DNA from: an uncultured Candidatus Peribacteria bacterium
Lineage (GTDB): Bacteria > Patescibacteriota > Gracilibacteria > UBA1369 > UM-FILTER-53-11
NCBI GenBank assembly: GCA_964354865.1
Contig: CAYHBN010000002.1
Coordinates: 1 to 48,044 of the forward strand
Direction: 5' to 3'
DNA: 48,044 nucleotides
Of the stretch, positions 1-48,044 are shown piece by piece. A model generated the notes under the pieces. The model saw only the letters and a list, made by a program, of their open reading frames with translations, searched no databases and was not told where the DNA came from. Positions within the stretch are counted from its first letter, which is position 1. Every line of letters begins with the position of its first letter. The position numbers and the translations under genes were made by a program.

Positions 1-499
1 AAAAGAAACAGATATATAAAGGATGTGTATCGCAACCGCAGTAACAGAAGGTGAACGAGTATCAAATAAACCATAACCGTATACGAGTTTTCAATGAACG
101 CACCAATACTCAACACCCTTGCCGTCATATTCGGCACCGGGTGGCTAAAAACGCTTGTCCTAAGCAATAAACGGGATTTCTGCCATAAAAATTCTGAAGA
201 AATTTATCAAAGCATATCTGTTAAGTCAAACCGCTTCTGTAACCTGAATCAAACCTGAAATAGTGTACGAAGCAATTGCTAACCTGATAAGCTCACGAAA
301 TTAAACTAAAAAAGAGTCGCCATGTTACTAAATAAGAAGTGACAATACTAGACATATATTGCAAAATGCACATTATGGGCTTGATTTCGCATTTGACGCC
401 GTGGCTTTTGCGTGGCCTTTTAGCGTTTATTGTCAAATCACATTTTATTCGAGGTTGATTTTTTGCCTTATATATAAGAAAATGCGCCGTGCTTAACGT

Positions 500-576
500 G
501 CCGCGTTCGTCTAGTGGTCTAGGACGCCTCCCTCTCACGGAGGAAATCAGGGGTTCAAATCCCCTACGCGGTACCA
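500..576 (+). tRNA. tRNA-Glu (anticodon CUC), CCA encoded
   Basis: Cloverleaf read by eye. Acceptor GCCGCGT/ACGCGGT. Anticodon stem CCTCC/GGAGG with loop CT-CTC-AC. T-arm AGGGG-TTCAAAT-CCCCT. 3' ACCA. Confidence 0.9.
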
Positions 577-705
577 TTTTTAGAGGTGGAGGAGAGAGAA
601 TTAGGGAATGAGAGAGTTAGAGAAATAGGCGGCGGGTACACGTAGACTACGCAAAAATAAATATGCCTACTCAAACGACTAGTTACCACTTATAATCCAA
701 AAGCT

Positions 706-1848
706 ATGGCACAAAATTTATACGACATTCTTGGTTTGAAAAAAAATGCGAGTGAAGATGAGATCAAAAGGGCATATCGAAAAATGGCTCAAAAATATCA
801 TCCCGATACCTCGACCGGCGATAAAGGCGGTGAGCAGAAATTTAAAGAGGCAACGGCAGCGTACGAGGTTCTCTCTGACAAGCAAAAGCGTTCACAGTAC
901 GACCAATTTGGTGACAGCGCATTTGGTGGACAAAATGGAGGTGGCGCAGGCAATGGTGCAAATGGTTTCGACATGAACGGATTTGGCGGATTTGGCGATA
1001 ACCTAGCCGATATCTTCGAGTCGTTCTTTGGCGGACAACAAGGCGGGCGTGGTTCACAAAGTGGGCGGCAAGCCGCACGCGGCAACGACAGAGGTCTCGA
1101 CATAACACTCACCTTCGAAGAGGCGGCATTTGGCACTGAAAAAAGTTTTGAGATGGAAAAAATTTCTCGCTGTGAAAGGTGCGAGGGGTCGGGTGCAATG
1201 CCAGGCTCAAAAATTGCTACATGTGGCACGTGTAATGGCAGTGGTGAGGTTCGAGTAGTGAAAAATACCATGCTTGGTCAAATGACTACCCGTCGAGTAT
1301 GCGACCGCTGTGCAGGTGAGGGTTCTATACCTGAAAAACCATGTGATAAATGTAGCGGTATTGGGGTGATCAAACGAGATGAGAAGCTCAAAATTAAAAT
1401 TCCTGCGGGCGTTGACAGTGGCGCAACGCTCAAAATTAGCGGCAAAGGCGATGGTGCACCTCGTGGTGGCACGAGTGGTGATTTATACGTGAATATCAAC
1501 GTTAAAGAGCATAAATCATTTTCAAGGAAAGGCAGTGATGTTTATAGCGAACAGTCAATTGATCTCTTGCAAGCAATTCTGGGTAGTAACACGGATATAC
1601 AAACAATACACGGAGGGCTTAACATGAAGATCCCCGCGGGTACTCAAAGTGGCCGACTATTCAAATTGAAAGAGTACGGGATACCCAAGCTAGGCCGCGA
1701 AGGTAAAGGCGATCACTATGTGAAAGTAATAGTCGATATTCCACAAAAAATCTCAAAGAAGGAAAGAGAATTATATTTGCAAATGGCGACTGATAAACAA
1801 ATCGACGTGAGTGATGAAAAGGGCTTTCTCGGTAAGATATTTGAGTAA
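706..1848 (+). CDS. dnaJ: Molecular chaperone DnaJ (Hsp40)
   Basis: J-domain with YHPD, a G/F-rich linker, four CxxCxGxG zinc-finger repeats and a C-terminal client-binding domain. TATAAT at 691-696 lies 9 nt upstream of the ATG. Confidence 0.95.
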   Translation: MAQNLYDILGLKKNASEDEIKRAYRKMAQKYHPDTSTGDKGGEQKFKEATAAYEVLSDKQKRSQYDQFGDSAFGGQNGGGAGNGANGFDMNGFGGFGDNLADIFESFFGGQQGGRGSQSGRQAARGNDRGLDITLTFEEAAFGTEKSFEMEKISRCERCEGSGAMPGSKIATCGTCNGSGEVRVVKNTMLGQMTTRRVCDRCAGEGSIPEKPCDKCSGIGVIKRDEKLKIKIPAGVDSGATLKISGKGDGAPRGGTSGDLYVNINVKEHKSFSRKGSDVYSEQSIDLLQAILGSNTDIQTIHGGLNMKIPAGTQSGRLFKLKEYGIPKLGREGKGDHYVKVIVDIPQKISKKERELYLQMATDKQIDVSDEKGFLGKIFE

Positions 1849-1944
1849 GCTAATCCCCTACTCATAAAAAACTCGTCGAACTACCATGCTCTAAAATAGC
1901 TACTTTCGGCTCTTTTACTTTGTTATTAGACGCACTGTTATATA

Positions 1945-2523
1945 ATGAGTGGCGTTATGTTAAAACTTTCTTGGGATCTCTTCGTTATTGTGATTTTTAC
2001 GGTGATTGTTGCGTACAGCATAATCATCGGGAGAGAAAAAACTCTTCGAGTAACCATAGCCACTTATTTGGCTATACTAACGGCAGATGGCATAGGCAAT
2101 CTTTTTAAACAGTACCTCTTTTCGAACAAAGAGTTTACCGCATTGCTGAACATGGCTGGCTTTGGAATAGAAGACTATACATTAATAATGGTAAAGATAT
2201 TCGTCTGTATAGCCGCCATTGTTATAGTGACTATAAAAGGAGGTTTTTCGGTTACTTCAAACTTTCTCACCGGGGGTGCCGTTGGGGTAATCATGAATAT
2301 GATTTTTGGATTTTTAAGCGCGGGCCTACTCATTAGTACTTTTCTCGTATACTCATCGGGCGCATCTTTCGTAACGGGATCTGTAACTATGACTAATCAG
2401 ACACTGAACGAAGCGTATAACCAATCAGAGATGATTCGCATGATGATCGACAACTATAATTTCTGGTTCTCAGTCCCCTCTTTAGCTTTTATCATCACCA
2501 GTTTATTTAATAGTAAAGAATAG
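1945..2523 (+). CDS. Integral membrane protein of unknown function (about 5 TM segments; CvpA-like topology possible)
   Basis: 192-aa ORF made of hydrophobic helices. No catalytic motif recognised. Confidence 0.5.
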   Translation: MSGVMLKLSWDLFVIVIFTVIVAYSIIIGREKTLRVTIATYLAILTADGIGNLFKQYLFSNKEFTALLNMAGFGIEDYTLIMVKIFVCIAAIVIVTIKGGFSVTSNFLTGGAVGVIMNMIFGFLSAGLLISTFLVYSSGASFVTGSVTMTNQTLNEAYNQSEMIRMMIDNYNFWFSVPSLAFIITSLFNSKE

Positions 2524-2573
2524 TGTTGAAGATTAAAACAGGTTGTGCTAAAAATGTTGGGCACAAAATGCAT

Positions 2574-2649
2574 GGGTCGGTAGCTCAGCTGGTAGAGCAA
2601 CAGCCTTTTAAGCTGATGGTCGCGGGTTCGATCCCCGCCCGACCCACCA
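2574..2649 (+). tRNA. tRNA-Lys (anticodon UUU), CCA encoded
   Basis: Acceptor GGGTCGG/CCGACCC. D-arm GCTCAGCTGGTAGAGC. Anticodon loop CT-TTT-AA. T-arm GCGGG-TTCGATC-CCCGC. Confidence 0.9.
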
Positions 2650-2781
2650 CATTTACGAAGTAAATGGCGCCCGCCATAAAGCGGGCTTCGCACTTTGGCA
2701 TGAGCGAAGCGAATACCTTATTGCATGACACGAACCCCTCAAATGAACGAAGTGAGTTTGCGGTACCCTTCTATCCAAACG

Positions 2782-2850
2782 AAACGCTATAGCGAATCTG
2801 CCCCGGCACAAACGCTATAACGTTACTGCGTGCAACTAGGCTATAGCGTT
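2782..2850. promoter_or_regulatory. Three copies of a palindrome (consensus AAACGCTATAGCGTTT) spaced 26-28 bp apart; candidate operator array or RNA stem
   Basis: CGCTATAGCG at 2785-2794, CGCTATAACG at 2813-2822, GGCTATAGCG at 2839-2848. The first and third copies are also mutually complementary. Confidence 0.35.
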
Positions 2851-3116
2851 TCGTATCACCGGTGACGACTTTCAAAGGAGTACTTGGTACGAGCAGAAGC
2901 GGCCACGTTTGGCATGACACTGCTGTGTCAAATCTCCGCGAGGACCACTTTTTTAAATAAAATATAAAAAAGGGTTCAGTGCAATTCGCTTCTCTCATTG
3001 GCCTACCCAATGAGTACTCAAAAATAGATTTCATAATTTCGCCACATCAGTCGCTTGATCATTTGCGTAAAGTTGGGTAATCAGTAGGTATTCAAAAAAT
3101 CTAAAAAAACTCAATT

Positions 3117-3662
3117 ATGGATACTCAAGAACTCATTACGATTATACAAGCTGCGCAGATATCTGGAAAATCTATTCAGACCATGCGAAGAATGATTAAG
3201 CAGAAAAAGATCCGAGTCAAGAAACAAAAAACTCCGCAAGGTTTTAACTATTTAATAGTAAAAACTTCGCTCGATGAAATGATGAATGACTCTCATCCTA
3301 AAGCCTTTTTCAATGACTACCCGGCTGCGCCGACTATGCAGCAACAAGCTCCTGTAAATCACGAAACACAAGAGCAGATTCACCAGACGAGTACTCGAGC
3401 TGAACAGGCAACTACCTACGAGATGCCTACCCAAGAGGCTACCCGCGAACACCGTTCGATTAATCAAGACATAATCGAAGAGTTTCGAGGAGAGGTAGGC
3501 AAATTCAACACGACTATCCAAAAGATACTTGAGCAGCACCAAAGTGATAAGGCAAACTTTTTCGACCTTATCAAAACTTTTCAAGACCGTGTGATTGTTT
3601 TGGAAACTCAGATCAAACAACTTGAGGCTCCGAAACCTTCATGGTGGAAAGTTTGGAAGTAG
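3117..3662 (+). CDS. Excisionase/MerR-like HTH protein with Q-rich linker and C-terminal coiled coil
   Basis: N-terminal ITIIQAAQISGKSIQTMRRMIKQKKI helix-turn-helix. Heptad-like C-terminus. Same architecture as the 12498-13223 gene. Confidence 0.6.
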   Translation: MDTQELITIIQAAQISGKSIQTMRRMIKQKKIRVKKQKTPQGFNYLIVKTSLDEMMNDSHPKAFFNDYPAAPTMQQQAPVNHETQEQIHQTSTRAEQATTYEMPTQEATREHRSINQDIIEEFRGEVGKFNTTIQKILEQHQSDKANFFDLIKTFQDRVIVLETQIKQLEAPKPSWWKVWK

Positions 3663-3812
3663 GGGAGTTGGAAAAATTTCGCGCAATCCCGTTCATTACC
3701 AAAACTCAAAAGAGACAAATTGACAACTAAAGACGCAGCAGTTGGTCTTACTTTTTTTGGCTGTCGACAGTAATGTGTGCGCGTTACTTTTTTAGTCCTT
3801 AATTTTTTCTGT

Positions 3813-5075
3813 ATGTCATTTTTCGACAATACGCTCGCACTGATAGACAAAGCATCGAGCATCATGCACCTGGGCGCAGGCGCAAAGAGCATTTTGAGTA
3901 ATCCTGATCGCATAATTCAAGTGAGTGTTCCGGTAAAAATGGACTCGGGCGACGTAAAAGTTTTTACAGGATTTAGAGTGCAACACTGTAACTTGCCTGG
4001 CCCGTACAAAGGCGGCATTCGTTACCACCAAGATGTCAATATGGAAGAAGTTAAAGCCCTCGCGACACTCATGACTTTCAAGTGTTCTGTCGTTGGTATT
4101 CCACTCGGCGGTGGCAAGGGTGGCATTATCGTAAATCCAAAAGAATTATCAAAAGGAGAACTAGAACGCATGACTCGTAAGTATGCCGAATCGATTGCTC
4201 CATTCGTTGGTCCAACTCTCGACGTGCCAGCTCCTGACGTAAATACTGACGGACAAATTATGGCATGGTTCGCCGACGAGTACTCAAAAGTTAAAGGTGG
4301 CGCATTTCTTTCTGGGGTAGTCACTGGTAAGCCGCTCGCCTACGGAGGTTCACTTGGTCGTGATAAGGCGACTGCTCAAGGTGGATTTTATGTTCTCGAC
4401 GAAGTTATGAAACAGAAGGCGCTCGAACCAAAGAATACTCGTGTGGTTATTCAGGGATTTGGAAACGCGGGTAGTCACTGTGCAGAAATCCTCAGCAAGG
4501 CGGGCTACAAAGTCATTGCAGTATCTGACTCAAAAGGAGGTATCTATTCACCAGACGGAATCCACGTTACGAATGCACTCAGCTGCAAGTTTGAAAAGGG
4601 CAGCATTCAGGAATGCCAAGACGTAAGCATCACGGCTGGTCAGAAATGCGAACGACTAACCAACGAGCAGTTATTAGAGCTAGAATGCGACATTCTCGTG
4701 TTATCAGCCCTGGAGAATCAAGTGACTAGTCAGAATGCAAACAATGTTAAGGCGAAGATGATTTTAGAGCTTGCTAACGGCCCAACCACGACTGAAGCAG
4801 ATGAAATTTTGAAGCAAAAGGGGATTGTCGTTATTCCAGATATTTTGGCAAATGCGGGTGGCGTAACCGTCAGCTACTTTGAGCTCGTTCAAAATCAGGC
4901 TAACTTTTACTGGAGTGCGCAAGAAGTAGAAACTCGATTGAAAGAGATCATGGTGAACGCATGGAGACGTGTAGATGAAATGCACACAAAATATGATACT
5001 ACGTACCGTATGGGTGCGTTTATTTCTGCATTCGATCGATTGGATCAGATTATGAAAGTTCGCGGGATTGTATAA
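3813..5075 (+). CDS. gdh: NAD(P)-dependent glutamate dehydrogenase (Glu/Leu/Phe/Val dehydrogenase family)
   Basis: KGGIRYH...MTFKCSVVGIPLGGGKGGI catalytic-lysine motif and a GFGNAGS Rossmann motif. Start moved to ATG 3813 (MSFFDNT) because the upstream extension looks non-native. Confidence 0.9.
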   Translation: MSFFDNTLALIDKASSIMHLGAGAKSILSNPDRIIQVSVPVKMDSGDVKVFTGFRVQHCNLPGPYKGGIRYHQDVNMEEVKALATLMTFKCSVVGIPLGGGKGGIIVNPKELSKGELERMTRKYAESIAPFVGPTLDVPAPDVNTDGQIMAWFADEYSKVKGGAFLSGVVTGKPLAYGGSLGRDKATAQGGFYVLDEVMKQKALEPKNTRVVIQGFGNAGSHCAEILSKAGYKVIAVSDSKGGIYSPDGIHVTNALSCKFEKGSIQECQDVSITAGQKCERLTNEQLLELECDILVLSALENQVTSQNANNVKAKMILELANGPTTTEADEILKQKGIVVIPDILANAGGVTVSYFELVQNQANFYWSAQEVETRLKEIMVNAWRRVDEMHTKYDTTYRMGAFISAFDRLDQIMKVRGIV

Positions 5076-5104
5076 GCAGGGGACTAGAAGAGAGAAGAAA
5101 ACAA

Positions 5105-5133
5105 AAGGCGGGGCCGAAAGGTTCCGCCTTTTT
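5105..5133 (+). terminator. Rho-independent terminator after gdh
   Basis: GGCGGGGCC-GAAA-GGTTCCGCC stem with a GAAA tetraloop, followed by TTTTT. Confidence 0.8.
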
Positions 5134-5191
5134 ACTTTCCAGAAAGATTCGATTACTCTGTAGGCGCTTTATTCAATAAACATTTATTTTT

Positions 5192-5638
5192 ATGTTACGC
5201 GATCAAATCAATACCGACCTACTTAACGCGATGAAGGCGAAAGAAGAAATAAAACTTGGTGCGCTACGAATGCTCAAAGCAGCAATTATGAAGTTTGAAG
5301 TTTCAGACGGCGCGAAAAAAGAGGCGAGTGATGAAGCAGTACTCACACTGGTGAATAAAGAGATCAAGAGCCGCCGCGATTCTGTTGCAGCATTTAAAAC
5401 AGGCGGCCGCGATGACATGGCGGCACGCGAAGAAGCCGAGATTGCATGTTTAATGACATACATGCCCACTCAACTGTCTGAAGACGAAATTAGGGCCATT
5501 GCAAAAGAGGCTATTGCATTAAGCGGCGCGAGCTCAAAGGCAGACTTTGGCAAAGTCATGGGCGCGATGATGCCAAAGGTAAAAGGCAAAGCGGACGGGC
5601 AAGTCGTGAGCAAGGTAGTAGGGGAGTTACTTGCGTAA
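5192..5638 (+). CDS. GatB/YqeY domain protein
   Basis: 148 aa. N-terminal LNAMKAKEEIKLGALRMLKAAI and C-terminal GKADGQVVSKVV are typical of YqeY. Confidence 0.8.
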   Translation: MLRDQINTDLLNAMKAKEEIKLGALRMLKAAIMKFEVSDGAKKEASDEAVLTLVNKEIKSRRDSVAAFKTGGRDDMAAREEAEIACLMTYMPTQLSEDEIRAIAKEAIALSGASSKADFGKVMGAMMPKVKGKADGQVVSKVVGELLA

Positions 5639-6409
5639 TCTATCTCTAAAATCGCTCACTGCTTCATAGGCTTCAATTAGGTCAGAATATACTCGAGTAT
5701 TTTTGACAGTATCATCTTTAAAGTAACCCTCTATCCTGTCTAATCCGTCGTATTGGTTAGTCGAAAATAGCCGTGCGCGCGCATACAAATCTGTATGCAT
5801 GAGCAAATCGTGCCGTGTTGCAAACTGACCAACTGCATCGAGCTGCCGCGGGGTAACCAAATCGTCTATGCCGCAGTTATATGTTGACGCGCCGCCATCA
5901 TCGTTACGTCTTATACCTGACTCGGGAATAATTCCCATTAAACCAAGATCAAACAATCGCATACTTGGAAGCACCGTGCCGTTTTCTAATAAAAGGTACT
6001 GCGATTGATAAAAGGCAGGGGAATCGGTATGATTAATAATACTCACTGCATCAACAGGATCAGAGTAATAGGGTGTACACAATTCCGTGTGGGCACCAAT
6101 TTTATGCGCGTAACGAAAATTAGTTAGATGTCGACGCAATTGAGGTAACTTTGATTTTAAATAACCATCGATCGTACCGCCCGCCTCGCATCGCATTTGC
6201 CATTTGCGAACTCCGAGCACTGAGGACGGCACTTCAAGTTCGTCTCTGTTTTGTCCGCCAATTTCAGCAACTCGCATCGCACGATTACTCATTTCAAGTA
6301 CCAAATATGCAGGAATAGAGTTATCTAGGCTTAACGCCCTAGGGCAAGTTTCAAAAATATCTCCTTTATGTAAAGTTAATTCTGCGGAAAATCGAGGCAT
6401 GATAATCAA
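5627..6409 (-). CDS. Hypothetical protein (260 aa)
   Basis: Long uninterrupted ORF that looks more GC-rich than its neighbours by eye. No motif recognised. Its 3' end overlaps the yqeY-like gene by 12 nt. Confidence 0.5.
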   Translation of the reverse strand: MIIMPRFSAELTLHKGDIFETCPRALSLDNSIPAYLVLEMSNRAMRVAEIGGQNRDELEVPSSVLGVRKWQMRCEAGGTIDGYLKSKLPQLRRHLTNFRYAHKIGAHTELCTPYYSDPVDAVSIINHTDSPAFYQSQYLLLENGTVLPSMRLFDLGLMGIIPESGIRRNDDGGASTYNCGIDDLVTPRQLDAVGQFATRHDLLMHTDLYARARLFSTNQYDGLDRIEGYFKDDTVKNTRVYSDLIEAYEAVSDFRDRLRK

Positions 6410-6528
6410 AAATTAATAGAGAAACGATGCGCTTCATTAAAACACATAATTCAAATCAATCAAGAGAACGACTGTCATAACAAAAAAAACAGACTAACTC
6501 TGCTTTGCAGAACCGCTCGCTTTTTTAA

Positions 6529-6819
6529 TGGTGGGCAGGGAGGGATTCGAACCCCCGAAGACGTTAAGCCGACAGATTTCATGTGTCCCTAAGATTTCTC
6601 ATAGGCATGGACTATATCTTTACCATTCCGATTTCTCGATGAAGGTATTCCGGTATCTAGTCTCTACGGCGCTCTCCAACAATGTTGAAGTTCCCACGGT
6701 ATTAGCATATCTCGTTAAAGACTTAGCTTTCACCGTTATCCCGGAAAGTTTACTGTAAGGTTTCCCTTACAGGCTGCCTTTTGACAGTCTGTTGCGTTTA
6801 GCCACTTCGCTACCTGCCC
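6529..6819 (-). tRNA. tRNA-Tyr (anticodon GUA), class II, interrupted by a 204-nt intron in the anticodon
   Basis: The 5' exon (6819-6784) is GGGCAGGTAGCGAAGTGGCTAAACGCAACAGACTGT. The 3' exon (6579-6529) is AAATCTGTCGGCTTAACGTCTTCGGGGGTTCGAATCCCTCCCTGCCCACCA. Joined, they give the loop CU-GUA-AA, a long variable arm and acceptor GGGCAGG/CCTGCCC. The joined sequence closely parallels E. coli tRNA-Tyr as I recall it. Confidence 0.85.
6580..6783 (-). mobile_element. Group I (IC3-like) self-splicing intron within tRNA-Tyr
   Basis: The 5' splice site follows a U. Exon CUGU can pair with intron GCAG (a U-G wobble P1). The intron ends in G. It contains GGGAAACC and GGUGAAAGC hairpins, GUAGAGACUAGA (the J6/7-P7 motif as recalled from the Azoarcus and Anabaena tRNA introns) and a matching AUAGUCC P7' strand. 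No ORF lies inside. Confidence 0.75.
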
Positions 6820-6824
6820 ATTTT

Positions 6825-7418
6825 TCAAACTAACAAATCGCACAATACCTTTTCGCACATATGCAGTATTTTTTCAAGCAACTTCTTATCATTATAACGA
6901 ATATGTACAACTCCGTACGAAAGCTTTTTAGGAGAATTTGGCAGTGTCTGTCGAATATATGGCTGAGTAAACTGTGATTTCTGAACAGCTAAAACACGAG
7001 ACCAATAATCAATTATTTTCGGGATATCTTGGTCACTAAAACAATATAGATATATTCTAATTTTGTCTTTCTGTACTCCACATATCTCACGCAAAAACTT
7101 CATAAAAACCAAAAGGGTTTCCTTATCAGAATTCACAAAATCCACCGTATTACCAGATTTAGCACCTTCGCCTTTGTATAACATTAGAGCGGCAAGAAAT
7201 AAATCTTTCTCAATATTGAGCAGTGGATCTTTAAAGTTATAACTAAGAGGTTTCGAATCAAACCTAATCTTATTTTGTTCTTTTGCATTCCTGCGCTCAA
7301 CTCCAGACTTAATTAAATGCCTGTAGATAGTTTTAATACTCACCCCAAATACATCAGCTATTTGCTGGGCACTCTGGCCTTGTTTATATCGGGAAACAAT
7401 ATCTAAATCTAAAGACAT
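6825..7418 (-). CDS. HTH plus LAGLIDADG-like homing-endonuclease-family protein
   Basis: N-terminal resolvase-type HTH (SAQQIADVFGVSIKTIYRHL). LAALMLYKGEGA resembles a single LAGLIDADG motif, followed by VDFVNSDKETLLVFMKFL as in LAGLIDADG_3 proteins. The stop codon is 5 nt from the 5' end of tRNA-Tyr. Confidence 0.55.
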   Translation of the reverse strand: MSLDLDIVSRYKQGQSAQQIADVFGVSIKTIYRHLIKSGVERRNAKEQNKIRFDSKPLSYNFKDPLLNIEKDLFLAALMLYKGEGAKSGNTVDFVNSDKETLLVFMKFLREICGVQKDKIRIYLYCFSDQDIPKIIDYWSRVLAVQKSQFTQPYIRQTLPNSPKKLSYGVVHIRYNDKKLLEKILHMCEKVLCDLLV

Positions 7419-7494
7419 ATGTCCAACGTAATATACAATAGTCTGTTTAGTTTTTCACGACAAAAAGATTAATTCACTCTATTGATCTAATCGA

Positions 7495-7570
7495 TGGAGC
7501 CGCTTGTCGGAATCGAACCGACGACCCACAGTTTACAAAACTGTTGCTCTACCAGCTGAGCTAAAGCGGC
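7495..7570 (-). tRNA. tRNA-Thr (anticodon UGU), CCA encoded
   Basis: The reverse complement reads GCCGCTTTAGCTCAGCTGGTAGAGCAACAGTTTTGTAAACTGTGGGTCGTCGGTTCGATTCCGACAAGCGGCTCCA. Anticodon loop is TT-TGT-AA. Confidence 0.9.
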
Positions 7571-7635
7571 CAATGGTATTACCCACCAAGATACATAAAC
7601 AGTGCTAAAATGGGCTCGCCTATACTAGCAGACTC

Positions 7636-8538
7636 ATGAATTTTGAAAAGATAAAAAACGAATTGCCCACTATTCGGCAAAACGAAGCCTTAAAGTCACA
7701 CTCAACCTTTCGGGTTGGGGGAGTCTCCGACCTCTTTTTTGAAGCACGAACGAAAGAATCACTTATGCAGGCAATCTCGCTTGCGTACAAAGAAAACATT
7801 CCCTATGTCATTATCGGTCGCGGTACCAACATTCTTTTTACCGATAAAGGCTTCAGTGGGCTGGTGATAAAAAACATCGCCTCTTCAATGACTGTTTCAG
7901 GGAATTTCATTCAAGCCGATGGGGGAGCACTCTGGGCTCAAATCGTAAATGAGGCGGTAAAACATAATCTAACCGGAGTTGAACCGCTCTATGGACTACC
8001 CGGGTCAATCGGCGCCGCAGTATGGGGGAACGCTGGCGTACCAGCGATAGAAACTGGCGCACTCGTTCGCTCAATCGATGTATTTAATCCACATGACGGA
8101 CTTCGCACTATCGACCTTCGTCAAAATAAAAATGGCATTAATTTCGAATACCGTCACACCTCTCTGCAAGATTCAATCGATATCGTGGTTTCAGTAGTTA
8201 TGGAACTCAAACCCGGCAATGCAGAAGAATCTAAAAAACTCATGAAAGAAGTAAATGAAGCGCGATTAGCAAAACAACCTATTGGATTTTCAGCAGGATC
8301 ATTTTTCAAAAATCCAACAAAAGAAAAATCAGCAGGAATGTTAATTGATCAAGCGGGTTTAAAAGGATTTTCGATCGGTGACGCAGAAATCAGCACAAAA
8401 CATGGAAACTTTTTCATTAATAAAGGCAATGCAACCTTCGCAGATATAATGGCGCTCAAAGAAGCCGCAATGAAGGCAGTAAAAGAAAAATTCGACATCA
8501 CTCTCCAGATGGAGGCGCGAGTAATAGGAGAGCGGTAA
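7636..8538 (+). CDS. murB: UDP-N-acetylenolpyruvoylglucosamine reductase
   Basis: FAD-binding N-terminus (HSTFRVGG, IIGRGTNILF) and C-terminal SAGSFFKNP / ISTKHGNFFIN motifs. TATACT at 7621-7626 lies 9 nt upstream of the ATG. Confidence 0.9.
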   Translation: MNFEKIKNELPTIRQNEALKSHSTFRVGGVSDLFFEARTKESLMQAISLAYKENIPYVIIGRGTNILFTDKGFSGLVIKNIASSMTVSGNFIQADGGALWAQIVNEAVKHNLTGVEPLYGLPGSIGAAVWGNAGVPAIETGALVRSIDVFNPHDGLRTIDLRQNKNGINFEYRHTSLQDSIDIVVSVVMELKPGNAEESKKLMKEVNEARLAKQPIGFSAGSFFKNPTKEKSAGMLIDQAGLKGFSIGDAEISTKHGNFFINKGNATFADIMALKEAAMKAVKEKFDITLQMEARVIGER

Positions 8539-8584
8539 TATCTGTCAACTACTAAGTGCCTGGGGCTTTTGACCTGTAGGGGGA

Positions 8585-8613
8585 TTGAAAGTAAACTCAA
8601 AAAGTGGTATCAT
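8585..8613 (+). promoter_or_regulatory. Sigma-70-type promoter upstream of the pilin-like gene
   Basis: TTGAAA (8585-8590), a 17-nt spacer, then TGgTATCAT (-10 at 8608-8613). Confidence 0.55.
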
Positions 8614-8649
8614 AATCTGATACAAAATAAATTAATATCTTTATTCTCT

Positions 8650-9045
8650 ATGAAAGCAATCAAACAGTTCGCGTTGACCCTTGGTCTTACTACCGCAGGA
8701 CTACTTCTGCTCAACCTCTTCGGAGCTAATGTTGCATTCGCACAAGCAGCCCTTGATCCTACACAAGATTCTATTCCAATCGTAAGCCAGCTCTCTGGTG
8801 GTCAAACAAGCCTTCGTGGCATTATTTTGACTGTCGTTAACTTTTTCCTTACCTTCTTAGGTCTTCTTACAGTGGTTATGGTTATTTACGGAGGTTTCTT
8901 ATACGTAAGCGCTGCTGGTAACGAAGATAACGTAGGTAAAGCAAAAAAAATCCTTCTCTTCTCAGTTATTGGTATCGTGATCATCGTTGCTTCATTCGCA
9001 TTCGTGAACACAATCCTTCAAGTTGGTTCTTCTACAGGACAATAG
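8650..9045 (+). CDS. Type IV secretion system pilin-like protein (TrbC/VirB2-like, the CPR-typical family)
   Basis: Signal peptide ending VAFAQA, then two TM helices flanking IYGGFLYVSAAGNEDNVGKAKK, matching the T4SS_pilin family pattern as I recall it. Start set at ATG 8650. Confidence 0.65.
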   Translation: MKAIKQFALTLGLTTAGLLLLNLFGANVAFAQAALDPTQDSIPIVSQLSGGQTSLRGIILTVVNFFLTFLGLLTVVMVIYGGFLYVSAAGNEDNVGKAKKILLFSVIGIVIIVASFAFVNTILQVGSSTGQ

Positions 9046-9149
9046 ACACGAGCACCAGCGAGTGTCATGGAGTGCCTTTGGCACGAGCACCGGCGAGGAT
9101 CCGCGAGGACCGAACCCATGATTCTGCCACCCTTAAAAAGATCTATTAA

Positions 9150-9179
9150 AAAGCCCGGCCTAAAAAGTCGGGCTTTTTT
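9150..9179. terminator. Rho-independent terminator, possibly bidirectional
   Basis: AGCCCG...CGGGCT stem flanked by an A-run on the 5' side and TTTTTT on the 3' side. It lies between convergent genes. Confidence 0.7.
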
Positions 9180-9245
9180 GTTACCATGCCGAAAGCACTG
9201 CCACCCAAATTTGGAGGCACAAAAATTATGCAAAACCGTATCGGT

Positions 9246-9788
9246 TTACGCAGGCACCAACTCAACCTCCACTTTTTTTGCTGCTTTGACCTTACTAGAA
9301 TCTTTAATCAAAATACTATCAGTAGTAATCTCAATAATATTTTTTGCTGAAAGGATTCTTTCGCTATATCTCACAAACAAAAATAGCTTAGAAGTGTAGA
9401 TATTGACGAGATTACCAATAGTAATATCTAATTCTAAATCAACGACACGGCCAACGTATTCATTTTTCTCATCCTTTTTATCTATATACACGGGCAAACC
9501 AAGTACAGAGGGAATTTTTTTAAGGATTTTATGCACGCGTACCACCTCATTCTGCTCAAGCAGATCTTCACCTGAGTGAACAAAGAAAACACTTTGAAAA
9601 AAACGAGTATCGCGAAGCAACAAAACCTTTCGATTGTGTGTCATAAATGCAACCAGCGCGCCCGTATCAGGATCGATAATAACATCACGAATAAGAGCAA
9701 TAGGCCCTGTTGGCATTGAATCCTCGTAAATAGGCATTCCTGTAAGCTCAGAAAGAAGTTTTGTCATAGTCGAGCTAAATTGTAACAC
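9246..9788 (-). CDS. PRC-barrel domain protein (two tandem PRC barrels)
   Basis: LTGMPIYEDS...GPIALIRDVIIDPDTGALVAF and VLGLPVYIDKK...YVGRVVDLELD resemble YlmC/YmxH-type PRC barrels. Confidence 0.55.
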   Translation of the reverse strand: MLQFSSTMTKLLSELTGMPIYEDSMPTGPIALIRDVIIDPDTGALVAFMTHNRKVLLLRDTRFFQSVFFVHSGEDLLEQNEVVRVHKILKKIPSVLGLPVYIDKKDEKNEYVGRVVDLELDITIGNLVNIYTSKLFLFVRYSERILSAKNIIEITTDSILIKDSSKVKAAKKVEVELVPA

Positions 9789-9872
9789 GAGATGCAGCTC
9801 TGTTTCAGATGAGGTTGAAAAGATTATAAAAGATGGCTATATTCATTGGCGACGTACGCAGTGAGTAAATAT

Positions 9873-9949
9873 CGGGGTGTGGCGAAGTTGGCTATCGCGC
9901 CTGGTTTGGGACCAGGAGGCCCTGGGTTCGAGTCCCAGCACCCCGACCA
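9873..9949 (+). tRNA. tRNA-Pro (anticodon UGG), CCA encoded
   Basis: Acceptor CGGGGTG/CACCCCG. Anticodon stem CCTGG/CCAGG with loop TT-TGG-GA. T-arm CTGGG-TTCGAGT-CCCAG. Confidence 0.9.
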
Positions 9950-9962
9950 TTCTCAAAATCCT

Positions 9963-10298
9963 ATGCAAACAATACAATGGAGCGATTTCGAAAAGGTATG
10001 CATCGCGGTTGGGACCGTTATTGCGGTTGAGGGTTTTCCGGAAGCACGAAAGCCTGCATACAAGATTACAGCTGATTTTGGGGAGCATGGTATTAAAAAA
10101 TCAAGCGCGCAGATCACCGAGTTATATTCAAAAGAAGAGCTTATTGGAAAGCAAATAATCGGTGTCATAAATTTTGCACCAAAACAAATTGGCCCTTTTA
10201 TATCAGAGTTTTTAGTCACCGGTTTTTATAGAGAGGATGGCAAAGTCGTACTCGCGGTTCCTGACGCAGAGGTAAAAAACGGCAGCAAATTGGGATAA
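9963..10298 (+). CDS. tRNA-binding domain protein (CsaA/YgjH/EMAP-like)
   Basis: 111 aa. ...[43 protein letters not shown] is typical of CsaA. Start moved to ATG 9963 because the ORF-track start lies inside tRNA-Pro. Confidence 0.8.
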
Positions 10299-10397
10299 AA
10301 TTCGACAATATTGATTTTCGATATAAAAGAAGAATATAACGTATGTGTACAAATGCGATCTTGCGCAAAACGTATATTTATGTTATAGTAGCATTAT

Positions 10398-10700
10398 ATG
10401 GCGAATATTCTTACTCTAAATAGTGACCGGCTGGGAAGAGCAGCCGAAGGCATAGACAATAGGGCAGAGGTAAATAATGGCCCAAATATTTTAAACAAAA
10501 TACGAATGATGGCACATACAGCAGCTAATCGCGTATTTGGAACAACGCCAACACCAAACCTTACTAAGGGTCCATTTTCAGATGACGAATGGGCACTATT
10601 ATCGCTAGACCAAAAAGAAAACGCACTAAAATGGCTTACGTATAGAGACCCAACACCCGAAGAAGAAGAAGCAAGTATTCAAAGCCGACTTCAGCATTAA
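10398..10700 (+). CDS. Hypothetical protein (100 aa)
   Basis: ORF preceded by TGtTATAGT (10381-10389), 8 nt upstream of the ATG. No motif recognised. Confidence 0.45.
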   Translation: MANILTLNSDRLGRAAEGIDNRAEVNNGPNILNKIRMMAHTAANRVFGTTPTPNLTKGPFSDDEWALLSLDQKENALKWLTYRDPTPEEEEASIQSRLQH

Positions 10701-10892
10701 TTCAGGATTAAAGCCATTTAGTTGACTTTATCGGCATACAAGCTCACAATTGCTACGGTTTTGTTTCTTAGTTTGCGTTTCTTTAAGTAATCCTGGGCTT
10801 ATGGTTAGGTCGACAGTAAGCCATACAGTGTATGAATCAGAGAATGCAACTTGAGACTCGCCGAATTCTCTATTTATTAAGTTTTTCACAGT

Positions 10893-11234
10893 ATGGCAAA
10901 GAAATTATACGTAGGAGGCCTAGCATGGGCTACTACAGACGACAGTCTACGCGCAGCATTTGCTGCAGCAGGTAATGTCGACGAAGCAATCGTTATCAAG
11001 GATCGTATGTCAGGCCGATCAAAAGGCTTTGGCTTCGTAACTATGTCTAACGACGATGAGGCAGCAGCTGCTATCTCAATGTTCAACGACAAAGAAATCG
11101 ACGGTCGCCGCGTTTCAGTTAATGAAGCACGCCCTATGGAGCCACGAGCTCCACGCGAGGGAGGTTTCCGCCGCAATAGTGGTGGTTACAATGGTGGCAG
11201 CCGCGATGACCAAGGTCAAGGCGACAGCTGGTAA
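10893..11234 (+). CDS. RRM-type RNA-binding protein with RGG-like tail
   Basis: RNP-2 (LYVGGL) and RNP-1 (KGFGFVTM) motifs, with a Gly/Arg-rich C-terminus. Confidence 0.9.
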   Translation: MAKKLYVGGLAWATTDDSLRAAFAAAGNVDEAIVIKDRMSGRSKGFGFVTMSNDDEAAAAISMFNDKEIDGRRVSVNEARPMEPRAPREGGFRRNSGGYNGGSRDDQGQGDSW

Positions 11235-11282
11235 TCACATAGTCCTTTAGGACTTTGTATTCCACCTACTCTATGAGTACTT

Positions 11283-11314
11283 AAAATCCCCCGAATAATT
11301 CGGGGGATTTTTTT
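11283..11314. terminator. Bidirectional rho-independent terminator
   Basis: AAAATCCCCCG-AATAATT-CGGGGGATTTT is a perfect stem flanked by A- and T-runs. It lies between the convergent RRM gene and ybeY. Confidence 0.85.
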
Positions 11315-11338
11315 GTCACGAACCAAAATCAAAGCCTT

Positions 11339-11857
11339 TTACAATTTTCGCCCCAATATTTTGTACGTAAGCTTAAGCATATGCGACTCTTCGTCGGGCT
11401 TCATGTGATCGTATCCAAAGACATGCAAGAGTCCGTGTACGAATAAAAACTTGAGCTCATCGTTCAAAGACTGTCCAATTTTTTTTGCTTGGATAGTCGC
11501 GTAGGGAACACTAATGAAAATTTCACCGGCCAGTGAAGCTGGCCCGCCAGCTTCACATTTGTACCCCTGCATTTTTTTGCCACCCTGCATTACATTGCCC
11601 CACATGTCCCCATTTTCAAACATATCCTGAAAATAACTTACCGATACAACGTCTGTAGGTCGTGACTTGTTATGATACTGGGTATTCAGTTGAGTAATCG
11701 CTTTTGTTCCAACTAATGAGACCTCGACCGACCAACAATCATTTTTGGATAGTCGACCATCGCGGACTAACTCCTTCATGGCAGAATCGAGGAGTTTTTT
11801 AAAAAGGAGTTGGCTAACCGTCGTACGGGTTTTGTTATAAAAATCGAGAGAAATCAT
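11339..11857 (-). CDS. ybeY: rRNA maturation endoribonuclease YbeY
   Basis: HGLLHVFGYDH zinc-binding motif. At 172 aa it carries a Gly-rich insertion relative to the usual size of about 150 aa. Confidence 0.85.
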   Translation of the reverse strand: MISLDFYNKTRTTVSQLLFKKLLDSAMKELVRDGRLSKNDCWSVEVSLVGTKAITQLNTQYHNKSRPTDVVSVSYFQDMFENGDMWGNVMQGGKKMQGYKCEAGGPASLAGEIFISVPYATIQAKKIGQSLNDELKFLFVHGLLHVFGYDHMKPDEESHMLKLTYKILGRKL

Positions 11858-12390
11858 AGGCGACGCAGTATATCATACACAACAATCCCCGTTGCAGTGG
11901 CAACATTCAATGATGAGGCGCGACCATACATGGGGATATCCACCGAGTAGTCAGACACATCTAACGCTTCTTGCGAAACTCCCGAAACTTCGTTCCCGAC
12001 TATCAATGCAATGGGGAATTCTTTTTTCAAAAAAACTTTTTGAGAGGAATAGGGGATCGACGTGTCGGTTTGTTCAAGTGAGACGAGTGTATACCCGGAT
12101 TTTTCCAAATCCTCTAAAATTTCTGAAATAGTCTCGAAATACTGCCACTGCACGACATCTGCCGCACCAAGTGCAGTTTTGTCTATATGAGCCGAGGGCG
12201 GTCGGGGCGTGACTCCAACTAAATAAATTTTCTCTAAAAGTGCCGCATCGGCAGTGCGGAAAATTGCACCAACATTATGCGCAGAGCGCAGATTGTCGAG
12301 CACAAGTACAAGAGGGTGTCGTGTGAGTTTATTTACCGATTGCACAGACCGTTTTTTATTTTGCATTTCTTCTTGAGTGAACTTGCGCAT
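11854..12390 (-). CDS. SpoU/TrmH-family RNA 2'-O-methyltransferase
   Basis: LVLDNLRSAHNVGAIFRTADA, IVGNEVSGVS and SLNVATATGIVVYD are SPOUT motifs 1-3. Overlaps ybeY by 4 nt. Confidence 0.85.
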   Translation of the reverse strand: MRKFTQEEMQNKKRSVQSVNKLTRHPLVLVLDNLRSAHNVGAIFRTADAALLEKIYLVGVTPRPPSAHIDKTALGAADVVQWQYFETISEILEDLEKSGYTLVSLEQTDTSIPYSSQKVFLKKEFPIALIVGNEVSGVSQEALDVSDYSVDIPMYGRASSLNVATATGIVVYDILRRL

Positions 12391-12497
12391 AGAGAGTTAT
12401 TTTGACAATTCTAAGAAAATTGACTTTATAACAAATAAGTTTTTAAATGCGGGAGACATATCTGTCGACATTATAGACACGATACGTCTTAAACACT

Positions 12498-13223
12498 ATG
12501 ACAACTCTCACTCAACAATCTTCAACAGTAGACAGACAACAAGCGAGCAAAATACTCAACGTATCGGTACGAACAATCGACAGATACATTAAAAGCGGGC
12601 GTCTACCAGCCTACCAAAAAAGCGGACGCATTTGGTTACGCAAAAGCGACATTATCGAATTATCGAAGGGAACACTCGTAACTAAACATGTCGACACTCA
12701 GACAGATAATGTAATTCGAGGAACTTCTGCACGCAGCAACTCTTCTTTTTCTAACGCACCTTCTGCTCAAGAAATTAATGCACTCATTCACAATGCAAAT
12801 CAGCAAGAATCACAAATAACACAAACAGCTCCACGCGAATTTATTGGAGTTCAGGCAGATGCTAGTTTTTACAAAGATTTGTATGAAGAAGCACAGAAAC
12901 GACTAAATGATTCTCAGAAAAAACACGAGCATACACAGGCACACATGAGTGAACTCGAAACTCAAATCTTACGACTTACCACTTCTCAGCAGGGAATGAT
13001 TGCTGCAAATATTGCAGCTCAAACAGCGCCGATCATGAAACATTCAGACTCTAATGAGGGCTTTAAAATCGATCTTTTGAAAAAAGAGGTCGAAGATAAA
13101 GAGAAGGAGATTACTATCTTGAAAGAACTCGTTGTAAAAGAGAAAGACAATAAGACTGCTTTTGCAGTTATTACATACACACTTCTCGCGCTACAGCCTG
13201 TGTTTTGGTATTTCTTACGTTAG
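12498..13223 (+). CDS. Excisionase-type HTH protein with coiled coil and C-terminal TM anchor
   Basis: ASKILNVSVRTIDRYIKSGRLPAYQKSGRIWLRKSDI (HTH_17-like), a long coiled coil, and a terminal hydrophobic helix AFAVITYTLLALQPVFWYFL. Confidence 0.6.
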   Translation: MTTLTQQSSTVDRQQASKILNVSVRTIDRYIKSGRLPAYQKSGRIWLRKSDIIELSKGTLVTKHVDTQTDNVIRGTSARSNSSFSNAPSAQEINALIHNANQQESQITQTAPREFIGVQADASFYKDLYEEAQKRLNDSQKKHEHTQAHMSELETQILRLTTSQQGMIAANIAAQTAPIMKHSDSNEGFKIDLLKKEVEDKEKEITILKELVVKEKDNKTAFAVITYTLLALQPVFWYFLR

Positions 13224-13822
13224 CGTATAACAATACTATCTCGTTGAGCAACGATAACCTTTAAATCGGGGAATGCTTTTTTGATGCGATCCACAAATCC
13301 TCCAGTCTGCGATACTGCATTACGTAAGTCTATTTGAGGTCCAATTACTGAAATAGTATAAGGAGGCCTTAAAAAGTTCGAACGCATTAATAGCCCCCCT
13401 GAAACGTCTCGCAGACCAGCAGTTCGATCAAGATATCGATTCCCGTTAATAGCCAACACTTCTGCCCCACTACTCGTGAGCTGTGCGAGTAAATCAACTA
13501 CCCAAAAAGCAGGTACCGATTTATCGATCGTTACCTCTATACCTTCGCCCGTGACGGCCTCTAATCCTGCAGCAAGGCGCAATGCATCTATTTCACGTAC
13601 AATGGACTGTTCGGCCAGCTGAGAGCTTAAAATGTCTATTTTTTTGTGTTCATCTGCCACTGTTTTTCTCATTTCTTGGTTTGCCAACTGAAAAACACTC
13701 ACCTCGGAAATAATATTTTTGCTCGTCACTACTCCACTGTTTTTTGCGTCACGATACGAACGAGCCTGCACAACGAGTAGAGTGCATGTAATAAGAATAA
13801 TAATTGCAAGAATTTTCTTCAT
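13220..13822 (-). CDS. DUF881 family protein (YlxW/YlxX-like, division-associated)
   Basis: N-terminal TM helix, a coiled coil, and SSGAEVLAINGNRYLDRTAGLRDVSG, which is typical of DUF881. Confidence 0.7.
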   Translation of the reverse strand: MKKILAIIILITCTLLVVQARSYRDAKNSGVVTSKNIISEVSVFQLANQEMRKTVADEHKKIDILSSQLAEQSIVREIDALRLAAGLEAVTGEGIEVTIDKSVPAFWVVDLLAQLTSSGAEVLAINGNRYLDRTAGLRDVSGGLLMRSNFLRPPYTISVIGPQIDLRNAVSQTGGFVDRIKKAFPDLKVIVAQRDSIVIR

Positions 13823-14532
13823 AATGAAAGTAACGTATCGGGAACAAGAAGCTTTGTATCAACAAAAGGTTTTAATGAATCATACGAAGGTATTGAAATT
13901 TTCCCAACTCTTTCAACTACTACTTTTATTTTTTTGATCTTCGTTTCTTTTACTCCATAGAAAAGCGCTTCGTAGTTTCCGATTGCTTCAATTGTAAAAG
14001 GAGAAGAGACCTGCCTGTTGCCTAAAAATACCGTATCGAAGGCATCTCGAATTGGCATAAGTGAGCTGACACGAGCACCATTGACCGTGATAGCCTGTGC
14101 TCCTTGTAGAAAAAGTACATTAACAATATCACGCATATCGGCAGCGGTAAGATAACTACCACCCGCGACGCCATCTTCGATAGTTATACGAATACCGGAA
14201 CCGGCAAGGGGCTGTATACCAGCATTCTCACGTAATAACTTGAGTTGATTTTGCAATTTTTTAGAGGAATTTTTCTCTGTTACTACTTCTAATTCCTTTC
14301 TTTTCTTCTGTAGTTCTTGCAGCTCAACTGAAAGATCTTCGTGATTCACGGTAAAAGACTGTAATAAACTACGCTCTATTTGGAGTGTTTTTGAAATTCC
14401 CTCATTTGAAACATAGGTATCGGAGCGGATTTGAATAGCAAGCAAGGTACCAATAACTATGCCAACGACCAAAAACAACGAGCCCTGTAACCTGTAATGT
14501 TCGAATTTAGAAATAGAATGAGTCATCGTCAA
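13819..14532 (-). CDS. DUF881 family protein (second tandem paralogue)
   Basis: TM helix, coiled coil, and LQGAQAITVNGARVSSLMPIRDAFDTVFLG. Overlaps the downstream DUF881 gene by 4 nt. Confidence 0.7.
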   Translation of the reverse strand: MTMTHSISKFEHYRLQGSLFLVVGIVIGTLLAIQIRSDTYVSNEGISKTLQIERSLLQSFTVNHEDLSVELQELQKKRKELEVVTEKNSSKKLQNQLKLLRENAGIQPLAGSGIRITIEDGVAGGSYLTAADMRDIVNVLFLQGAQAITVNGARVSSLMPIRDAFDTVFLGNRQVSSPFTIEAIGNYEALFYGVKETKIKKIKVVVERVGKISIPSYDSLKPFVDTKLLVPDTLLSL

Positions 14533-15072
14533 CTGGTATTATTTGCGCTTTAGAATGTTTTTGATACAATGACGTGAATTTGTTATTTTGAAAACCAGCC
14601 AGAAACACTTCTCAATCATCATACTTCTTTACAGGAGATAAATGATATTGCAAGGCAGAGAGAAGAGCAAGAAACAAAAATACAAACAGCTCTCACAAAC
14701 AAATATAAAAATTAGTGAGTCTCAAAGCGAACCGTACTCTATATCTTGCTTTTCTTTCTGCTCTGCGATGGATCGGAATCACAACAGACCGTCCGATCCA
14801 CTCAAACAAAAACAAACACTCGGAGCCCATGTTTTCGACTTTACGTCGTCATGTTGCGCTCACCACGGGTAGCCGTTATGGTTCGACAAAAATAAAACCA
14901 AAGCACAGCAGACGCTTAAAATATTAGCGTCAAAAGGGGTTGGTCTCCCTTTGCTCTCTTGCTTCTCCGGAATTAATCCACGTTTACCTAACAAAATCTT
15001 TTTACCTGGTATTCATAGGATCCGGAGAGGCGGGGAGACAAAATATAGAGAATTAGGGAGTTAGAGGGATAG

Positions 15073-15094
15073 GAGCCGGAAGGGCTCTTTTTTT
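15073..15094 (+). terminator. Rho-independent terminator ending a plus-strand transcript with no convincing CDS
   Basis: GAGCC-GAAG-GGCTC hairpin followed by TTTTTTT. Confidence 0.6.
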
Positions 15095-15109
15095 GTGCCC
15101 TACCGCATA

Positions 15110-15138
15110 TTGACCAAAGTACGCATTAGAGGTATAGT
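15110..15138 (+). promoter_or_regulatory. Near-consensus sigma-70 promoter driving a leaderless transcript
   Basis: TTGACC (15110-15115), a 17-nt spacer, then TATAGT (15133-15138). The ATG at 15146 is 7 nt downstream of the -10 box. Confidence 0.75.
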
Positions 15139-15145
15139 AAACCAT

Positions 15146-15805
15146 ATGGAGAATACGCCTGCTAAGAAAAATCTCACTGTTGCACCGCTTGTTATTGCAG
15201 CTGCATTAAATACGCAACCTGCACACGCAGATCAGGTTGCCGCGGAGTACAAAAGGGTCAAAGCTGAGGCGAATGCCGCTTTGAACCGCCAAAATCACAT
15301 TACGAATCTAAACGGGGCACCTTCTAAAAGATACGGCCTCGATTCGATGAAAGCACTTAAAGGAACTGTTGAGCTCTGCACGACAGGATGGGAGAAACCA
15401 AATCCAACAGACAGTATTAATACTGAGGGAACAGTTGGCTACAAACGTGCTGGACCAAATTTTATTATCGAATTAGAAGAGACCACACCTACTCCTGGCC
15501 CTCTCGCCGATGTCGGCGCGTGTATCACTGACGGGCTACAAGAAGATTTTTATGAGATTGCTACGGCGGCGGACTGTAGAGTCCTCGGTATTATTGAACG
15601 TTCTGATATCTATAAACATACGTGGTGGACGCTTATATCGTGCGTCGAAAAAGATACCAATGAAATAAAACCGCTCACCGATGAAACGGCGGCAAATTCA
15701 ACAGAGCAGGTTGCTCAATCGTATCCTCAAGATACTCCACCCGCTATTCTCAATGTCTGCCAGTTCTGCGAAGAGAAAACTGAAGAAGAACTTTTGTGCC
15801 AGTAA
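15146..15805 (+). CDS. Secreted Cys-containing protein of unknown function
   Basis: Starts MENTPAKKNLTVAPLVIAAALNTQPAHA (signal peptide). Start chosen from the promoter geometry. Confidence 0.6.
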   Translation: MENTPAKKNLTVAPLVIAAALNTQPAHADQVAAEYKRVKAEANAALNRQNHITNLNGAPSKRYGLDSMKALKGTVELCTTGWEKPNPTDSINTEGTVGYKRAGPNFIIELEETTPTPGPLADVGACITDGLQEDFYEIATAADCRVLGIIERSDIYKHTWWTLISCVEKDTNEIKPLTDETAANSTEQVAQSYPQDTPPAILNVCQFCEEKTEEELLCQ

Positions 15806-15967
15806 TTATTTTTAGGACAAATATACATATATTTGAAGCCATTTTTAGCAATGCGTTCATTTTTTGTTCATATCCAGTTCATATTCATGTGATACAAATA
15901 CCCAGGCATTGAGAATAGGTGACAAATGGAGTACAGTTATACTCACAAATACTAATCTTCAAACTCT

Positions 15968-16231
15968 ATGCCAACCACACGAATGCAACACCGCGTCGAC
16001 TCCGAATTAAAAAAAGAAGCTGAATATATTCTCGCCGAACAAGGTATTCGTCCTGCACAAGCCATTACTATCTTTTATACCGAAATAAAGAGAACCGGCG
16101 GACTCCCATTTTTGCCAACAAAAGTGCCAAATAAAAGGCTCGCGGAAGATTTACGAGGTACTCAAATAAAACAGAACCTTAAAAAATATGCGAGTAAAAA
16201 AGCGCTCTTCGACTCACTCAACGATCTTTAA
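15968..16231 (+). CDS. dinJ: Type II antitoxin, RelB/DinJ family
   Basis: Ribbon-helix-helix N-terminus (RVDSELKKEAEYILAEQGIRPAQAITIFY) and GLPF. Its stop overlaps the toxin start (TAATG). Confidence 0.8.
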   Translation: MPTTRMQHRVDSELKKEAEYILAEQGIRPAQAITIFYTEIKRTGGLPFLPTKVPNKRLAEDLRGTQIKQNLKKYASKKALFDSLNDL

Positions 16232-16518
16232 TGAGAATAACTCAAACAACTCGACGTTTCAGAAAAGATTATGCAAAACTGAAAAGCTCTGGGCGCAGAG
16301 ATATGAAAAAACTCCATGTAGTTATGGAACAACTGGCTGATGGAGAAGTCCTGAATCTGAGATATAAGGATCATCCACTTCAGGGTGAATGGAAGGATTT
16401 TCGAGATTGTCATATTGAAGGCGATTGGGTGCTTATTTACAGATTGGATTTGGATTCGAAAGATCACGAAGTCATAACATTTCACGCCACCGACAATCAT
16501 TCGAACTTATTTGAGTGA
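16231..16518 (+). CDS. yafQ: Type II toxin, YafQ/RelE-family mRNA interferase
   Basis: FRKDYAKL...DHPLQGEWKDFRDCHIEGDWVLIYR...TDNHSNLF is typical of YafQ. Confidence 0.8.
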   Translation: MRITQTTRRFRKDYAKLKSSGRRDMKKLHVVMEQLADGEVLNLRYKDHPLQGEWKDFRDCHIEGDWVLIYRLDLDSKDHEVITFHATDNHSNLFE

Positions 16519-16521
16519 TTG

Positions 16522-16545
16522 AAAAGTGTCACCGGTGACACTTTT
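16522..16545. terminator. Perfect 24-nt palindromic hairpin after yafQ
   Basis: AAAAGTGTCACC/GGTGACACTTTT. Confidence 0.6.
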
Positions 16546-16582
16546 GCGTTACAGCAGATACAATCCACGATATACTAGCCAT

Positions 16583-17401
16583 ATGATTGGTGTCTTCGAC
16601 TCGGGTTTTGGCGGGCTCACGGTACTCAAAGAGGTCATGCGAGAATTGCCGCAGTACGATTATTTGTACTTGGGAGATAATGCGCGTACACCGTACGGAA
16701 ATCGTTCAAAAGAAACGATTATCGAATATACCGACCAGGCGGTGCGCTATTTATTTGAGCAAGGTGCACGATTAATTATCGTGGCCTGCTTTACCGCAAC
16801 CAGCCAGGCACTGCGAGAGTTGCAGGAAAAATATTTGAGAAATCCTGACTCGAAATATAAAGATCGAAAAATTTTGGGAGTAGTGAGACCCGTTGTTGAG
16901 GCCGCAATAAAAGCAACAAAGACGAAGAGGATTGGAGTCATTGGGACAAAAGGAACCGTTGCGTCAAAATCCTTCGAAGTTGAATTAAAAAAACTCGACC
17001 CAACCGTACAGGTAGCGCAGCAGGCATGCCCCTTGCTGGTGCCGTTTATCGAAGAAGGATGGCACAAAAAACCAGAGGCGAAATCTATTTTGAAAAAATA
17101 TTTACGAACTATTCAGACGCACAACATTGATACATTGTTGCTTGGCTGCACACATTATCCGCTCATGATTACTGATATTCGAAGACTCATGGGGAAAGGC
17201 GTGAATGTTATACACTCGGGCGAAATTGCCGCACAAAGTTTGGTGGAGTATTTAGCAAGGCACCCTGAGATCGAAAAACAACTGACGAAAAATGGGGAGA
17301 GACAATTTTTAACGACCGATTCGGCAGAAAAATTTACACAGTTTGCACAGGAATTTGCTGGAATAGCTGCGAAAAACGTCCAAACCTGTACTTTGCAATA
17401 A
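16583..17401 (+). CDS. murI: Glutamate racemase
   Basis: IGVFDSGFGGLTV, DNARTPYG, IVACFTAT and LGCTHYPL motifs. Start set at ATG 16583, 6 nt downstream of TATACT (16571-16576), with GTTACA as the -35 box 17 nt upstream. Confidence 0.9.
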   Translation: MIGVFDSGFGGLTVLKEVMRELPQYDYLYLGDNARTPYGNRSKETIIEYTDQAVRYLFEQGARLIIVACFTATSQALRELQEKYLRNPDSKYKDRKILGVVRPVVEAAIKATKTKRIGVIGTKGTVASKSFEVELKKLDPTVQVAQQACPLLVPFIEEGWHKKPEAKSILKKYLRTIQTHNIDTLLLGCTHYPLMITDIRRLMGKGVNVIHSGEIAAQSLVEYLARHPEIEKQLTKNGERQFLTTDSAEKFTQFAQEFAGIAAKNVQTCTLQ

Positions 17402-17465
17402 GCGAATTATTACGCAATAATTATGCATTGCCTAACCGACGATACATAGTACTATCTTTTGGCAT

Positions 17466-18068
17466 ATGAAAAAATTCCTTTTATCATCGTCTGTAGTCAT
17501 TTTATTCGCCCTCTACGTGTATAAAACATTTGGAACGCCCGTTGCAGTGCCTACTACCGAACCAACGACTGATGCATCGGCGATCCCACCGCAAAATACA
17601 TCAACAAATTTTTCAATATTTAATGACGATGATAACGATGAAGAGGATGAAGATGACGATGACTTACCTGCAAGCTACAAAGTAGTACCTACGCCAACGC
17701 CAATTGAGGCACCGCCAGTAACAACTCAGACTGCACCGGCAACCACCAATACCACTACAACTCCAGCACCAAAAACTACCGCTCTATACAAAGACGGCAC
17801 TTTCACGGGGCCCGTTGTTGATGCGTTTTATGGAAACATTCAAGTACAGGTAAAAATTGCGGGGGGCAAAATTACCAACGTAGTCTTTTTGCAGTATCCA
17901 AATGATCAAGAAAATTCGATCAAGGTAAATACACGCGCGATGCCAATCTTGAAGAGTGAGATTATTGCGGCTCAAAGCGCAAACATTAACGTTGTGTCGG
18001 GAGCATCTGCGAGTTCACCGGCGACGATAAAATCGGTTATGGGAGCTCTTGCATTGGCAAAAAACTAA
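17466..18068 (+). CDS. Extracytosolic FMN-binding domain protein (NqrC/RnfG-like FMN_bind)
   Basis: N-terminal TM/signal anchor, an acidic DDDNDEEDEDDDD stretch and a Pro/Thr linker. The FMN_bind domain carries VSGASASS, matching the [S/T]GA[S/T] flavinylation motif. Confidence 0.75.
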   Translation: MKKFLLSSSVVILFALYVYKTFGTPVAVPTTEPTTDASAIPPQNTSTNFSIFNDDDNDEEDEDDDDLPASYKVVPTPTPIEAPPVTTQTAPATTNTTTTPAPKTTALYKDGTFTGPVVDAFYGNIQVQVKIAGGKITNVVFLQYPNDQENSIKVNTRAMPILKSEIIAAQSANINVVSGASASSPATIKSVMGALALAKN

Positions 18069-18079
18069 TAAAACCCACT

Positions 18080-18844
18080 ATGAAAGTTGAGCGATTTATG
18101 ATGGGAATGCCGCTCTCTATCGAGGTAATCGACGCGAATGTTACCGAGAACGACTTCGAGGCTATTTTTGAGTACTATACACAAATTGATGCCCGCTTTA
18201 GCACCTATAAATCCGACAGTGAAATTTCTAAAATTAATCGCGGCGAGGTACTGCCGAACGAGTACAGCGCTGAAATAATCGAGGTTTTTTCATTATGCGA
18301 AGAGGCAAAAAAACTGACGAACGGATACTTCGACATAAAACGCCCTGATGGCCTTTTAGACCCCTCTGGTTTAGTGAAAGGATGGATGATTCATAAAGCG
18401 GCGCAAATCCTTTTAAAACGCGGGTTTAGCTCGTTTTACGTTGAAATAGCGGGCGATATTCAGACTCATGGATTCAATGCAGACAAAGAACCATGGAAGG
18501 TCGGGATTCGAAATCCGTTTAAATCTGATGAAATTGTGAAAGTGGTGCACCTGAGCGGTCAGGGAATTGCGACATCGGGAACGTACGAGAGGGGGGAACA
18601 TATTTGGGGAAAAACAGAGCGTAAGGGAGAAAGAGAACAAGAGAGTAAGGGGGGAAGCGCGCAAATACGAAGTGTTTCGATTATTGCAAATAACATTTAC
18701 GAGGCGGATCGTTTTGCAACAGCCATTTTTGCAATGGGAGAGAAGGGGATCGAGTTCGCAGAAAAATATCCCGGGCTCGAAGGGTATATAATTGATTCCA
18801 CGGGCGTAGCAACGATGACAAGTGGCTTCGAAAAATTCCTCTAA
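18080..18844 (+). CDS. apbE: ApbE-family FAD:protein FMN transferase
   Basis: MGMPLSIEV, SEISKINRG, DPSGLVKGW, EIAGDIQTHG and ATSGTYERG motifs. Contains an unusual purine-rich insertion, GKTERKGEREQESKGG. Confidence 0.8.
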   Translation: MKVERFMMGMPLSIEVIDANVTENDFEAIFEYYTQIDARFSTYKSDSEISKINRGEVLPNEYSAEIIEVFSLCEEAKKLTNGYFDIKRPDGLLDPSGLVKGWMIHKAAQILLKRGFSSFYVEIAGDIQTHGFNADKEPWKVGIRNPFKSDEIVKVVHLSGQGIATSGTYERGEHIWGKTERKGEREQESKGGSAQIRSVSIIANNIYEADRFATAIFAMGEKGIEFAEKYPGLEGYIIDSTGVATMTSGFEKFL

Positions 18845-18889
18845 ATACTATTACATCTCTACCATCTCTTACATCTAACTTATCTCTGC

Positions 18890-20428
18890 ATGCTCACCCT
18901 CATCGACCGACTCGTCAATTCAATCACCATGTATCGCCTTATTTTATATTATGTTTTTGGACTTCTTGTTGTGGCGCTTATTGAAAGTTCCATGGGCATT
19001 TTGTCGTTTAATCCTCTCGATTTGGCGGCTTCTGTATTCGTAATTACCGTGGTGTGTGTGGCGATAAACTATGTATTTGCAAAGGTTTATAAAGTACCGG
19101 CAAACGTTGAATCCGTGTACATTACTGCCTTTATTTTAGCGCTTATTATTACGCCACCAGTAGCATTCGACCGCGCAGGATTTATGTTTTTATTGTGGGC
19201 AGGAGTGTGGGCAATGGCGAGCAAATATATTTTCGCAATCGATAAAAAACATGTGTTTAATCCGGCTGCGTTTGCGGTAGTCGTTACCTCGTTTGCGCTG
19301 CACGAGCCCGCAACATGGTGGGTTGGATCACTCTCTATGCTTCCCTTTGTTATTATTGGAGGAATATTGATTACTCGAAAAATCCACCGCTTCGATTTGG
19401 TTCTGAGCTTTTTTGCAGCTGCAAGTATTTCGACCATTCTTTTTACCATCACACGAATGTCGCCAGAAATCGCCGTTGGAAAACTATTCTCAAGTACTGC
19501 GATGGTTTTCTTTGCCTGCGTGATGCTCACTGAACCACTTACCACACCACCGACGCACTTGCTGCGACTTGGCTATGGCATTTTGACCGGCATTTTATTT
19601 GCGCCATTTTTTCACATTGGTGCTTTCTATTTTACGCCCGAGCTCGCGTTACTTGCAGGAAATGCATATTCGTACATTGTGAGCCCGAAAGGCAAACGCG
19701 TATTAACCCTCATTTCGAAGACAGAAGACGCGAGCGGCACGTGGCACTTTACGTTTAAACCAGACCGACCATTCGACTATAAACCAGGACAGTATGTTGA
19801 GTGGACACTCGGCTACGAGCACCCGGATAATCGCGGAAATCGCCGCTACTTTACACTCGCCTCATCGCCGACAGAAGACACCGTACAACTTGGTATTCGA
19901 TGCTACCCAACGTGCAGTGCGTATAAAAAAGCACTCTTACAATTACCTATAGGAGAGTCGATTATTATTTCGCAACTTTCGGGTGATTTTACGCTGCCCA
20001 AAGAACCCAAAAAACTTGCCTTTATCGCAGGCGGCATCGGAATTACTCCGTTTCGCTCTATGATGAAATATTTGATGGATTTACATGCGAAAAATGCAAA
20101 CGGACAAAGCAAAGCAGACGTCGTTTTATTTTACTCAAACAAGACTGAGAACGAAATTGCGTACCGGGAGTTATTCGACGAGTGCGAGAAAAAAATCGGC
20201 GCTAAGGTTGTATACAATCTTTCTGATGTGGCGAATATTCCTACTGACTGGAAAGGCGAGCGCGGAAGTCTCACCGGTGAAATAATTGCACGAAACTGCA
20301 CTGACTACAAAGAACGTGCATTTTATATTTCAGGTCCTCGCGGCATGGTGGTTGCCTTTACCGATATACTCGAAAAAATGGGAGTACCAAGCTCGCACAT
20401 AATGACGGACTTTTTTCCGGGGTTTTAG
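18890..20428 (+). CDS. Fusion of an RnfD/NqrB-like polytopic membrane domain with a ferredoxin-NAD(P)+ reductase-like FAD/NAD-binding domain
   Basis: About 9 TM helices with FFACVMLTEPLTTPP (compare the FFMATDPVTSP motif of RnfD/NqrB). C-terminal RRYFTLAS (RxYS FAD motif) and AFIAGGIGITPF (NAD motif). Confidence 0.65.
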   Translation: MLTLIDRLVNSITMYRLILYYVFGLLVVALIESSMGILSFNPLDLAASVFVITVVCVAINYVFAKVYKVPANVESVYITAFILALIITPPVAFDRAGFMFLLWAGVWAMASKYIFAIDKKHVFNPAAFAVVVTSFALHEPATWWVGSLSMLPFVIIGGILITRKIHRFDLVLSFFAAASISTILFTITRMSPEIAVGKLFSSTAMVFFACVMLTEPLTTPPTHLLRLGYGILTGILFAPFFHIGAFYFTPELALLAGNAYSYIVSPKGKRVLTLISKTEDASGTWHFTFKPDRPFDYKPGQYVEWTLGYEHPDNRGNRRYFTLASSPTEDTVQLGIRCYPTCSAYKKALLQLPIGESIIISQLSGDFTLPKEPKKLAFIAGGIGITPFRSMMKYLMDLHAKNANGQSKADVVLFYSNKTENEIAYRELFDECEKKIGAKVVYNLSDVANIPTDWKGERGSLTGEIIARNCTDYKERAFYISGPRGMVVAFTDILEKMGVPSSHIMTDFFPGF

Positions 20429-20434
20429 ATGATT

Positions 20435-22258
20435 TCACTCCCACTCAATTGTGCCGGGGGGCTTATTCGTAATATCAAAGAGGACGCCCGAAACACTCGA
20501 TTTTAGAAGCTTTGTGAGTGTCGCGAGCTTCGGATAACTCATTTTGTAAAAATGCGCGGTCATGGCCTCGTCGGAGCAAATTGGGCGAAGCACGACTACG
20601 TCTTTTTTTATTCCGTTGATAGAGAGGGGAACGAGCACACTCGGAAACTGCCAAACGTCGCCCATAATCCTATTTTTTTCGGCGAATCTCATAACAACAT
20701 CGTCGAGTTTTTGGGTAAGCCTGATTCGTGCGTCACTCAAGTATCCCGCGCGCGCAGCGATTTTTTCTATGCATTCGGGCGTAACGAGCAAGCACACGCG
20801 ATTCACGACAGGAAAGTGATTGGTTAGGTAGGTTGAAAGTTTTTCGAGAGATTCCATCGACTGTTTTTTACCCCAAATAATAAGAGGATTTTTATACGAG
20901 CGACAATCACCACCAACACCCACGCTGCGAATCGGCGCGATGACGCCACTTAATTTATACTGCAATAAATATTCATTAATTGCCTCTTCGTGGACCATGT
21001 ACTCGTTCGGCAGTACGTCTTCACCATTGCTGCATAAAATACGAACGCCAAGTCCCGGACCAGGGAACGGGTGTTTCCACACCGCTTCTCTTGGCAAACC
21101 CATTTCGGTACCGAGCGCGCGCACTTCATCTTTGTATAGTTCGGCGATCGGTTCAGTTACACGCCCCTCTTCGATCATCTGCATAATTTCGGGCACACGA
21201 TTATGATGCGTTTTAATTTTATCGGCATGCTTGGTACCTTTGCTCTCAATCGTGTCGGGATAAATCGTACCTTGGCCAAGCACCCACTCTTTCGGATTCA
21301 ACTTCATTTTTTTCGAGACCGCCGCTTGAATATCTAAAAACGTTTTGCCTATAATCGCGCGCTTTTCTTCGGGATCGGTAATGCCTTTCAGATTTTTTAA
21401 AAATTCTTTGCGACCATTGTGCACATGAAAGTTTTTGATTCCAATCCTCTTTAATAATTTTTCAGTTTTCTTCGCCTCATCTTTACGCAACAAACCCGTA
21501 TCAACGAACAATCCATACACACGTTTTGTACCAAGCGCTTTTGATAAAAGCACGTAGGCAACGGTCGAATCGACGCCACCACTCGTCATCATAAATACAT
21601 TTCGATCGCCAATTTGCGTTTTGACTTCTGCCATTTTTCGCTCCAAAAACTGTTTCATACTCCACGCTCTCGCAACGCCTGTTTCTGTAATGAACGCATC
21701 GAGAACTTTCATACCCTCGGGCGTGTGATTTACTTCAATATGAAATTGAGTGGTGTAGATTTTTTTAGTAGGATTCACGCTCGCCGCAAATTCACAGTCA
21801 TCGGTCGATCCAACTTTAAAAAAACCGGGAGCAAGCTTTCCAACTGTATCGCCGTGAGACATCCACACCTGTGTTTTTTGGCTAAAAGCCCCAAAAATCC
21901 CCTGATTTGTTTTTTTCTTTTCTACAATACTGAGCGTTGCAAGTCCATACTCTTTCGCTTTTCCCGGCACTACTTTTCCACCAAGCAAATACGCAGCCAA
22001 TTGATGACCGTAACATATTGCAAGAATTGGAACTCCAAGCTCAAAAATCCTTTTATCTATCGTTGGAGCACCCTTTTCATACACCGACTGCGGACCACCC
22101 GACAAAATAATCCCTTTAAATTTTTTAAACTCTTCAAGGGGGGTTTCAGGCAACACTATTTCGCTATGTACATTCAGGCGACGAATTCGGTTAGCTATCA
22201 GATGGGCGTACTGGCTGCCAAAGTCAACGACGGCGATGGAATCGATTTGGGTATTCAT
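20435..22258 (-). CDS. guaA: GMP synthase (glutamine-hydrolysing), long form (607 aa)
   Basis: GATase domain (ICYGHQL), SGGVDSTV P-loop, PFPGPGLGVRI, and C-terminal PPGTIEWE. TATAAT (22272-22267) lies 8 nt upstream of the ATG. Confidence 0.95.
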   Translation of the reverse strand: MNTQIDSIAVVDFGSQYAHLIANRIRRLNVHSEIVLPETPLEEFKKFKGIILSGGPQSVYEKGAPTIDKRIFELGVPILAICYGHQLAAYLLGGKVVPGKAKEYGLATLSIVEKKKTNQGIFGAFSQKTQVWMSHGDTVGKLAPGFFKVGSTDDCEFAASVNPTKKIYTTQFHIEVNHTPEGMKVLDAFITETGVARAWSMKQFLERKMAEVKTQIGDRNVFMMTSGGVDSTVAYVLLSKALGTKRVYGLFVDTGLLRKDEAKKTEKLLKRIGIKNFHVHNGRKEFLKNLKGITDPEEKRAIIGKTFLDIQAAVSKKMKLNPKEWVLGQGTIYPDTIESKGTKHADKIKTHHNRVPEIMQMIEEGRVTEPIAELYKDEVRALGTEMGLPREAVWKHPFPGPGLGVRILCSNGEDVLPNEYMVHEEAINEYLLQYKLSGVIAPIRSVGVGGDCRSYKNPLIIWGKKQSMESLEKLSTYLTNHFPVVNRVCLLVTPECIEKIAARAGYLSDARIRLTQKLDDVVMRFAEKNRIMGDVWQFPSVLVPLSINGIKKDVVVLRPICSDEAMTAHFYKMSYPKLATLTKLLKSSVSGVLFDITNKPPGTIEWE

Positions 22259-22322
22259 GTAGCAAGATTATAGCCTGTAATAGGGGAAAAAGGCGAGTGG
22301 TGTTCTCGGATGGCATAAATTA

Positions 22323-22331
22323 TGGTATAAT
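22323..22331 (+). promoter_or_regulatory. Extended -10 promoter (TGgTATAAT) preceding a leader of about 140 nt upstream of mscS
   Basis: TGGTATAAT at 22323-22331. The downstream leader contains hairpins TGCCG/CGGCA and TCCCGC-TGA-GCGGGA (22428-22446). Confidence 0.5.
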
Positions 22332-22480
22332 GACATGATAAATAAAATAAAAAGCGAGCACACGGTTGCCGTTCAGACGGCACGACGATTCTAAAGCAAG
22401 GAGTCGCGAGCGCGAACGAGGTGAAGCATTCCCGCTGAGCGGGATGCGAGCCGAAGTGAGCTTAAAAAGAAAACATAAAA

Positions 22481-23455
22481 ATGGCTATAAAACTTTTTTC
22501 AACTGGTTCAAGTGTCGCTGAGGGACTCGGCAAATCTTCTGAGATTGACGCTACCGATATATTTATAAGCATTTTGCTCAAGTTTGTTGACGTACTCGCT
22601 GCTGTGGGAATTATTGTCGGAGGTTTAATACTGATTAAAATTGCGAAAGCATACATTCATCGTATCGAAGTAACTCACGAACGACAAAAAACAGCACTCA
22701 ATCTGCTCGAAAAAATATCGAGTGGCTTTATTATCGTAGTTGCCTTCACACTCGCACTAAAAGTGATCGGCCTCGATTTAACCCTTGTTTTAAGCGTTAT
22801 TACACTCGGTATTAGTTTTGGATTACGCGACGTGATTAAAAACTACGTTGCGGGCTTACTGATTCTTTTTAAATCTCCGTTTGAGATTGGCGATATTATT
22901 AAAATTCGCTCGTACGTTGGGCGTATTTCGAAAATTGAGTTTCAGGCAGTGACAATCATTACTTTTGAGCATAAAGAAATCACGATTCACAATAGCGACC
23001 TTCTGACTCAACCAATCACTAATTACTCAAAGGCTCAGCAAGCACGTTTAGAAATTCTCGTTTCACTCGGATACGGCAGCGATACGGAAAAAGCCCTGCG
23101 TATATTTACAACCATTTTAAATAATAGCGAAGCTGTCTTAAAATCCCCAAAATTCTCAATTGTATTTAAAGAATTTCACAATCAGGGCATTCACGTATTA
23201 ATTCGATTCTGGGTACAGAAACCTTGTAACGTACTTAAAATTCGTTCATCACTTGCGATGCAAATGAACCAGGCGTTCGACGAAGCGGGAATTATCGCCC
23301 CATACGCGCGCGAGGCTGGTTTAAGCGAAATGTACGGCATGAATGACACACGAAAACAACAAATCTCTACCTTCTATCAACAACCAATGTTTGCTGCAGT
23401 CGCGACCGAGGCCGTACTGGCCGAAGAGTACGACGATGCAGATGAACCTGAATAA
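22481..23455 (+). CDS. mscS: Small-conductance mechanosensitive channel (MscS family)
   Basis: TM helices followed by GLRDVIKNYVAGLLILFKSPFEIGDII and a beta-domain. Confidence 0.85.
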   Translation: MAIKLFSTGSSVAEGLGKSSEIDATDIFISILLKFVDVLAAVGIIVGGLILIKIAKAYIHRIEVTHERQKTALNLLEKISSGFIIVVAFTLALKVIGLDLTLVLSVITLGISFGLRDVIKNYVAGLLILFKSPFEIGDIIKIRSYVGRISKIEFQAVTIITFEHKEITIHNSDLLTQPITNYSKAQQARLEILVSLGYGSDTEKALRIFTTILNNSEAVLKSPKFSIVFKEFHNQGIHVLIRFWVQKPCNVLKIRSSLAMQMNQAFDEAGIIAPYAREAGLSEMYGMNDTRKQQISTFYQQPMFAAVATEAVLAEEYDDADEPE

Positions 23456-23467
23456 TTTTTTTCATAT

Positions 23468-26400
23468 ATGGCACCACAACCACCAGAAGCACCGCAGTGC
23501 GACACCGAAAGCGCAGCTGAAAAAACACAGGCGAGATCGAAACTCGAAGAGCTACGACGCATTGTAGACGATGATTCTGTAGTTATTGAAAACATTACTG
23601 CATCTCGTACATTTACAGATGACGAGAAATCCATACCGCCAACTGATGGAACAACGATGGAACAACGAATTGCGAAAATAGCGGCAAACGAAATTGCGGC
23701 AAAATGCACGTCGTTATTACCTGCAAATAAACTAAAATTCATTTCGATTGTGGAATCACGAATCAACCGGTTCTTTATTTGTAATAAGGCAGGGGAAGAT
23801 GATATATACAGCGGAATTACCGTTAAAGAGGGGAAACTCATTATAGAATTTGAAGATTTAGATGGAACTCCTACGACCGAAGCAGAAATGGATATTTTAC
23901 CGCCAGCTGGGCCCAAAAAACCGCCCGAAGAAGAAGAGGAGGAGGAAGAAGCCCCTAAAAAGAAACCAAAGGAGAACACCGAAAAACTTAACGAAGTTGG
24001 CCAACGTATACACTTTGGATTAAGTCAGTACGAACGTGATGATGGCAAAAAAGTGAGTGGAGATGGAGCAACTGCCCTTGGTTCAGTTGATGCAACTGAA
24101 TTCAAAAGAGCGAAAGAAACTAAACGCAAAAAACATTATAAAAAATGGTGCGTCGATACTATTAATGGGGCAAGTGAGCTCATTCAGCTACGTAGTGCAC
24201 ACAGATTGGGAACTGAACTTGAACAACACGTAGATCGTCTTGAAGATGCCATCAAGTCAATTGCGACAATAAATACAAGCGGCAACATTCAAGCAAACTT
24301 TAACGCATTTGAAGAAAATCCTACTAATAACTTTGGGCGTAGCGCATTTTCTGACGATGAACTTTTAGCAGCAGATGGTGCCTACAACGTGATCACTGCA
24401 TACCTTCGTGCCGCGAAAAATCTAGGAGGAAATATGTCATACGATCCCGGACTCAAATTCGAAATTAGAATCGGTAAGGGACGATACTCTCGCGCAGACC
24501 GTTATGCAGTAGCAATGGGAACAGGCGCTGCATATGACGGAGAACAAGAACCCGAAGAAAATGAGCCAGTAGAAGCAAATAAAGGCATAAAAAATCCTGA
24601 GAGAAAAAAAGTTATAAATGAAGAAGAACCAGTACAACAAAAAACTCAAGAAAAGCAGGGCAGTACAAGACCGGAGTCTGACGAAGATCTTCCAGGACAT
24701 ATTGAACAGAGACAACCTGAACAAGTCAGACCAGTACATCAACAAAGTCCTGAAAGCGCACAAGAAGATATACCCGAGGCGTATCGAAAAACTGGCGGTC
24801 ATGAAGCGGATCCGAATCCTCTAAACGCACCTCGAACAAAAAAAACACACGCTAATGATGATCGTGATCTTCCAGCTCCGAGAGAAAATGACGTTGCGGA
24901 ACCAAACGCAGCACCACCAAATGACCAAAAGCTCGCCGCAGAAAATGCCGCTCAGTCACTTGAAGCCGGTGCAACAGCGGGAGCCGTAGCGGGGACCGTA
25001 GCCGAAGCAGCTACTAACAATCAAAAAAGACCAATCAGCGATGATAAGGATTCACTGCCAGCGCCAACAGGAGATGACGAGGTAGCAGAGACAGCAGTGC
25101 CTCACGCCACACCTGCAGATGATGCAAAAGCAGATGCCTCTACACCCGAGACAAGAGAAATTCAAAAAAATGAAGAGCTCATTCGCAATACATTTAATAA
25201 TAAAGGATTAACACTCCGCAAAATAACCTATAAACGAACTACTAGTAATGATGCTCCTTTCAGCTTTTTAGAAGGAACTAGTTCTAATGGTAAAAAAATC
25301 GCCATTTCTCTCAAAAAGGCTGAGGGCCAAAATGGTAAATACAGCGCAGCTGAGATCACACCATTAAAAGAAAATAGCACGGGAGAACCACTTTATACAT
25401 GGGGCAATAATATGGATGCAGATTCATATGAAGGAACCGGCGGTTTATTTGAAAAAATCATCCAGTGGAAAGAATTAAACTCACAAAAGGCTGCGCCAAC
25501 TCCTGCAAATGAGGTACCTAATGCGGCTCCCGCTAGCGCTGCACCAGAAGCAGATCAAAATGCCCTGACTTTAGAAGCAAAAAAAGCTGAGGTACATAAA
25601 AGATTAGATGAGCGTTATAACGCTCTTTGTGCCTTGATCATACCGTTTTTGAAAAAAAATGGATTTAGTGGTGGCGGAGAACCGACGGTGCATTTGGCAT
25701 CGGATTCCACAGACAAGGATTATATAATTACAAATTCATTCGCAAAAGGAGATGTTTATATTCGCCTTTTTGCACGCGATACCGATTATATAGTTGCGGC
25801 ATACAAGGATGGAAAAGTTCTCGCCTACCCTAACTCAGCATCTTTAACGGGAAATGATGGGATTGAAGTAAAAACTAAAGAAATGATGAGCAAACTTGGA
25901 TTACTAGAACCGGCTGCAGCGGCTCCGATAATGCCTGCGTCAGCACCTGCGTCGGCAGGCGAAGCTCCAAGTGTTCCAGCCGCACCTAAACAGGAGGCGG
26001 AAACCGAAAATATTGAAACTGCCTACGCAAAGGCATTAGCGGCTGCTCTCGAGCCATTTAAAGGCAAAAAAATTAACGTTGAAAATAATCCTCTCGAATT
26101 TGAATTTCCATACAAAGAGGGGAATGAGATAAAAAAAGTTCCATGCAAAATTAAAGGAAGTGAATTCATTGTAAATGGGATTTCATACGACGTGATAGGT
26201 TCTGCAGGTGGTACCACAAGGCCACTTACGGACATTGAGGTTAAAGGAACGGATATAAAAAACAGTACGATGGTTTATTCAAATGGCAGTGGAATTGGGT
26301 TACTGAATAGTGAATTGGTAGATATTCTCAATGCACTTCGAGCCGGGAAAGAAAGTTATACACAAGATCTAGACTACGTATCTTTTTCTTTTAGAAAAAA

Positions 26401-27226
26401 GACGGGCACTGAGGCAGCAGGGGCGACACCAGCGCCTTTAGCTCCTGCAGCAAAAGCTGATGTTCCTGCTACAGCAGAAGAACCAAAAGTAGACCAAGAA
26501 GCGGTTGAACTCAAAGAGAAAGAAAACAAAATTCACGCAGATTTAGACAAACGGTTCGATGAGTTGCGAGAAAAAATCGTGCCTATTCTAAATGAACAAG
26601 GATTCACAGGAACCGTTTCTGGCTTCGCAATTACAAACGAAGTAAAACCAAAAATTCGATCAACACAGCTCACAAACGGCAATCAGTATATAAAATTCGA
26701 TGCAAGCAAAGATGAGTATGTGGTAGATCTTTTTGAAAAAAATAATTCCTCTGACGATAAGCTTGTGCATTTCTCTCACGGAAAAACCGTAGATGAGATT
26801 ATACAAAAAACAAAAGACATGTTCATTAGAAACACTGAAAGACTTGCAGCGGTAGCTAAAGCACTTGAAAAAGCTCAGATTAAGAAAATAGTCGACGGAA
26901 TTAAGTCGCTGCCAATTCTTAAAGAATATGACGTTGATGTTCCGCAAGACTCAAAAGTCCTCTTTATTGAAACACAGAGAAAATATGGCGCGGTGAAACG
27001 ATTTGCTGTTGAGTTGATGCCGACACAGGGCCCCGATGGCAAAGAGACATATAAAGGATTTGAGACCGACACTCAAAAGCATGAAAGTTATGAAGCGGCA
27101 CTAAAATTCAAAAAAGGGGAAATAGAAACTGGAATTTCACATGCAGAACTTATCGCAAAATTGCTCAAAAGAGAACCCGCAGAAGCAGCTGGCGATAGCC
27201 TCGAAGAATCCCCACAAGCAGAGTAG
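23468..27226 (+). CDS. Giant (1252 aa) acidic, repeat-containing protein of unknown function
   Basis: Single uninterrupted ORF. It has poly-E and Ala/Pro-rich linkers, and at least two homologous modules of about 115 aa (around nt 25560-25910 and 26500-26850). No signal peptide or TM segment seen. Confidence 0.7.
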   Translation: MAPQPPEAPQCDTESAAEKTQARSKLEELRRIVDDDSVVIENITASRTFTDDEKSIPPTDGTTMEQRIAKIAANEIAAKCTSLLPANKLKFISIVESRINRFFICNKAGEDDIYSGITVKEGKLIIEFEDLDGTPTTEAEMDILPPAGPKKPPEEEEEEEEAPKKKPKENTEKLNEVGQRIHFGLSQYERDDGKKVSGDGATALGSVDATEFKRAKETKRKKHYKKWCVDTINGASELIQLRSAHRLGTELEQHVDRLEDAIKSIATINTSGNIQANFNAFEENPTNNFGRSAFSDDELLAADGAYNVITAYLRAAKNLGGNMSYDPGLKFEIRIGKGRYSRADRYAVAMGTGAAYDGEQEPEENEPVEANKGIKNPERKKVINEEEPVQQKTQEKQGSTRPESDEDLPGHIEQRQPEQVRPVHQQSPESAQEDIPEAYRKTGGHEADPNPLNAPRTKKTHANDDRDLPAPRENDVAEPNAAPPNDQKLAAENAAQSLEAGATAGAVAGTVAEAATNNQKRPISDDKDSLPAPTGDDEVAETAVPHATPADDAKADASTPETREIQKNEELIRNTFNNKGLTLRKITYKRTTSNDAPFSFLEGTSSNGKKIAISLKKAEGQNGKYSAAEITPLKENSTGEPLYTWGNNMDADSYEGTGGLFEKIIQWKELNSQKAAPTPANEVPNAAPASAAPEADQNALTLEAKKAEVHKRLDERYNALCALIIPFLKKNGFSGGGEPTVHLASDSTDKDYIITNSFAKGDVYIRLFARDTDYIVAAYKDGKVLAYPNSASLTGNDGIEVKTKEMMSKLGLLEPAAAAPIMPASAPASAGEAPSVPAAPKQEAETENIETAYAKALAAALEPFKGKKINVENNPLEFEFPYKEGNEIKKVPCKIKGSEFIVNGISYDVIGSAGGTTRPLTDIEVKGTDIKNSTMVYSNGSGIGLLNSELVDILNALRAGKESYTQDLDYVSFSFRKKTGTEAAGATPAPLAPAAKADVPATAEEPKVDQEAVELKEKENKIHADLDKRFDELREKIVPILNEQGFTGTVSGFAITNEVKPKIRSTQLTNGNQYIKFDASKDEYVVDLFEKNNSSDDKLVHFSHGKTVDEIIQKTKDMFIRNTERLAAVAKALEKAQIKKIVDGIKSLPILKEYDVDVPQDSKVLFIETQRKYGAVKRFAVELMPTQGPDGKETYKGFETDTQKHESYEAALKFKKGEIETGISHAELIAKLLKREPAEAAGDSLEESPQAE

Positions 27227-27237
27227 CCAGAATAAGC

Positions 27238-28692
27238 TTATTCAACCGGCCGCATGAGCGGGTACAAAATGACCTCTTTGATTGACCAGGTATTAGTGAA
27301 AAACATGGTTAATCGATCGATGCCGATTCCGATTCCGCCGATTGGGGGCATGCCGTATTCCATCGCTTCGATAAAGTCTTCATCAACTTTTTGCGCCTCT
27401 TCGCGATCTTTGCGAACGGCCTTGGTGTCGCCCTCAAAACGCTCGCGCTGAACTTTGGGATCGGTAAGCTCGCTCCATCCATCGCAGATTTCTTTGCCGC
27501 CAATATAGCCCTCGAAACGCTCAACCCAGCCCGGCTTTGTCGGGTGTGGTTTTGAAAGGGGACTGACGTCTTCGGGATAGTCGATAATCCATGTTGGTTC
27601 AACTAAAAATGGCGTAACGCGGTGATCAAAAATACTAAAGATTAACTGGCCCTTCGTTTCACCGCCGAGCACTTCGATTTTTTCTTTCTTAGCGTATGCC
27701 AAAAGTTCTTCGTGACTCATTTCATTTACATCGATATTCAATTTTTCTTTAAGGATGTCTGTCATCGTAATGCGGGGCCATTTTTCGCCAACGTTAATCG
27801 TATTTTCGTGCACATGCATTTCGTGTTTACCAAAGAGTAGGTGCGCAAGGTGCTTAAAGAGTCCCTCTGTAACGTCCATAACGCGGTGATAATCGGCATA
27901 TGCTTCGTAATATTCAATCATCGTAAACTCGGGATTGTGCGTCAAATCAACTCCTTCGTTTCTAAAATCCTTACAAATTTCATACACACGATCGTAGCCA
28001 CCAACCACCAATCTCTTCAAATATAATTCATCGGCGATACGCAAAAACATCGGGATATCGAGCGCGTTCAAGTGCGTCTTAAATGGCTTTGCATTAGCTC
28101 CTCCGTACTGCACTTGCAGTGTCGGCGTTTCAACTTCGAAGAATCCTAAATTATCTAAATACGAGCGAACACCACTAATTAATTTTGTGCGCATGTTAAA
28201 ACGTTTGCGAACTTCTTCGTTCATCAGAAGATCGAGATATCGCTTTCTGTAGCGCTCTTCGGTATCTGATAAACCGTACCAATCGCTTGGTAGCGGACGC
28301 ATAGATTTTCCGAGCAACTGAATTTCGTCAACATCGACGCTCACTTCACCTGTCTTTGTCGTTACAATTGTTCCCTTTACTGCAACGTGATCGCCAACAT
28401 CTAAAAGCTGCACAAGTGAGAAAAGTTCAACGAGTTTATTCTTCTGCATCCACAACTGAATGCGCCCGGTTGAATCTCCTAAATCGGCAAATAATAAACC
28501 ACCGTGGCCACGAAGCGACATTAAACGACCAGGCACCACGAACACTTTTCCCATGCCCTCACGCGCATCATGTACAGAAACGCGATCGCCCTCGAGTGCG
28601 ATTTTTGATGGATACGGATTAACACCAAGAGCACGAATTTTTTCTAATTTTGAGACGCGATCATCTTTAATTTGATCTAAACGAGTTGCCAT
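27238..28692 (-). CDS. lysS: Lysyl-tRNA synthetase, class II
   Basis: N-terminal OB fold. Class II motifs (FFEVETPTLQ, GGANAKPF, EFTMIEYYEAYADY, GIGIGIDRL). TATAAT (28707-28702) lies 9 nt upstream of the ATG. Confidence 0.95.
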   Translation of the reverse strand: MATRLDQIKDDRVSKLEKIRALGVNPYPSKIALEGDRVSVHDAREGMGKVFVVPGRLMSLRGHGGLLFADLGDSTGRIQLWMQKNKLVELFSLVQLLDVGDHVAVKGTIVTTKTGEVSVDVDEIQLLGKSMRPLPSDWYGLSDTEERYRKRYLDLLMNEEVRKRFNMRTKLISGVRSYLDNLGFFEVETPTLQVQYGGANAKPFKTHLNALDIPMFLRIADELYLKRLVVGGYDRVYEICKDFRNEGVDLTHNPEFTMIEYYEAYADYHRVMDVTEGLFKHLAHLLFGKHEMHVHENTINVGEKWPRITMTDILKEKLNIDVNEMSHEELLAYAKKEKIEVLGGETKGQLIFSIFDHRVTPFLVEPTWIIDYPEDVSPLSKPHPTKPGWVERFEGYIGGKEICDGWSELTDPKVQRERFEGDTKAVRKDREEAQKVDEDFIEAMEYGMPPIGGIGIGIDRLTMFFTNTWSIKEVILYPLMRPVE

Positions 28693-28773
28693 AGTGGCAG
28701 GATTATAGCAGAGGAAAGGGATTTTGAAAGTGCGAGTAGACTCACAAACATTGTTTTAGTAAAATAGTCACTT

Positions 28774-29655
28774 ATGCTTAGGATCAATTCTTCATTCGAT
28801 CAGGAATCAACCCCACTCCTTTCAGTACAAGGAAACACCCTGCTTGAACACCGGTACCCACAAGGCTTTGGCATTCGCCTCGTCAATCGAATGAATGAAA
28901 AGGGCTTAATCTCAGACCTATTCGCTTCGCCCGAAATAACATTAGAACTTCATGCCTTATTAAAAAACTATGGCTGCGTAGTAATCGACGACGTAAACGA
29001 CCATGGATTAGAGCCACTTTCATGTAATGTATTTCATAACGTGAATGCTGATGACCCTGTGAGCGATATGTGGCATCAAGATAATTCGGTTGACGATCAA
29101 CTAGCTACAAACATATTGAGTGGAAGTAAAAATGCCGATGAATATATTGCACATATTAAAAACTTAGACTTTTCCATTGTGCTTTATTGTCCTGATCAAA
29201 ACCCGTCACGATCCATACCTACACTTATAGCGGATAGAAAGCTTGTGTCGCAAACCCTCTTAATGTGTGTACAAAATACGGCCAGCAACATAAGATTACT
29301 CTCAATATGCAGCAAAATTTCTGATGCAGTGAAAAAAACAACTCAACACCGCACGGATGAACTTGCCGAAGTATTTGAAAGATATGGAATTGGCCCAGAT
29401 GAAGCAGCGGAAATGTTTACTCTAAACGCACTAAGCCGCGAGGATACACCACCGAATATTCGCGCCTTTCACCGTTATATCGAAGAACAAGTTTCAGGTG
29501 TTTTGAGAATTGGATGGAAACCCAATCGTGCAGTAATTATAAATAACGTAACTGTTGCTCATAAGCGCTCAACTGTTAACCCAAGGTTAACAAATGAACA
29601 AGGCCCATTGAGCAATTATAGAATATTCAATTCTTACACGCATGACAGCGAATAG
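28774..29655 (+). CDS. Possible Fe(II)/2-oxoglutarate dioxygenase (TauD/TfdA-like)
   Basis: WHQDNS (an HxD facial-triad-like motif) and a distal AVIINNVTVAHKRS, resembling the WDNR..HRA segment of TauD. Otherwise unrecognised. Confidence 0.35.
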   Translation: MLRINSSFDQESTPLLSVQGNTLLEHRYPQGFGIRLVNRMNEKGLISDLFASPEITLELHALLKNYGCVVIDDVNDHGLEPLSCNVFHNVNADDPVSDMWHQDNSVDDQLATNILSGSKNADEYIAHIKNLDFSIVLYCPDQNPSRSIPTLIADRKLVSQTLLMCVQNTASNIRLLSICSKISDAVKKTTQHRTDELAEVFERYGIGPDEAAEMFTLNALSREDTPPNIRAFHRYIEEQVSGVLRIGWKPNRAVIINNVTVAHKRSTVNPRLTNEQGPLSNYRIFNSYTHDSE

Positions 29656-30068
29656 TCATGAATGAGAGATGTTTTTGATTTCCATCTTTGAACAGTACTT
29701 GGCGAAATACCAAGTGACCGAGCTATAACGCGAACGCTTAATCCCTGCTGTAGAAGTAGTAATCCTGCGCGAAGCGTTTGTGCGGTTGCATGAAGTCGGT
29801 ATGTGACGTCGTTACGATGTGCGACCCACGTTTTATTGCACGATTTACACATAAAGCGCTGGTACTGGCGCGCATGTACCGTCACATTTCCTGCGCATAA
29901 TTTACCAAAATGGTAGCAGTTAGTATTTGGGCATGACTGATTACGTACCGAGAAGGTAAGTACCGCTCCACCCACTTCGTAGGTACCCGGCAAAGCAGTA
30001 CTTCGTACCGCGCCATTTTGTGACTGGAACTGTTCGAAGCTTTGTGCGGAGTTGAGTTGAGTTTGCAT
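29634..30068 (-). CDS. IS1 InsA-like zinc-ribbon plus HTH protein; no InsB/transposase partner present
   Basis: CPNTNCYHFGK...QRFMCKSCNKTW (compare InsA CPSC...QRYLCSHCRKTW), followed by the HTH LSVRVIARSLGISPSTVQRW. Start set at ATG 30068. Confidence 0.45.
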   Translation of the reverse strand: MQTQLNSAQSFEQFQSQNGAVRSTALPGTYEVGGAVLTFSVRNQSCPNTNCYHFGKLCAGNVTVHARQYQRFMCKSCNKTWVAHRNDVTYRLHATAQTLRAGLLLLQQGLSVRVIARSLGISPSTVQRWKSKTSLIHDYSLSCV

Positions 30069-30382
30069 GGTAGGTAGAGAGTTAGGTGAGTAGAAGCGAA
30101 GATCCGTGAGGACGAGTGAGGGAATCAGAGAATTAGAGGGAAGGAAAGTTACAAAAAAACACCCTTTTGCGGAGGGCGAGTGATGTGATTGATACTTGTT
30201 ATGAGAAGTTTTAAATTCTCTCAAGTGTCGTACACAAATCGCCCCCCTTCATCTTAATAATGAGGGTCTTAATTGTGACGCAAATGAGAGTTGAAACTTT
30301 CATGTGCACTAAATTTACTACAGCAAAACACCTACAGTCAAGTTGGTGTACTCATCAAGTGTGGGGGCATGGCGTCTACATT

Positions 30383-30982
30383 TTACAATTTCTTAAGCCC
30401 ATTGAAAATCACTCGTTCAAACTTCAAGTAATCTTTCTGCATACCAGCAATACATGCCTTCATATATTCCGCACGAGAAGATTTTGAGTAATCGACAAAA
30501 TCATAACCCACATTGAGCGCAAGTAGATCAATAAAAAGGCGAATAACCCTACCATTACCTTCTCGGAACGGGTGAATAGCATTTAACTCAGCGTGAAAAA
30601 GAGCCAATTTAGCAGCTAAAGATTTTTTAGTATCAGTCGCTGTTGGAAAATTATCTTTAAGCAAAATATCAAAAGCCTTTAGCTCATTTTTAATAAAAGC
30701 ACTCGCGCAGAACATCGAAGTACCTTTTGAAATCTCAACAGTCCGTGCCTTGCCAGCCCAAGTATAAAGAGGATCAAGGAAAAATCCGTGAATATCAAAC
30801 AAAAGTTTTGTGGTGAATTTTAGCTTTCCAGATTTGAGTTTTTCGAGAAAATGCTCATAGGTATCTTGAAGAAGAAGCGTCTCAATATCAGTAAGTAGCT
30901 GATCATCTGAAATATTCTTTTTATTCGACAAAACTACTGTGCCCTCCTTGCCACCCACACTATAACGAGAATGCTCGACCAT
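30383..30982 (-). CDS. fic: Fic-domain protein (class I Fic toxin, FicT/VbhT-like adenylyltransferase)
   Basis: Canonical Fic motif HPFREGNGRVIR. Confidence 0.85.
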   Translation of the reverse strand: MVEHSRYSVGGKEGTVVLSNKKNISDDQLLTDIETLLLQDTYEHFLEKLKSGKLKFTTKLLFDIHGFFLDPLYTWAGKARTVEISKGTSMFCASAFIKNELKAFDILLKDNFPTATDTKKSLAAKLALFHAELNAIHPFREGNGRVIRLFIDLLALNVGYDFVDYSKSSRAEYMKACIAGMQKDYLKFERVIFNGLKKL

Positions 30983-31112
30983 CTTTCTTTAAAATTTTAA
31001 TAGCAGCAACATTTCTCTTGGCACGTAGCAAACTATACCCCTCCAAGCGCGATGAGATAGTGACTACTCTTGCAACAGACATCTTTCCTGTTTTTGAAAT
31101 AGAGGCGTTCAT
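30960..31112 (-). CDS. Fic antitoxin (FicA/VbhA-like) carrying the inhibitory helix motif
   Basis: SSRLEG matches the [S/T]xxxE[G/N] inhibitory motif. The ORF overlaps the fic start by 23 nt. Start proposed at ATG 31112, 7 nt downstream of TGgTATATT. ATG 31082 is an alternative start. Confidence 0.6.
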   Translation of the reverse strand: MNASISKTGKMSVARVVTISSRLEGYSLLRAKRNVAAIKILKKDGRAFSL

Positions 31113-31156
31113 TAAGAAAAATATACCATGTTTACTGGCTTCTGGGGAGTAAAATT

Positions 31157-32515
31157 TCAATCATCTTCCATCGCAGGTTTTCGATTGGTTTCAACATCGT
31201 AAAACTTCATCTTTGCGCGCTCGAACATAAGCTCAATATGACCCGTTGGACCATTTCTGTGTTTGCGAATATACACGTCGGTAATTCCTTTTCGATCGGT
31301 ATCTTCTTCGTAGTAATCTTCACGATAGAGCATAAGCACCACATCGGCGTCTTGCTCAATCGAACCGGACTCACGAAGATCAGATAGCATTGGCACCTTT
31401 GAAGGACGCAACTCAACCGCACGAGACAACTGCGACAATGCAATAATCGGCATGTGCAGCTCACGGGCAAGCGCCTTGAGTGCACGGGTAATTTCGGAAA
31501 TTTCTTGCACACGATTTGTCTGTCCGTAGCCGCTTTTCGATGATGCACTCATAAGCTGGATATAGTCGATAACAAGAGCGTCAAGACCATGCTCAGATTT
31601 AAGACGGCGAGCTTTGGTACGAAGCTCAACGATGTTTGAAACCGGAGAATCATCGATGAAAATTTTTGTCTGATTCAAGTCGTCCATCACACTCCCTATT
31701 CGTGCAAAATCTTCGTCTGACAGTTTGCCCGTGCGCATTTTCCACGAATCGACACCGAGCATCGCACAGAACATACGTTCAACTAATTGTTCCTTACTCA
31801 TTTCAAGTGAAATTAATCCGACTGACTTATCGTGTCGCGCAATATTTTGAGCAATATTTAAGGCAAAGGCGGTTTTCCCCATTGAAGGACGTGCGGCAAT
31901 AATAACCAGATCGCTTGGATTAAAGCCAGAAAGCACGCCATCGAGAGAGCGAAATCCAGTTGGAATTCCGAGGTATTTTTCTTTGGTGTCGGGGTCGTGA
32001 AGATCGGAGATTTTTTCGTAAGTCGTCGCCAAAATATCTTTAATGTGAACGAATCTATCGCGTACGAATGTTTGGGAAATGTTGAATAGTGACTTTTCTG
32101 CTTCTTCAAGGAGTTCGTTAATTTCGCGTGCTTCTTCGTAACCGAGAGCCATGATTTTATCACCCGCAGAGATAACGCGGCGCAGTGTCGACTTTGTTTT
32201 TACAATAGATGCGTACTGAATTACGTGAGAGGCGGTTGGAACATCGATGGTTAACTCGGCTAAATAAGCGGTTCCACCAACTTCTTCGAGTTTGCCATGA
32301 TCTTCAAGCAGATTTGAAAGGATTTTGAGATCGATTGGCAGATGGCGGGCGAAACAGTCGAGCATCGCCTGAAAAATGATCTCGTGTTTGCCAAAGTAGA
32401 AGTCCTCGGGGTGCAAGAAATCGGCGACCTTAATAATGGCATCTTTGTCTATAATCAAGGCGCCAAGGGTAGCTTTTTCTGCTTCTTCGGAATGTGGGGG
32501 AATTTTGAGGGACAT
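31157..32515 (-). CDS. dnaB: Replicative DNA helicase DnaB
   Basis: N-terminal PPHSEEAEKATLGALI, Walker A ARPSMGKTAF, Walker B LVIDYIQLM, and the SQLSR arginine-finger region. Confidence 0.95.
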   Translation of the reverse strand: MSLKIPPHSEEAEKATLGALIIDKDAIIKVADFLHPEDFYFGKHEIIFQAMLDCFARHLPIDLKILSNLLEDHGKLEEVGGTAYLAELTIDVPTASHVIQYASIVKTKSTLRRVISAGDKIMALGYEEAREINELLEEAEKSLFNISQTFVRDRFVHIKDILATTYEKISDLHDPDTKEKYLGIPTGFRSLDGVLSGFNPSDLVIIAARPSMGKTAFALNIAQNIARHDKSVGLISLEMSKEQLVERMFCAMLGVDSWKMRTGKLSDEDFARIGSVMDDLNQTKIFIDDSPVSNIVELRTKARRLKSEHGLDALVIDYIQLMSASSKSGYGQTNRVQEISEITRALKALARELHMPIIALSQLSRAVELRPSKVPMLSDLRESGSIEQDADVVLMLYREDYYEEDTDRKGITDVYIRKHRNGPTGHIELMFERAKMKFYDVETNRKPAMEDD

Positions 32516-32921
32516 GGGTACGAGCGGTAGGAATTCATCATAATGAAATATATATGAACTGAAAGTGAAATCGCTTGCGGGATTTGCACGAAGTGAGTGG
32601 GGATAGTTGAAAAGGGGTGTAAAACGTTAGTTTATTGTACGTGCTCGATAGCGGTAAATTTAGGTTTCCAGTTCGGATTCTCGAAATAGGGCTTTGTGCG
32701 AGCGCGACACTGTCTCTTGTAAATAGATCCCTGAAACTTGCTACGCGGATACATGATCCGCTCCGCAATGTCTCGGGGTACATGACCCCTCGACACAGGG
32801 ATCACTATTTACTTCGAGCCATGTCCCACTCACACAAAACAGCTCATTTTTCGCGAACCCGCCTGTGCCCGAGAATTTCCCAAAACAAAACTACCGCCCA
32901 AAAAACTATTTCCCAACATAT

Positions 32922-33389
32922 TCACTTCATCTCAACTCTCTGTTTGCTCATGTATGTTTTAAATCCGTATTTTGCCCAGACTTTTTGACCGACTTCGTTT
33001 TTAACGTGAACGGTTAACTCAACACAGGGAACTTTTTTAGTCTTAAACCAATCAAAAAGTTTCGAGATAAATAATTGCGCTACTCCTTTTTCTCTCCATG
33101 TTTTTTCGACATATATATCGCTGATTAATCCATTTTTCTTAATCGCAAATACAGGGGCGCGGCCACATATTTCTCCGGCTGCAAATCCTATAATTTCGCC
33201 AACATCTACTGCAACCAGTAAGAGTTTTGACGAAGACCCGATATACGATTTGAAACATTTAAAATAAACATCTTTTACATTTTTTGCAGGTTCGTAATAT
33301 GGATCAAAGTCGGCGTGGAGATTGATAAGCTCAACTGCAAATTTGGTAATGAATGGAAGGTCGGCAATTGTGGCTTTTCTGATTAACAT
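32922..33389 (-). CDS. GNAT-family N-acetyltransferase
   Basis: 155 aa. VAVDVGEIIGFAAG...IYVEKTWREKGVAQLF (acetyl-CoA-binding Q/RxxGxG/A-like motif) and ...AKYGF. Start set at ATG 33389. Confidence 0.75.
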   Translation of the reverse strand: MLIRKATIADLPFITKFAVELINLHADFDPYYEPAKNVKDVYFKCFKSYIGSSSKLLLVAVDVGEIIGFAAGEICGRAPVFAIKKNGLISDIYVEKTWREKGVAQLFISKLFDWFKTKKVPCVELTVHVKNEVGQKVWAKYGFKTYMSKQRVEMK

Positions 33390-33399
33390 ATGATCAATA

Positions 33400-33813
33400 T
33401 TAACAGAATCTCTTGTACTCAGGAAAATTAGCCTTAATGTGTTCAAATATCCACTGTGTTTCTGATTGTTTTTTACTGCGGTGATCTTTGCCGTACACCA
33501 GCAAAATGACAATTTTTCCCGTGGCGTTGTTGAGTGAAAAAACCGCCCGATTACCAGATGATTTTGGGGAGACATTTGTACCTGCAACTCTAAAATCGAG
33601 CTTAAAAAATCCAACACCGTCGTCTTGGAAAAACTTCAACGGATCTATGAGATTTGTATCTTGAAAGCCGTAAGCGCGCGCTAACGTTTCAGTGATTGTT
33701 TTCGTAGTTTCAATCCACTGTTTTGGCTTATATTTTCGTAAAAAATCTTTGCAAAAATGCCGCTCGCAGTAGGTTGAGAACTCGACTTCGTATGCAATAT
33801 CTTTAATAAACAT
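33400..33813 (-). CDS. RelE/ParE-superfamily-like toxin (partner of the Panacea-domain antitoxin)
   Basis: 137 aa. FKLDFRVAGTNVSPKSSGNRAVFSL...KIVILLVYGKDH resembles RelE-fold toxins. Its start overlaps the upstream gene by 11 nt. Confidence 0.5.
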   Translation of the reverse strand: MFIKDIAYEVEFSTYCERHFCKDFLRKYKPKQWIETTKTITETLARAYGFQDTNLIDPLKFFQDDGVGFFKLDFRVAGTNVSPKSSGNRAVFSLNNATGKIVILLVYGKDHRSKKQSETQWIFEHIKANFPEYKRFC

Positions 33814-34495
33814 TTTCTGGTGCCTCGTTATTAATAAGCGAGTAGGGAATAACTTCACGCTCCCTGCAAACTTTCCATGGGATCTGTTTATGCGTAAAGT
33901 CGACAATCTCTTGAGTGTTTGCGTTTTTCCATTTTTTACAAATCTCTTTCACGAGCGCGAGCTCTTCGGTATTGAGCACCGAATCATTGGGCTGCTCGAC
34001 AAGAGTCACCAATATCGCATCGCCACTTTGCTCTGACTTGAGCGATTCGTCGTTGTCGATAATGTCGAAAAATTCGATTGCAACAGGACCACGCGCAAGC
34101 CGGTGGTATTCAAAGCCAGAAATCGGCGTGAGCGTTTTGTAGTAGCTCGCAAAATCACAGAGGTAGACGAGTTTTGCTAACTTCGTTTTGGTGATTTTTC
34201 CGTCATCTGCAGCGCCATATTTGATACACTGCAAAATGAGATTATGAAATTTTTGTAAGGATTTTTCGCCAAAATTCTGTGACTTAATTTTCTTCGGCAA
34301 GCTCATTTCTGCATCGAGAATAATCTCGAGAGGGAGGTCAAAAATCTCAGAAATTTTCGTGAGCTCACTAAGCGTTATTTCTCGGTCGCCTTTTTCGATC
34401 AATACAAGAGTGGGGCGCGAAACACCAAGCTTTTGAGCAAGCTGTTGCTGCGTAATCCCCGCCGATTTTCGCAGTTTTACGATGAAGTCCTTCAT
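33803..34495 (-). CDS. XRE-family HTH fused to a DUF4065 (Panacea/SocA-like) antitoxin domain
   Basis: N-terminal LRKSAGITQQQLAQKLGVSRPTLVLIEKGDREITL. C-terminal KTKLAKLVYLCDFASYY...GPVAIEF is typical of DUF4065. Confidence 0.6.
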   Translation of the reverse strand: MKDFIVKLRKSAGITQQQLAQKLGVSRPTLVLIEKGDREITLSELTKISEIFDLPLEIILDAEMSLPKKIKSQNFGEKSLQKFHNLILQCIKYGAADDGKITKTKLAKLVYLCDFASYYKTLTPISGFEYHRLARGPVAIEFFDIIDNDESLKSEQSGDAILVTLVEQPNDSVLNTEELALVKEICKKWKNANTQEIVDFTHKQIPWKVCREREVIPYSLINNEAPENVY

Positions 34496-34502
34496 GCAAA
34501 AA

Positions 34503-34531
34503 AGAATAGCGGATTCACGAAGAAATGTCAA
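34503..34531 (-). promoter_or_regulatory. Consensus promoter for the Panacea TA operon (leaderless)
   Basis: On the minus strand: TTGACA (34531-34526), a 17-nt spacer, TATTCT (34508-34503), then 7 nt to ATG 34495. Confidence 0.7.
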
Positions 34532-34638
34532 GATTCTTTACAATACCGTAATAATTTGCATATTTTATAGATTTTGTATTAATTCTAATTACCAAAAATC
34601 CCGAATAACTAAAATTTGGCTCACAGATTAAACCCGCC

Positions 34639-35505
34639 CTACTCAATCACCGGCGGCTCTCTATAGAGCCCGTAGTCATTGTTACAATACGTACTATAAT
34701 CGTAATCCATTGAGCAGGCTACGAAGTACAATTTGCCGTTAATATCGTAAAAACGACCCCATGATGCAAAGGCAAGGGTGGGCACGCCTTTTACATTTGG
34801 CGCCAAAATTGGATGACCATCATAAAAAACACCAAATCCTTCAAAACCAGGATCATTGCTTACCATTGCGACCTTATTGTTGATCTTAAACGTGCTTGTT
34901 CCTGACACCGAATATGATGGCTCGTTATAACTTCCGTTTATTTGCCACTCCTCATACACTTCGTTGGTGTATGGAACTCGCGTAACTCCATCGAAGATAA
35001 CTGCTGCCGGTACAATATCTCCCTTGTGAGCAGGCAGTGTTTCGCCTTTTTGAAAATGATAATCGAGAATGATCAACCGCTTTGGATCTTTTGGAGAAAC
35101 AGCTATGTTTGGGCGCTGTGAATTCTGGTTGTCGCGGAATGGTCCAAATTTCTTGCCATCACGTGAGACAAACCAGTTGCCCTTTTCGAAATACATAAAG
35201 GCATACGAATCACCATACGACACAAGGTCTGTTATTTTTTCGTAGGTTGGTTGATCGTCAATACCTCCGATAACGAGGTGATCACGTCCTCCACTTGTTG
35301 CAGAAAAAATAACGGGGCCATTGTTATCCAAATATATAACCTGACCGATGAATTCATAAGCACCACCAATACGATCAAACGTAATTGGTTCTTTAGAGGC
35401 AGGAGGGATTGCATTCGGCTGCATTTCTTCTGGGGGCGACCACGGCAAAGTACAGGCAGATAGGGAAAGTAAGAGCAGCGAAATAGTGAGGATTTTGAGA
35501 CGCAT
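34639..35505 (-). CDS. Lipoprotein of unknown function
   Basis: MRLKILTISLLLLSLSAC contains a lipobox. The remainder looks beta-rich. Start set at ATG 35505. Confidence 0.6.
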   Translation of the reverse strand: MRLKILTISLLLLSLSACTLPWSPPEEMQPNAIPPASKEPITFDRIGGAYEFIGQVIYLDNNGPVIFSATSGGRDHLVIGGIDDQPTYEKITDLVSYGDSYAFMYFEKGNWFVSRDGKKFGPFRDNQNSQRPNIAVSPKDPKRLIILDYHFQKGETLPAHKGDIVPAAVIFDGVTRVPYTNEVYEEWQINGSYNEPSYSVSGTSTFKINNKVAMVSNDPGFEGFGVFYDGHPILAPNVKGVPTLAFASWGRFYDINGKLYFVACSMDYDYSTYCNNDYGLYREPPVIE

Positions 35506-35524
35506 AAGGGGATTGTATATCACA

Positions 35525-36229
35525 TCAAACACCATTTATGCTAGCACGAACCGCCGCTTGCAGATCTGAGACCTGGTTGGGAACGGGAATTTCTTGAATA
35601 TATTTGGGCTTTAAACTCTGCGCATCGGGGCCAGCCATGCGTGTTGCTGTATCTAGTTGGCGCAAAAAATACTCGGCGCCTTGTACTATTGCGTTAGGAT
35701 GTTCGCTCGTACCCAGTTGCCGTATTACATGGTCTTGCAGCGCAAGGAGTTTTTTTCTACAAAGTGGATCGGTAAGTAGACTCGCCGGAAGTTTGACCTG
35801 GAATTTTTCTCTCTGTGGAGCGGGACGCATACCGTACTCGTTAGCCGCTACCGTCTGGGGAGGTGTTTCGATAGAGAGCAGATAACCCGCAACCTCTTCT
35901 GGCGTACGCGCTTGCTTTTGAATACCCCCATTCGATGCTCCAACTCCTACAATACGTACTGTGGTACCAACATCTTCTGGAGAATCTCTCATCACGCCTT
36001 TTGTCGTAATAACATCACGGTACAACGTAGAATTCTGACTTCCATCTTCACTACTCACGCTAACGTATCCTTGAAAATTAAAGGTCGGCGCTCTCCAGTT
36101 TTGATTATCAGCATGATACAGATTCTTTAGTGGTTCACATGGAACATTTTGAGCAGTAACAAACTGATCTGTAGTGATCGTGGGGAGGGCGAGGGGAACA
36201 TCTGGAATTTCGTTTATTACATCACTCAT
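35525..36229 (-). CDS. Hypothetical protein (234 aa)
   Basis: Uninterrupted ORF co-directional with its neighbours. No motif recognised. Confidence 0.5.
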   Translation of the reverse strand: MSDVINEIPDVPLALPTITTDQFVTAQNVPCEPLKNLYHADNQNWRAPTFNFQGYVSVSSEDGSQNSTLYRDVITTKGVMRDSPEDVGTTVRIVGVGASNGGIQKQARTPEEVAGYLLSIETPPQTVAANEYGMRPAPQREKFQVKLPASLLTDPLCRKKLLALQDHVIRQLGTSEHPNAIVQGAEYFLRQLDTATRMAGPDAQSLKPKYIQEIPVPNQVSDLQAAVRASINGV

Positions 36230-36259
36230 ATGTCATGCTATACCCATAATTAACGTATT

Positions 36260-36535
36260 TTAGTTATCTAAAACACCAGTGACGTCTTCGCTCGTGTCGT
36301 TTATAGATTGATCTAAAATGGCTCGAGCTTCCTCATATGATAACGTGCCGTTTCCTACTACTTCACGACTATCATTTCGATCAACCGTTACTAGTTTTTC
36401 ATGATGGTGAGGACCTGAAGCCTGCAATCTTGCTGGAACGCGTTCTAATGAATGGCGAGGGCCGCCGACGACCCAAAGAGTATGATCCTTAGGATATTCA
36501 CTTAAGTCTGGTTTTCGTCCGTGTTCTGTTCCCAT
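36260..36535 (-). CDS. Hypothetical protein (91 aa)
   Basis: ORF preceded on the minus strand by TATAAT about 38 nt upstream. No motif recognised. Confidence 0.4.
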   Translation of the reverse strand: MGTEHGRKPDLSEYPKDHTLWVVGGPRHSLERVPARLQASGPHHHEKLVTVDRNDSREVVGNGTLSYEEARAILDQSINDTSEDVTGVLDN

Positions 36536-36667
36536 AAATATATTGAGTTAAATAGTTAAAGTAACTAGAATTATACTAACTTATTCGAGAGATGTCAATA
36601 CCCCAAATAAGCCTAAATAACCAATACTAGACCTAATTTAGCCATACTTCCTCTTGAGCATAGGGAT

Positions 36668-36874
36668 TTATTCTATGATACCAAGTGATTTAAGCAGTTC
36701 GTCTGGATCGTGACCGGCTACTATGAGTGCACCAAATGCCGCCCCAAGTGCGTCCGCAGCATCTTCCATGCTCGCAATATCATCGCATTCAGACGGATCT
36801 ATAAATGCTTGGCAGGCATCGGCAACTATCTGTGAAGTGAGGTCTTCGGGTATTTCTAGGTCATCGAGATCCAT
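36668..36874 (-). CDS. 68-aa acidic protein, cassette copy A
   Basis: About 50 of 68 residues are identical to the 37872-38078 product (hand alignment). Conserved ADAC...SECDD and DPDELLKSLGI. TATACT lies 6 nt upstream of the ATG. Confidence 0.65.
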   Translation of the reverse strand: MDLDDLEIPEDLTSQIVADACQAFIDPSECDDIASMEDAADALGAAFGALIVAGHDPDELLKSLGIIE

Positions 36875-36906
36875 GAGGGGAGTATAGCGGAGGGCTTCAG
36901 AGTTAT

Positions 36907-36945
36907 CTCACCCATACCTTTTTTTCGGCACGATCAACAAAGTCG
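36907..36945 (-). pseudogene. Remnant of the 3' end of a second SemiSWEET gene
   Basis: 33 of 39 nt are identical to 37617-37655, which holds the last codons and the stop of the intact SemiSWEET gene. The remnant translates as ..LLIVPKKRYG* versus ..LLLVLKKRYG*. Confidence 0.6.
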
Positions 36946-36948
36946 TTT

Positions 36949-37362
36949 TCACACAGTTATCTGTATCTCTCTCGATTTACCGTTTAAGGTGAGTTTCAAC
37001 TTATTTAAAAAACCATTTTGACCAAGAAGAATCGTCGTACCTGATTCCGAAAAATAAACGTATGAGTGTAATTGAGTTTTTCTAAAACCACGTTTTTCAA
37101 GGACAATATCAACTTCAATTGGGGATCTGTAGATTGTAAAATAACTGCCTCCTGCTCCTACAAGAGTGTATTGCGGTTGCCCTTTCAAGTTGAGCCCCAA
37201 GATACCAGCAATTTCAATAGGAAGGATACTGTAATCAGCACCAGAGTCGATCAACCCAAAGGATTTAAACTCCAAACCATTTGCATAAAAAGTGACCGGA
37301 ATCAACGGCCGCCATAAACGATCTTCTGCCAAACCAAGAGCCTCAATATAAGGGAAAATCAT
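36949..37362 (-). CDS. Retropepsin-like (clan AA) single-lobe aspartyl protease, copy A
   Basis: LIDSGADYSILP contains the D-S-G-A catalytic motif. At 137 aa it implies a homodimeric active site. Roughly half its residues are identical to copy B. Confidence 0.7.
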   Translation of the reverse strand: MIFPYIEALGLAEDRLWRPLIPVTFYANGLEFKSFGLIDSGADYSILPIEIAGILGLNLKGQPQYTLVGAGGSYFTIYRSPIEVDIVLEKRGFRKTQLHSYVYFSESGTTILLGQNGFLNKLKLTLNGKSREIQITV

Positions 37363-37365
37363 ATT

Positions 37366-37536
37366 CTATCCAGCCATCAAGCCATTAGGAATAAGTGCGT
37401 ACCGAATAGTGTTGTGATCTTTTCGAGTAGCAACTTTATTAGTCAGTTTAATTAATTTTTTATCACTATCAATGACTTTGCTATTTTTGACAGCAATCCA
37501 TCGGCCAAGATATTTTTTCTCAATTTTCAAAGGCAT
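37366..37536 (-). CDS. DUF5678-like small protein, copy A (56 aa; below the ORF-track cutoff)
   Basis: My translation is MPLKIEKKYLGRWIAVKNSKVIDSDKKLIKLTNKVATRKDHNTIRYALIPNGLMAG. The KYxGxWIAxK motif is shared with copy B. The stop is 3 nt upstream of the protease ATG. TAGCAT lies 6 nt upstream of the ATG. Confidence 0.6.
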   Translation of the reverse strand: MPLKIEKKYLGRWIAVKNSKVIDSDKKLIKLTNKVATRKDHNTIRYALIPNGLMAG

Positions 37537-37617
37537 ACTCTAATGCTAGCCCAACGCACTTTTCGGTGCAAGAAAACCATTTTAAACCTGAACTAACTCT
37601 GAACCAACAGATTGCAC

Positions 37618-37866
37618 TCACCCATATCTCTTTTTCAGCACAAGCAACAACGTCGCCCCTACGAACAAAATCACATTGGTGACCCAGATGAAGGGATCCA
37701 TTTTCATGAGTCCGTAGACGATCCAAAAGAATCCATTGAGCATGCCAATCAAAATTCCCGACCACGCAATATCGCGCGTATGCTTTGTTTTAAACGAGAC
37801 CCACACTTGTGGGAAAAATAACAAGCTAGCGGTGATAGAGCCGAGAAGGCCGAAGAGGGGGAGCAT
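37618..37866 (-). CDS. SemiSWEET / PQ-loop sugar transporter (3 TM, 82 aa)
   Basis: Three TM helices with a PQ motif (LLFFPQVW) and a basic loop, matching the typical size of bacterial SemiSWEETs. Confidence 0.7.
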   Translation of the reverse strand: MLPLFGLLGSITASLLFFPQVWVSFKTKHTRDIAWSGILIGMLNGFFWIVYGLMKMDPFIWVTNVILFVGATLLLVLKKRYG

Positions 37867-37871
37867 GGGGA

Positions 37872-38078
37872 TTATTCTAAGATACCGAGTGATTTGAGGA
37901 GTTCGTCTGGATCCTTATCAGCAGCTATGAATGCGCCATATGCCGCGCCAACTGCATCTATAGGATCTTCCATACCGGCGATATCATCACATTCAGAGTC
38001 ATCAATAAATCCACGACACGCATCGGCAATTTCTTGAGGAGTGAGGGCTTCCGGTATTTCTAAGTTATCGAGATCCAT
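37872..38078 (-). CDS. 68-aa acidic protein, cassette copy B
   Basis: Paralogue of the 36668-36874 gene. TATACT lies 6 nt upstream of the ATG. Confidence 0.65.
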   Translation of the reverse strand: MDLDNLEIPEALTPQEIADACRGFIDDSECDDIAGMEDPIDAVGAAYGAFIAADKDPDELLKSLGILE

Positions 38079-38113
38079 GAGGGGAGTATATCAAAAGACT
38101 TTTAAACTCTCGA

Positions 38114-38527
38114 TCACCCAACAATCTGTATTTGTTTATTCTTCGCGTTCAGTGTGACTTTCAGTTTGCTCAAAAATCCACTTTGGCCAAGCAGAATAGC
38201 ACCCTCAGTATCTGAAAAATAGACGCGAGAATTAAGCGCGATAGTTTTACATCTTTTTCTTTTCAAGATGATTTTTATGTCAGTAGGAGCTCGGTAGGTA
38301 TTGAAAATATTTCCGCCGGCTCCACACACTGAATAGCTTTGGAGTTTAGTGAGATTAATGCCTAATTTCACTGCTACGCTCATGGGAAGTATCGTGTCGT
38401 CTGAACCAGAATCTACCATGCAGTAGTCGCTATATATCAAACCATTGAATGAAAATTGTACAGGAATAAGGGGACGCAAAATGCGCTCCTCGAACCTACC
38501 CATTAACTCGATGTAAGGGAAAATCAT
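38114..38527 (-). CDS. Retropepsin-like (clan AA) single-lobe aspartyl protease, copy B
   Basis: MVDSGSDDTILP (a D-S-G motif). 137 aa. Shares the N-terminal MIFPYIE and LRPLIPV segments, GAGG, and ILLGQSGFLSKLK with copy A. Confidence 0.7.
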   Translation of the reverse strand: MIFPYIELMGRFEERILRPLIPVQFSFNGLIYSDYCMVDSGSDDTILPMSVAVKLGINLTKLQSYSVCGAGGNIFNTYRAPTDIKIILKRKRCKTIALNSRVYFSDTEGAILLGQSGFLSKLKVTLNAKNKQIQIVG

Positions 38528-38549
38528 AGAGACTAAATAGTTTACTGTT

Positions 38550-38741
38550 CTACCAATTCATATGAGCAAAGCCACCAACCAAACGCCCTTTTGGAACGAG
38601 CATATATGAAATATCTTCTTCGTTGCGTTTATCAAATTTAGCTTTGAGTTTATCGCCATCATTTCCACTACCAATAACTTTAAGATCTTTGATGGCTATC
38701 CATTTGCCCTGATACTTGTACTCGATTGTAAGATGTTTCAT
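38550..38741 (-). CDS. DUF5678-like small protein, copy B
   Basis: MKHLTIEYKYQGKWIAIKDLKVIGSG... aligns with copy A. The ORF track extends to a TTG at 38762. ATG 38741 is preferred from the alignment. Confidence 0.55.
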   Translation of the reverse strand: MKHLTIEYKYQGKWIAIKDLKVIGSGNDGDKLKAKFDKRNEEDISYMLVPKGRLVGGFAHMNW

Positions 38742-38841
38742 ACGCAAAAGATTATTGAACAACTCAATGCTAGACCAATGCGCTTATTGGAGCAAGAAAA
38801 CCATTTTAAACCTGAAATAATTATGAACAGGCAGGGAAGAT

Positions 38842-39123
38842 TTATTCTGTAAACTTTGGCCAACGGTTATATCCAACCACAGGATTATTAGAGTCGAACT
38901 TTTTAATAAACTCAACCTCCATGGCATTTACTTCTTCGTTCGAAGCATCTGGTGATTGCCACAATATTTCACGCCGAATTGTAAAATCCTTCCTTTCTTC
39001 TTCGCTAAAATCCTGTTCGAGAAGTTTACTATCAGGGCTTCCGAAATATCGAAACGTACCGGTCAAATCTTTTCCAACGTATATTTTACCGTTTGGGTAG
39101 GTGATTTTATAAATCCATTTCAT
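38842..39123 (-). CDS. Stand-alone GIY-YIG nuclease-domain protein (93 aa)
   Basis: WIYKITYPNGKIYVGKD (GIY...YVG), a downstream Arg (TIRREIL), Glu (NAMEVEFI) and Asn (GYN), in the order expected for a GIY-YIG catalytic core. No DNA-binding extension. Confidence 0.55.
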   Translation of the reverse strand: MKWIYKITYPNGKIYVGKDLTGTFRYFGSPDSKLLEQDFSEEERKDFTIRREILWQSPDASNEEVNAMEVEFIKKFDSNNPVVGYNRWPKFTE

Positions 39124-39144
39124 ACAGAGTAATTAAAAATAACT

Positions 39145-40461
39145 TTACGCTCCATACGCCACCTCAAACACCCCCTGTATCATCTCTGGGATTTTTGCCT
39201 CTGGTACCCCTGCAAATGCAACGCGTAGGCCGGCAGCGCTCGGCACGACACCAATTTTTTTTTCGGTAAGGAGTCGCTCGGCGATAGCCTTCGAGTCTGA
39301 GCCAGGAGTGTTGATGAAACAGAAGAATCCGCCATTACATGGGTCGAGTTTTAACTTCGCAGGACCGTACTTTGCGAATCCCTCTTCGATCGCCGCCATC
39401 ATAACTTTCCAACGTGCTCCGAGCATGTTAATCGTGTCGCCACACTCTTTGTCTACGACCTCCATTTTGTCCATAAGTGCATCTGCTAAAAGTTGTCCGT
39501 GGTGGCTAACCTGAGAAATTTCACCGCGTACGAATCCACCAATTTTTGATGCCAGTTCAGCGTTCAGTGTTGCTTTTTCTTCTTCGGTAAAGGCATGTCC
39601 GTCGAGTGAATTTACAAATGCCGTAATGAAGGCGACGCGGTATCCGTAGGCCAACATAACTTTTGAAATGCCATCTAATTTAAGTACTGAAAAGTTTGGG
39701 TGTTTCACGAAAACATGTGGCAAGATTGAGGCCTTGCAACCAACTGAGTCGTAGACGTATCCCTCGTAGGCGTCGTCTAATACCGCGACAAATGAGACGG
39801 CTGGGAACTCTGTGCACAATGCATCGAATCCTACACCGATTTTTTTTGCATCTTCGGGTGAAGGCATGAACCCCGTTTGATTGTGAGGAAAGTTTATAAG
39901 CATCACCACCTTTTTAGATTTCTGTGCGAGCTCGCGTGCACTGTCGATTAAATATTGTGGATTAAATTTTCCCGCCTCATCGAAAAGTTTAAACGTTGCG
40001 ATTTTAATTTCTTGTACGTCGGTAAAAATATGTTCGTAGTTTTCCCATGATTTTTCTGCGGTCAAAATAGTGTCACCGGCGTTCAATAACAAACGACCTG
40101 CGAGCGCAATCGAGTGGGTAATTCCATTCGTCACAATCGGCATCGTTGCGTTGTTCTCAAATCCAACAGCGTTTTTCATCATTCGAGCCATCCATTTTTT
40201 TCGTAACGATTCAATACCGGGAATCGGAGCGTACGCAAAAACTTTTCCCTTTGGAGCGCGCGCCAAAATCGCCTCACCGACAAATTCCCGTGCGCATGGC
40301 ATGTGAGAAATTGTACCGTCATCATCTTGCGCAATGCCGATCGTTCCATTAATCGTCGCCTCTTTTGACGCGCGGTTACTCCAATAAAAAATACCTTTAG
40401 GAGTTTCCATCGTTGAACCAACCTTTGAAAGTGCTGAGAAGAGTGAAGTTGAAGAGAGCAT
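39145..40461 (-). CDS. PLP-dependent aminotransferase, class I/II (aspartate aminotransferase-like)
   Basis: Fold-type I pattern: NFPHNQTG, DDAYEGY, and LDGISKVMLAYGYRVAF with the Schiff-base lysine. Confidence 0.75.
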   Translation of the reverse strand: MLSSTSLFSALSKVGSTMETPKGIFYWSNRASKEATINGTIGIAQDDDGTISHMPCAREFVGEAILARAPKGKVFAYAPIPGIESLRKKWMARMMKNAVGFENNATMPIVTNGITHSIALAGRLLLNAGDTILTAEKSWENYEHIFTDVQEIKIATFKLFDEAGKFNPQYLIDSARELAQKSKKVVMLINFPHNQTGFMPSPEDAKKIGVGFDALCTEFPAVSFVAVLDDAYEGYVYDSVGCKASILPHVFVKHPNFSVLKLDGISKVMLAYGYRVAFITAFVNSLDGHAFTEEEKATLNAELASKIGGFVRGEISQVSHHGQLLADALMDKMEVVDKECGDTINMLGARWKVMMAAIEEGFAKYGPAKLKLDPCNGGFFCFINTPGSDSKAIAERLLTEKKIGVVPSAAGLRVAFAGVPEAKIPEMIQGVFEVAYGA

Positions 40462-40562
40462 TGAGAAGAGGATTAGGAATTGGCGATATTCTACATGACG
40501 CCTACGCGCATTGACAAAACCTATTTTATTGATACAATGCGCTCCCGAATCTCGTTTATTAT

Positions 40563-41123
40563 ATGAGCTTAAACCTAGAAAAACTCGTAATTACAGCCGT
40601 TCTCGCCGCGTGTGGTCCGAAAAATGGAGAACCCACTACTGAAGTAACAGGCACCCGTAATCAAATCTACACAAAAGTTGTGAATAACGTGGAAGAAATT
40701 TCACGATTTAGCGGTATTAGAAATACCTATGCAAAGCTCAAAAAACTCTCTGAGGAAAAACATGCTGGAGCAAGCGCAAATTTACCAGATGTACTCTCTT
40801 TTAAGACAGCGCATGGCACGCTTGTTACAGTCAAAATAGTCTCAAATGGACGACAACTCATGATTGAAAACAACTACGACATTTTATTCCTCGACCTAGG
40901 TACACAAACACCTTTTGAAGGAGACTGTATTCAGCTAAACGACAGCCGATACTGCAAGACAGATGACCCGTCGATCGACGGCACTATTTCACGTGGGCTC
41001 GAAGCCGCATTTAAATATAACTCGGGCACCAAAAACGTATTTGCCGCCTTTGGAGTATCTCCCAAAGCATTTCCCGAAGATCGCGCGCAAAAAATAATGA
41101 CTGAACTTCTGAAGCACCTATAA
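40563..41123 (+). CDS. Lipoprotein of unknown function
   Basis: LVITAVLAACG contains a lipobox. TTGACA-16 nt-TACAAT promoter at about 40511-40538. Confidence 0.55.
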   Translation: MSLNLEKLVITAVLAACGPKNGEPTTEVTGTRNQIYTKVVNNVEEISRFSGIRNTYAKLKKLSEEKHAGASANLPDVLSFKTAHGTLVTVKIVSNGRQLMIENNYDILFLDLGTQTPFEGDCIQLNDSRYCKTDDPSIDGTISRGLEAAFKYNSGTKNVFAAFGVSPKAFPEDRAQKIMTELLKHL

Positions 41124-41138
41124 TATTACCAATACACC

Positions 41139-41534
41139 ATGCCACTATTTGATGATGAATTTAAAACAGTAGATGCAGACGCACCAGAAGAGACTACTGA
41201 TGTTGAGGAAACTCTCGACGCGCAGCCACAAGCCGAAGCAGTAGACCCTTCACTCTCATCGATGGAAAGCGATACAGAAATCGCGCGTCGCGAAGCAATG
41301 GCGAAATTTCTTGCAGGATATGTTAATTCGGGAGCCAGCATTCAAAGGTTTTTTGACAATCTCAATCCTAATGAATTAAGAAACATCGGAGCAGACCTGG
41401 TTGCCAAAGAGCACATAAAGCCAACTGACATTGGTGCACATGAGCGTGATACTTCAAGTGATATTAGAAAGATGAGAGACCCAACAGGAGTTGCACAACA
41501 AGTGAGAGCGCTGATTTCTAAATTAATGAGCTAA
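41139..41534 (+). CDS. Acidic hypothetical protein (131 aa)
   Basis: ORF with an acidic N-terminal half. TATAAT lies 15 nt upstream. Confidence 0.45.
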   Translation: MPLFDDEFKTVDADAPEETTDVEETLDAQPQAEAVDPSLSSMESDTEIARREAMAKFLAGYVNSGASIQRFFDNLNPNELRNIGADLVAKEHIKPTDIGAHERDTSSDIRKMRDPTGVAQQVRALISKLMS

Positions 41535-41660
41535 GGGATATCTAAATCCGGAGTAGTTCAGAGTTTGTTCACAATCCGTTCACGACTTTCAAAGGGTCTC
41601 GTCAGACATGACACTACTGTGTCAAGTACTTGGTATATATATGTGCTATCATTATTTACT

Positions 41661-42071
41661 ATGGATTCAAAAAAACTCGGGAATGTTGGTGAAGAAATTG
41701 CGACGACGTACCTGAGAGAGCGTGGATACCAGGTTATTGAACGCAATTTTTATATTCGTGGCGGAGAGATTGATTTAATTATGCTCGATGAAAAAACGCT
41801 CGTATTCGTTGAAGTTAAAACGCGTACTCAAACGGATTTTGGCAGTGGAATAGAGGCAATCACTCGCAATAAAAAGAGGATTCTAAGACGCACAATGCAG
41901 ACGTATATAGAGAAGATAACCGCACCAAGCAACAAAGAGAACCAAAACGCTGACAAAAATCCTATAATAAAATTCACCACTATTCGCTTCGATGTAATTT
42001 CACTAGAACTTGACCTACAAAACAGCCGCGTAAAAAAACTAACACACATTAAAAACATTGACATGAGTTAG
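41661..42071 (+). CDS. yraN: YraN-family (UPF0102) endonuclease-like protein
   Basis: GNVGEEIATTYLRERGYQVIERNFYIRGGEIDLIM...LVFVEVKTR is the restriction-endonuclease-like core. Start set at ATG 41661, 8 nt downstream of TGcTATCAT. Confidence 0.8.
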   Translation: MDSKKLGNVGEEIATTYLRERGYQVIERNFYIRGGEIDLIMLDEKTLVFVEVKTRTQTDFGSGIEAITRNKKRILRRTMQTYIEKITAPSNKENQNADKNPIIKFTTIRFDVISLELDLQNSRVKKLTHIKNIDMS

Positions 42072-42103
42072 ACACAAGAGCTCTCAAAGTACATACTGTA
42101 AAC

Positions 42104-43435
42104 GTGCTCGAATTACTCAAAAATCCACACACCCCTTCACACAAACAAGCAGTCGGTTTTTTAATTTTCGCGTTCACCATTGCGGGCGCACTTGCAATTT
42201 GGGAGCTGTTCATCAATTTTGGAACGCTCGTTCTTGTGTCCGACAGAGCAATGACTGCTACCGTAAATGGAGAAGTTATTACCTGCGAAATGCCACCGTG
42301 TACAACAAAACTCAAACCACGTGACTATGCAGTAACATTTTCTCGAAGTGGATATTTTGATGACACGCAAAAAGTAACAGTGAAGCGGTTTACAGAAAAT
42401 CCACTCACCGCGCACTTCTCAGTTATTCCCACAATAAAAAAATATACCGAACATACCATTCCGACGAGTTTCCCGCTCACGAGTATTTTGACGGCACCGA
42501 CAGAGCTACCAAATTTTCCAAAAACGGCAACGCGCGCAGTATTTAGCCCATCTGCACAGGCAGCACTGCTCACAATCGACAATAAATTAACATACTACTC
42601 GGCAAAAACAGGGGTAACTTCGCAGCTTACCATTTCGCCACAAACGCCATATGCGTGGGCCGAAGGCTTACTTGCGGGGCCCCACGCCAGTGGGGAAGCG
42701 TGGGTCGGAGGGTCAGTTATATTTATGGGCCTCGACGAGACAAAAACACAGACGATCTATCGCTACGGCGTTGAAGCAGATACACCGCTGGTTCGATTTG
42801 AACGCTCGCTTGTAAATCCTAAAATTGCCGCAGACTTGTCGGGGAATTTCTTAATTGTAAGTGACCTCGATACCGAACATGTACACTACCTGGTCGACAT
42901 TAAAAATCTATCGAAAAAAAGAATTCAACTCAATACAACAGCGGAGTTAGCGGGATTTGCAGACGGCTATGCACTCTTCACAGAAAAAACAGCACTTAAC
43001 GAGTCTAGATTCAATGCGGTGCCGCTGGCAAGTGATAGCCTGGGCGCGGCACAACCAACGATTGTGTTGCCAAAAGCAACCGGCGAAGTAGCCGCACGCA
43101 GTGACGAAACACATTTAGTGTATCTCACGAGCGAAAAAACCGACATGAGTGGCGATGCATCGCAGACTTCTATAGAAGATGTCATTGCTCAGATTTCTGA
43201 AATTTCTAGCGTAGATGGCGATGCGAGCGATGCGTCGACAACTGATATTTTAGAAAACATCAACCGCGAAACACGATATACGCTCTACCTGACCGAACTT
43301 GACCTTGCTACACAAAAGACAAAAACACTTCTCGCCATTCCGTTGTCTGAAAGTCAGAAAATTTCAGACATGGCGACTATCGACAACAAAGTACTCTTGA
43401 GAATCGGAAAAGAAATTTTCGAAATCGTAAAATAA
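42104..43435 (+). CDS. Membrane-anchored PEGA-domain protein with a beta-rich extracellular domain
   Basis: GTG start. N-terminal TM helix. VNGEVI...TTKLKPRDYAVTFSRSGYFDDTQKVTV resembles a PEGA domain. Confidence 0.55.
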   Translation: MLELLKNPHTPSHKQAVGFLIFAFTIAGALAIWELFINFGTLVLVSDRAMTATVNGEVITCEMPPCTTKLKPRDYAVTFSRSGYFDDTQKVTVKRFTENPLTAHFSVIPTIKKYTEHTIPTSFPLTSILTAPTELPNFPKTATRAVFSPSAQAALLTIDNKLTYYSAKTGVTSQLTISPQTPYAWAEGLLAGPHASGEAWVGGSVIFMGLDETKTQTIYRYGVEADTPLVRFERSLVNPKIAADLSGNFLIVSDLDTEHVHYLVDIKNLSKKRIQLNTTAELAGFADGYALFTEKTALNESRFNAVPLASDSLGAAQPTIVLPKATGEVAARSDETHLVYLTSEKTDMSGDASQTSIEDVIAQISEISSVDGDASDASTTDILENINRETRYTLYLTELDLATQKTKTLLAIPLSESQKISDMATIDNKVLLRIGKEIFEIVK

Positions 43436-43514
43436 GATCAAAAAAAGCAAAAGTTTAGAAATATTTCAGGATTCGTTCACGGTTTGTTCATGAGCGTGTG
43501 ATACAACGCCGGGC

Positions 43515-45062
43515 ATGACATCTAAAGTATATTCAGCAACAATCTGCGGCCTCGATGCCGAGCGAATTGAAGTAGAGTGCGACATGCATACGGGGCTCCC
43601 TGCTTTCACGATCGTGGGGCTCGGCGATACCTCGGTGCAAGAATCAAAAGAGCGCATAAAAGCAGCCATAAAAAATAGCGGTTGTACGTACCCCCAAAAT
43701 AAAAAAATCGTAAATTTGGCACCGGCCGATATTCGAAAACATGGCCCGCTTTTCGACCTGCCGATCGCACTCAGTATTTTAGTGCGCAGCGAACAAATTC
43801 CTAAAGAGGCGCTCGCGAAAACACTTGTGGTGGGGGAGCTCGCCCTCGATGGCAGTGTGCGGCGAATTTCGGGCGCACTCGCGATGAGCGAGTGCGCCCT
43901 TCGTAGTGGCTGTACACGGATTATTGTGCCAAAAGAAAACGCAGTTGAGGCGAGTTTAATTACGGGTATTGAGTGCATTGGTGTTTCACATTTATTTGAA
44001 GTAGTAGGAATTTTAAAAGGAGAGATTGAGGCGGCACCAACTAAAAACAATACAATCGAACACACAAGACAAGGAGCATCGGCATTTCAAGCAATGCTCG
44101 ACGACCTCGATGGAAACGAGGTGATAAAACGGGCGACGATAATCGCCGCGGCGGGGTTTCATCACATTCTTTTTCACGGAGCTCCCGGGGCAGGAAAATC
44201 GACACTCGCACGAACACTCGCCACGCTCATGCCCCGACTGAACGAACTACAAGCACTCGAGACGACTAAAATATATTCAATCGCAGGATTACTAAACGAA
44301 TCGACATCGCTCATCGATGTACCACCATTTAGAAGTATTCACCAAACAACGCCGCTCACTGCATTAATCGGTGGTGGCACCTATGCAAAACCAGGCGAAA
44401 TTTCGCTCGCACACAACGGTATTTTATTTGCCGACGAGTTACTTGAATTCCCACAAACAACACTCGATGCGCTTCGCCAACCGCTTGAGTCGGGAGTTAT
44501 CACGGTCAGTCGACTCACGGGTGGCGTCGACTACCCTGCACGATTTATGTTCGTAGGAGCGACAAATCCGTGCCCCTGTGGATTTTATGGCGACGAGGAA
44601 AAACGATGTACGTGTCTGCCGAGTCAACGACAACGATATTTGAAAAAACTCTCAGGCCCACTGCTCGACCGAATCGACTGCATTGTAAATGTTCCTCGTC
44701 GCCCTATTGGCGATTCATTTTCAACACATGCCAAAGAGAGAAAAAAATCTGCAACAGAAACTATTATTGCTCTTAAACAGATTGTCATTGCGCGCAGTAT
44801 GCAAGCGCGCCGCGGCACACTCAACGGGTATCTGACACGCGCACAAGTAGATGAGTTTTGTGCTCTCACCGATGGCGCGCAAAGAATCCTCAAAGATTAT
44901 TTTAAAAATGACCTTCACTCAGGTCGCTCACTCACCCGTACACTCAAGCTCGCACGCACTATCGCTGACATAGACGAACGCGACGAGATTATTGAATGCG
45001 ATGTGTATGAGGCCCTCGATTTGAGCACCGAACGCACGCTCCTCAGGGACTCGTATTCATGA
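43515..45062 (+). CDS. comM: Mg-chelatase-like AAA+ protein ComM/YifB
   Basis: N-terminal Lon-like domain, Walker A GAPGAGKST, Walker B GILFADEL, a CPCG...C zinc motif, and a C-terminal ChlI-like domain. Confidence 0.9.
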   Translation: MTSKVYSATICGLDAERIEVECDMHTGLPAFTIVGLGDTSVQESKERIKAAIKNSGCTYPQNKKIVNLAPADIRKHGPLFDLPIALSILVRSEQIPKEALAKTLVVGELALDGSVRRISGALAMSECALRSGCTRIIVPKENAVEASLITGIECIGVSHLFEVVGILKGEIEAAPTKNNTIEHTRQGASAFQAMLDDLDGNEVIKRATIIAAAGFHHILFHGAPGAGKSTLARTLATLMPRLNELQALETTKIYSIAGLLNESTSLIDVPPFRSIHQTTPLTALIGGGTYAKPGEISLAHNGILFADELLEFPQTTLDALRQPLESGVITVSRLTGGVDYPARFMFVGATNPCPCGFYGDEEKRCTCLPSQRQRYLKKLSGPLLDRIDCIVNVPRRPIGDSFSTHAKERKKSATETIIALKQIVIARSMQARRGTLNGYLTRAQVDEFCALTDGAQRILKDYFKNDLHSGRSLTRTLKLARTIADIDERDEIIECDVYEALDLSTERTLLRDSYS

Positions 45063-45090
45063 TAAAATAGATGTAACTTAATAAAATTAT

Positions 45091-45579
45091 ATGGATCAAC
45101 TTCAGCCAACTCCGACAGACGCGCCTCAACAACCCATCGCCCCGCACATTTCTCCGAATATGAACGCCGATTTTAATCCTTCAAAAATTGTTGGACGAAA
45201 TGAACCAATGCCAAAGAGGAATACGAAACTTCTCGTTTCAGCAATCATTATTGCCGCAGTCCTCGCCCTTGGTGGCGGTGGATATTTTACCTATACAACC
45301 CTTAATGTGAATGCAGATGTGACCGCGGCAAGCGAAACTCCCGTTGTTGATAAAGGTACGTCTCCAGTACTTGGTTCTGAGTCTACGAGCACTAGTGAAG
45401 ATCCGCGAGGATCAAGCACCACAACCAATACCTCAATTACTGCCGAGACGCCCACACCTGTCGATACTGCTGCAATCACGTCACCGTCCCAAGCAACAGA
45501 CGAAATTAACCTCACCACTCCAACGGCAACCAGCGCTCCTGCAACCACCACAACGACTAGACGACGCAGGGCTCAGTAG
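45091..45579 (+). CDS. Single-pass membrane protein with a Ser/Thr-rich extracellular tail
   Basis: TM helix LLVSAIIIAAVLALGGGGYF followed by a low-complexity T/S/P-rich region ending TTTTRRRRAQ. Confidence 0.5.
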   Translation: MDQLQPTPTDAPQQPIAPHISPNMNADFNPSKIVGRNEPMPKRNTKLLVSAIIIAAVLALGGGGYFTYTTLNVNADVTAASETPVVDKGTSPVLGSESTSTSEDPRGSSTTTNTSITAETPTPVDTAAITSPSQATDEINLTTPTATSAPATTTTTRRRRAQ

Positions 45580-45669
45580 CCTACAAAAAGCTGTATATAT
45601 AAGAACGTGGCGACTTGAAAATTATGTCAGTATCCTATATAATTATTCTATATAACTTATATAGTTAAA

Positions 45670-45912
45670 ATGACTACCTCTACAAAAAAACAGGCTAATT
45701 TTTTTATCTCTACAATTACACTCAACGACCTTAAAGCTCATATTCCCTCACGCAAGCAAAGTGAGTTTGTAGAAGAAGCAATTCAAAAAGAACTTCAACA
45801 ACGTAAATTCTTCTCGGCACTTGAAACAAGTAGTGGTTCGTGGAAAAAAGAAGATCACCCTCTCCCCACGGATAGATTTATTCGTTCACTACGAGAAAGC
45901 AAACGATCATGA
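45670..45912 (+). CDS. vapB: VapB-like type II antitoxin
   Basis: 80-aa ORF whose stop overlaps the PIN toxin start by 4 nt (ATGA). Its position and size are typical of VapB. Confidence 0.6.
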   Translation: MTTSTKKQANFFISTITLNDLKAHIPSRKQSEFVEEAIQKELQQRKFFSALETSSGSWKKEDHPLPTDRFIRSLRESKRS

Positions 45913-46286
45913 AAACACTCATCCTGGACTCCGACGTACTCATTGACATTCTTCGCGGCAAACCAGAGACGATTAATCAAGTTCGTCTGCACGCACAAGA
46001 CGCGCTCCTTTATTGCTCCGTTATTTCTGTTGGTGAACTTTTTGCCGGCATGAGACCAAAAGAAAAAATCCAAACAGAAAAACTTCTCGACAGTCTGATT
46101 TCAATCCCCGTAACAAAATCTGTCGCAAAACAGGCTGGTGATCTTAAAAACAGCACAAAAAGTCATACCCTATGGCTCGACGATTGTTTAATTGCTGCAA
46201 GTGCACTCGAAAACAGCCTCACACTCCTAACAAAAAACATAAAACACTACCCTTTTAAAAAGCTGAAGTTAATAAAAATCAGATAG
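45909..46286 (+). CDS. vapC: PIN-domain ribonuclease toxin VapC
   Basis: N-terminal LILDSDVLID (first acidic residue), SVISVGEL and DCLIAASA, giving the PIN acidic-residue pattern. Confidence 0.8.
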   Translation: MKTLILDSDVLIDILRGKPETINQVRLHAQDALLYCSVISVGELFAGMRPKEKIQTEKLLDSLISIPVTKSVAKQAGDLKNSTKSHTLWLDDCLIAASALENSLTLLTKNIKHYPFKKLKLIKIR

Positions 46287-46365
46287 AAGGGCTTATGGAA
46301 GATACAATAAAGACAAAACCACGCGTTGCGCTCTTTGACGTGGGCAGCTATACTGCGCGGCAAGA

Positions 46366-48044
46366 ATGAAACTACCTAAGAAAGTTCTCGTGCTCGGCTC
46401 TGGAGCACTCAAAATCGGTGAAGCGGGAGAATTCGATTACTCGGGTTCTCAGGCAATTAAGGCCCTCAAAGAAGAGGGAATTAAGACCGTTCTCATTAAT
46501 CCAAATATCGCTACTAATCAGACCTCTCGTGAACTCGCGGATGAGGTCTATTTTTTGCCTGTAAATCCGTACTTTGTTGAGAAAGTTATCGCAAAAGAAA
46601 AACCGGATAGCATTTTACTGAGCTTCGGTGGCCAAACGGCTTTAAACTGCGGATTAGAGCTTGAAAAAACGGGCATTTTAAAAAAATATAATGTGCGGGT
46701 TTTAGGAACTCCGGTACGTGCAATTCAGGCAACTGAAGATCGTGAATTATTTAAAAAGGAGTTAGATGCGGTGAACGTTCGCTACCCAAAGAGCACGGCC
46801 TGTCTTAACGAAGCAAGCGCTCGAAAGGCGGCACTGACTATTGGGTACCCCGTTATTGTGCGCGCAGGTTTTACACTGGGAGGAAAGGGTTCCGGCCTTG
46901 CCTACAGCGAAAAAGAGCTCAACGCGTTGATCGAAGTTGCATTCGCATTCTCACCACAAGTGTTAGTTGAAGAATGTTTGAAAGGATGGAAAGAAATTGA
47001 ATACGAGGTTGTGCGAGACCAGTTCGACAACTGTGTGACCGTCTGCAACATGGAGAACTTTGACCCGCTCGGTATTCACACGGGTGAAAGCATTGTTATC
47101 GCGCCTTCACAGACACTTTCAAACGAGGAGTATCACATGCTTCGCGAGATTTCGATTCGAACGATTCGTCACCTTGGCATTATTGGCGAGTGCAATATTC
47201 AGTATGCACTTGATCCGCTTTCGATGGAGTATCGCGTCATTGAGGTAAATGCACGTCTATCGCGTTCGTCGGCACTTGCATCGAAGGCAACGGGCTACCC
47301 GCTCGCGTACATCGCGGCAAAGTTGTCACTGGGTTATCATCTTTCAGACATTAAAAATTCAATCACAAAAACGACCTCGGCATTTTTTGAGCCGGCTCTC
47401 GATTATGTTGCGCTCAAAATTCCTCGTTGGGATTTGGGAAAATTCAAAAAAGTTTCACAAGAAATTTCAACCGAAATGAAGTCGGTGGGTGAGATTATGG
47501 CACTCGGTCGCTCGTTCGAAGAGGTACTCCAAAAGGGATTACGAATGCTCCAAATTGGCCTTCATGGATTTGCGGCGAATGAGAAAGTTTCTTTTGATTT
47601 TGCAGACAGAAAAACGCTTGAACAAGCGATTCAGGTACCTACTCCAAAACGAATCGTGGCAGTTGCCACCGCACTTCGCGGCGGCATGACTCCGAAAGAA
47701 ATCAACAAACTTTCAGGTATCGACGAGTGGTTCTTAATGAAGCTCAATAATATTATTGAAATGGAGAAAAAGCTCTCAAAACTTTCTCTCGCTAAGGTTC
47801 CCTCAGACACATTACTTCAAGCAAAGAAATTTGGATTCTCAGACAAACAAATTGCAACACTGACAAAATCGAAAGAGTCTGATGTTCGCGCGGCACGAAA
47901 GAAAAATAAGGTACTACCAGTGGTAAAACAAATCGACACGCTCGCGGCGGAGTATCCTGCAAGCACGAACTATTTGTATGTTACCTACCACGGCACGAAG
48001 AGTGATGTACAGGCAAAAACCCCAGCACCTAAAGGAAAATCGAA
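46366..48044 (+). CDS. carB: Carbamoyl-phosphate synthase large subunit (5' part; runs off the window end)
   Basis: My translation from ATG 46366 is MKLPKKVLVLGSGALKIGEAGEFDYSGSQAIKALKEEGIKTVLINPNIATNQTS..., the canonical CarB N-terminus. The frame stays open to the window end. Confidence 0.9.
   Translation, partial: MKLPKKVLVLGSGALKIGEAGEFDYSGSQAIKALKEEGIKTVLINPNIATNQTSRELADEVYFLPVNPYFVEKVIAKEKPDSILLSFGGQTALNCGLELEKTGILKKYNVRVLGTPVRAIQATEDRELFKKELDAVNVRYPKSTACLNEASARKAALTIGYPVIVRAGFTLGGKGSGLAYSEKELNALIEVAFAFSPQVLVEECLKGWKEIEYEVVRDQFDNCVTVCNMENFDPLGIHTGESIVIAPSQTLSNEEYHMLREISIRTIRHLGIIGECNIQYALDPLSMEYRVIEVNARLSRSSALASKATGYPLAYIAAKLSLGYHLSDIKNSITKTTSAFFEPALDYVALKIPRWDLGKFKKVSQEISTEMKSVGEIMALGRSFEEVLQKGLRMLQIGLHGFAANEKVSFDFADRKTLEQAIQVPTPKRIVAVATALRGGMTPKEINKLSGIDEWFLMKLNNIIEMEKKLSKLSLAKVPSDTLLQAKKFGFSDKQIATLTKSKESDVRAARKKNKVLPVVKQIDTLAAEYPASTNYLYVTYHGTKSDVQAKTPAPKGKS

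Follow-up and report, generated by a model that had tools for sequence, protein, structure and literature searches.

A group I intron of IC3-like type, very probably self-splicing, interrupts what is probably the cell's sole tRNA-Tyr(GUA) gene. The gene lay on the minus strand (6819..6529) of the window, the whole 48,044-nt stretch of DNA that was analysed, and a 204-nt intron (6783..6580) separated its U35 from its A36. The preliminary description had placed an intron of the Azoarcus/Anabaena IC3 style within the GUA anticodon of tRNA-Tyr, and this assignment was supported by the Rfam match, by exact excision to the intact allele of a relative and by covariation. The intron is real and probably self-splicing. 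By its sequence it is a further member of the catalogued Tyr.4Ug class, and the class itself is not new. Catalysis, tertiary contacts and an essential role of splicing are features that we infer for this locus.

The split tRNA-Tyr gene

Exon 1 (6784..6819, minus strand, 36 nt) comprised the acceptor 5' strand, the D arm, the anticodon stem 5' strand and C32-U33-G34-U35. Exon 2 (6529..6579, minus strand, 51 nt) started with A36-A37-A38 and the anticodon stem 3' strand, and continued through the long variable arm, the T arm, the acceptor 3' strand, A73 and an encoded CCA. The joined exons were called by ARAGORN as an 87-nt class II tRNA-Tyr(GUA) and matched, with 100% identity, the intron-free tRNA-Tyr of a close relative (L005), whose MurB was 80% identical. 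Exact excision of the insert gave the L005 allele. The earlier proposals that two halves 204 nt apart join into a class II tRNA-Tyr and that the insertion falls between U35 and A36 of the GUA anticodon were both borne out. The splice boundaries were fixed and could not slide because the intron had C as its first and G as its last nucleotide, whereas the exon ended with U and restarted with A. The predicted ligated-junction sequence of the spliced tRNA-Tyr was GACUGUAAAUC.

The split gene was missed in the 48-kb window by default ARAGORN and by the Rfam tRNA model. The Asp, Ser and Thr isotypes reported by the ARAGORN intron mode were artefacts of a slid splice site. Because standard tRNA finders miss or mislabel this gene, CPR and Omnitrophota genomes can seem to be without tRNA-Tyr, tRNA-Asn or tRNA-Asp. 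This apparent absence affects completeness estimates as well as inferences on the genetic code or auxotrophy. If the gene is single-copy, as seems probable, all tyrosine codons of the organism would hinge on a ribozyme reaction.

A hairpin that resembles a terminator and precedes a T run was located 3' of tRNA-Tyr (6496..6514, minus strand) by consensus scan only, and the upstream neighbour was tRNA-Thr(UGU) (7495..7570, minus strand). A near-identical locus (L001, 99.98% identity) was assembled from an independent sample, and SRR24858484 contains the same locus as L001. The MurB-based synteny loci of the two closest relatives (L004 and L005) stopped just past MurB, and the Thr-Tyr tRNA pair was reached in L005 and not in L004. 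The presence of the intron differed between relatives, the window carrying it and L005 lacking it.

Group I features and predicted fold

The intron (6580..6783, minus strand) was assigned as IC3-like, 'type A', class Tyr.4Ug, with no internal ORF, on the basis of Rfam, exact excision and covariation. In the whole 48-kb window, the Rfam model RF00028 matched 6794..6588 on the minus strand with 51.3 bits (gathering cut-off 50; E = 3.1e-10). The covariance-model check that had been suggested for this element was thus above the cut-off. The intron homologs in other lineages scored 45.7–49 bits, which is under the gathering score. A P1 with a U·G wobble and guide, an omega G and a P3–P9 core with a P4–P6 domain and a P3/P7 pseudoknot were found, as in group I introns. 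The U at the exon end, the pairing of CUGU with GCAG to give a P1 with a U35·G wobble and the intron-terminal G were all present as first described. The same applied to the P7 motifs GUAGAGACUAGA and AUAGUCC, and in a published seed alignment these P7 strings occurred in the rows for Azoarcus tRNA-Ile and for tRNA-Leu of the Nostoc type. The GAAA-tetraloop hairpins noticed earlier numbered three (L2, L8 and L9).

An IC3-like architecture was indicated by a P2 without P2.1, a simple P5 without P5abc, GNRA loops L2 and L9, and P9.0; a receptor-like motif in P5 also fitted this assignment, which was made by an element map against the Azoarcus and Leu rows of the published alignment. Membership of Tyr.4Ug was indicated by the tRNA-Tyr host, the insertion after loop nucleotide 4, U(-1), G(omega) and a homologous core. 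The Tyr(GUA) host and position had been regarded as unusual. They do lie outside the four classical cases; their novelty did not stand, because 'Tyr.4Ug' was listed by Williams in 2020. The suggestion that 204 nt is among the smallest sizes was not upheld, as lengths of 188–237 nt occurred among the aligned type A Tyr introns and the Azoarcus intron is about as long. A survey of related tRNA-Tyr genes, also suggested at the outset, yielded 39 homologous introns from other species, all at this site. All 39/39 extracted homologs started after CUGU, contained GCAG and ended in G. Two subtypes of the Tyr intron were distinguished, type A in CPR and type B in Omnitrophota.

Covariation was evaluated in 28 type A introns with a structure-blind MAFFT alignment. 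RNAalifold recovered the anticodon stem, P1–P6, P8, P9.0 and P9, with compensatory changes in 29 of the 51 pairs. When P7 was added to the fold, 97.6% of the cells were paired, compared with 33–42% for slid partners, and double changes occurred in 29/56 pairs. In the shuffle test, none of 500 shuffles attained the observed values on 4 of 5 measures. The single-sequence fold of the intron gave the same helices (z = -2.7). Covariation was silent on P4 and P7 since both were invariant, and the support for these two helices was their complementarity. The fold was kept by compensatory changes across 28 species; hence, selection for function is required.

The intron part of P1 (6774..6783, minus strand) was predicted to pair C+1 with G6 across an AAAA loop. 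Its internal guide sequence GCAG (6777..6774, minus strand) paired with CUGU, the last 4 nt of exon 1 (6787..6784, minus strand), which set U35·G at the splice site. The U·G was kept in 28/28 aligned introns, and the +1/-1 pair of P1 covaried (AU 19, CG 5, GU 4). P2 (6753..6772, minus strand) was a CUGUAAGG-GAAA-CCUUACAG hairpin with a GNRA L2 and compensatory changes in 8/8 pairs. The P3 5' strand UUCCGG (6741..6746, minus strand) was matched by its 3' strand CCGGAA (6653..6648, minus strand), with double changes in 4/6 pairs and 100% pairing. P4 (ACGGUG/UACCGU) enclosed P5 at 6696..6736 (minus strand), and both helices were recovered by the single-sequence fold. P4 was invariant, one P5 base pair changed from GC to CG in 4 sequences, and a P5 motif resembled the 11-nt tetraloop receptor (GCUAAG...UAUGC).

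P6/P6a (6668..6695, minus strand), in which GG..CC closed CUUCAAC-AUU-GUUGGAG, was indicated by covariation and by the single-sequence fold. The P7 5' strand G(A)GACUA with its bulged A (6658..6664, minus strand) was assigned UAGUCC (6614..6609) as partner, which formed the pseudoknot with P3. The two strands were complementary and invariant in 28/28 introns, and P7 is presumed to be the guanosine-binding helix by analogy with Azoarcus and Tetrahymena. P8 (6621..6647, minus strand) was a hairpin with a GAAA loop and double changes in 4/5 basal pairs. J8/7 (AAGAUA) and the P7 3' strand (UAGUCC) at 6609..6620 (minus strand) fitted the Rfam consensus AAGAUAUAGUC. The last segment (6580..6608, minus strand) held P9.0 (A176-U203, U177-A202) and the P9 hairpin CCUAUGA-GAAA-UCUUAGG, with double changes in 4/5 pairs of P9. 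The omega G (6580, minus strand), the terminal nucleotide of the intron, followed directly after the 2-bp P9.0, one pair of which covaried (CG 14, UA 9, AU 3, UG 2). In the window, P10 was at best weak.

With these elements, splicing may be envisaged as follows. The split tRNA-Tyr would presumably be cotranscribed with the upstream ORF and perhaps also with tRNA-Thr. P1 would form in the precursor between C32–U35 of the exon and the guide GCAG and would bring U35·G to the 5' splice site, and the P3–P8 core would fold with its P3/P7 pseudoknot. A free guanosine held in P7 would attack after U35. The terminal G204, placed by P9.0, would then take over the guanosine site, and the 3'-OH of U35 would attack before A36. 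Exon joining would regenerate the loop CUGUAAA. As a substitute for a strong P10, the anticodon stem (A27-A31/U39-U43) would keep the exons together. Moreover, the GNRA loops L2 and L9 would probably dock on helix receptors, P5 bearing the 11-nt-receptor-like motif.

The neighbouring ORF and alternatives to self-splicing

A 197-aa ORF (6825..7418, minus strand) separated tRNA-Thr from tRNA-Tyr, and its stop codon lay 5 nt before the latter tRNA. The spacing between the two tRNAs was 4–18 nt in relatives without the ORF. The ORF and the intron were both present in the window and both missing from L005. The ORF family adjoined tRNA-Tyr in about 73/80 species, 39 of which had an intron of either of two subtypes. 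Its recurrence beside tRNA-Tyr genes appears to be the less expected part of the locus, and no description of the family was found. The protein consisted of an HTH at its N-terminus and, towards the C-terminus, a conserved domain whose fold was not recognised. The residues E84, N96 and K152 were invariant in the wide family. Scans with Pfam, NCBIfam and PHROG gave nothing outside the HTH, and the PDB profile search returned HTH proteins only. In an exhaustive profile search, the best 150 matches listed were all close family members, with no bridge to a named family. The AF2 model (pLDDT 95.6) had the order alpha-beta-alpha-beta-alpha-beta-beta-alpha, and Foldseek gave no PDB match below E = 1e-3. 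A LAGLIDADG identity, prompted by the ORF motif 'LAALMLYKGEGAK', was rejected: these family, profile and structure searches were all negative for it, hhalign against the verified I-CreI sequence gave a probability of 0.2%, and the LAGLIDADG order alpha-beta-beta-alpha-beta-beta-alpha was unmatched by the model. LAGLIDADG-named matches in BFVD were weak, with E values of about 0.03–0.11 and TM values of 0.24–0.30.

The ORF may be linked functionally to the intron. A group I ribozyme that depends on a protein in vivo, and hence is not truly self-splicing, was judged improbable. This role could fall to the ORF product, which would then be a maturase or an RNA chaperone, or to a host factor, for which CYT-18, the tyrosyl-tRNA synthetase of fungal mitochondria, is the model. 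The position of the ORF, co-oriented and 5 nt upstream, would suit such a dependence, as would the weak P10 and the enrichment of the family at intron-bearing tRNA-Tyr (39/~78 ORF loci and 5/9 independently sampled Tyr introns). In addition, reviews describe endonucleases acquiring maturase roles (PMC3984707), which counts in the same direction. Among independently sampled introns with enough upstream sequence, the ORF was directly upstream in 5/9 Tyr, 3/23 Asn and 0/13 Asp cases. No such ORF was therefore present directly upstream in 4/9 Tyr, 20/23 Asn and 13/13 Asp introns, and a member of the family adjoined an intact tRNA-Tyr in 34 species, which argues against protein dependence. An obligatory ORF–intron module was rejected on the same two grounds. 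Furthermore, the sole recognisable module of the ORF is a DNA-type HTH. Small IC3 tRNA introns (Azoarcus, Anabaena) self-splice efficiently in vitro, which also favours an intron that acts alone.

A decaying pseudogene, in which the intron no longer splices and tRNA-Tyr is supplied from another locus, was considered very unlikely. The view was limited to 48 kb of the genome and the Rfam score was borderline, both of which would leave room for decay. However, the exons matched the intact gene of L005 at every position, all core elements were intact, the compensatory changes maintained the fold across the 28 species, and the L001 locus came from an independent sample. CPR genomes are small and their tRNAs are usually single-copy. 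A protein-spliced bulge-helix-bulge intron or an IS/MITE-type mobile insertion, either without a ribozyme, had a negligible probability: although the ARAGORN intron mode can model a generic anticodon-loop intron, both were ruled out by the covariance-model match and by covariation over a full group I core of 204 nt, the position was 35/36 and not the canonical 37/38, neither terminal inverted repeats nor a transposase were found, and bacteria are not known to have the splicing endonuclease. [quoted passage not shown]

Possible collaborative homing and comparison with known introns

The genomic context agreed with a free-standing homing endonuclease that cooperates with an ORF-less intron, and no nuclease fold was found in the ORF. 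The arrangement of a collaborative pair was present, since an ORF-less intron and a free-standing gene were jointly present in the window and jointly absent from L005; the ORF with an intron-bearing tRNA-Tyr recurred in 39 species. The sequence GACUGU|AAAUC occurred in 37/39 spliced alleles and in 14/34 intact alleles beside the ORF. The evidence that the ORF protein is a DNA endonuclease targeting the insertion site is circumstantial. Tentatively, the family could be a new kind of selfish gene, free-standing and site-specific. Its product would most plausibly be a homing endonuclease whose catalytic family is undescribed and whose target is the DNA for the anticodon arm of GUN-anticodon tRNAs. 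Such a gene would combine one or more HTH modules with the conserved C-terminal domain. ORF-less IC3 introns of type A (CPR) and type B (Omnitrophota) would have settled repeatedly at the target, shielding the host tRNA gene from cleavage and hitch-hiking on the repair event. If true, collaborative homing would operate in the genomes of cellular organisms from two uncultured phyla that are not related. The ORF is a candidate for a new homing-type protein or intron partner in unculturable lineages.

The window resembles the known cases of collaborative homing: 41 nt separate its ORF-less intron from the free-standing gene of a DNA-binding protein, the two were jointly missing from a close relative, and the gene family is tied to the target gene of the intron. 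T4 SegB is likewise a free-standing endonuclease, its gene lying within a cluster of tRNA genes. In contrast to these systems, a nuclease domain was not recognised in the ORF, ORF and intron each occur without the other, the ORF then adjoining uninterrupted tRNA-Tyr, and the setting is cellular (CPR, Omnitrophota) rather than phage.

The same core was found at CUGU| in metagenomes, in 35 tRNA-Asn, 18 tRNA-Asp and 9 tRNA-Tyr loci; the boundaries were set by the U(-1)/G(omega) rule, and most hosts were Asn or Asp. The hosts of this intron type were GUN-anticodon tRNAs (Asn, Asp, Tyr), with insertion after CUGU. The common site fits a spread among tRNAs with the same 4-nt complement of the guide. 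Movement directed by a 4-nt guide was proposed long ago and has not been demonstrated, and one intron type at CUGU| in three tRNAs offers a clean natural case. 'Tyr.4Ug' was already catalogued together with Asn.4Ug and Asp.4Ug (Williams KP, bioRxiv 10.1101/2020.01.27.920355). That work is a computational catalogue in which Tyr is absent from the main text, splicing tests are called for on the C(-1) Leu class alone, and no discussion of an ORF beside Tyr.4Ug introns was found.

The closest catalogued relative was the seed row Mba143.Tyr.4Ug, which shared with the window intron the tRNA-Tyr host, CUGU|AAA, U(-1), the 3' G, the GCAG guide and the core blocks GAUAACGGUGAAAGCUAA, AAUACCGUGG, CCGUAGAGACUAGAUACC and AAGAUAUAGUCCAUG. 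The two differed in the peripheral hairpins P2, distal P5, P6a, P8 and P9, and the window host is a different organism, of a Peregrinibacteria-like CPR lineage. The Azoarcus pre-tRNA-Ile(CAU) intron (IC3; Ile2.5Ug) was collinear with the window intron in P1, a GAAA-looped P2 and P3–P9, and also shared GUAGAGACUA in J6/7-P7, AUAGUCC in P7', a GAAA L9 and a P5 receptor of the CCUAAG...UAUGG type. However, its host is tRNA-Ile2, its insertion follows the 5th loop nucleotide (36/37), its guide pairs with CAU, and its P4/P6 sequences differ from the ACGGUG/UACCGU and GG...CC of type A. Azoarcus was nearer to the type B Tyr introns of Omnitrophota than to type A. The tRNA-Leu(UAA) intron of cyanobacteria and plastids (Leu.3Ug; Anabaena/Nostoc) sits in a different host tRNA and follows the 3rd loop nucleotide (34/35); its history is ancient and vertical, and its P9 region is longer. 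It is nevertheless an IC3 intron within the anticodon with the same P7 strings, and there, too, the anticodon stem holds the exons (Zaug et al., 1993, cited in PMC3984707).

The split tRNA-Tyr gene and its setting

On the minus strand, from 6819 to 6529, the window carried a 36-nt tRNA 5' half (ending ACAGA-CUGU), a stretch of 204 nt, and then AAA-UCUGU with the remainder of a class II tRNA, in which A73 and an encoded CCA were present. The exons joined in silico were identified by ARAGORN as an 87-nt tRNA-Tyr(GUA). The split gene in the window was not detected by ARAGORN or the Rfam tRNA model in their default modes. The Rfam group I intron model (RF00028) matched 6794 to 6588 on the same strand with 51.3 bits, above the gathering score of 50, and the E-value of 3.1e-10 over the whole 48-kb window excluded chance. 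The strongest single evidence was the comparison with L005, a related genome fragment with a MurB 80% identical to that of the window. The tRNA-Tyr of L005 was uninterrupted and matched the joined exons at all 87 nt. The intron began with C and ended with G, and the exon ended with U and resumed with A; hence, the boundaries were fixed without sliding, and the intron occupied 6783 to 6580, between U35 and A36. The preliminary description had read this locus as a tRNA-Tyr split inside the anticodon by a group I-like intron, and had proposed a covariance-model search and a survey of related genomes. The joined exons, the RF00028 score and the intact L005 allele confirmed that reading, and the survey found an intron at the same site in 39 loci among 80 species.

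In intron mode, ARAGORN assigned the split genes (window 6529–6819 and comparison loci L017–L216) to Asp, Ser, Thr or Asn, a mislabelling caused by a slid splice site. [quoted passage not shown] Since default tRNA finders overlook split tRNAs, genomes can seem to be without tRNA-Tyr, tRNA-Asn or tRNA-Asp. A 76-aa ORF at 6528–6758 on the plus strand, antisense to the tRNA and intron, was a mechanical, unsupported ORF and should not be annotated.

Judging from the named MurB homologs (Candidatus Peregrinibacteria and Gracilibacteria) and a nearby T4SS-pilin-like gene typical of such genomes, the window is assigned to a CPR (Patescibacteria) bacterium with the standard genetic code. A second copy of the locus, 99.98% identical, was present in an independent assembly (L001). 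In the relatives L005 and L006–L008, the gap between tRNA-Thr(UGU) and tRNA-Tyr was 4–18 nt. Relative to them, the window had two additions, namely the intron and a 197-aa ORF (6825–7418, minus strand), which occupied the Thr–Tyr spacer and stopped 5 nt ahead of tRNA-Tyr. A terminator-like hairpin lay 3' of tRNA-Tyr. Elsewhere in L005 (2461–2715), an 84-aa GIY-YIG ORF, a small nuclease-type gene, abutted the 5' side of tRNA-Pro(UGG), whereas no GIY-YIG ORF was present at the window tRNA-Pro (9873–9949).

Fold, covariation and proposed splicing of the intron

In P1, exon residues C32–U35 paired with the guide GCAG, which placed U35·G at the splice site, and an extra pair of C+1 with G6 closed the AAAA loop. 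P2 had a GAAA loop, P3 was UUCCGG/CCGGAA, and P4 was ACGGUG/UACCGU. The canonical 11-nt tetraloop receptor is CCUAAG...UAUGG, from which P5 (GCUAAG...UAUGC) differed by one swapped pair. P6/P6a followed P5, P7 (G(A)GACUA/UAGUCC) contained a bulged A, GAAA loops capped both P8 and P9, and the 2-bp P9.0 lay directly ahead of the terminal G204. P2–P6, P8 and P9 also appeared in the single-sequence minimum-energy fold (z = -2.7). The layout was collinear with the Azoarcus tRNA-Ile intron in a published alignment, and that row contained both GUAGAGACUA and AUAGUCC, the strings named in the preliminary description.

Homologous loci were gathered from 80 species via the neighbouring ORF, and 39 of them had an intron at exactly the 35/36 site of tRNA-Tyr. 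All 39 introns started after CUGU, with GCAG 3–16 nt downstream, and every complete one ended with G followed by AAA. Two subtypes shared this site. Type A, to which the window intron belonged, comprised 26 genome loci, all from CPR. Type B comprised 13 loci, mostly from Omnitrophota MAGs, with a more Azoarcus-like core (L039, L051, L057, L058, L061, L062, L064, L066, L069, L070, L071, L074 and L088). The type B introns were 181–282 nt long, ended with CACUUG or similar, and likewise lay next to a member of the ORF family represented in the window.

A structure-blind MAFFT alignment of 28 type A introns was evaluated by RNAalifold, which returned the anticodon stem, P1, P2, P3, P4, P5, P6, P8, P9.0 and P9. 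Compensatory double changes occurred in 29 of the 51 pairs. With the P7 pseudoknot added, standard pairs were found in 97.6% of 1568 cells, whereas only 33–42% were paired in a control in which the 3' partners were slid by 1–3 columns. On four of five measures, none of 500 shuffles matched the observed values. The covarying pairs included 8/8 in P2, 4/6 in P3, 4/5 in P8 and 4/5 in P9. Covariation was also seen in the P9.0 pair adjoining the terminal G, which independently fixed the 3' splice site. Because P4 and P7 were invariant, their support was limited to complementarity. Computational evidence for a functional ribozyme fold gets no stronger than this, and the covariation counters the alternative that the locus is a decaying pseudogene.

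Two further intron arrangements were observed among the comparison loci. The type A Tyr intron of L053 (2116–2488) was 373 nt long, with about 170–200 nt inserted in P8. This insertion was flanked by the arms of a long inverted repeat (GGGTCTGTCGTATAATTGC / GCAATTATACGACAGACCC) and looked like a secondary hairpin or a MITE-like element. In L025 (2362–2622), L033 (3232–3511) and L090 (2191–2468), tRNA-Thr(GGU) was interrupted after U36 by another group I intron, with the distinct core CGAACGACUGACAAGGG ... AAGAUACAGUCUA, probably corresponding to the Thr.5Ug class of Williams.

The proposed splicing follows standard group I chemistry, which is established for the family. Exogenous guanosine in P7 would attack the bond after U35. 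G204, presented by P9.0, would take its place in the site, and the 3'-OH of U35 would attack the bond before A36, restoring the loop CUGUAAA. A convincing P10 was absent from the window sequence. The exons are probably aligned by the A27–A31/U39–U43 stem, by analogy with the Anabaena pre-tRNA, in which exon pairing in the anticodon stem was needed for splicing (Zaug et al. 1993, as cited in PMC3984707). We infer that the intron is catalytic, that L2 and L9 make tertiary docking contacts, and that splicing is essential. If this is the sole tRNA-Tyr gene, translation may depend on the ribozyme.

Intron hosts and the neighbouring ORF

A scan of metagenome contigs with the pattern CCGTAGAGACTAGATACC-N(15-45)-GATATAGTCC, which represents the type A core and has no exon or ORF sequence, found at least 120 loci (L097–L216). 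Hosts were resolved by the U(-1)/G(omega) rule as Asn(GUU) in at least 35 loci (junction CUGU/UAA), Asp(GUC) in at least 18 (CUGU/CAC) and Tyr(GUA) in at least 9 (CUGU/AAA); the remaining loci were mostly partial or had a host unassigned by the heuristic. Among the matches listed, all resolved hosts were GUN-anticodon tRNAs sharing the C32-U33-G34-U35 that pairs with GCAG. Nearest neighbours among the introns compared were mostly host-specific (Tyr to Tyr, 34/37; Asp to Asp, 18/18), and a Tyr intron was the nearest neighbour of 10 of the 35 Asn introns listed. The Asn/Tyr mixing fits occasional jumps between tRNAs sharing the 4-nt target. Such jumps are predicted by the reverse-splicing model (PMC3984707), and relaxed endonuclease specificity would predict the identical pattern.

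The ORF lay directly 5' of tRNA-Tyr on the same strand in about 73 of the 80 species (CPR and Omnitrophota), and between tRNA-Tyr and tRNA-Thr(GGU) in five others. At the scoreable ORF loci, 39 had the intron and 34 had an intact tRNA-Tyr, and the 19 ORFs nearest to the window ORF in sequence all adjoined type A introns. The sequence GACUGU/AAAUC (positions 30–40) occurred in 37/39 spliced alleles compared with 14/34 intact alleles beside the ORF (L017–L096; Fisher p = 4e-7, uncorrected for phylogeny). Target specificity extending past CUGU, or escape from it, may underlie this bias. Introns sampled independently of the ORF were searched upstream with the ORF-family HMM. Among the matches listed, the ORF was directly upstream of 5/9 Tyr introns (close family members), 3/23 Asn introns (distant members, 97–107 bits; L101, L113 and L155) and 0/13 Asp introns. 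Hence, the ORF and the intron were mutually enriched, and neither depended on the other.

The N-terminus of the 197-aa ORF matched a resolvase-type HTH (PF02796, E = 2e-6), and its 145-aa C-terminal region had no match in Pfam, NCBIfam or PHROGs. Many CPR lineages and Omnitrophota had homologs of about 200 aa, all of them unnamed. An exhaustive profile search at E <= 1e-30 gave 156 clusters (50% identity), and longer members differed only by additional HTH modules. Y81, E84, G85, N96, W139, F150, K152 and G169 were invariant even in distant members. The AlphaFold model, built with 45 homologs, was confident (pLDDT 95.6), and no match was found among PDB folds (best E = 1.6e-3, TM about 0.3). 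A LAGLIDADG endonuclease, suggested by the motif 'MLYxxEGxK', failed every formal test, among them hhalign against I-CreI (probability 0.2%). The only remaining hint came from weak BFVD matches (TM <= 0.35), in which endonuclease- or LAGLIDADG-annotated proteins were enriched.

Relation to known tRNA introns and homing systems

Four settings of bacterial tRNA introns are classical, namely Leu.3Ug, fMet.2Ug, Ile2.5Ug and Arg.5Ug. Williams (bioRxiv 2020) extended them to 21 and put the frequency of split tRNA genes in unnamed metagenomic phyla at 0.49 per genome. Group I introns in CPR tRNAs were also noted in passing (PMC8172020). The window intron shares its site, guide and core blocks with Mba143.Tyr.4Ug in the Williams seed alignment and is thus a further member of a catalogued class; Asp.4Ug and Asn.4Ug are in the same alignment. 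The Tyr(GUA) host and insertion position, considered unusual in the preliminary description, do lie outside the four classical settings but were catalogued in 2020 as Tyr.4Ug. The split tRNA-Tyr is ordinary in kind for the CPR radiation. The literature searched, where absence is not proof, yielded no splicing experiment on the Tyr.4Ug class, no treatment of how the guide sequence relates to GUN anticodons and no mention of the family to which the adjacent ORF belongs.

Three points of interest remain, namely the possible dependence of translation on a ribozyme if the gene is single-copy, the tidy distribution of the intron over GUN-anticodon tRNAs and the ORF family tied to these genes. This uncharacterised family is a candidate for a new homing-type element. 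The arrangement has its closest precedent in the collaborative homing of phages, in which a free-standing endonuclease acts with an ORF-less intron (PMC3984707, PMC2790892, PMC6083498). SegB, encoded in the tRNA cluster of T4 as a free-standing endonuclease, is a related precedent.

What the first reader, a model, noticed from the sequence alone, without database searches (positions are those of the whole stretch)
32516..32921. About 400-nt ORF-poor, heavily base-paired region between GNAT and dnaB: candidate large structured RNA or regulatory DNA
This region contains no credible CDS. It has nested long-range complementarity:
- GCGGG (32577-32581) with CCCGC (32858-32862).
- GTGAGTGGG (32593-32601) with CCCACTCAC (32825-32833).
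- AAATAGATCCCTG (32721-32733) with CAGGGATCACTATTT (32796-32810).

The last pair encloses two sibling hairpins, GCGGAT-ACATG-ATCCGC (32745-32761) and GGGGT-ACATG-ACCCC (32775-32789). Both share the core TACATGA.

The whole fold is a closed multi-helix structure of about 290 nt. I looked for RNase P (GGAAAGUCC), SRP and tmRNA signatures and found none, so it may be an unclassified RNA. Alternatively, the two GGnTACATGAnCC palindromes may be protein-binding sites controlling dnaB.
Basis: seen in the sequence. Interest (0 to 1): 0.6.

Follow-up and report, generated by a model that had tools for sequence, protein, structure and literature searches.

The report
Foldback repeat element upstream of dnaB
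The base-paired region between the acetyltransferase gene and dnaB is real, but it is one copy of a small hairpin-shaped repeat scattered through the genomes of one group of ultra-small bacteria, not a regulator made for dnaB.

Summary
The unit is smaller than proposed: a 188-nt foldback element at 32674-32861. Two long arms enclose two sibling hairpins with CATG-type loops.

A covariance model of the twin hairpins found 153 matches in 36 of 151 genomes of the same order (Peregrinibacteria/Peribacteria by record titles), 1-15 per genome, and none in 135 genomes of other orders of the class. Rfam 15 has nothing like it.

Copies lie beside unrelated housekeeping genes, in sense and antisense about equally. 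They are present or absent at orthologous sites, and the sister species lacks this one upstream of dnaB. One clean filled/empty pair shows a 149-nt unit with a perfect 20-bp terminal inverted repeat and no clear target duplication.

In genomes with marked GC skew, orientation follows the skew rather than gene direction. This did not hold in the window's own family, where skew is weak.

Best reading: a new MITE-like foldback element, probably moved by a strand-specific, replication-linked route, with the enzyme unknown. A functional RNA is not excluded. A dnaB-specific role is unlikely.

The parts
32674..32861 (-). Whole foldback (palindromic) repeat element, 188 nt. The strand named is the one modelled (tandem G-A mismatches, CATGT loops).
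   Evidence: Arm-to-arm alignment. Folds. Covariance-model matches (72.4 bits, E 9e-14). Present in G000 but not at the same site in same-genus G001.
32796..32861 (-). 5' arm of the element on the minus strand. It includes the inner closing-stem half CAGGGATC (+ strand, 32796-32803).
   Evidence: For this copy the arms give 49 Watson-Crick, 3 G.T, 1 A.C and 6 other positions. See also I3, I14 and I16.
32769..32795 (-). Hairpin 1: 4-bp stem, tandem G-A/G-A internal loop, 5-bp stem, loop CATGT.
   Evidence: All 9 pairs show changes on both sides in 20 copies, and 8 of 9 do in 27 copies.
32738..32768 (-). Hairpin 2: 4-bp stem, 3x3 internal loop, 6-bp stem, loop CATGT.
   Evidence: All 9 pairs show changes on both sides.
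32674..32733 (-). 3' arm of the element on the minus strand. It includes the closing-stem half GATCCCTG (+ strand, 32726-32733).
32516..32624 (-). Context, not part of the element: the dnaB-proximal upstream stretch, over 90% identical in same-genus G001, which lacks the element. Probably the real dnaB promoter or leader (inferred).
   Evidence: query 17-109 at 91% identity. alignment.
31157..32515 (-). Context: dnaB (DnaB_C and DnaB N-terminal domains).
32922..33617 (-). Context: GNAT acetyltransferase ORF (longest frame; the true start may lie further in). The element lies 60 nt downstream of its stop.

Best explanation
Bases 32674-32861 are one rather worn copy of a previously undescribed family of small non-coding foldback repeats. 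The family is MITE-like and confined, as far as sampled, to one order of CPR bacteria (Peregrinibacteria/Peribacteria by record titles).

Shown:
- Each copy is a long hairpin. Two arms of 25-60 nt pair almost perfectly and differ from subfamily to subfamily. They enclose a conserved apex of two sibling hairpins with CATG-type loops, the first hairpin carrying a tandem G-A mismatch.
- The whole hairpin, arms included, is the unit that is present or absent at a site.
- Copies lie mostly just past the ends of genes.

Inferred:
- The element is, or was, mobile and works at the DNA level. It is probably recognised through the strand-specific apex when the DNA is single-stranded at the replication fork. 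This would explain why, in genomes with marked GC skew, nearly all copies point the same way relative to the skew and not to the genes.
- The perfect mirroring of changes between arms is most simply explained by replication template switching within the palindrome, not by selection on an RNA.
- At this locus the element lies between the stop of the acetyltransferase gene and the conserved dnaB upstream stretch. If transcribed, it would form a long RNA hairpin that could end or stabilise the upstream message, as a side effect.

The mobilising enzyme is unknown.
For: 1. Family and structure.
- The model built from the window copy plus a non-orthologous copy in G001 found further copies.
- The refined model R2 gave 153 matches in 36 of 151 genomes of the order (26 of 92 genera), 1-15 per genome.
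- In the class sample, 0 of 135 genomes of other orders matched.
- In 27 copies, 98.2% of cells are paired and 17 of 18 pairs change on both sides; 0 of 500 shuffles reach this, and slid controls give 26-45% paired.
- Every copy inspected has long flanking arms.

2. Not gene-specific.
- The neighbours are M17 peptidase, ABC ATPase, KsgA, DHH, PrsW, HisA/F, Pta, PAPS reductase, Bax1-I, IF-2, FtsW/MurG, RibD and MetRS.
- Of 50 copies: tandem sense 9, tandem antisense 8, convergent 15, divergent 5, locus edge 5, ORF-caller run-through 8.

3. Presence or absence at orthologous sites.
- The window has the element and G001 does not.
- Two G011 copies are missing at the G077 orthologous sites.
- Clean pair: G068 has a 149-nt unit with a perfect 20-bp terminal inverted repeat immediately after a stop codon; the G120 site is empty.
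- G060 carries a 91% identical copy 2 kb away, in which a change in one arm is mirrored in the other.

4. Lineage-specific bursts.
- Three G084 copies are more than 90% alike over about 290 nt.
- Eleven G121 copies have related arms with mirrored differences.

5. DNA-like pairing.
- The arms of 50 copies give 1991 Watson-Crick, 63 G.T, 52 A.C and 142 other positions, so there is no strand-specific wobble.
- Only about 7 of 445 apex cells are G-U (my count from the pair table).

6. Orientation follows GC skew.
- G084 chromosome: skew is negative in 20 of 20 sampled windows, and 7 of 7 copies have the modelled strand on the C-rich strand.
- G011: skew is at most 0.001 in 20 of 20 windows, and 4 of 4 copies agree.
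- In 16 of 17 single-orientation 20-kb regions of G121, G068 and G060 the modelled strand is on the C-rich strand, while the majority gene strand agrees in only 9 of 17.
- Neighbouring copies on one contig share orientation 34 times against 7 (my count from the list).

7. The window sequence is confirmed by contigs of four DNA runs from two studies, with no differences.
Against: - No transposase is linked to the element.
  - Y1 (PF01797) was 0 of 5 and then 2 of 5 in element-bearing genomes. The Y1 loci carry no twin hairpin. Across the order sample, Y1 is in 37 genomes and the element in 36, with an overlap of 8 against 8.8 expected.
  - TnpB (PF07282) was 0 of 5.
  - Y2 (PF04986) was 0 of 5, but its control rang in no genome, so this says nothing.
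- No target-site duplication was seen in the one clean filled/empty pair or in the G121 flanks.
- The termini differ between subfamilies, so a classical end-binding transposase is hard to picture.
- The orientation rule was not seen in the window's own family: 9 copies on the C-rich strand against 12 on the G-rich, with |skew| at most 0.11. It was also broken in mixed regions (2 consistent, 3 not, 1 neutral) and by one G068 copy. In two of the 16 consistent regions the skew is about 0.
- G000 has weak skew (median |skew| 0.04), so nothing can be said for the window copy itself.
- The four G011 copies have unrelated, genome-unique arms, although 2 of 2 tested are absent from the sister species. 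Simple copy-and-paste does not explain this.
- The conserved loops and the tandem G-A on one strand suit a folded RNA as well as single-stranded DNA. The window and G001 copies are clearly more stable on the minus strand.
- No exact-pattern or blastn match was found in viral, phage or plasmid collections, so no vector for spread was seen.
Confidence: 0.7

Rival explanations
1. A family of functional structured RNAs (small RNA genes or a general cis-acting RNA module). The twin hairpins with self-complementary CAUG loops and a tandem G-A motif would form a three-way junction that binds a protein or dimerises. The long stem would give stability or an RNase III site. Copies would be paralogues.
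For: - Strong covariation in the apex.
- The loops and the tandem G-A are conserved on one strand only.
- The minus strand is clearly more stable for the window copy (-133.1 against -125.1 kcal/mol) and the G001 copy (-82.5 against -69.2; z -6.5 against -4.5).
- The modelled strand is more stable in 12 of 19 copies.
- Four G011 copies keep a conserved apex although their arms are unrelated.
Against: - Orientation relative to tandem flanking genes is even, 9 sense and 8 antisense, while orientation follows GC skew.
- Wobble pairs are rare and not strand-specific.
- Copies are gained or lost between sister species.
- Copies within a genome resemble each other more than copies in other genomes.
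- No promoter-like or terminator-like site was found in 32400-33050.
- Template switching can maintain hairpins without selection (abstract of PMC8794818, seen in the listing).
Confidence: 0.12
2. A host DNA element with a polar function in chromosome replication or maintenance. Examples would be a protein-binding or priming/pausing site that acts as a hairpin on one template strand. It would be kept in one orientation by selection rather than by the insertion mechanism.
For: - Orientation is tied to the GC-skew strand in five genomes of four genera.
- The apex is strand-asymmetric and conserved.
- No transposase is linked to it.
Against: - It was found in only 36 of 151 genomes of the order, with 1-15 copies. 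A core replication function would be universal.
- Copies are present or absent between sister species.
- No orientation rule was seen in the window's own family.
Confidence: 0.1
3. A regulator specific to dnaB, either an RNA leader or an operator made of the two palindromes.
For: It lies 159-345 nt upstream of the dnaB start, on the same strand as dnaB.
Against: - Same-genus G001 keeps dnaB and the 145-nt upstream stretch at over 90% identity but lacks the element.
- None of the other 18 copies first collected lies beside dnaB.
Confidence: 0.03

Closest known systems
Prokaryotic MITEs and palindromic intergenic repeats (Correia, ERIC, RUP/BOX/SPRITE, QMITE)
   Same: - Small, non-coding and multi-copy.
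- Terminal inverted repeats.
- Lie in intergenic DNA, often at gene 3' ends.
- The transcript would fold into a stable stem-loop.
- Copy number varies between related genomes.
Sources: passages of PMC10969869 read; my.
   Different: - The centre is the conserved part here, and the termini differ between subfamilies.
- No target duplication was seen.
- No related insertion sequence was found.
- Orientation follows GC skew.
- The host group (CPR) is not in the taxon list of the review passage I read.
IS200/IS605-derived elements and REP/REPIN-RAYT systems
   Same: - Hairpins recognised as single-stranded DNA.
- No target duplication.
- Orientation biased with respect to replication.
- Paired inverted units that keep complementarity.
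These properties of IS608/ISDra2 and of REPINs are recalled from memory, not from a call. Family-specific orientation bias of insertion sequences is stated in the abstract of PMC3971601.
   Different: - The defining Y1 HUH transposase does not go with the element: overlap of 8 genomes against 8.8 expected by chance.
- It is absent from G000, G001, G011, G077, G084, G121, G068 and G076.
- The Y1 loci lack the twin hairpin.
- IS200/IS605 ends are not inverted repeats.
Three-way-junction RNAs with two sibling hairpins whose loops interact (purine riboswitch aptamer; tandem-hairpin guanidine-II motif)
   Same: A closing stem plus two hairpins of similar length. Both loops carry the same short, self-complementary sequence. 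This is an architectural resemblance recalled from memory only.
   Different: - No Rfam match.
- No common gene context.
- Both orientations occur relative to genes.
- Mobile-element-like distribution.

Membership tests
Prokaryotic MITE | Small (under about 500 bp), non-coding | tested here: met
   The elements measure 188 nt in the window, 149 nt in G068 and about 290 nt in G084. ORFs across the window copy have no Pfam hit.
Prokaryotic MITE | Terminal inverted repeats | tested here: met
   There is a perfect 20-bp TIR in the G068 copy and a 13-bp TIR in the G084 copies. The arms of 50 copies are 88.6% Watson-Crick (1991 of 2248 aligned positions).
Prokaryotic MITE | Multiple dispersed copies, with presence or absence at orthologous sites | tested here: met
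   153 matches in 36 of 151 genomes. Filled and empty sites.
Prokaryotic MITE | Target-site duplication (direct repeats) flanking the element | tested here: not met
   No direct repeat was seen at the one clean filled/empty pair; the boundary is ambiguous by about 4 nt. None was evident in the G121 or G084 flanks. Only one clean pair was available.
Prokaryotic MITE | A related autonomous insertion sequence with matching ends | tested here: inconclusive
   Only Y1, Y2 and TnpB were looked for, and none is linked. DDE and other transposase families were not surveyed.
IS200/IS605-derived element or REP/REPIN | A Y1 HUH transposase (TnpA or RAYT) in the same genomes | tested here: not met
   PF01797 is in 37 of 151 genomes and the element in 36 of 151. 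They overlap in 8, against 8.8 expected. PF01797 was absent from G000.
IS200/IS605-derived element or REP/REPIN | Orientation bias relative to the replication strand | tested here: inconclusive
   The bias was met in G084, G011, G121, G068 and G060. It was not seen in family f1, at 9 against 12. Which strand is leading was not established.
Any Rfam 15 family (RNase P, SRP, tmRNA, 6S, riboswitches, ribozymes) | A covariance-model match | tested here: not met
   No match at gathering score in the window region. Only chance-level hits at E of at least 1 in 32300-33100. Nothing at the element in 17 other loci.
Cis-regulatory RNA leader (riboswitch-like) | Always 5' of, and in sense with, functionally related genes | tested here: not met
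   The neighbours are unrelated. Counts were 9 sense, 8 antisense, 15 convergent and 5 divergent.
Intrinsic terminator-like mobile element (SPRITE-like) | GC-rich hairpin followed by a U-tract, lying at gene 3' ends | tested here: inconclusive
   The consensus scan found no terminator-like site in 32400-33050. Copies favour convergent over divergent gene pairs, 15 against 5.

The most novel reading that the evidence does not exclude
The twin-hairpin apex is the recognition module of an as yet unknown mobilisation system that is strand-specific and coupled to replication. The system would not be Y1 or TnpB. It would define the ends of the element by the foot of a long hairpin rather than by terminal sequence, so the arms are free to change as long as they stay mirrored.

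This would be a new way for a small element to move. It would operate in CPR bacteria, at least two of whose chromosomes show one-directional GC skew in the sampled windows.
Probability: 0.2. Interest if true: 0.75.

Novelty: new variant of a known kind. Interest (0 to 1): 0.45.

Why it matters
- It removes a false lead: this is not a dnaB riboregulator or a missing housekeeping RNA.
- It adds a repeat family in CPR bacteria. In my searches of the held library I found no paper describing MITE-like elements in this group.
- The family's conserved centre, variable but mirrored arms, lack of a linked transposase and skew-locked orientation make it a useful case for two questions:
  - how hairpin DNA is handled at replication forks in ultra-small bacteria;
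  - how compensatory changes in hairpins can arise without selection on RNA.
- It is a caution for RNA-motif discovery. Strong covariation and good z-scores were obtained here for what is most likely a DNA element.

Tried and rejected
Tried and led nowhere, or rejected:
- Rfam at gathering and at E up to 10 on the window, and at E up to 1 on 17 other loci, gave nothing at the element.
- Riboswitch or leader idea: rejected on gene context and orientation.
- Missing housekeeping RNA (6S, RNase P): not pursued further once the element proved to be multi-copy and patchy.
- 'The arms are inverted copies of the target site': rejected for the G068/G120 pair, where the arms are absent from the empty site. 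One G011 arm is unique in its genome apart from its own partner. The 10-nt resemblance between the G001 site and the window arm was judged too short to count.
- IS200/IS605 or RAYT partner: rejected.
- TnpB: not found in 5 genomes.
- Y2: no verdict, because the control rang nowhere.
- Strand asymmetry of folding energy or wobble pairs as a test for RNA: weak or absent.
- Orthologue in G000 of the G001 copy: falls in an assembly gap at two contig ends.
- First two G068 loci tried for filled/empty sites were not clean.
- No RNA holder was listed among public runs. Two RNA runs from the same samples held next to none of the words. This says nothing about expression.
- Laying four DNA runs gave identical contigs and no joints or variants.
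- Two exact patterns in viral contigs gave 0. blastn against the phage and plasmid collections gave no match.
- The promoter and terminator consensus scan gave 0 sites.
- Supplementary files of papers were not consulted. They may hold repeat annotations for Peribacteria genomes that I could not see.

Full report
**The observation.**
- dnaB is 31157-32515 on the minus strand. A GNAT acetyltransferase ORF ends at 32922 on the same strand.
- The 406-nt spacer folds better than dinucleotide shuffles on both strands: z -4.06 on + and -4.25 on -, with 0 of 100 shuffles as good.
- Rfam 15 has no match at gathering score and only chance-level hits at E of at least 1.
- The two longest ORFs across the spacer have no Pfam hit.

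**From one locus to a family.**
- The window comes from a 1.5-Mb genome in 135 contigs.
- The same-genus genome G001 matches only the first 93 nt upstream of dnaB (91% identity) and not the paired core. It holds a second, non-orthologous copy of the twin hairpins between a peptidase gene and a glycosyltransferase-like gene.
- That copy folds into the same architecture with differently sequenced stems: z -4.5 on one strand and -6.5 on the other.
- Model R1, a 61-nt covariance model of the two hairpins, found 19 matches in 10 of 151 genomes of the order.
- Model R2, built from 27 copies, found 153 matches at E of at most 0.01 in 36 of 151 genomes (26 of 92 genera), 1-15 per genome.
- In a sample of the class, the only matching genomes belonged to the same order; 0 of 135 genomes of other orders matched. 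Both large searches used Infernal's stricter filters, so these are lower bounds.
- G000 itself has four matches: the window, C45, C31 and C1.
- An exact-pattern scan of one genome per species returned 10 stretches. Nine came from MAGs titled Peregrinibacteria, Peribacteria or Gracilibacteria, and one from a MAG titled Nitrospirota. All folded as long hairpins.

**Anatomy.** On the modelled (minus) strand the apex has two hairpins.
- Hairpin 1 (32795-32769) has a 4-bp stem, a tandem G-A/G-A internal loop, a 5-bp stem and the loop CATGT.
- Hairpin 2 (32768-32738) has a 4-bp stem, a 3x3 internal loop, a 6-bp stem and the loop CATGT.
- In 27 copies, 98.2% of cells pair and 17 of 18 pairs change on both sides. 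No shuffle of 500 reaches the observed values, and sliding the partners by 1-3 columns drops pairing to 26-45% (for 20 copies). These alignments were fitted to the model, which favours the structure, but the stem sequences plainly differ between copies.
- A few copies replace the G-A pairs by Watson-Crick pairs.
- Every copy is enclosed by long arms.
- In the window the arms are 32796-32861 and 32674-32733, which gives a 188-nt element.
They would pair the element with the dnaB-proximal stretch that G001 keeps without the element. I regard them as incidental.

**Not a dnaB device, and not a leader.**
- The genes next to the first 19 copies are unrelated housekeeping genes.
- With a crude ORF caller, 50 copies fall as follows: tandem sense 9, tandem antisense 8, convergent 15, divergent 5, locus edge 5, ORF run-through 8.
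- G001 keeps dnaB and about 145 nt upstream at over 90% identity. It lacks about 270 nt that include the element, and it also lacks the acetyltransferase gene.

**A discrete unit that comes and goes.**
- Two G011 copies are missing from the orthologous sites of same-genus G077.
- One G068 copy gave a clean pair. G120 has the two flanks abutting, while G068 has 149 extra bases directly after a stop codon. These are bounded by a perfect 20-bp inverted repeat, and no direct repeat is evident.
- G060 has a roughly 60-nt arm-like relic at that site and a 91% identical copy 2 kb away. In that copy a change in one arm is mirrored in the other.
- Three G084 copies are more than 90% alike over about 290 nt, with partial copies beside them.
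- Eleven G121 copies share related arms whose differences are mirrored.
- By contrast, the four G011 copies have unrelated arms, and one tested arm is unique in its genome. I cannot explain this.

**RNA or DNA?**
- The arms of 50 copies hold 1991 Watson-Crick, 63 G.T, 52 A.C and 142 other positions, so wobble is not favoured on either strand. G-U is rare in the apex.
- Folding energy favours the modelled strand in 12 of 19 copies, including clearly the window and G001 copies.
- The most telling result is orientation:
  - In the complete G084 chromosome the + strand has negative GC skew in all 20 sampled 10-kb windows (-0.18 to -0.45, with no sign change). All 7 copies have the modelled strand on it.
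  - In the complete G011 chromosome the skew is at most 0.001 in 20 of 20 windows, and all 4 copies agree.
  - In 16 of 17 single-orientation 20-kb regions of G121, G068 and G060 the modelled strand lies on the C-rich strand, though two of these have skew near 0. The majority gene strand agrees in only 9 of 17.
  - Three mixed regions gave 2 consistent, 3 inconsistent and 1 neutral copy.
  - Neighbouring copies on a contig share orientation 34 times against 7 (my count).
  - Against this, in the window's own family skew is weak and the relation is absent, at 9 against 12. G000 has a median |skew| of 0.04.
- That leading strands are usually G-rich is stated in PMC7143001 (passages). Which strand leads in these genomes was not established.
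- Family-specific orientation bias of insertion sequences relative to replication is reported in the abstract of PMC3971601.

**The enzyme.**
- Y1 transposase does not go with the element.
- TnpB was not found in five high-copy genomes.
- The Y2 search is void because its control rang nowhere.
- Other transposase families were not surveyed.

**Mirrored arms.** Abstracts seen in the listing report that replication template switching in imperfect inverted repeats homogenises the arms and can create and maintain hairpins (PMC7202029, PMC8604942, PMC8794818). I take this as the simplest source of the mirrored changes. It is an inference, not tested here.

**Comparison and novelty.**
- The element fits the general picture of prokaryotic MITEs given in passages of PMC10969869.
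- It differs in four ways: a conserved centre with variable ends, no target duplication seen, no linked insertion sequence, and skew-locked orientation.
- Searches of the held library found no description of such elements in this group: 'Peregrinibacteria' with 'palindromic'; 'Peribacteria' with 'complete genome' and 'repeat'; 'Patescibacteria' with 'MITE' and 'intergenic repeat'; 'Candidate Phyla Radiation' with 'miniature inverted-repeat'.
- The Peribacteria genome paper has no occurrence of hairpin, palindrom, intergenic or stem-loop in its main text.
- Supplements were not available.

**Verdict.**
- The structure is real, but the unit is a 188-nt copy of a dispersed foldback repeat. It most likely acts at the DNA level and is, or once was, mobile.
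- A role as RNA is possible but less likely. A dnaB-specific role is unlikely.
- The window sequence is confirmed by contigs of four DNA runs from two studies.

Noticed in passing
L086-L105 (G084 chromosome, 20 windows) and L106-L125 (G011 chromosome, 20 windows): Two complete chromosomes of this order show GC skew of one sign along the whole sampled length: -0.18 to -0.45 in G084 and 0 to -0.15 in G011. There is no switch at an origin or terminus. PMC7143001 reports this pattern for some Microgenomates and states that Peregrinibacteria genomes have typical two-armed curves (passage).
   Followed up: partly
window 6588-6794 (-): Borderline Rfam match to the group I catalytic intron (51.3 bits against a gathering score of 50). 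It lies between two minus-strand ORFs (5627-6409 and 6825-7418), not inside a tRNA or rRNA gene.
   Followed up: partly
window 29634-30982 and 33803-34531 (-): The neighbourhood is rich in accessory genes: an HTH/TnsD-like ORF, a Fic/DOC protein, and an HTH plus SocA/Panacea antitoxin-like ORF. The acetyltransferase gene next to the element is missing in same-genus G001, apart from a remnant of its 3' end.
   Followed up: no
L053:2232-2344 (G077, orthologous to the G011 copy in L046): Where G011 has the element, G077 has a different hairpin of about 110 nt, with its own inverted arms and no CATG twin hairpins. Other foldback families may therefore exist in these genomes.
   Followed up: no
L177:2747-2840, L185:7587-7694 (family f1 genomes G005, G004); also G000:C31:2315-2413: A subfamily in the window's own family carries 35-48 extra bases nested in the loop of hairpin 1. 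These form one or two further small hairpins.
   Followed up: partly
G130:C1 (complete genome of the order): There are fourteen Y1 transposase matches, 12 of them on the minus strand. This is a strong orientation bias for an IS200-like element in a genome where the foldback element was not found.
   Followed up: no
window 32516-32624 (-): The dnaB-proximal stretch is over 90% identical in G001 and contains a small hairpin (AAATC...GATTT around 32569-32586). No sigma-70-like promoter was called.
   Followed up: no

Follow-up and report, generated by a model that had tools for sequence, protein, structure and literature searches.

The conserved element in this region is a unit of two genes, about 0.7 kb long, which encodes a small DUF5678 protein and a retropepsin-like aspartic protease of 137 aa, and which is autonomous and mobile. 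Two such units, denoted modules A and B, lie on the minus strand of the window, i.e. the whole stretch of 48,044 nt of a Candidatus Peribacteria contig that was analysed. A reading made from the sequence alone had described the region as a tandem duplication of a three-gene cassette, with an acidic protein of 68 aa as the third member. In comparisons with other genomes the first two genes hold together, and the three-gene model is largely refuted.

Gene layout of the region

The six minus-strand ORFs from which the cassette had been built were borne out at their coordinates (Table 1). However, the three-gene description passed over an 82-aa SemiSWEET gene at 37866–37618, between the two copies. 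An independent ENA assembly (L003) is 99.93% identical to window positions 39418–36478, thus the layout is no assembly artefact; L003 is the same DNA as the window and is not counted as an independent module locus.

The modules sit in a variable island between aminotransferase and DnaB genes, and this island also contains an HTH-Panacea and GNAT pair and a Fic gene. Together with the nearby GIY-YIG-like gene, these agree with the toxin–antitoxin and nuclease surroundings reported before. The GIY-YIG-like gene, for which Pfam and NCBIfam gave weak matches only, is missing at the same locus both from L001 and from L002, a sister genome without the module; relative to L002 it is extra DNA that came with module B. 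A search for RNA families found none in the region. Two repeats, a 15-nt inverted repeat flanking module A and a 20-nt repeat common to the upstream elements and the protease coding sequence, were judged probable chance matches.

Table 1. Features of the two modules and of the adjoining genes in the window
Feature	Position	Strand	Remarks
GIY-YIG-like gene, free-standing, 93 aa	38842–39123	-	PHROG homing endonuclease E=5e-6
Upstream element of module B	38766–38828	-	Conserved; promoter-like TTGCTC 38795–38790, 17-nt spacer, TAGCAT 38772–38767
DUF5678-B, 63 aa, small partner, putative neutraliser	38550–38741	-	Pfam DUF5678 36.2 bits
Retropepsin-like aspartic protease B, 137 aa	38114–38527	-	MVDSGSD, GAGG flap, LLGQSGF
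Acidic protein B, 68 aa, charge about -17	37872–38078	-	Resident gene outside the module
SemiSWEET (PQ-loop/MtN3) transporter, 82 aa	37618–37866	-	Resident gene between the modules; MtN3_slv E=1.5e-9, PQ-loop E=4.5e-7 (Pfam)
Upstream element of module A	37542–37604	-	Conserved; TTGCAC 37571–37566, 17-nt spacer, TAGCAT 37548–37543 ending 6 nt before the ATG
DUF5678-A, 56 aa, small partner	37366–37536	-	Pfam DUF5678 25.2 bits
Retropepsin-like aspartic protease A, 137 aa	36949–37362	-	LIDSGAD, GAGG, LLGQNGF
SemiSWEET 3'-end remnant, 48 nt, between protease A and acidic A	36898–36945	-	79% identity to 37608–37655
Acidic protein A, 68 aa, second copy of resident gene	36668–36874	-	74% aa, 78% nt identity to acidic B
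SemiSWEET copy with internal deletion	36638–36661	-	SemiSWEET start fused to its own 3' end; mini-ORF MLKRKYG*

Conservation of the DUF5678–protease pair

In each window copy, a putative promoter of its own is followed by the DUF5678 gene (about 55–65 aa) and then by the protease gene, which begins close to the DUF5678 stop codon. The tight coupling already pointed out for copy A, where the protease ATG follows the DUF5678 stop after 3 nt, is real; across the genome loci the spacing varies between an overlap of 11 nt and a gap of 19 nt. A DUF5678 ORF was found directly upstream of the protease in 17/17 related genome loci (protease matches with E≤2e-9), and all 20 upstream ORFs that were compared with the Pfam DUF5678 model matched it independently. 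Moreover, upon the reciprocal search from DUF5678 the protease was directly downstream in 13 of 14 assessable metagenome loci. The k-mer-indexed homologue searches with the three proteins returned near-identical sequences only, and the wider family comes from an exhaustive profile search and locus scans. The hosts are CPR bacteria, DPANN and Nitrosopumilaceae archaea, Ignavibacteriales and a few other phyla, with a patchy distribution.

The gene-neighbourhood survey divides the proposed trio: DUF5678 and the single-lobe protease are syntenic across CPR bacteria and archaea, and the acidic gene is not syntenic with the pair (0 of 32 other module loci). The identity matrices of DUF5678 and the protease correlate pairwise, with r=0.92 over 28 pairs, and the two genes are inherited as a unit. 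No conserved third gene was found among the module loci, nor any natural DUF5678–protease fusion among the best 150 relatives. Stop-codon read-through followed by autoprocessing, which the common frame of the two genes in copy A and the MIF-PY at the protease N-terminus had brought up, was rejected, because the spacing and the frame between DUF5678 and the protease vary among loci and because the consensus at this N-terminus is MxFxY, in which the Pro is unconserved.

The upstream elements of modules A and B are 86% identical across 63 nt, a much closer match than that between the coding regions, and the homology of L001 to module B starts at 38799. Of 23 modules, 18 have the pattern TTGnnn-N17-TAnnnT, which in 15 of them lies 51–57 nt before the ATG, and from this conserved motif each module is predicted to carry its own promoter.

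The protease

Both window proteases have the length of 137 aa and the active-site motifs first ascribed to them (LIDSGAD in A and MVDSGSD in B). With Pfam (Asp_protease_2, gag-asp_proteas and RVP) they reached 23.8 and 20.7 bits, just under the gathering score of 24.3, and Asp_protease_2 was matched by 102 of their 118 relatives at E≤0.01. A family profile searched against the PDB matched the ApRick protease and, at 4e-7, Ddi1 and retroviral PR. The AF2 model of protease B, built from a shallow alignment of three sequences, has a pLDDT of 69 (core 70–90), and the Foldseek comparison of this model with the PDB, which had been named as a check, gave retropepsins for all of the best 50 matches (target-normalised TM 0.50–0.67). 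The active site is also intact in relatives, D[ST]G[AS] being kept in 144/151. Residues D39, S40, D43, A52 and G114 are invariant in the module proteases (28 pairs), the flap-like G69-A-G-G is 82–89% conserved and the C-terminal L112-L113-G114 is 85–100% conserved. By its predicted fold and its motifs, the protein is a clan AA retropepsin-like aspartic protease. Because it has a single lobe and a single catalytic Asp, it must, according to this prediction, function as a homodimer with one active site formed from two DSGAD loops.

With known retropepsins (HIV, HTLV and FIV PR, the Ddi1 RVP domain, Rickettsia APRc/ApRick, and RimB) the window protease shares the DSGAD loop, a GxGG flap-like motif, a hydrophobic-hydrophobic-Gly motif at the C-terminus and a one-lobed build of some 120 residues. 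In contrast to these, it is a stand-alone cytoplasmic protein with an N-terminal extension and an obligate DUF5678 partner gene, and it has no polyprotein, membrane anchor or UBL/UBA domains. The extension, 17 residues long (MxFxY...RP), is conserved on the module proteases. The family of stand-alone prokaryotic retropepsins comprises about 1,000 clusters at 50% identity.

The DUF5678 protein

The identification of the small proteins as DUF5678 members was substantiated, since both are above the gathering score of Pfam PF18929 (25.2 bits for A and 36.2 bits for B vs 23.2 bits). Conserved parts of the family are an extended C-terminal tail, [LV][IV]PxGxIxG, and a GKW[VI]A hairpin. The CPR-type proteins are very basic, with a median pI of about 10, and those of other branches are neutral or acidic. 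Pfam, NCBIfam, PADLOC and the PDB gave no antitoxin or DNA-binding domain and no relative beyond DUF5678, and nothing significant was obtained when the PDB was searched with a DUF5678 profile; the AF2 model, predicted from a single sequence, has a pLDDT of 49 and is uninformative. In the literature searched, DUF5678 was named in a single, off-topic paper. Compared with the L001 orthologues, DUF5678-B is 86% identical with a dN/dS of 0.07 and protease B has a dN/dS of 0.11; each gene evolves under purifying selection as an ORF of its own.

Divergence and mobility of the two modules

A recent tandem duplication, as had been supposed for the two copies, does not agree with their divergence. Modules A and B are long-diverged paralogues, with a protease identity of 49–50% and saturated dS; DUF5678 is 44% identical between them and the acidic protein 74%. 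Each module is nearer to foreign copies than to the other one. Protease A is 65–53% identical to at least 12 foreign homologues vs 49% to protease B, and the nearest relatives of DUF5678-A in other genomes are 66–59% identical to it, compared with 44% for DUF5678-B. At the same locus, L002 is empty of the module, L001 has one B-type module after SemiSWEET, and the window has two modules; this presence and absence among close relatives at one locus speaks for mobility of the pair. One MAG carries two module loci, L006 and L011. The neighbours of the modules are unrelated housekeeping genes at every locus, and no homologue of the pair was found in phage, plasmid and viral-contig collections.

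Possible function of the pair

We tentatively propose that the pair is a toxin–antitoxin-like or defence module in which the protease would be the effector and DUF5678 would neutralise it, as suggested by its architecture, its patchy and mobile spread, its asymmetric decay and its kinship to the candidate systems PDC-M52 and PDC-M08 described below. To this extent the conflict module suspected from the sequence survives as the best guess for the two-gene pair, but not for a three-gene cassette with the acidic protein. The pair resembles type II toxin–antitoxin systems in being a compact two-gene operon with a predicted promoter of its own, in which the small first gene is coupled translationally to a larger enzyme, and also in being patchy, horizontally mobile, multi-copy, often decaying and located near other toxin–antitoxin genes. 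Unlike those systems, it has an aspartic protease as a component, and no antitoxin or DNA-binding domain can be recognised in DUF5678. At L011, L012, L013, L031 and L036 the DUF5678 gene is intact and the protease next to it has been truncated, frameshifted or lost, and the reverse was never seen; all five cases come from MAGs and metagenomes, in which a frameshift may also be an error of assembly. Such protease-only decay is the pattern expected of a toxin with a harmless neutraliser. Against a conflict role, defence genes are not enriched around the modules, the 57 flanking genes sampled being ordinary housekeeping genes, and the negative searches of phage, plasmid and viral-contig collections point the same way.

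If the pair acts as a type II toxin–antitoxin or abortive-infection module, the protease homodimer would be the effector, cleaving cellular or invader proteins. DUF5678, which would be made first and in stoichiometric amounts, could keep the protease inactive through direct binding, either with its C-terminal tail occupying the substrate cleft or with its hairpin preventing dimerisation. Loss or degradation of DUF5678 would then release the protease.

Two PADLOC defence candidates, PDC-M52 and PDC-M08, have an organisation like that of the window modules: in both, a retropepsin-like protease of ∼130–140 aa, encoded on its own, is preceded by a small protein whose gene overlaps or adjoins that of the protease. 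PDCs were put forward as defence candidates on account of their location inside RM, BREX or DISARM loci (Payne et al., bioRxiv 10.1101/2024.01.29.577857). Among the 118 relatives of the window proteases, 83 matched PDC-M52B and 70 matched PDC-M08B. Protease B itself matches PDC-M08B weakly over nearly its full length (E=4.8e-4), and protease A gave no match. Bona fide PDC-M52B proteases at L022 and L024 have a small overlapping partner upstream as well. However, the small partner differs, as 0/20 DUF5678 proteins matched the PDC-M52A and PDC-M08A models, and the DUF5678-linked clade, which occurs in genomes of CPR and DPANN organisms, has housekeeping genes around it and lies outside RM, BREX or DISARM loci. 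The idea that known addiction-module antitoxins lie upstream of the Planctomycete/Verrucomicrobial proteases received no support from Pfam; one of these upstream partners matched PDC-M52A weakly.

Xre/COG2856 (ImmA/IrrE) pairs are likewise mobile units of two genes, a protease gene and a small partner gene coupled to it, and they are switched when the partner is proteolysed. This parallel may be taken as an analogy only, since the protease there is a metalloprotease rather than an aspartic one and the partner is an HTH repressor, while DUF5678 has no HTH.

A less likely alternative is a physiological protease–partner system, in which DUF5678 would be a substrate or precursor (e.g. one whose conserved C-terminal tail is set free by cleavage) or would steer the protease to its targets as an adaptor or activator. 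Tight coupling and co-inheritance suit an enzyme with its substrate or adaptor equally well, the extended tail could be a cleavage site, and the housekeeping neighbours would be in place. Moreover, characterised bacterial retropepsins are reported to have defined cellular substrates (PMC11957791, PMC11957051, PMC8649778); RimB, APRc and the Rlo peptidases process specific cellular proteins. However, a housekeeping role fits poorly with presence and absence at one locus in close relatives, with several diverged copies per genome, with repeated decay and with the scatter over bacteria and archaea, and there is neither a conserved third gene nor a pathway context.

That the pair is a remnant or domesticated piece of a virus or retroelement, of which the polyprotein-processing protease was retained, is very improbable: the retroviral-protease fold and motifs, the mobility of the unit and the GIY-YIG homing-endonuclease-like gene adjoining module B would agree with it, but no reverse transcriptase, integrase, capsid or other viral gene was seen beside any of the 32 loci, neither protein was matched in IMG/VR viral contigs, GenBank phages or PHROGs, and purifying selection acts on both genes as stand-alone ORFs.

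Going beyond the toxin–antitoxin-like or defence reading, a bolder and more doubtful version would make DUF5678–retropepsin pairs a new toxin–antitoxin or abortive-infection class. Here the effector would be a homodimeric aspartic protease, inhibited by DUF5678 either as a pseudo-substrate or through a block of dimerisation. Ultra-small CPR bacteria and DPANN archaea would typically carry the pair as a compact module for immunity or addiction, and the regulated activation of retroviral proteases would have in it a stand-alone parallel among prokaryotes. To our knowledge, no retropepsin-like protease has been shown to be a toxin of a toxin–antitoxin system, and our literature search found no paper on retropepsin toxin–antitoxin or defence pairs. 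If the pair is a toxin–antitoxin or defence module at all, aspartic proteases would join the effectors of toxin–antitoxin and abortive-infection systems, among which none is established now, and a function would be given to the Pfam family DUF5678 and to stand-alone prokaryotic retropepsins. Few defence systems are recognised in CPR and DPANN organisms, and a recurring compact two-gene module would be a useful lead there. The module could also be a simple model for the control of retropepsin dimerisation or activity by a partner acting in trans.

The acidic protein and the SemiSWEET gene

The two acidic proteins are identical at 50 of 68 positions and have both Cys in common, just as described at first sight. 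Their place in the cassette was not upheld: the gene is absent from the 32 other module loci and present only in L002 and L003, and the protein forms three clusters only in 5.8 billion sequences. In L002 an aminotransferase gene, the acidic gene and SemiSWEET are tightly packed. Acidic B is orthologous to this L002 gene between aminotransferase and SemiSWEET (dN/dS 0.12). SemiSWEET is kept in both L001 and L002; L001 has the module and no acidic gene. The sequence TATACT-N6-ATG, taken for a promoter, does stand before both acidic genes, but a scan of the region put it at chance level (7 sites vs 6.2 expected), and the L002 orthologue is without it.

The least credible alternative, a three-gene tandem conflict cassette with the acidic protein as inhibitor or regulator of the protease, would have in its favour that an acidic gene follows each protease gene in the window and that an electrostatic interaction is conceivable between a protein with a charge of about -17 and the basic protease and DUF5678, but the acidic gene and the module occur without each other (L002 against L001 and 30 other loci), the acidic protein is rare, its divergence between the copies does not match (74% vs 44–50% identity) and the SemiSWEET remnants around acidic A mark a separate duplication block.

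The correction matters by itself, as it makes the two-gene unit, and not the acidic protein, the relevant target. SemiSWEET remnants flank acidic A, one on each side, and hence the duplicated block was acidic gene plus SemiSWEET. Both are resident genes that were duplicated separately from the module. Acidic A and B have a dS of 0.70 (dN/dS 0.23) vs the saturated dS of proteases A and B, and by this estimate the acidic copies diverged more recently than the proteases.

Gene content and layout of the region

The sequence-only reading described two minus-strand copies of a three-gene cassette, in which a DUF5678 protein, a retropepsin-like protease and a 68-aa acidic protein had been tandemly duplicated. 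As an observation this was largely correct, all six ORFs of 36668-38841 and both 137-aa proteases with their LIDSGAD and MVDSGSD motifs being present; the interpretation holds in part, the unit having two genes, not three. A SemiSWEET/PQ-loop gene between the copies had been missed. The minus-strand order is aminotransferase, GIY-YIG-like gene, module B (DUF5678-B and protease-B), acidic-B, SemiSWEET, module A, a 48-nt SemiSWEET 3′ remnant, acidic-A, an internally deleted SemiSWEET, a 91-aa gene and a 234-aa gene. Window positions 39418-36478 recur with 99.93% identity in L003, an ENA assembly made independently, which rules out an assembly error as the source of this layout.

The GIY-YIG-like protein contains only the catalytic domain and matches a PHROG homing endonuclease (E=5e-6); its gene is absent from L001 and L002, two related contigs covering this locus. 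A perfect consensus promoter, TTGACA-17-TATAAT (12/12), lies at 36570-36598 (-) before the 91-aa ORF 36535-36260 (-), which has no family match and is replaced in L002 by an opposite-strand 136-aa gene.

Coordinates of features in the window and in related loci (L-numbers)
Feature	Position	Strand	Remarks
Aminotransferase gene	40461-39145	-	first in minus-strand order
GIY-YIG-like gene	38842-39123	-	93 aa, free-standing; between aminotransferase gene and module B
DUF5678-B	38741-38550	-	63 aa
Protease-B	38527-38114	-	137 aa, MVDSGSD
Acidic-B	38078-37872	-	68 aa
SemiSWEET/PQ-loop gene	37866-37618	-	82 aa; between the two copies
DUF5678-A	37536-37366	-	56 aa
Protease-A	37362-36949	-	137 aa, LIDSGAD
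SemiSWEET 3′-end copy	36898-36945	-	48 nt, 79% identical; upstream of acidic-A
Acidic-A	36874-36668	-	68 aa
Internally deleted SemiSWEET	36661-36638	-	directly downstream of acidic-A; mini-ORF MLKRKYG*
TTGnnn-N17-TAnnnT sites	37543-37571, 38767-38795	-	also 5′ of DUF5678 in L001, L004, L007, L009, L013, L026-L039
HTH-Panacea (SocA-like) gene	33803-34531	-	
GNAT acetyltransferase gene	32922-33617	-	
Fic/DOC gene	30383-30982	-	
TnsD-like HTH gene	29634-30224	-	
Decayed-protease loci	L011 3001-3213; L012 3001-3422; L013 3001-3312; L031 383-799; L036 2498-2665		
PDC-M52B loci	L023 2181-3354; L022 2651-3357; L024 2754-3390		

The protease and its DUF5678 partner

Both DUF5678 proteins exceed the Pfam gathering score, and both window proteases fall slightly under the Asp_protease_2 and gag-asp_proteas cut-offs. 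The proteases carry the hallmarks of retropepsins, namely an invariant DSGxD loop, a GxGG flap-like motif and an LLG motif; the family profile matched Ddi1 RVP domains, retroviral proteases and Rickettsia ApRick in the PDB (E=4e-7 to 1e-4), and the best 50 Foldseek matches of an AF2 model (pLDDT 69) were all retropepsins. Despite sub-gathering Pfam scores, the protein is very probably a clan-AA retropepsin-like enzyme, in agreement with the sequence-only reading, and the active site is intact in relatives too (D[ST]G[AS] in 144/151 examined). Retropepsin chains with a single Asp dimerise for activity; since each 137-aa chain has one catalytic Asp, the active protease must, by analogy, be a dimer. 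A conserved N-terminal extension of 17 residues (MxFxY...RP) has no counterpart in viral retropepsins. Two patches are conserved in DUF5678, an N-terminal GKW[VI]A beta-hairpin and a [LV][IV]PxGxIxG tail at the C-terminal end.

A two-gene unit across genomes

Exhaustive profile searching with the window proteases as query gave 998 representative clusters of relatives at E<=1e-3, mostly stand-alone proteins of 125-155 aa, and a genome scan located 22 protease loci among 185,579 species genomes. A DUF5678 ORF lies directly upstream on the same strand in every one of the 17 loci with E<=2e-9, the two ORFs overlapping by up to 11 nt or lying up to 19 nt apart. These loci derive from CPR bacteria (Peregrinibacteria, Peribacteria, Gracilibacteria, Abawacabacteria, another Patescibacteria genome and a Saccharibacteria genome) and from two Woesearchaeota, one Nanoarchaeota, one Nitrosopumilaceae and one Ignavibacteriales. 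All upstream ORFs (20/20) matched Pfam DUF5678 independently. The reciprocal metagenome search, with DUF5678 as query, returned 15 loci, and the protease was directly downstream in 13 of the 14 assessable, the sole exception being an orphan DUF5678 in L036.

No third gene was common to the module loci compared, and the flanking genes sampled (n=57) had unrelated housekeeping roles, for example GroEL/ES, SmpB, NAD synthase and tRNA synthetase. Pairwise identity matrices of DUF5678 and protease correlate with r=0.92 over 28 pairs, which indicates that the two genes move together. We are highly confident that the anatomy is that of a mobile two-gene module. It is a well-supported, conserved, mobile protease-partner pair in CPR and DPANN genomes, much more widespread than the single window implies, and no description of a DUF5678-retropepsin association was found in the literature searched.

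The promoter-like element TTGnnn-N17-TAnnnT precedes most modules of the CPR type (18/23), and in 15 of these 18 its -35 hexamer starts 51-57 nt 5′ of the ATG; the spacer often begins with YAAAAAG and sometimes holds a short palindrome (GCAC..GTGC, TGCCTT..AAGGCA). Modules A and B of the window have a 63-nt upstream element in common with 86% identity, far above that of the coding regions. The predicted -10 hexamer of module A ends 6 nt 5′ of the ATG, a position suggesting that its mRNA would be leaderless.

Separate histories of the modules and the acidic gene

Between copies A and B, the DUF5678 proteins are 44% identical, the proteases 50% and the acidic proteins 74%. Protease A shares 65-53% identity with 12 or more homologues encoded in foreign genomes and metagenomes, versus only 49% with B; protease B shares 78% with L001 and at most 49% with everything else, and the DUF5678 partners follow the same pattern. 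Thus, the two modules are not a recent tandem duplication, A being nearer to at least 12 foreign homologues than to B. Moreover, L001 has a B-type module after SemiSWEET, where the window has the A-type, so that the aminotransferase-DnaB interval is a variable island that has received different module lineages. By its nearest relatives, the window falls in Peregrinibacteria or Peribacteria. This island also carries an antitoxin-type HTH-Panacea gene with an adjoining GNAT gene, probably a PanA-type toxin-antitoxin (TA) pair, which was unmatched in L002 when window 34000-41500 was compared at the DNA level; just past DnaB there is a Fic gene.

In L002, a 120-kb contig with about 77-85% nucleotide identity to the window, the order is aminotransferase, acidic gene, SemiSWEET, the opposite-strand gene and the 234-aa gene, the acidic gene being spaced 7 and 6 nt from its neighbours, and both DUF5678 and protease are absent. 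L001 reads aminotransferase end, an unrelated 65-aa gene, SemiSWEET, B-type DUF5678 and protease (86 and 78% identity to the window) and an HTH gene; the acidic gene is absent there, though the module is present. The locus therefore exists in three states, the window having two modules and two acidic genes. The acidic-protein HMM matched only L002 and L003 and none of 32 other module-bearing loci, and the protein forms only three clusters among 5.8 billion proteins. Hence, by gene content, the acidic protein is outside the cassette in which it had been counted: synteny in other genomes holds for DUF5678 and protease, and does not extend to the acidic gene.

The acidic ORF is nonetheless a real gene, as judged from dN/dS of 0.11-0.23, and its duplication is a separate, younger event, since dS between its copies is 0.70 versus saturation for the proteases. 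Downstream of acidic-A, the junction from acidic stop to SemiSWEET start is joined onto the SemiSWEET 3′ end. With SemiSWEET remnants on both sides of acidic-A, what was duplicated was the acidic gene with SemiSWEET, and not a DUF5678-protease-acidic trio; read from the sequence, these remnants record that duplication and a rearrangement afterwards.

Relation to PADLOC candidates

The protease relatives are akin to the B components (proteases) of the PADLOC phage-defence candidates PDC-M52 and PDC-M08, which were nominated for being embedded in RM, BREX or DISARM loci (bioRxiv 10.1101/2024.01.29.577857). L022 and L024 encode bona fide PDC-M52B proteases (E=1e-32 to 1e-36), also with a small overlapping upstream partner, but of another family than DUF5678. 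The Planctomycete (Fimbriiglobus) and Verrucomicrobial relatives in L022, L023 and L024 are all bona fide PDC-M52B proteases, each preceded by a different small partner, and L023 has two protease-partner pairs in tandem. The small proteins of the module matched no PDC-M52 or PDC-M08 A-component model, and the B models matched protease B only, weakly. By these profile comparisons the module belongs to neither candidate; sharing their architecture, it is best called a variant of that candidate kind.

Possible function

Our preferred reading is that the pair may be a TA-like or abortive-infection/defence pair, which we hold as possible but short of probable. In this scheme the effector would be the protease, bound and neutralised by co-translated DUF5678, whose tail could serve as pseudo-substrate or whose hairpin could stop protease dimerisation. 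This reading is suggested by the operon architecture with its own predicted promoter, the patchy distribution over both domains of life, the differing presence at one locus in close relatives, several diverged copies per genome, different neighbours at every locus, co-located TA genes and kinship to PDC-M52B and PDC-M08B. It is also suggested by asymmetric decay: the protease is truncated, split/frameshifted or missing beside an intact DUF5678 in five loci, all from MAGs and metagenomes, where some cases could be assembly errors, and the reverse was seen in none of the loci examined.

Against this reading, DUF5678 has no known antitoxin fold, the literature searched held no precedent for an aspartic-protease toxin, the neighbours are housekeeping genes, and the pair is absent from the phage, plasmid and viral collections searched. 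The main rival, in which a dedicated protease and its substrate or adaptor serve cell physiology, seems to us rather unlikely.

Another observation in the window

A group I intron match at 6588-6794 (-) scores 51.3 bits against an Rfam gathering score of 50. A 197-aa ORF at 7418-6825 (-) is its immediate 5′ neighbour, and just 5′ of that ORF is a complete tRNA-Thr(UGU) at 7570-7495 (-).
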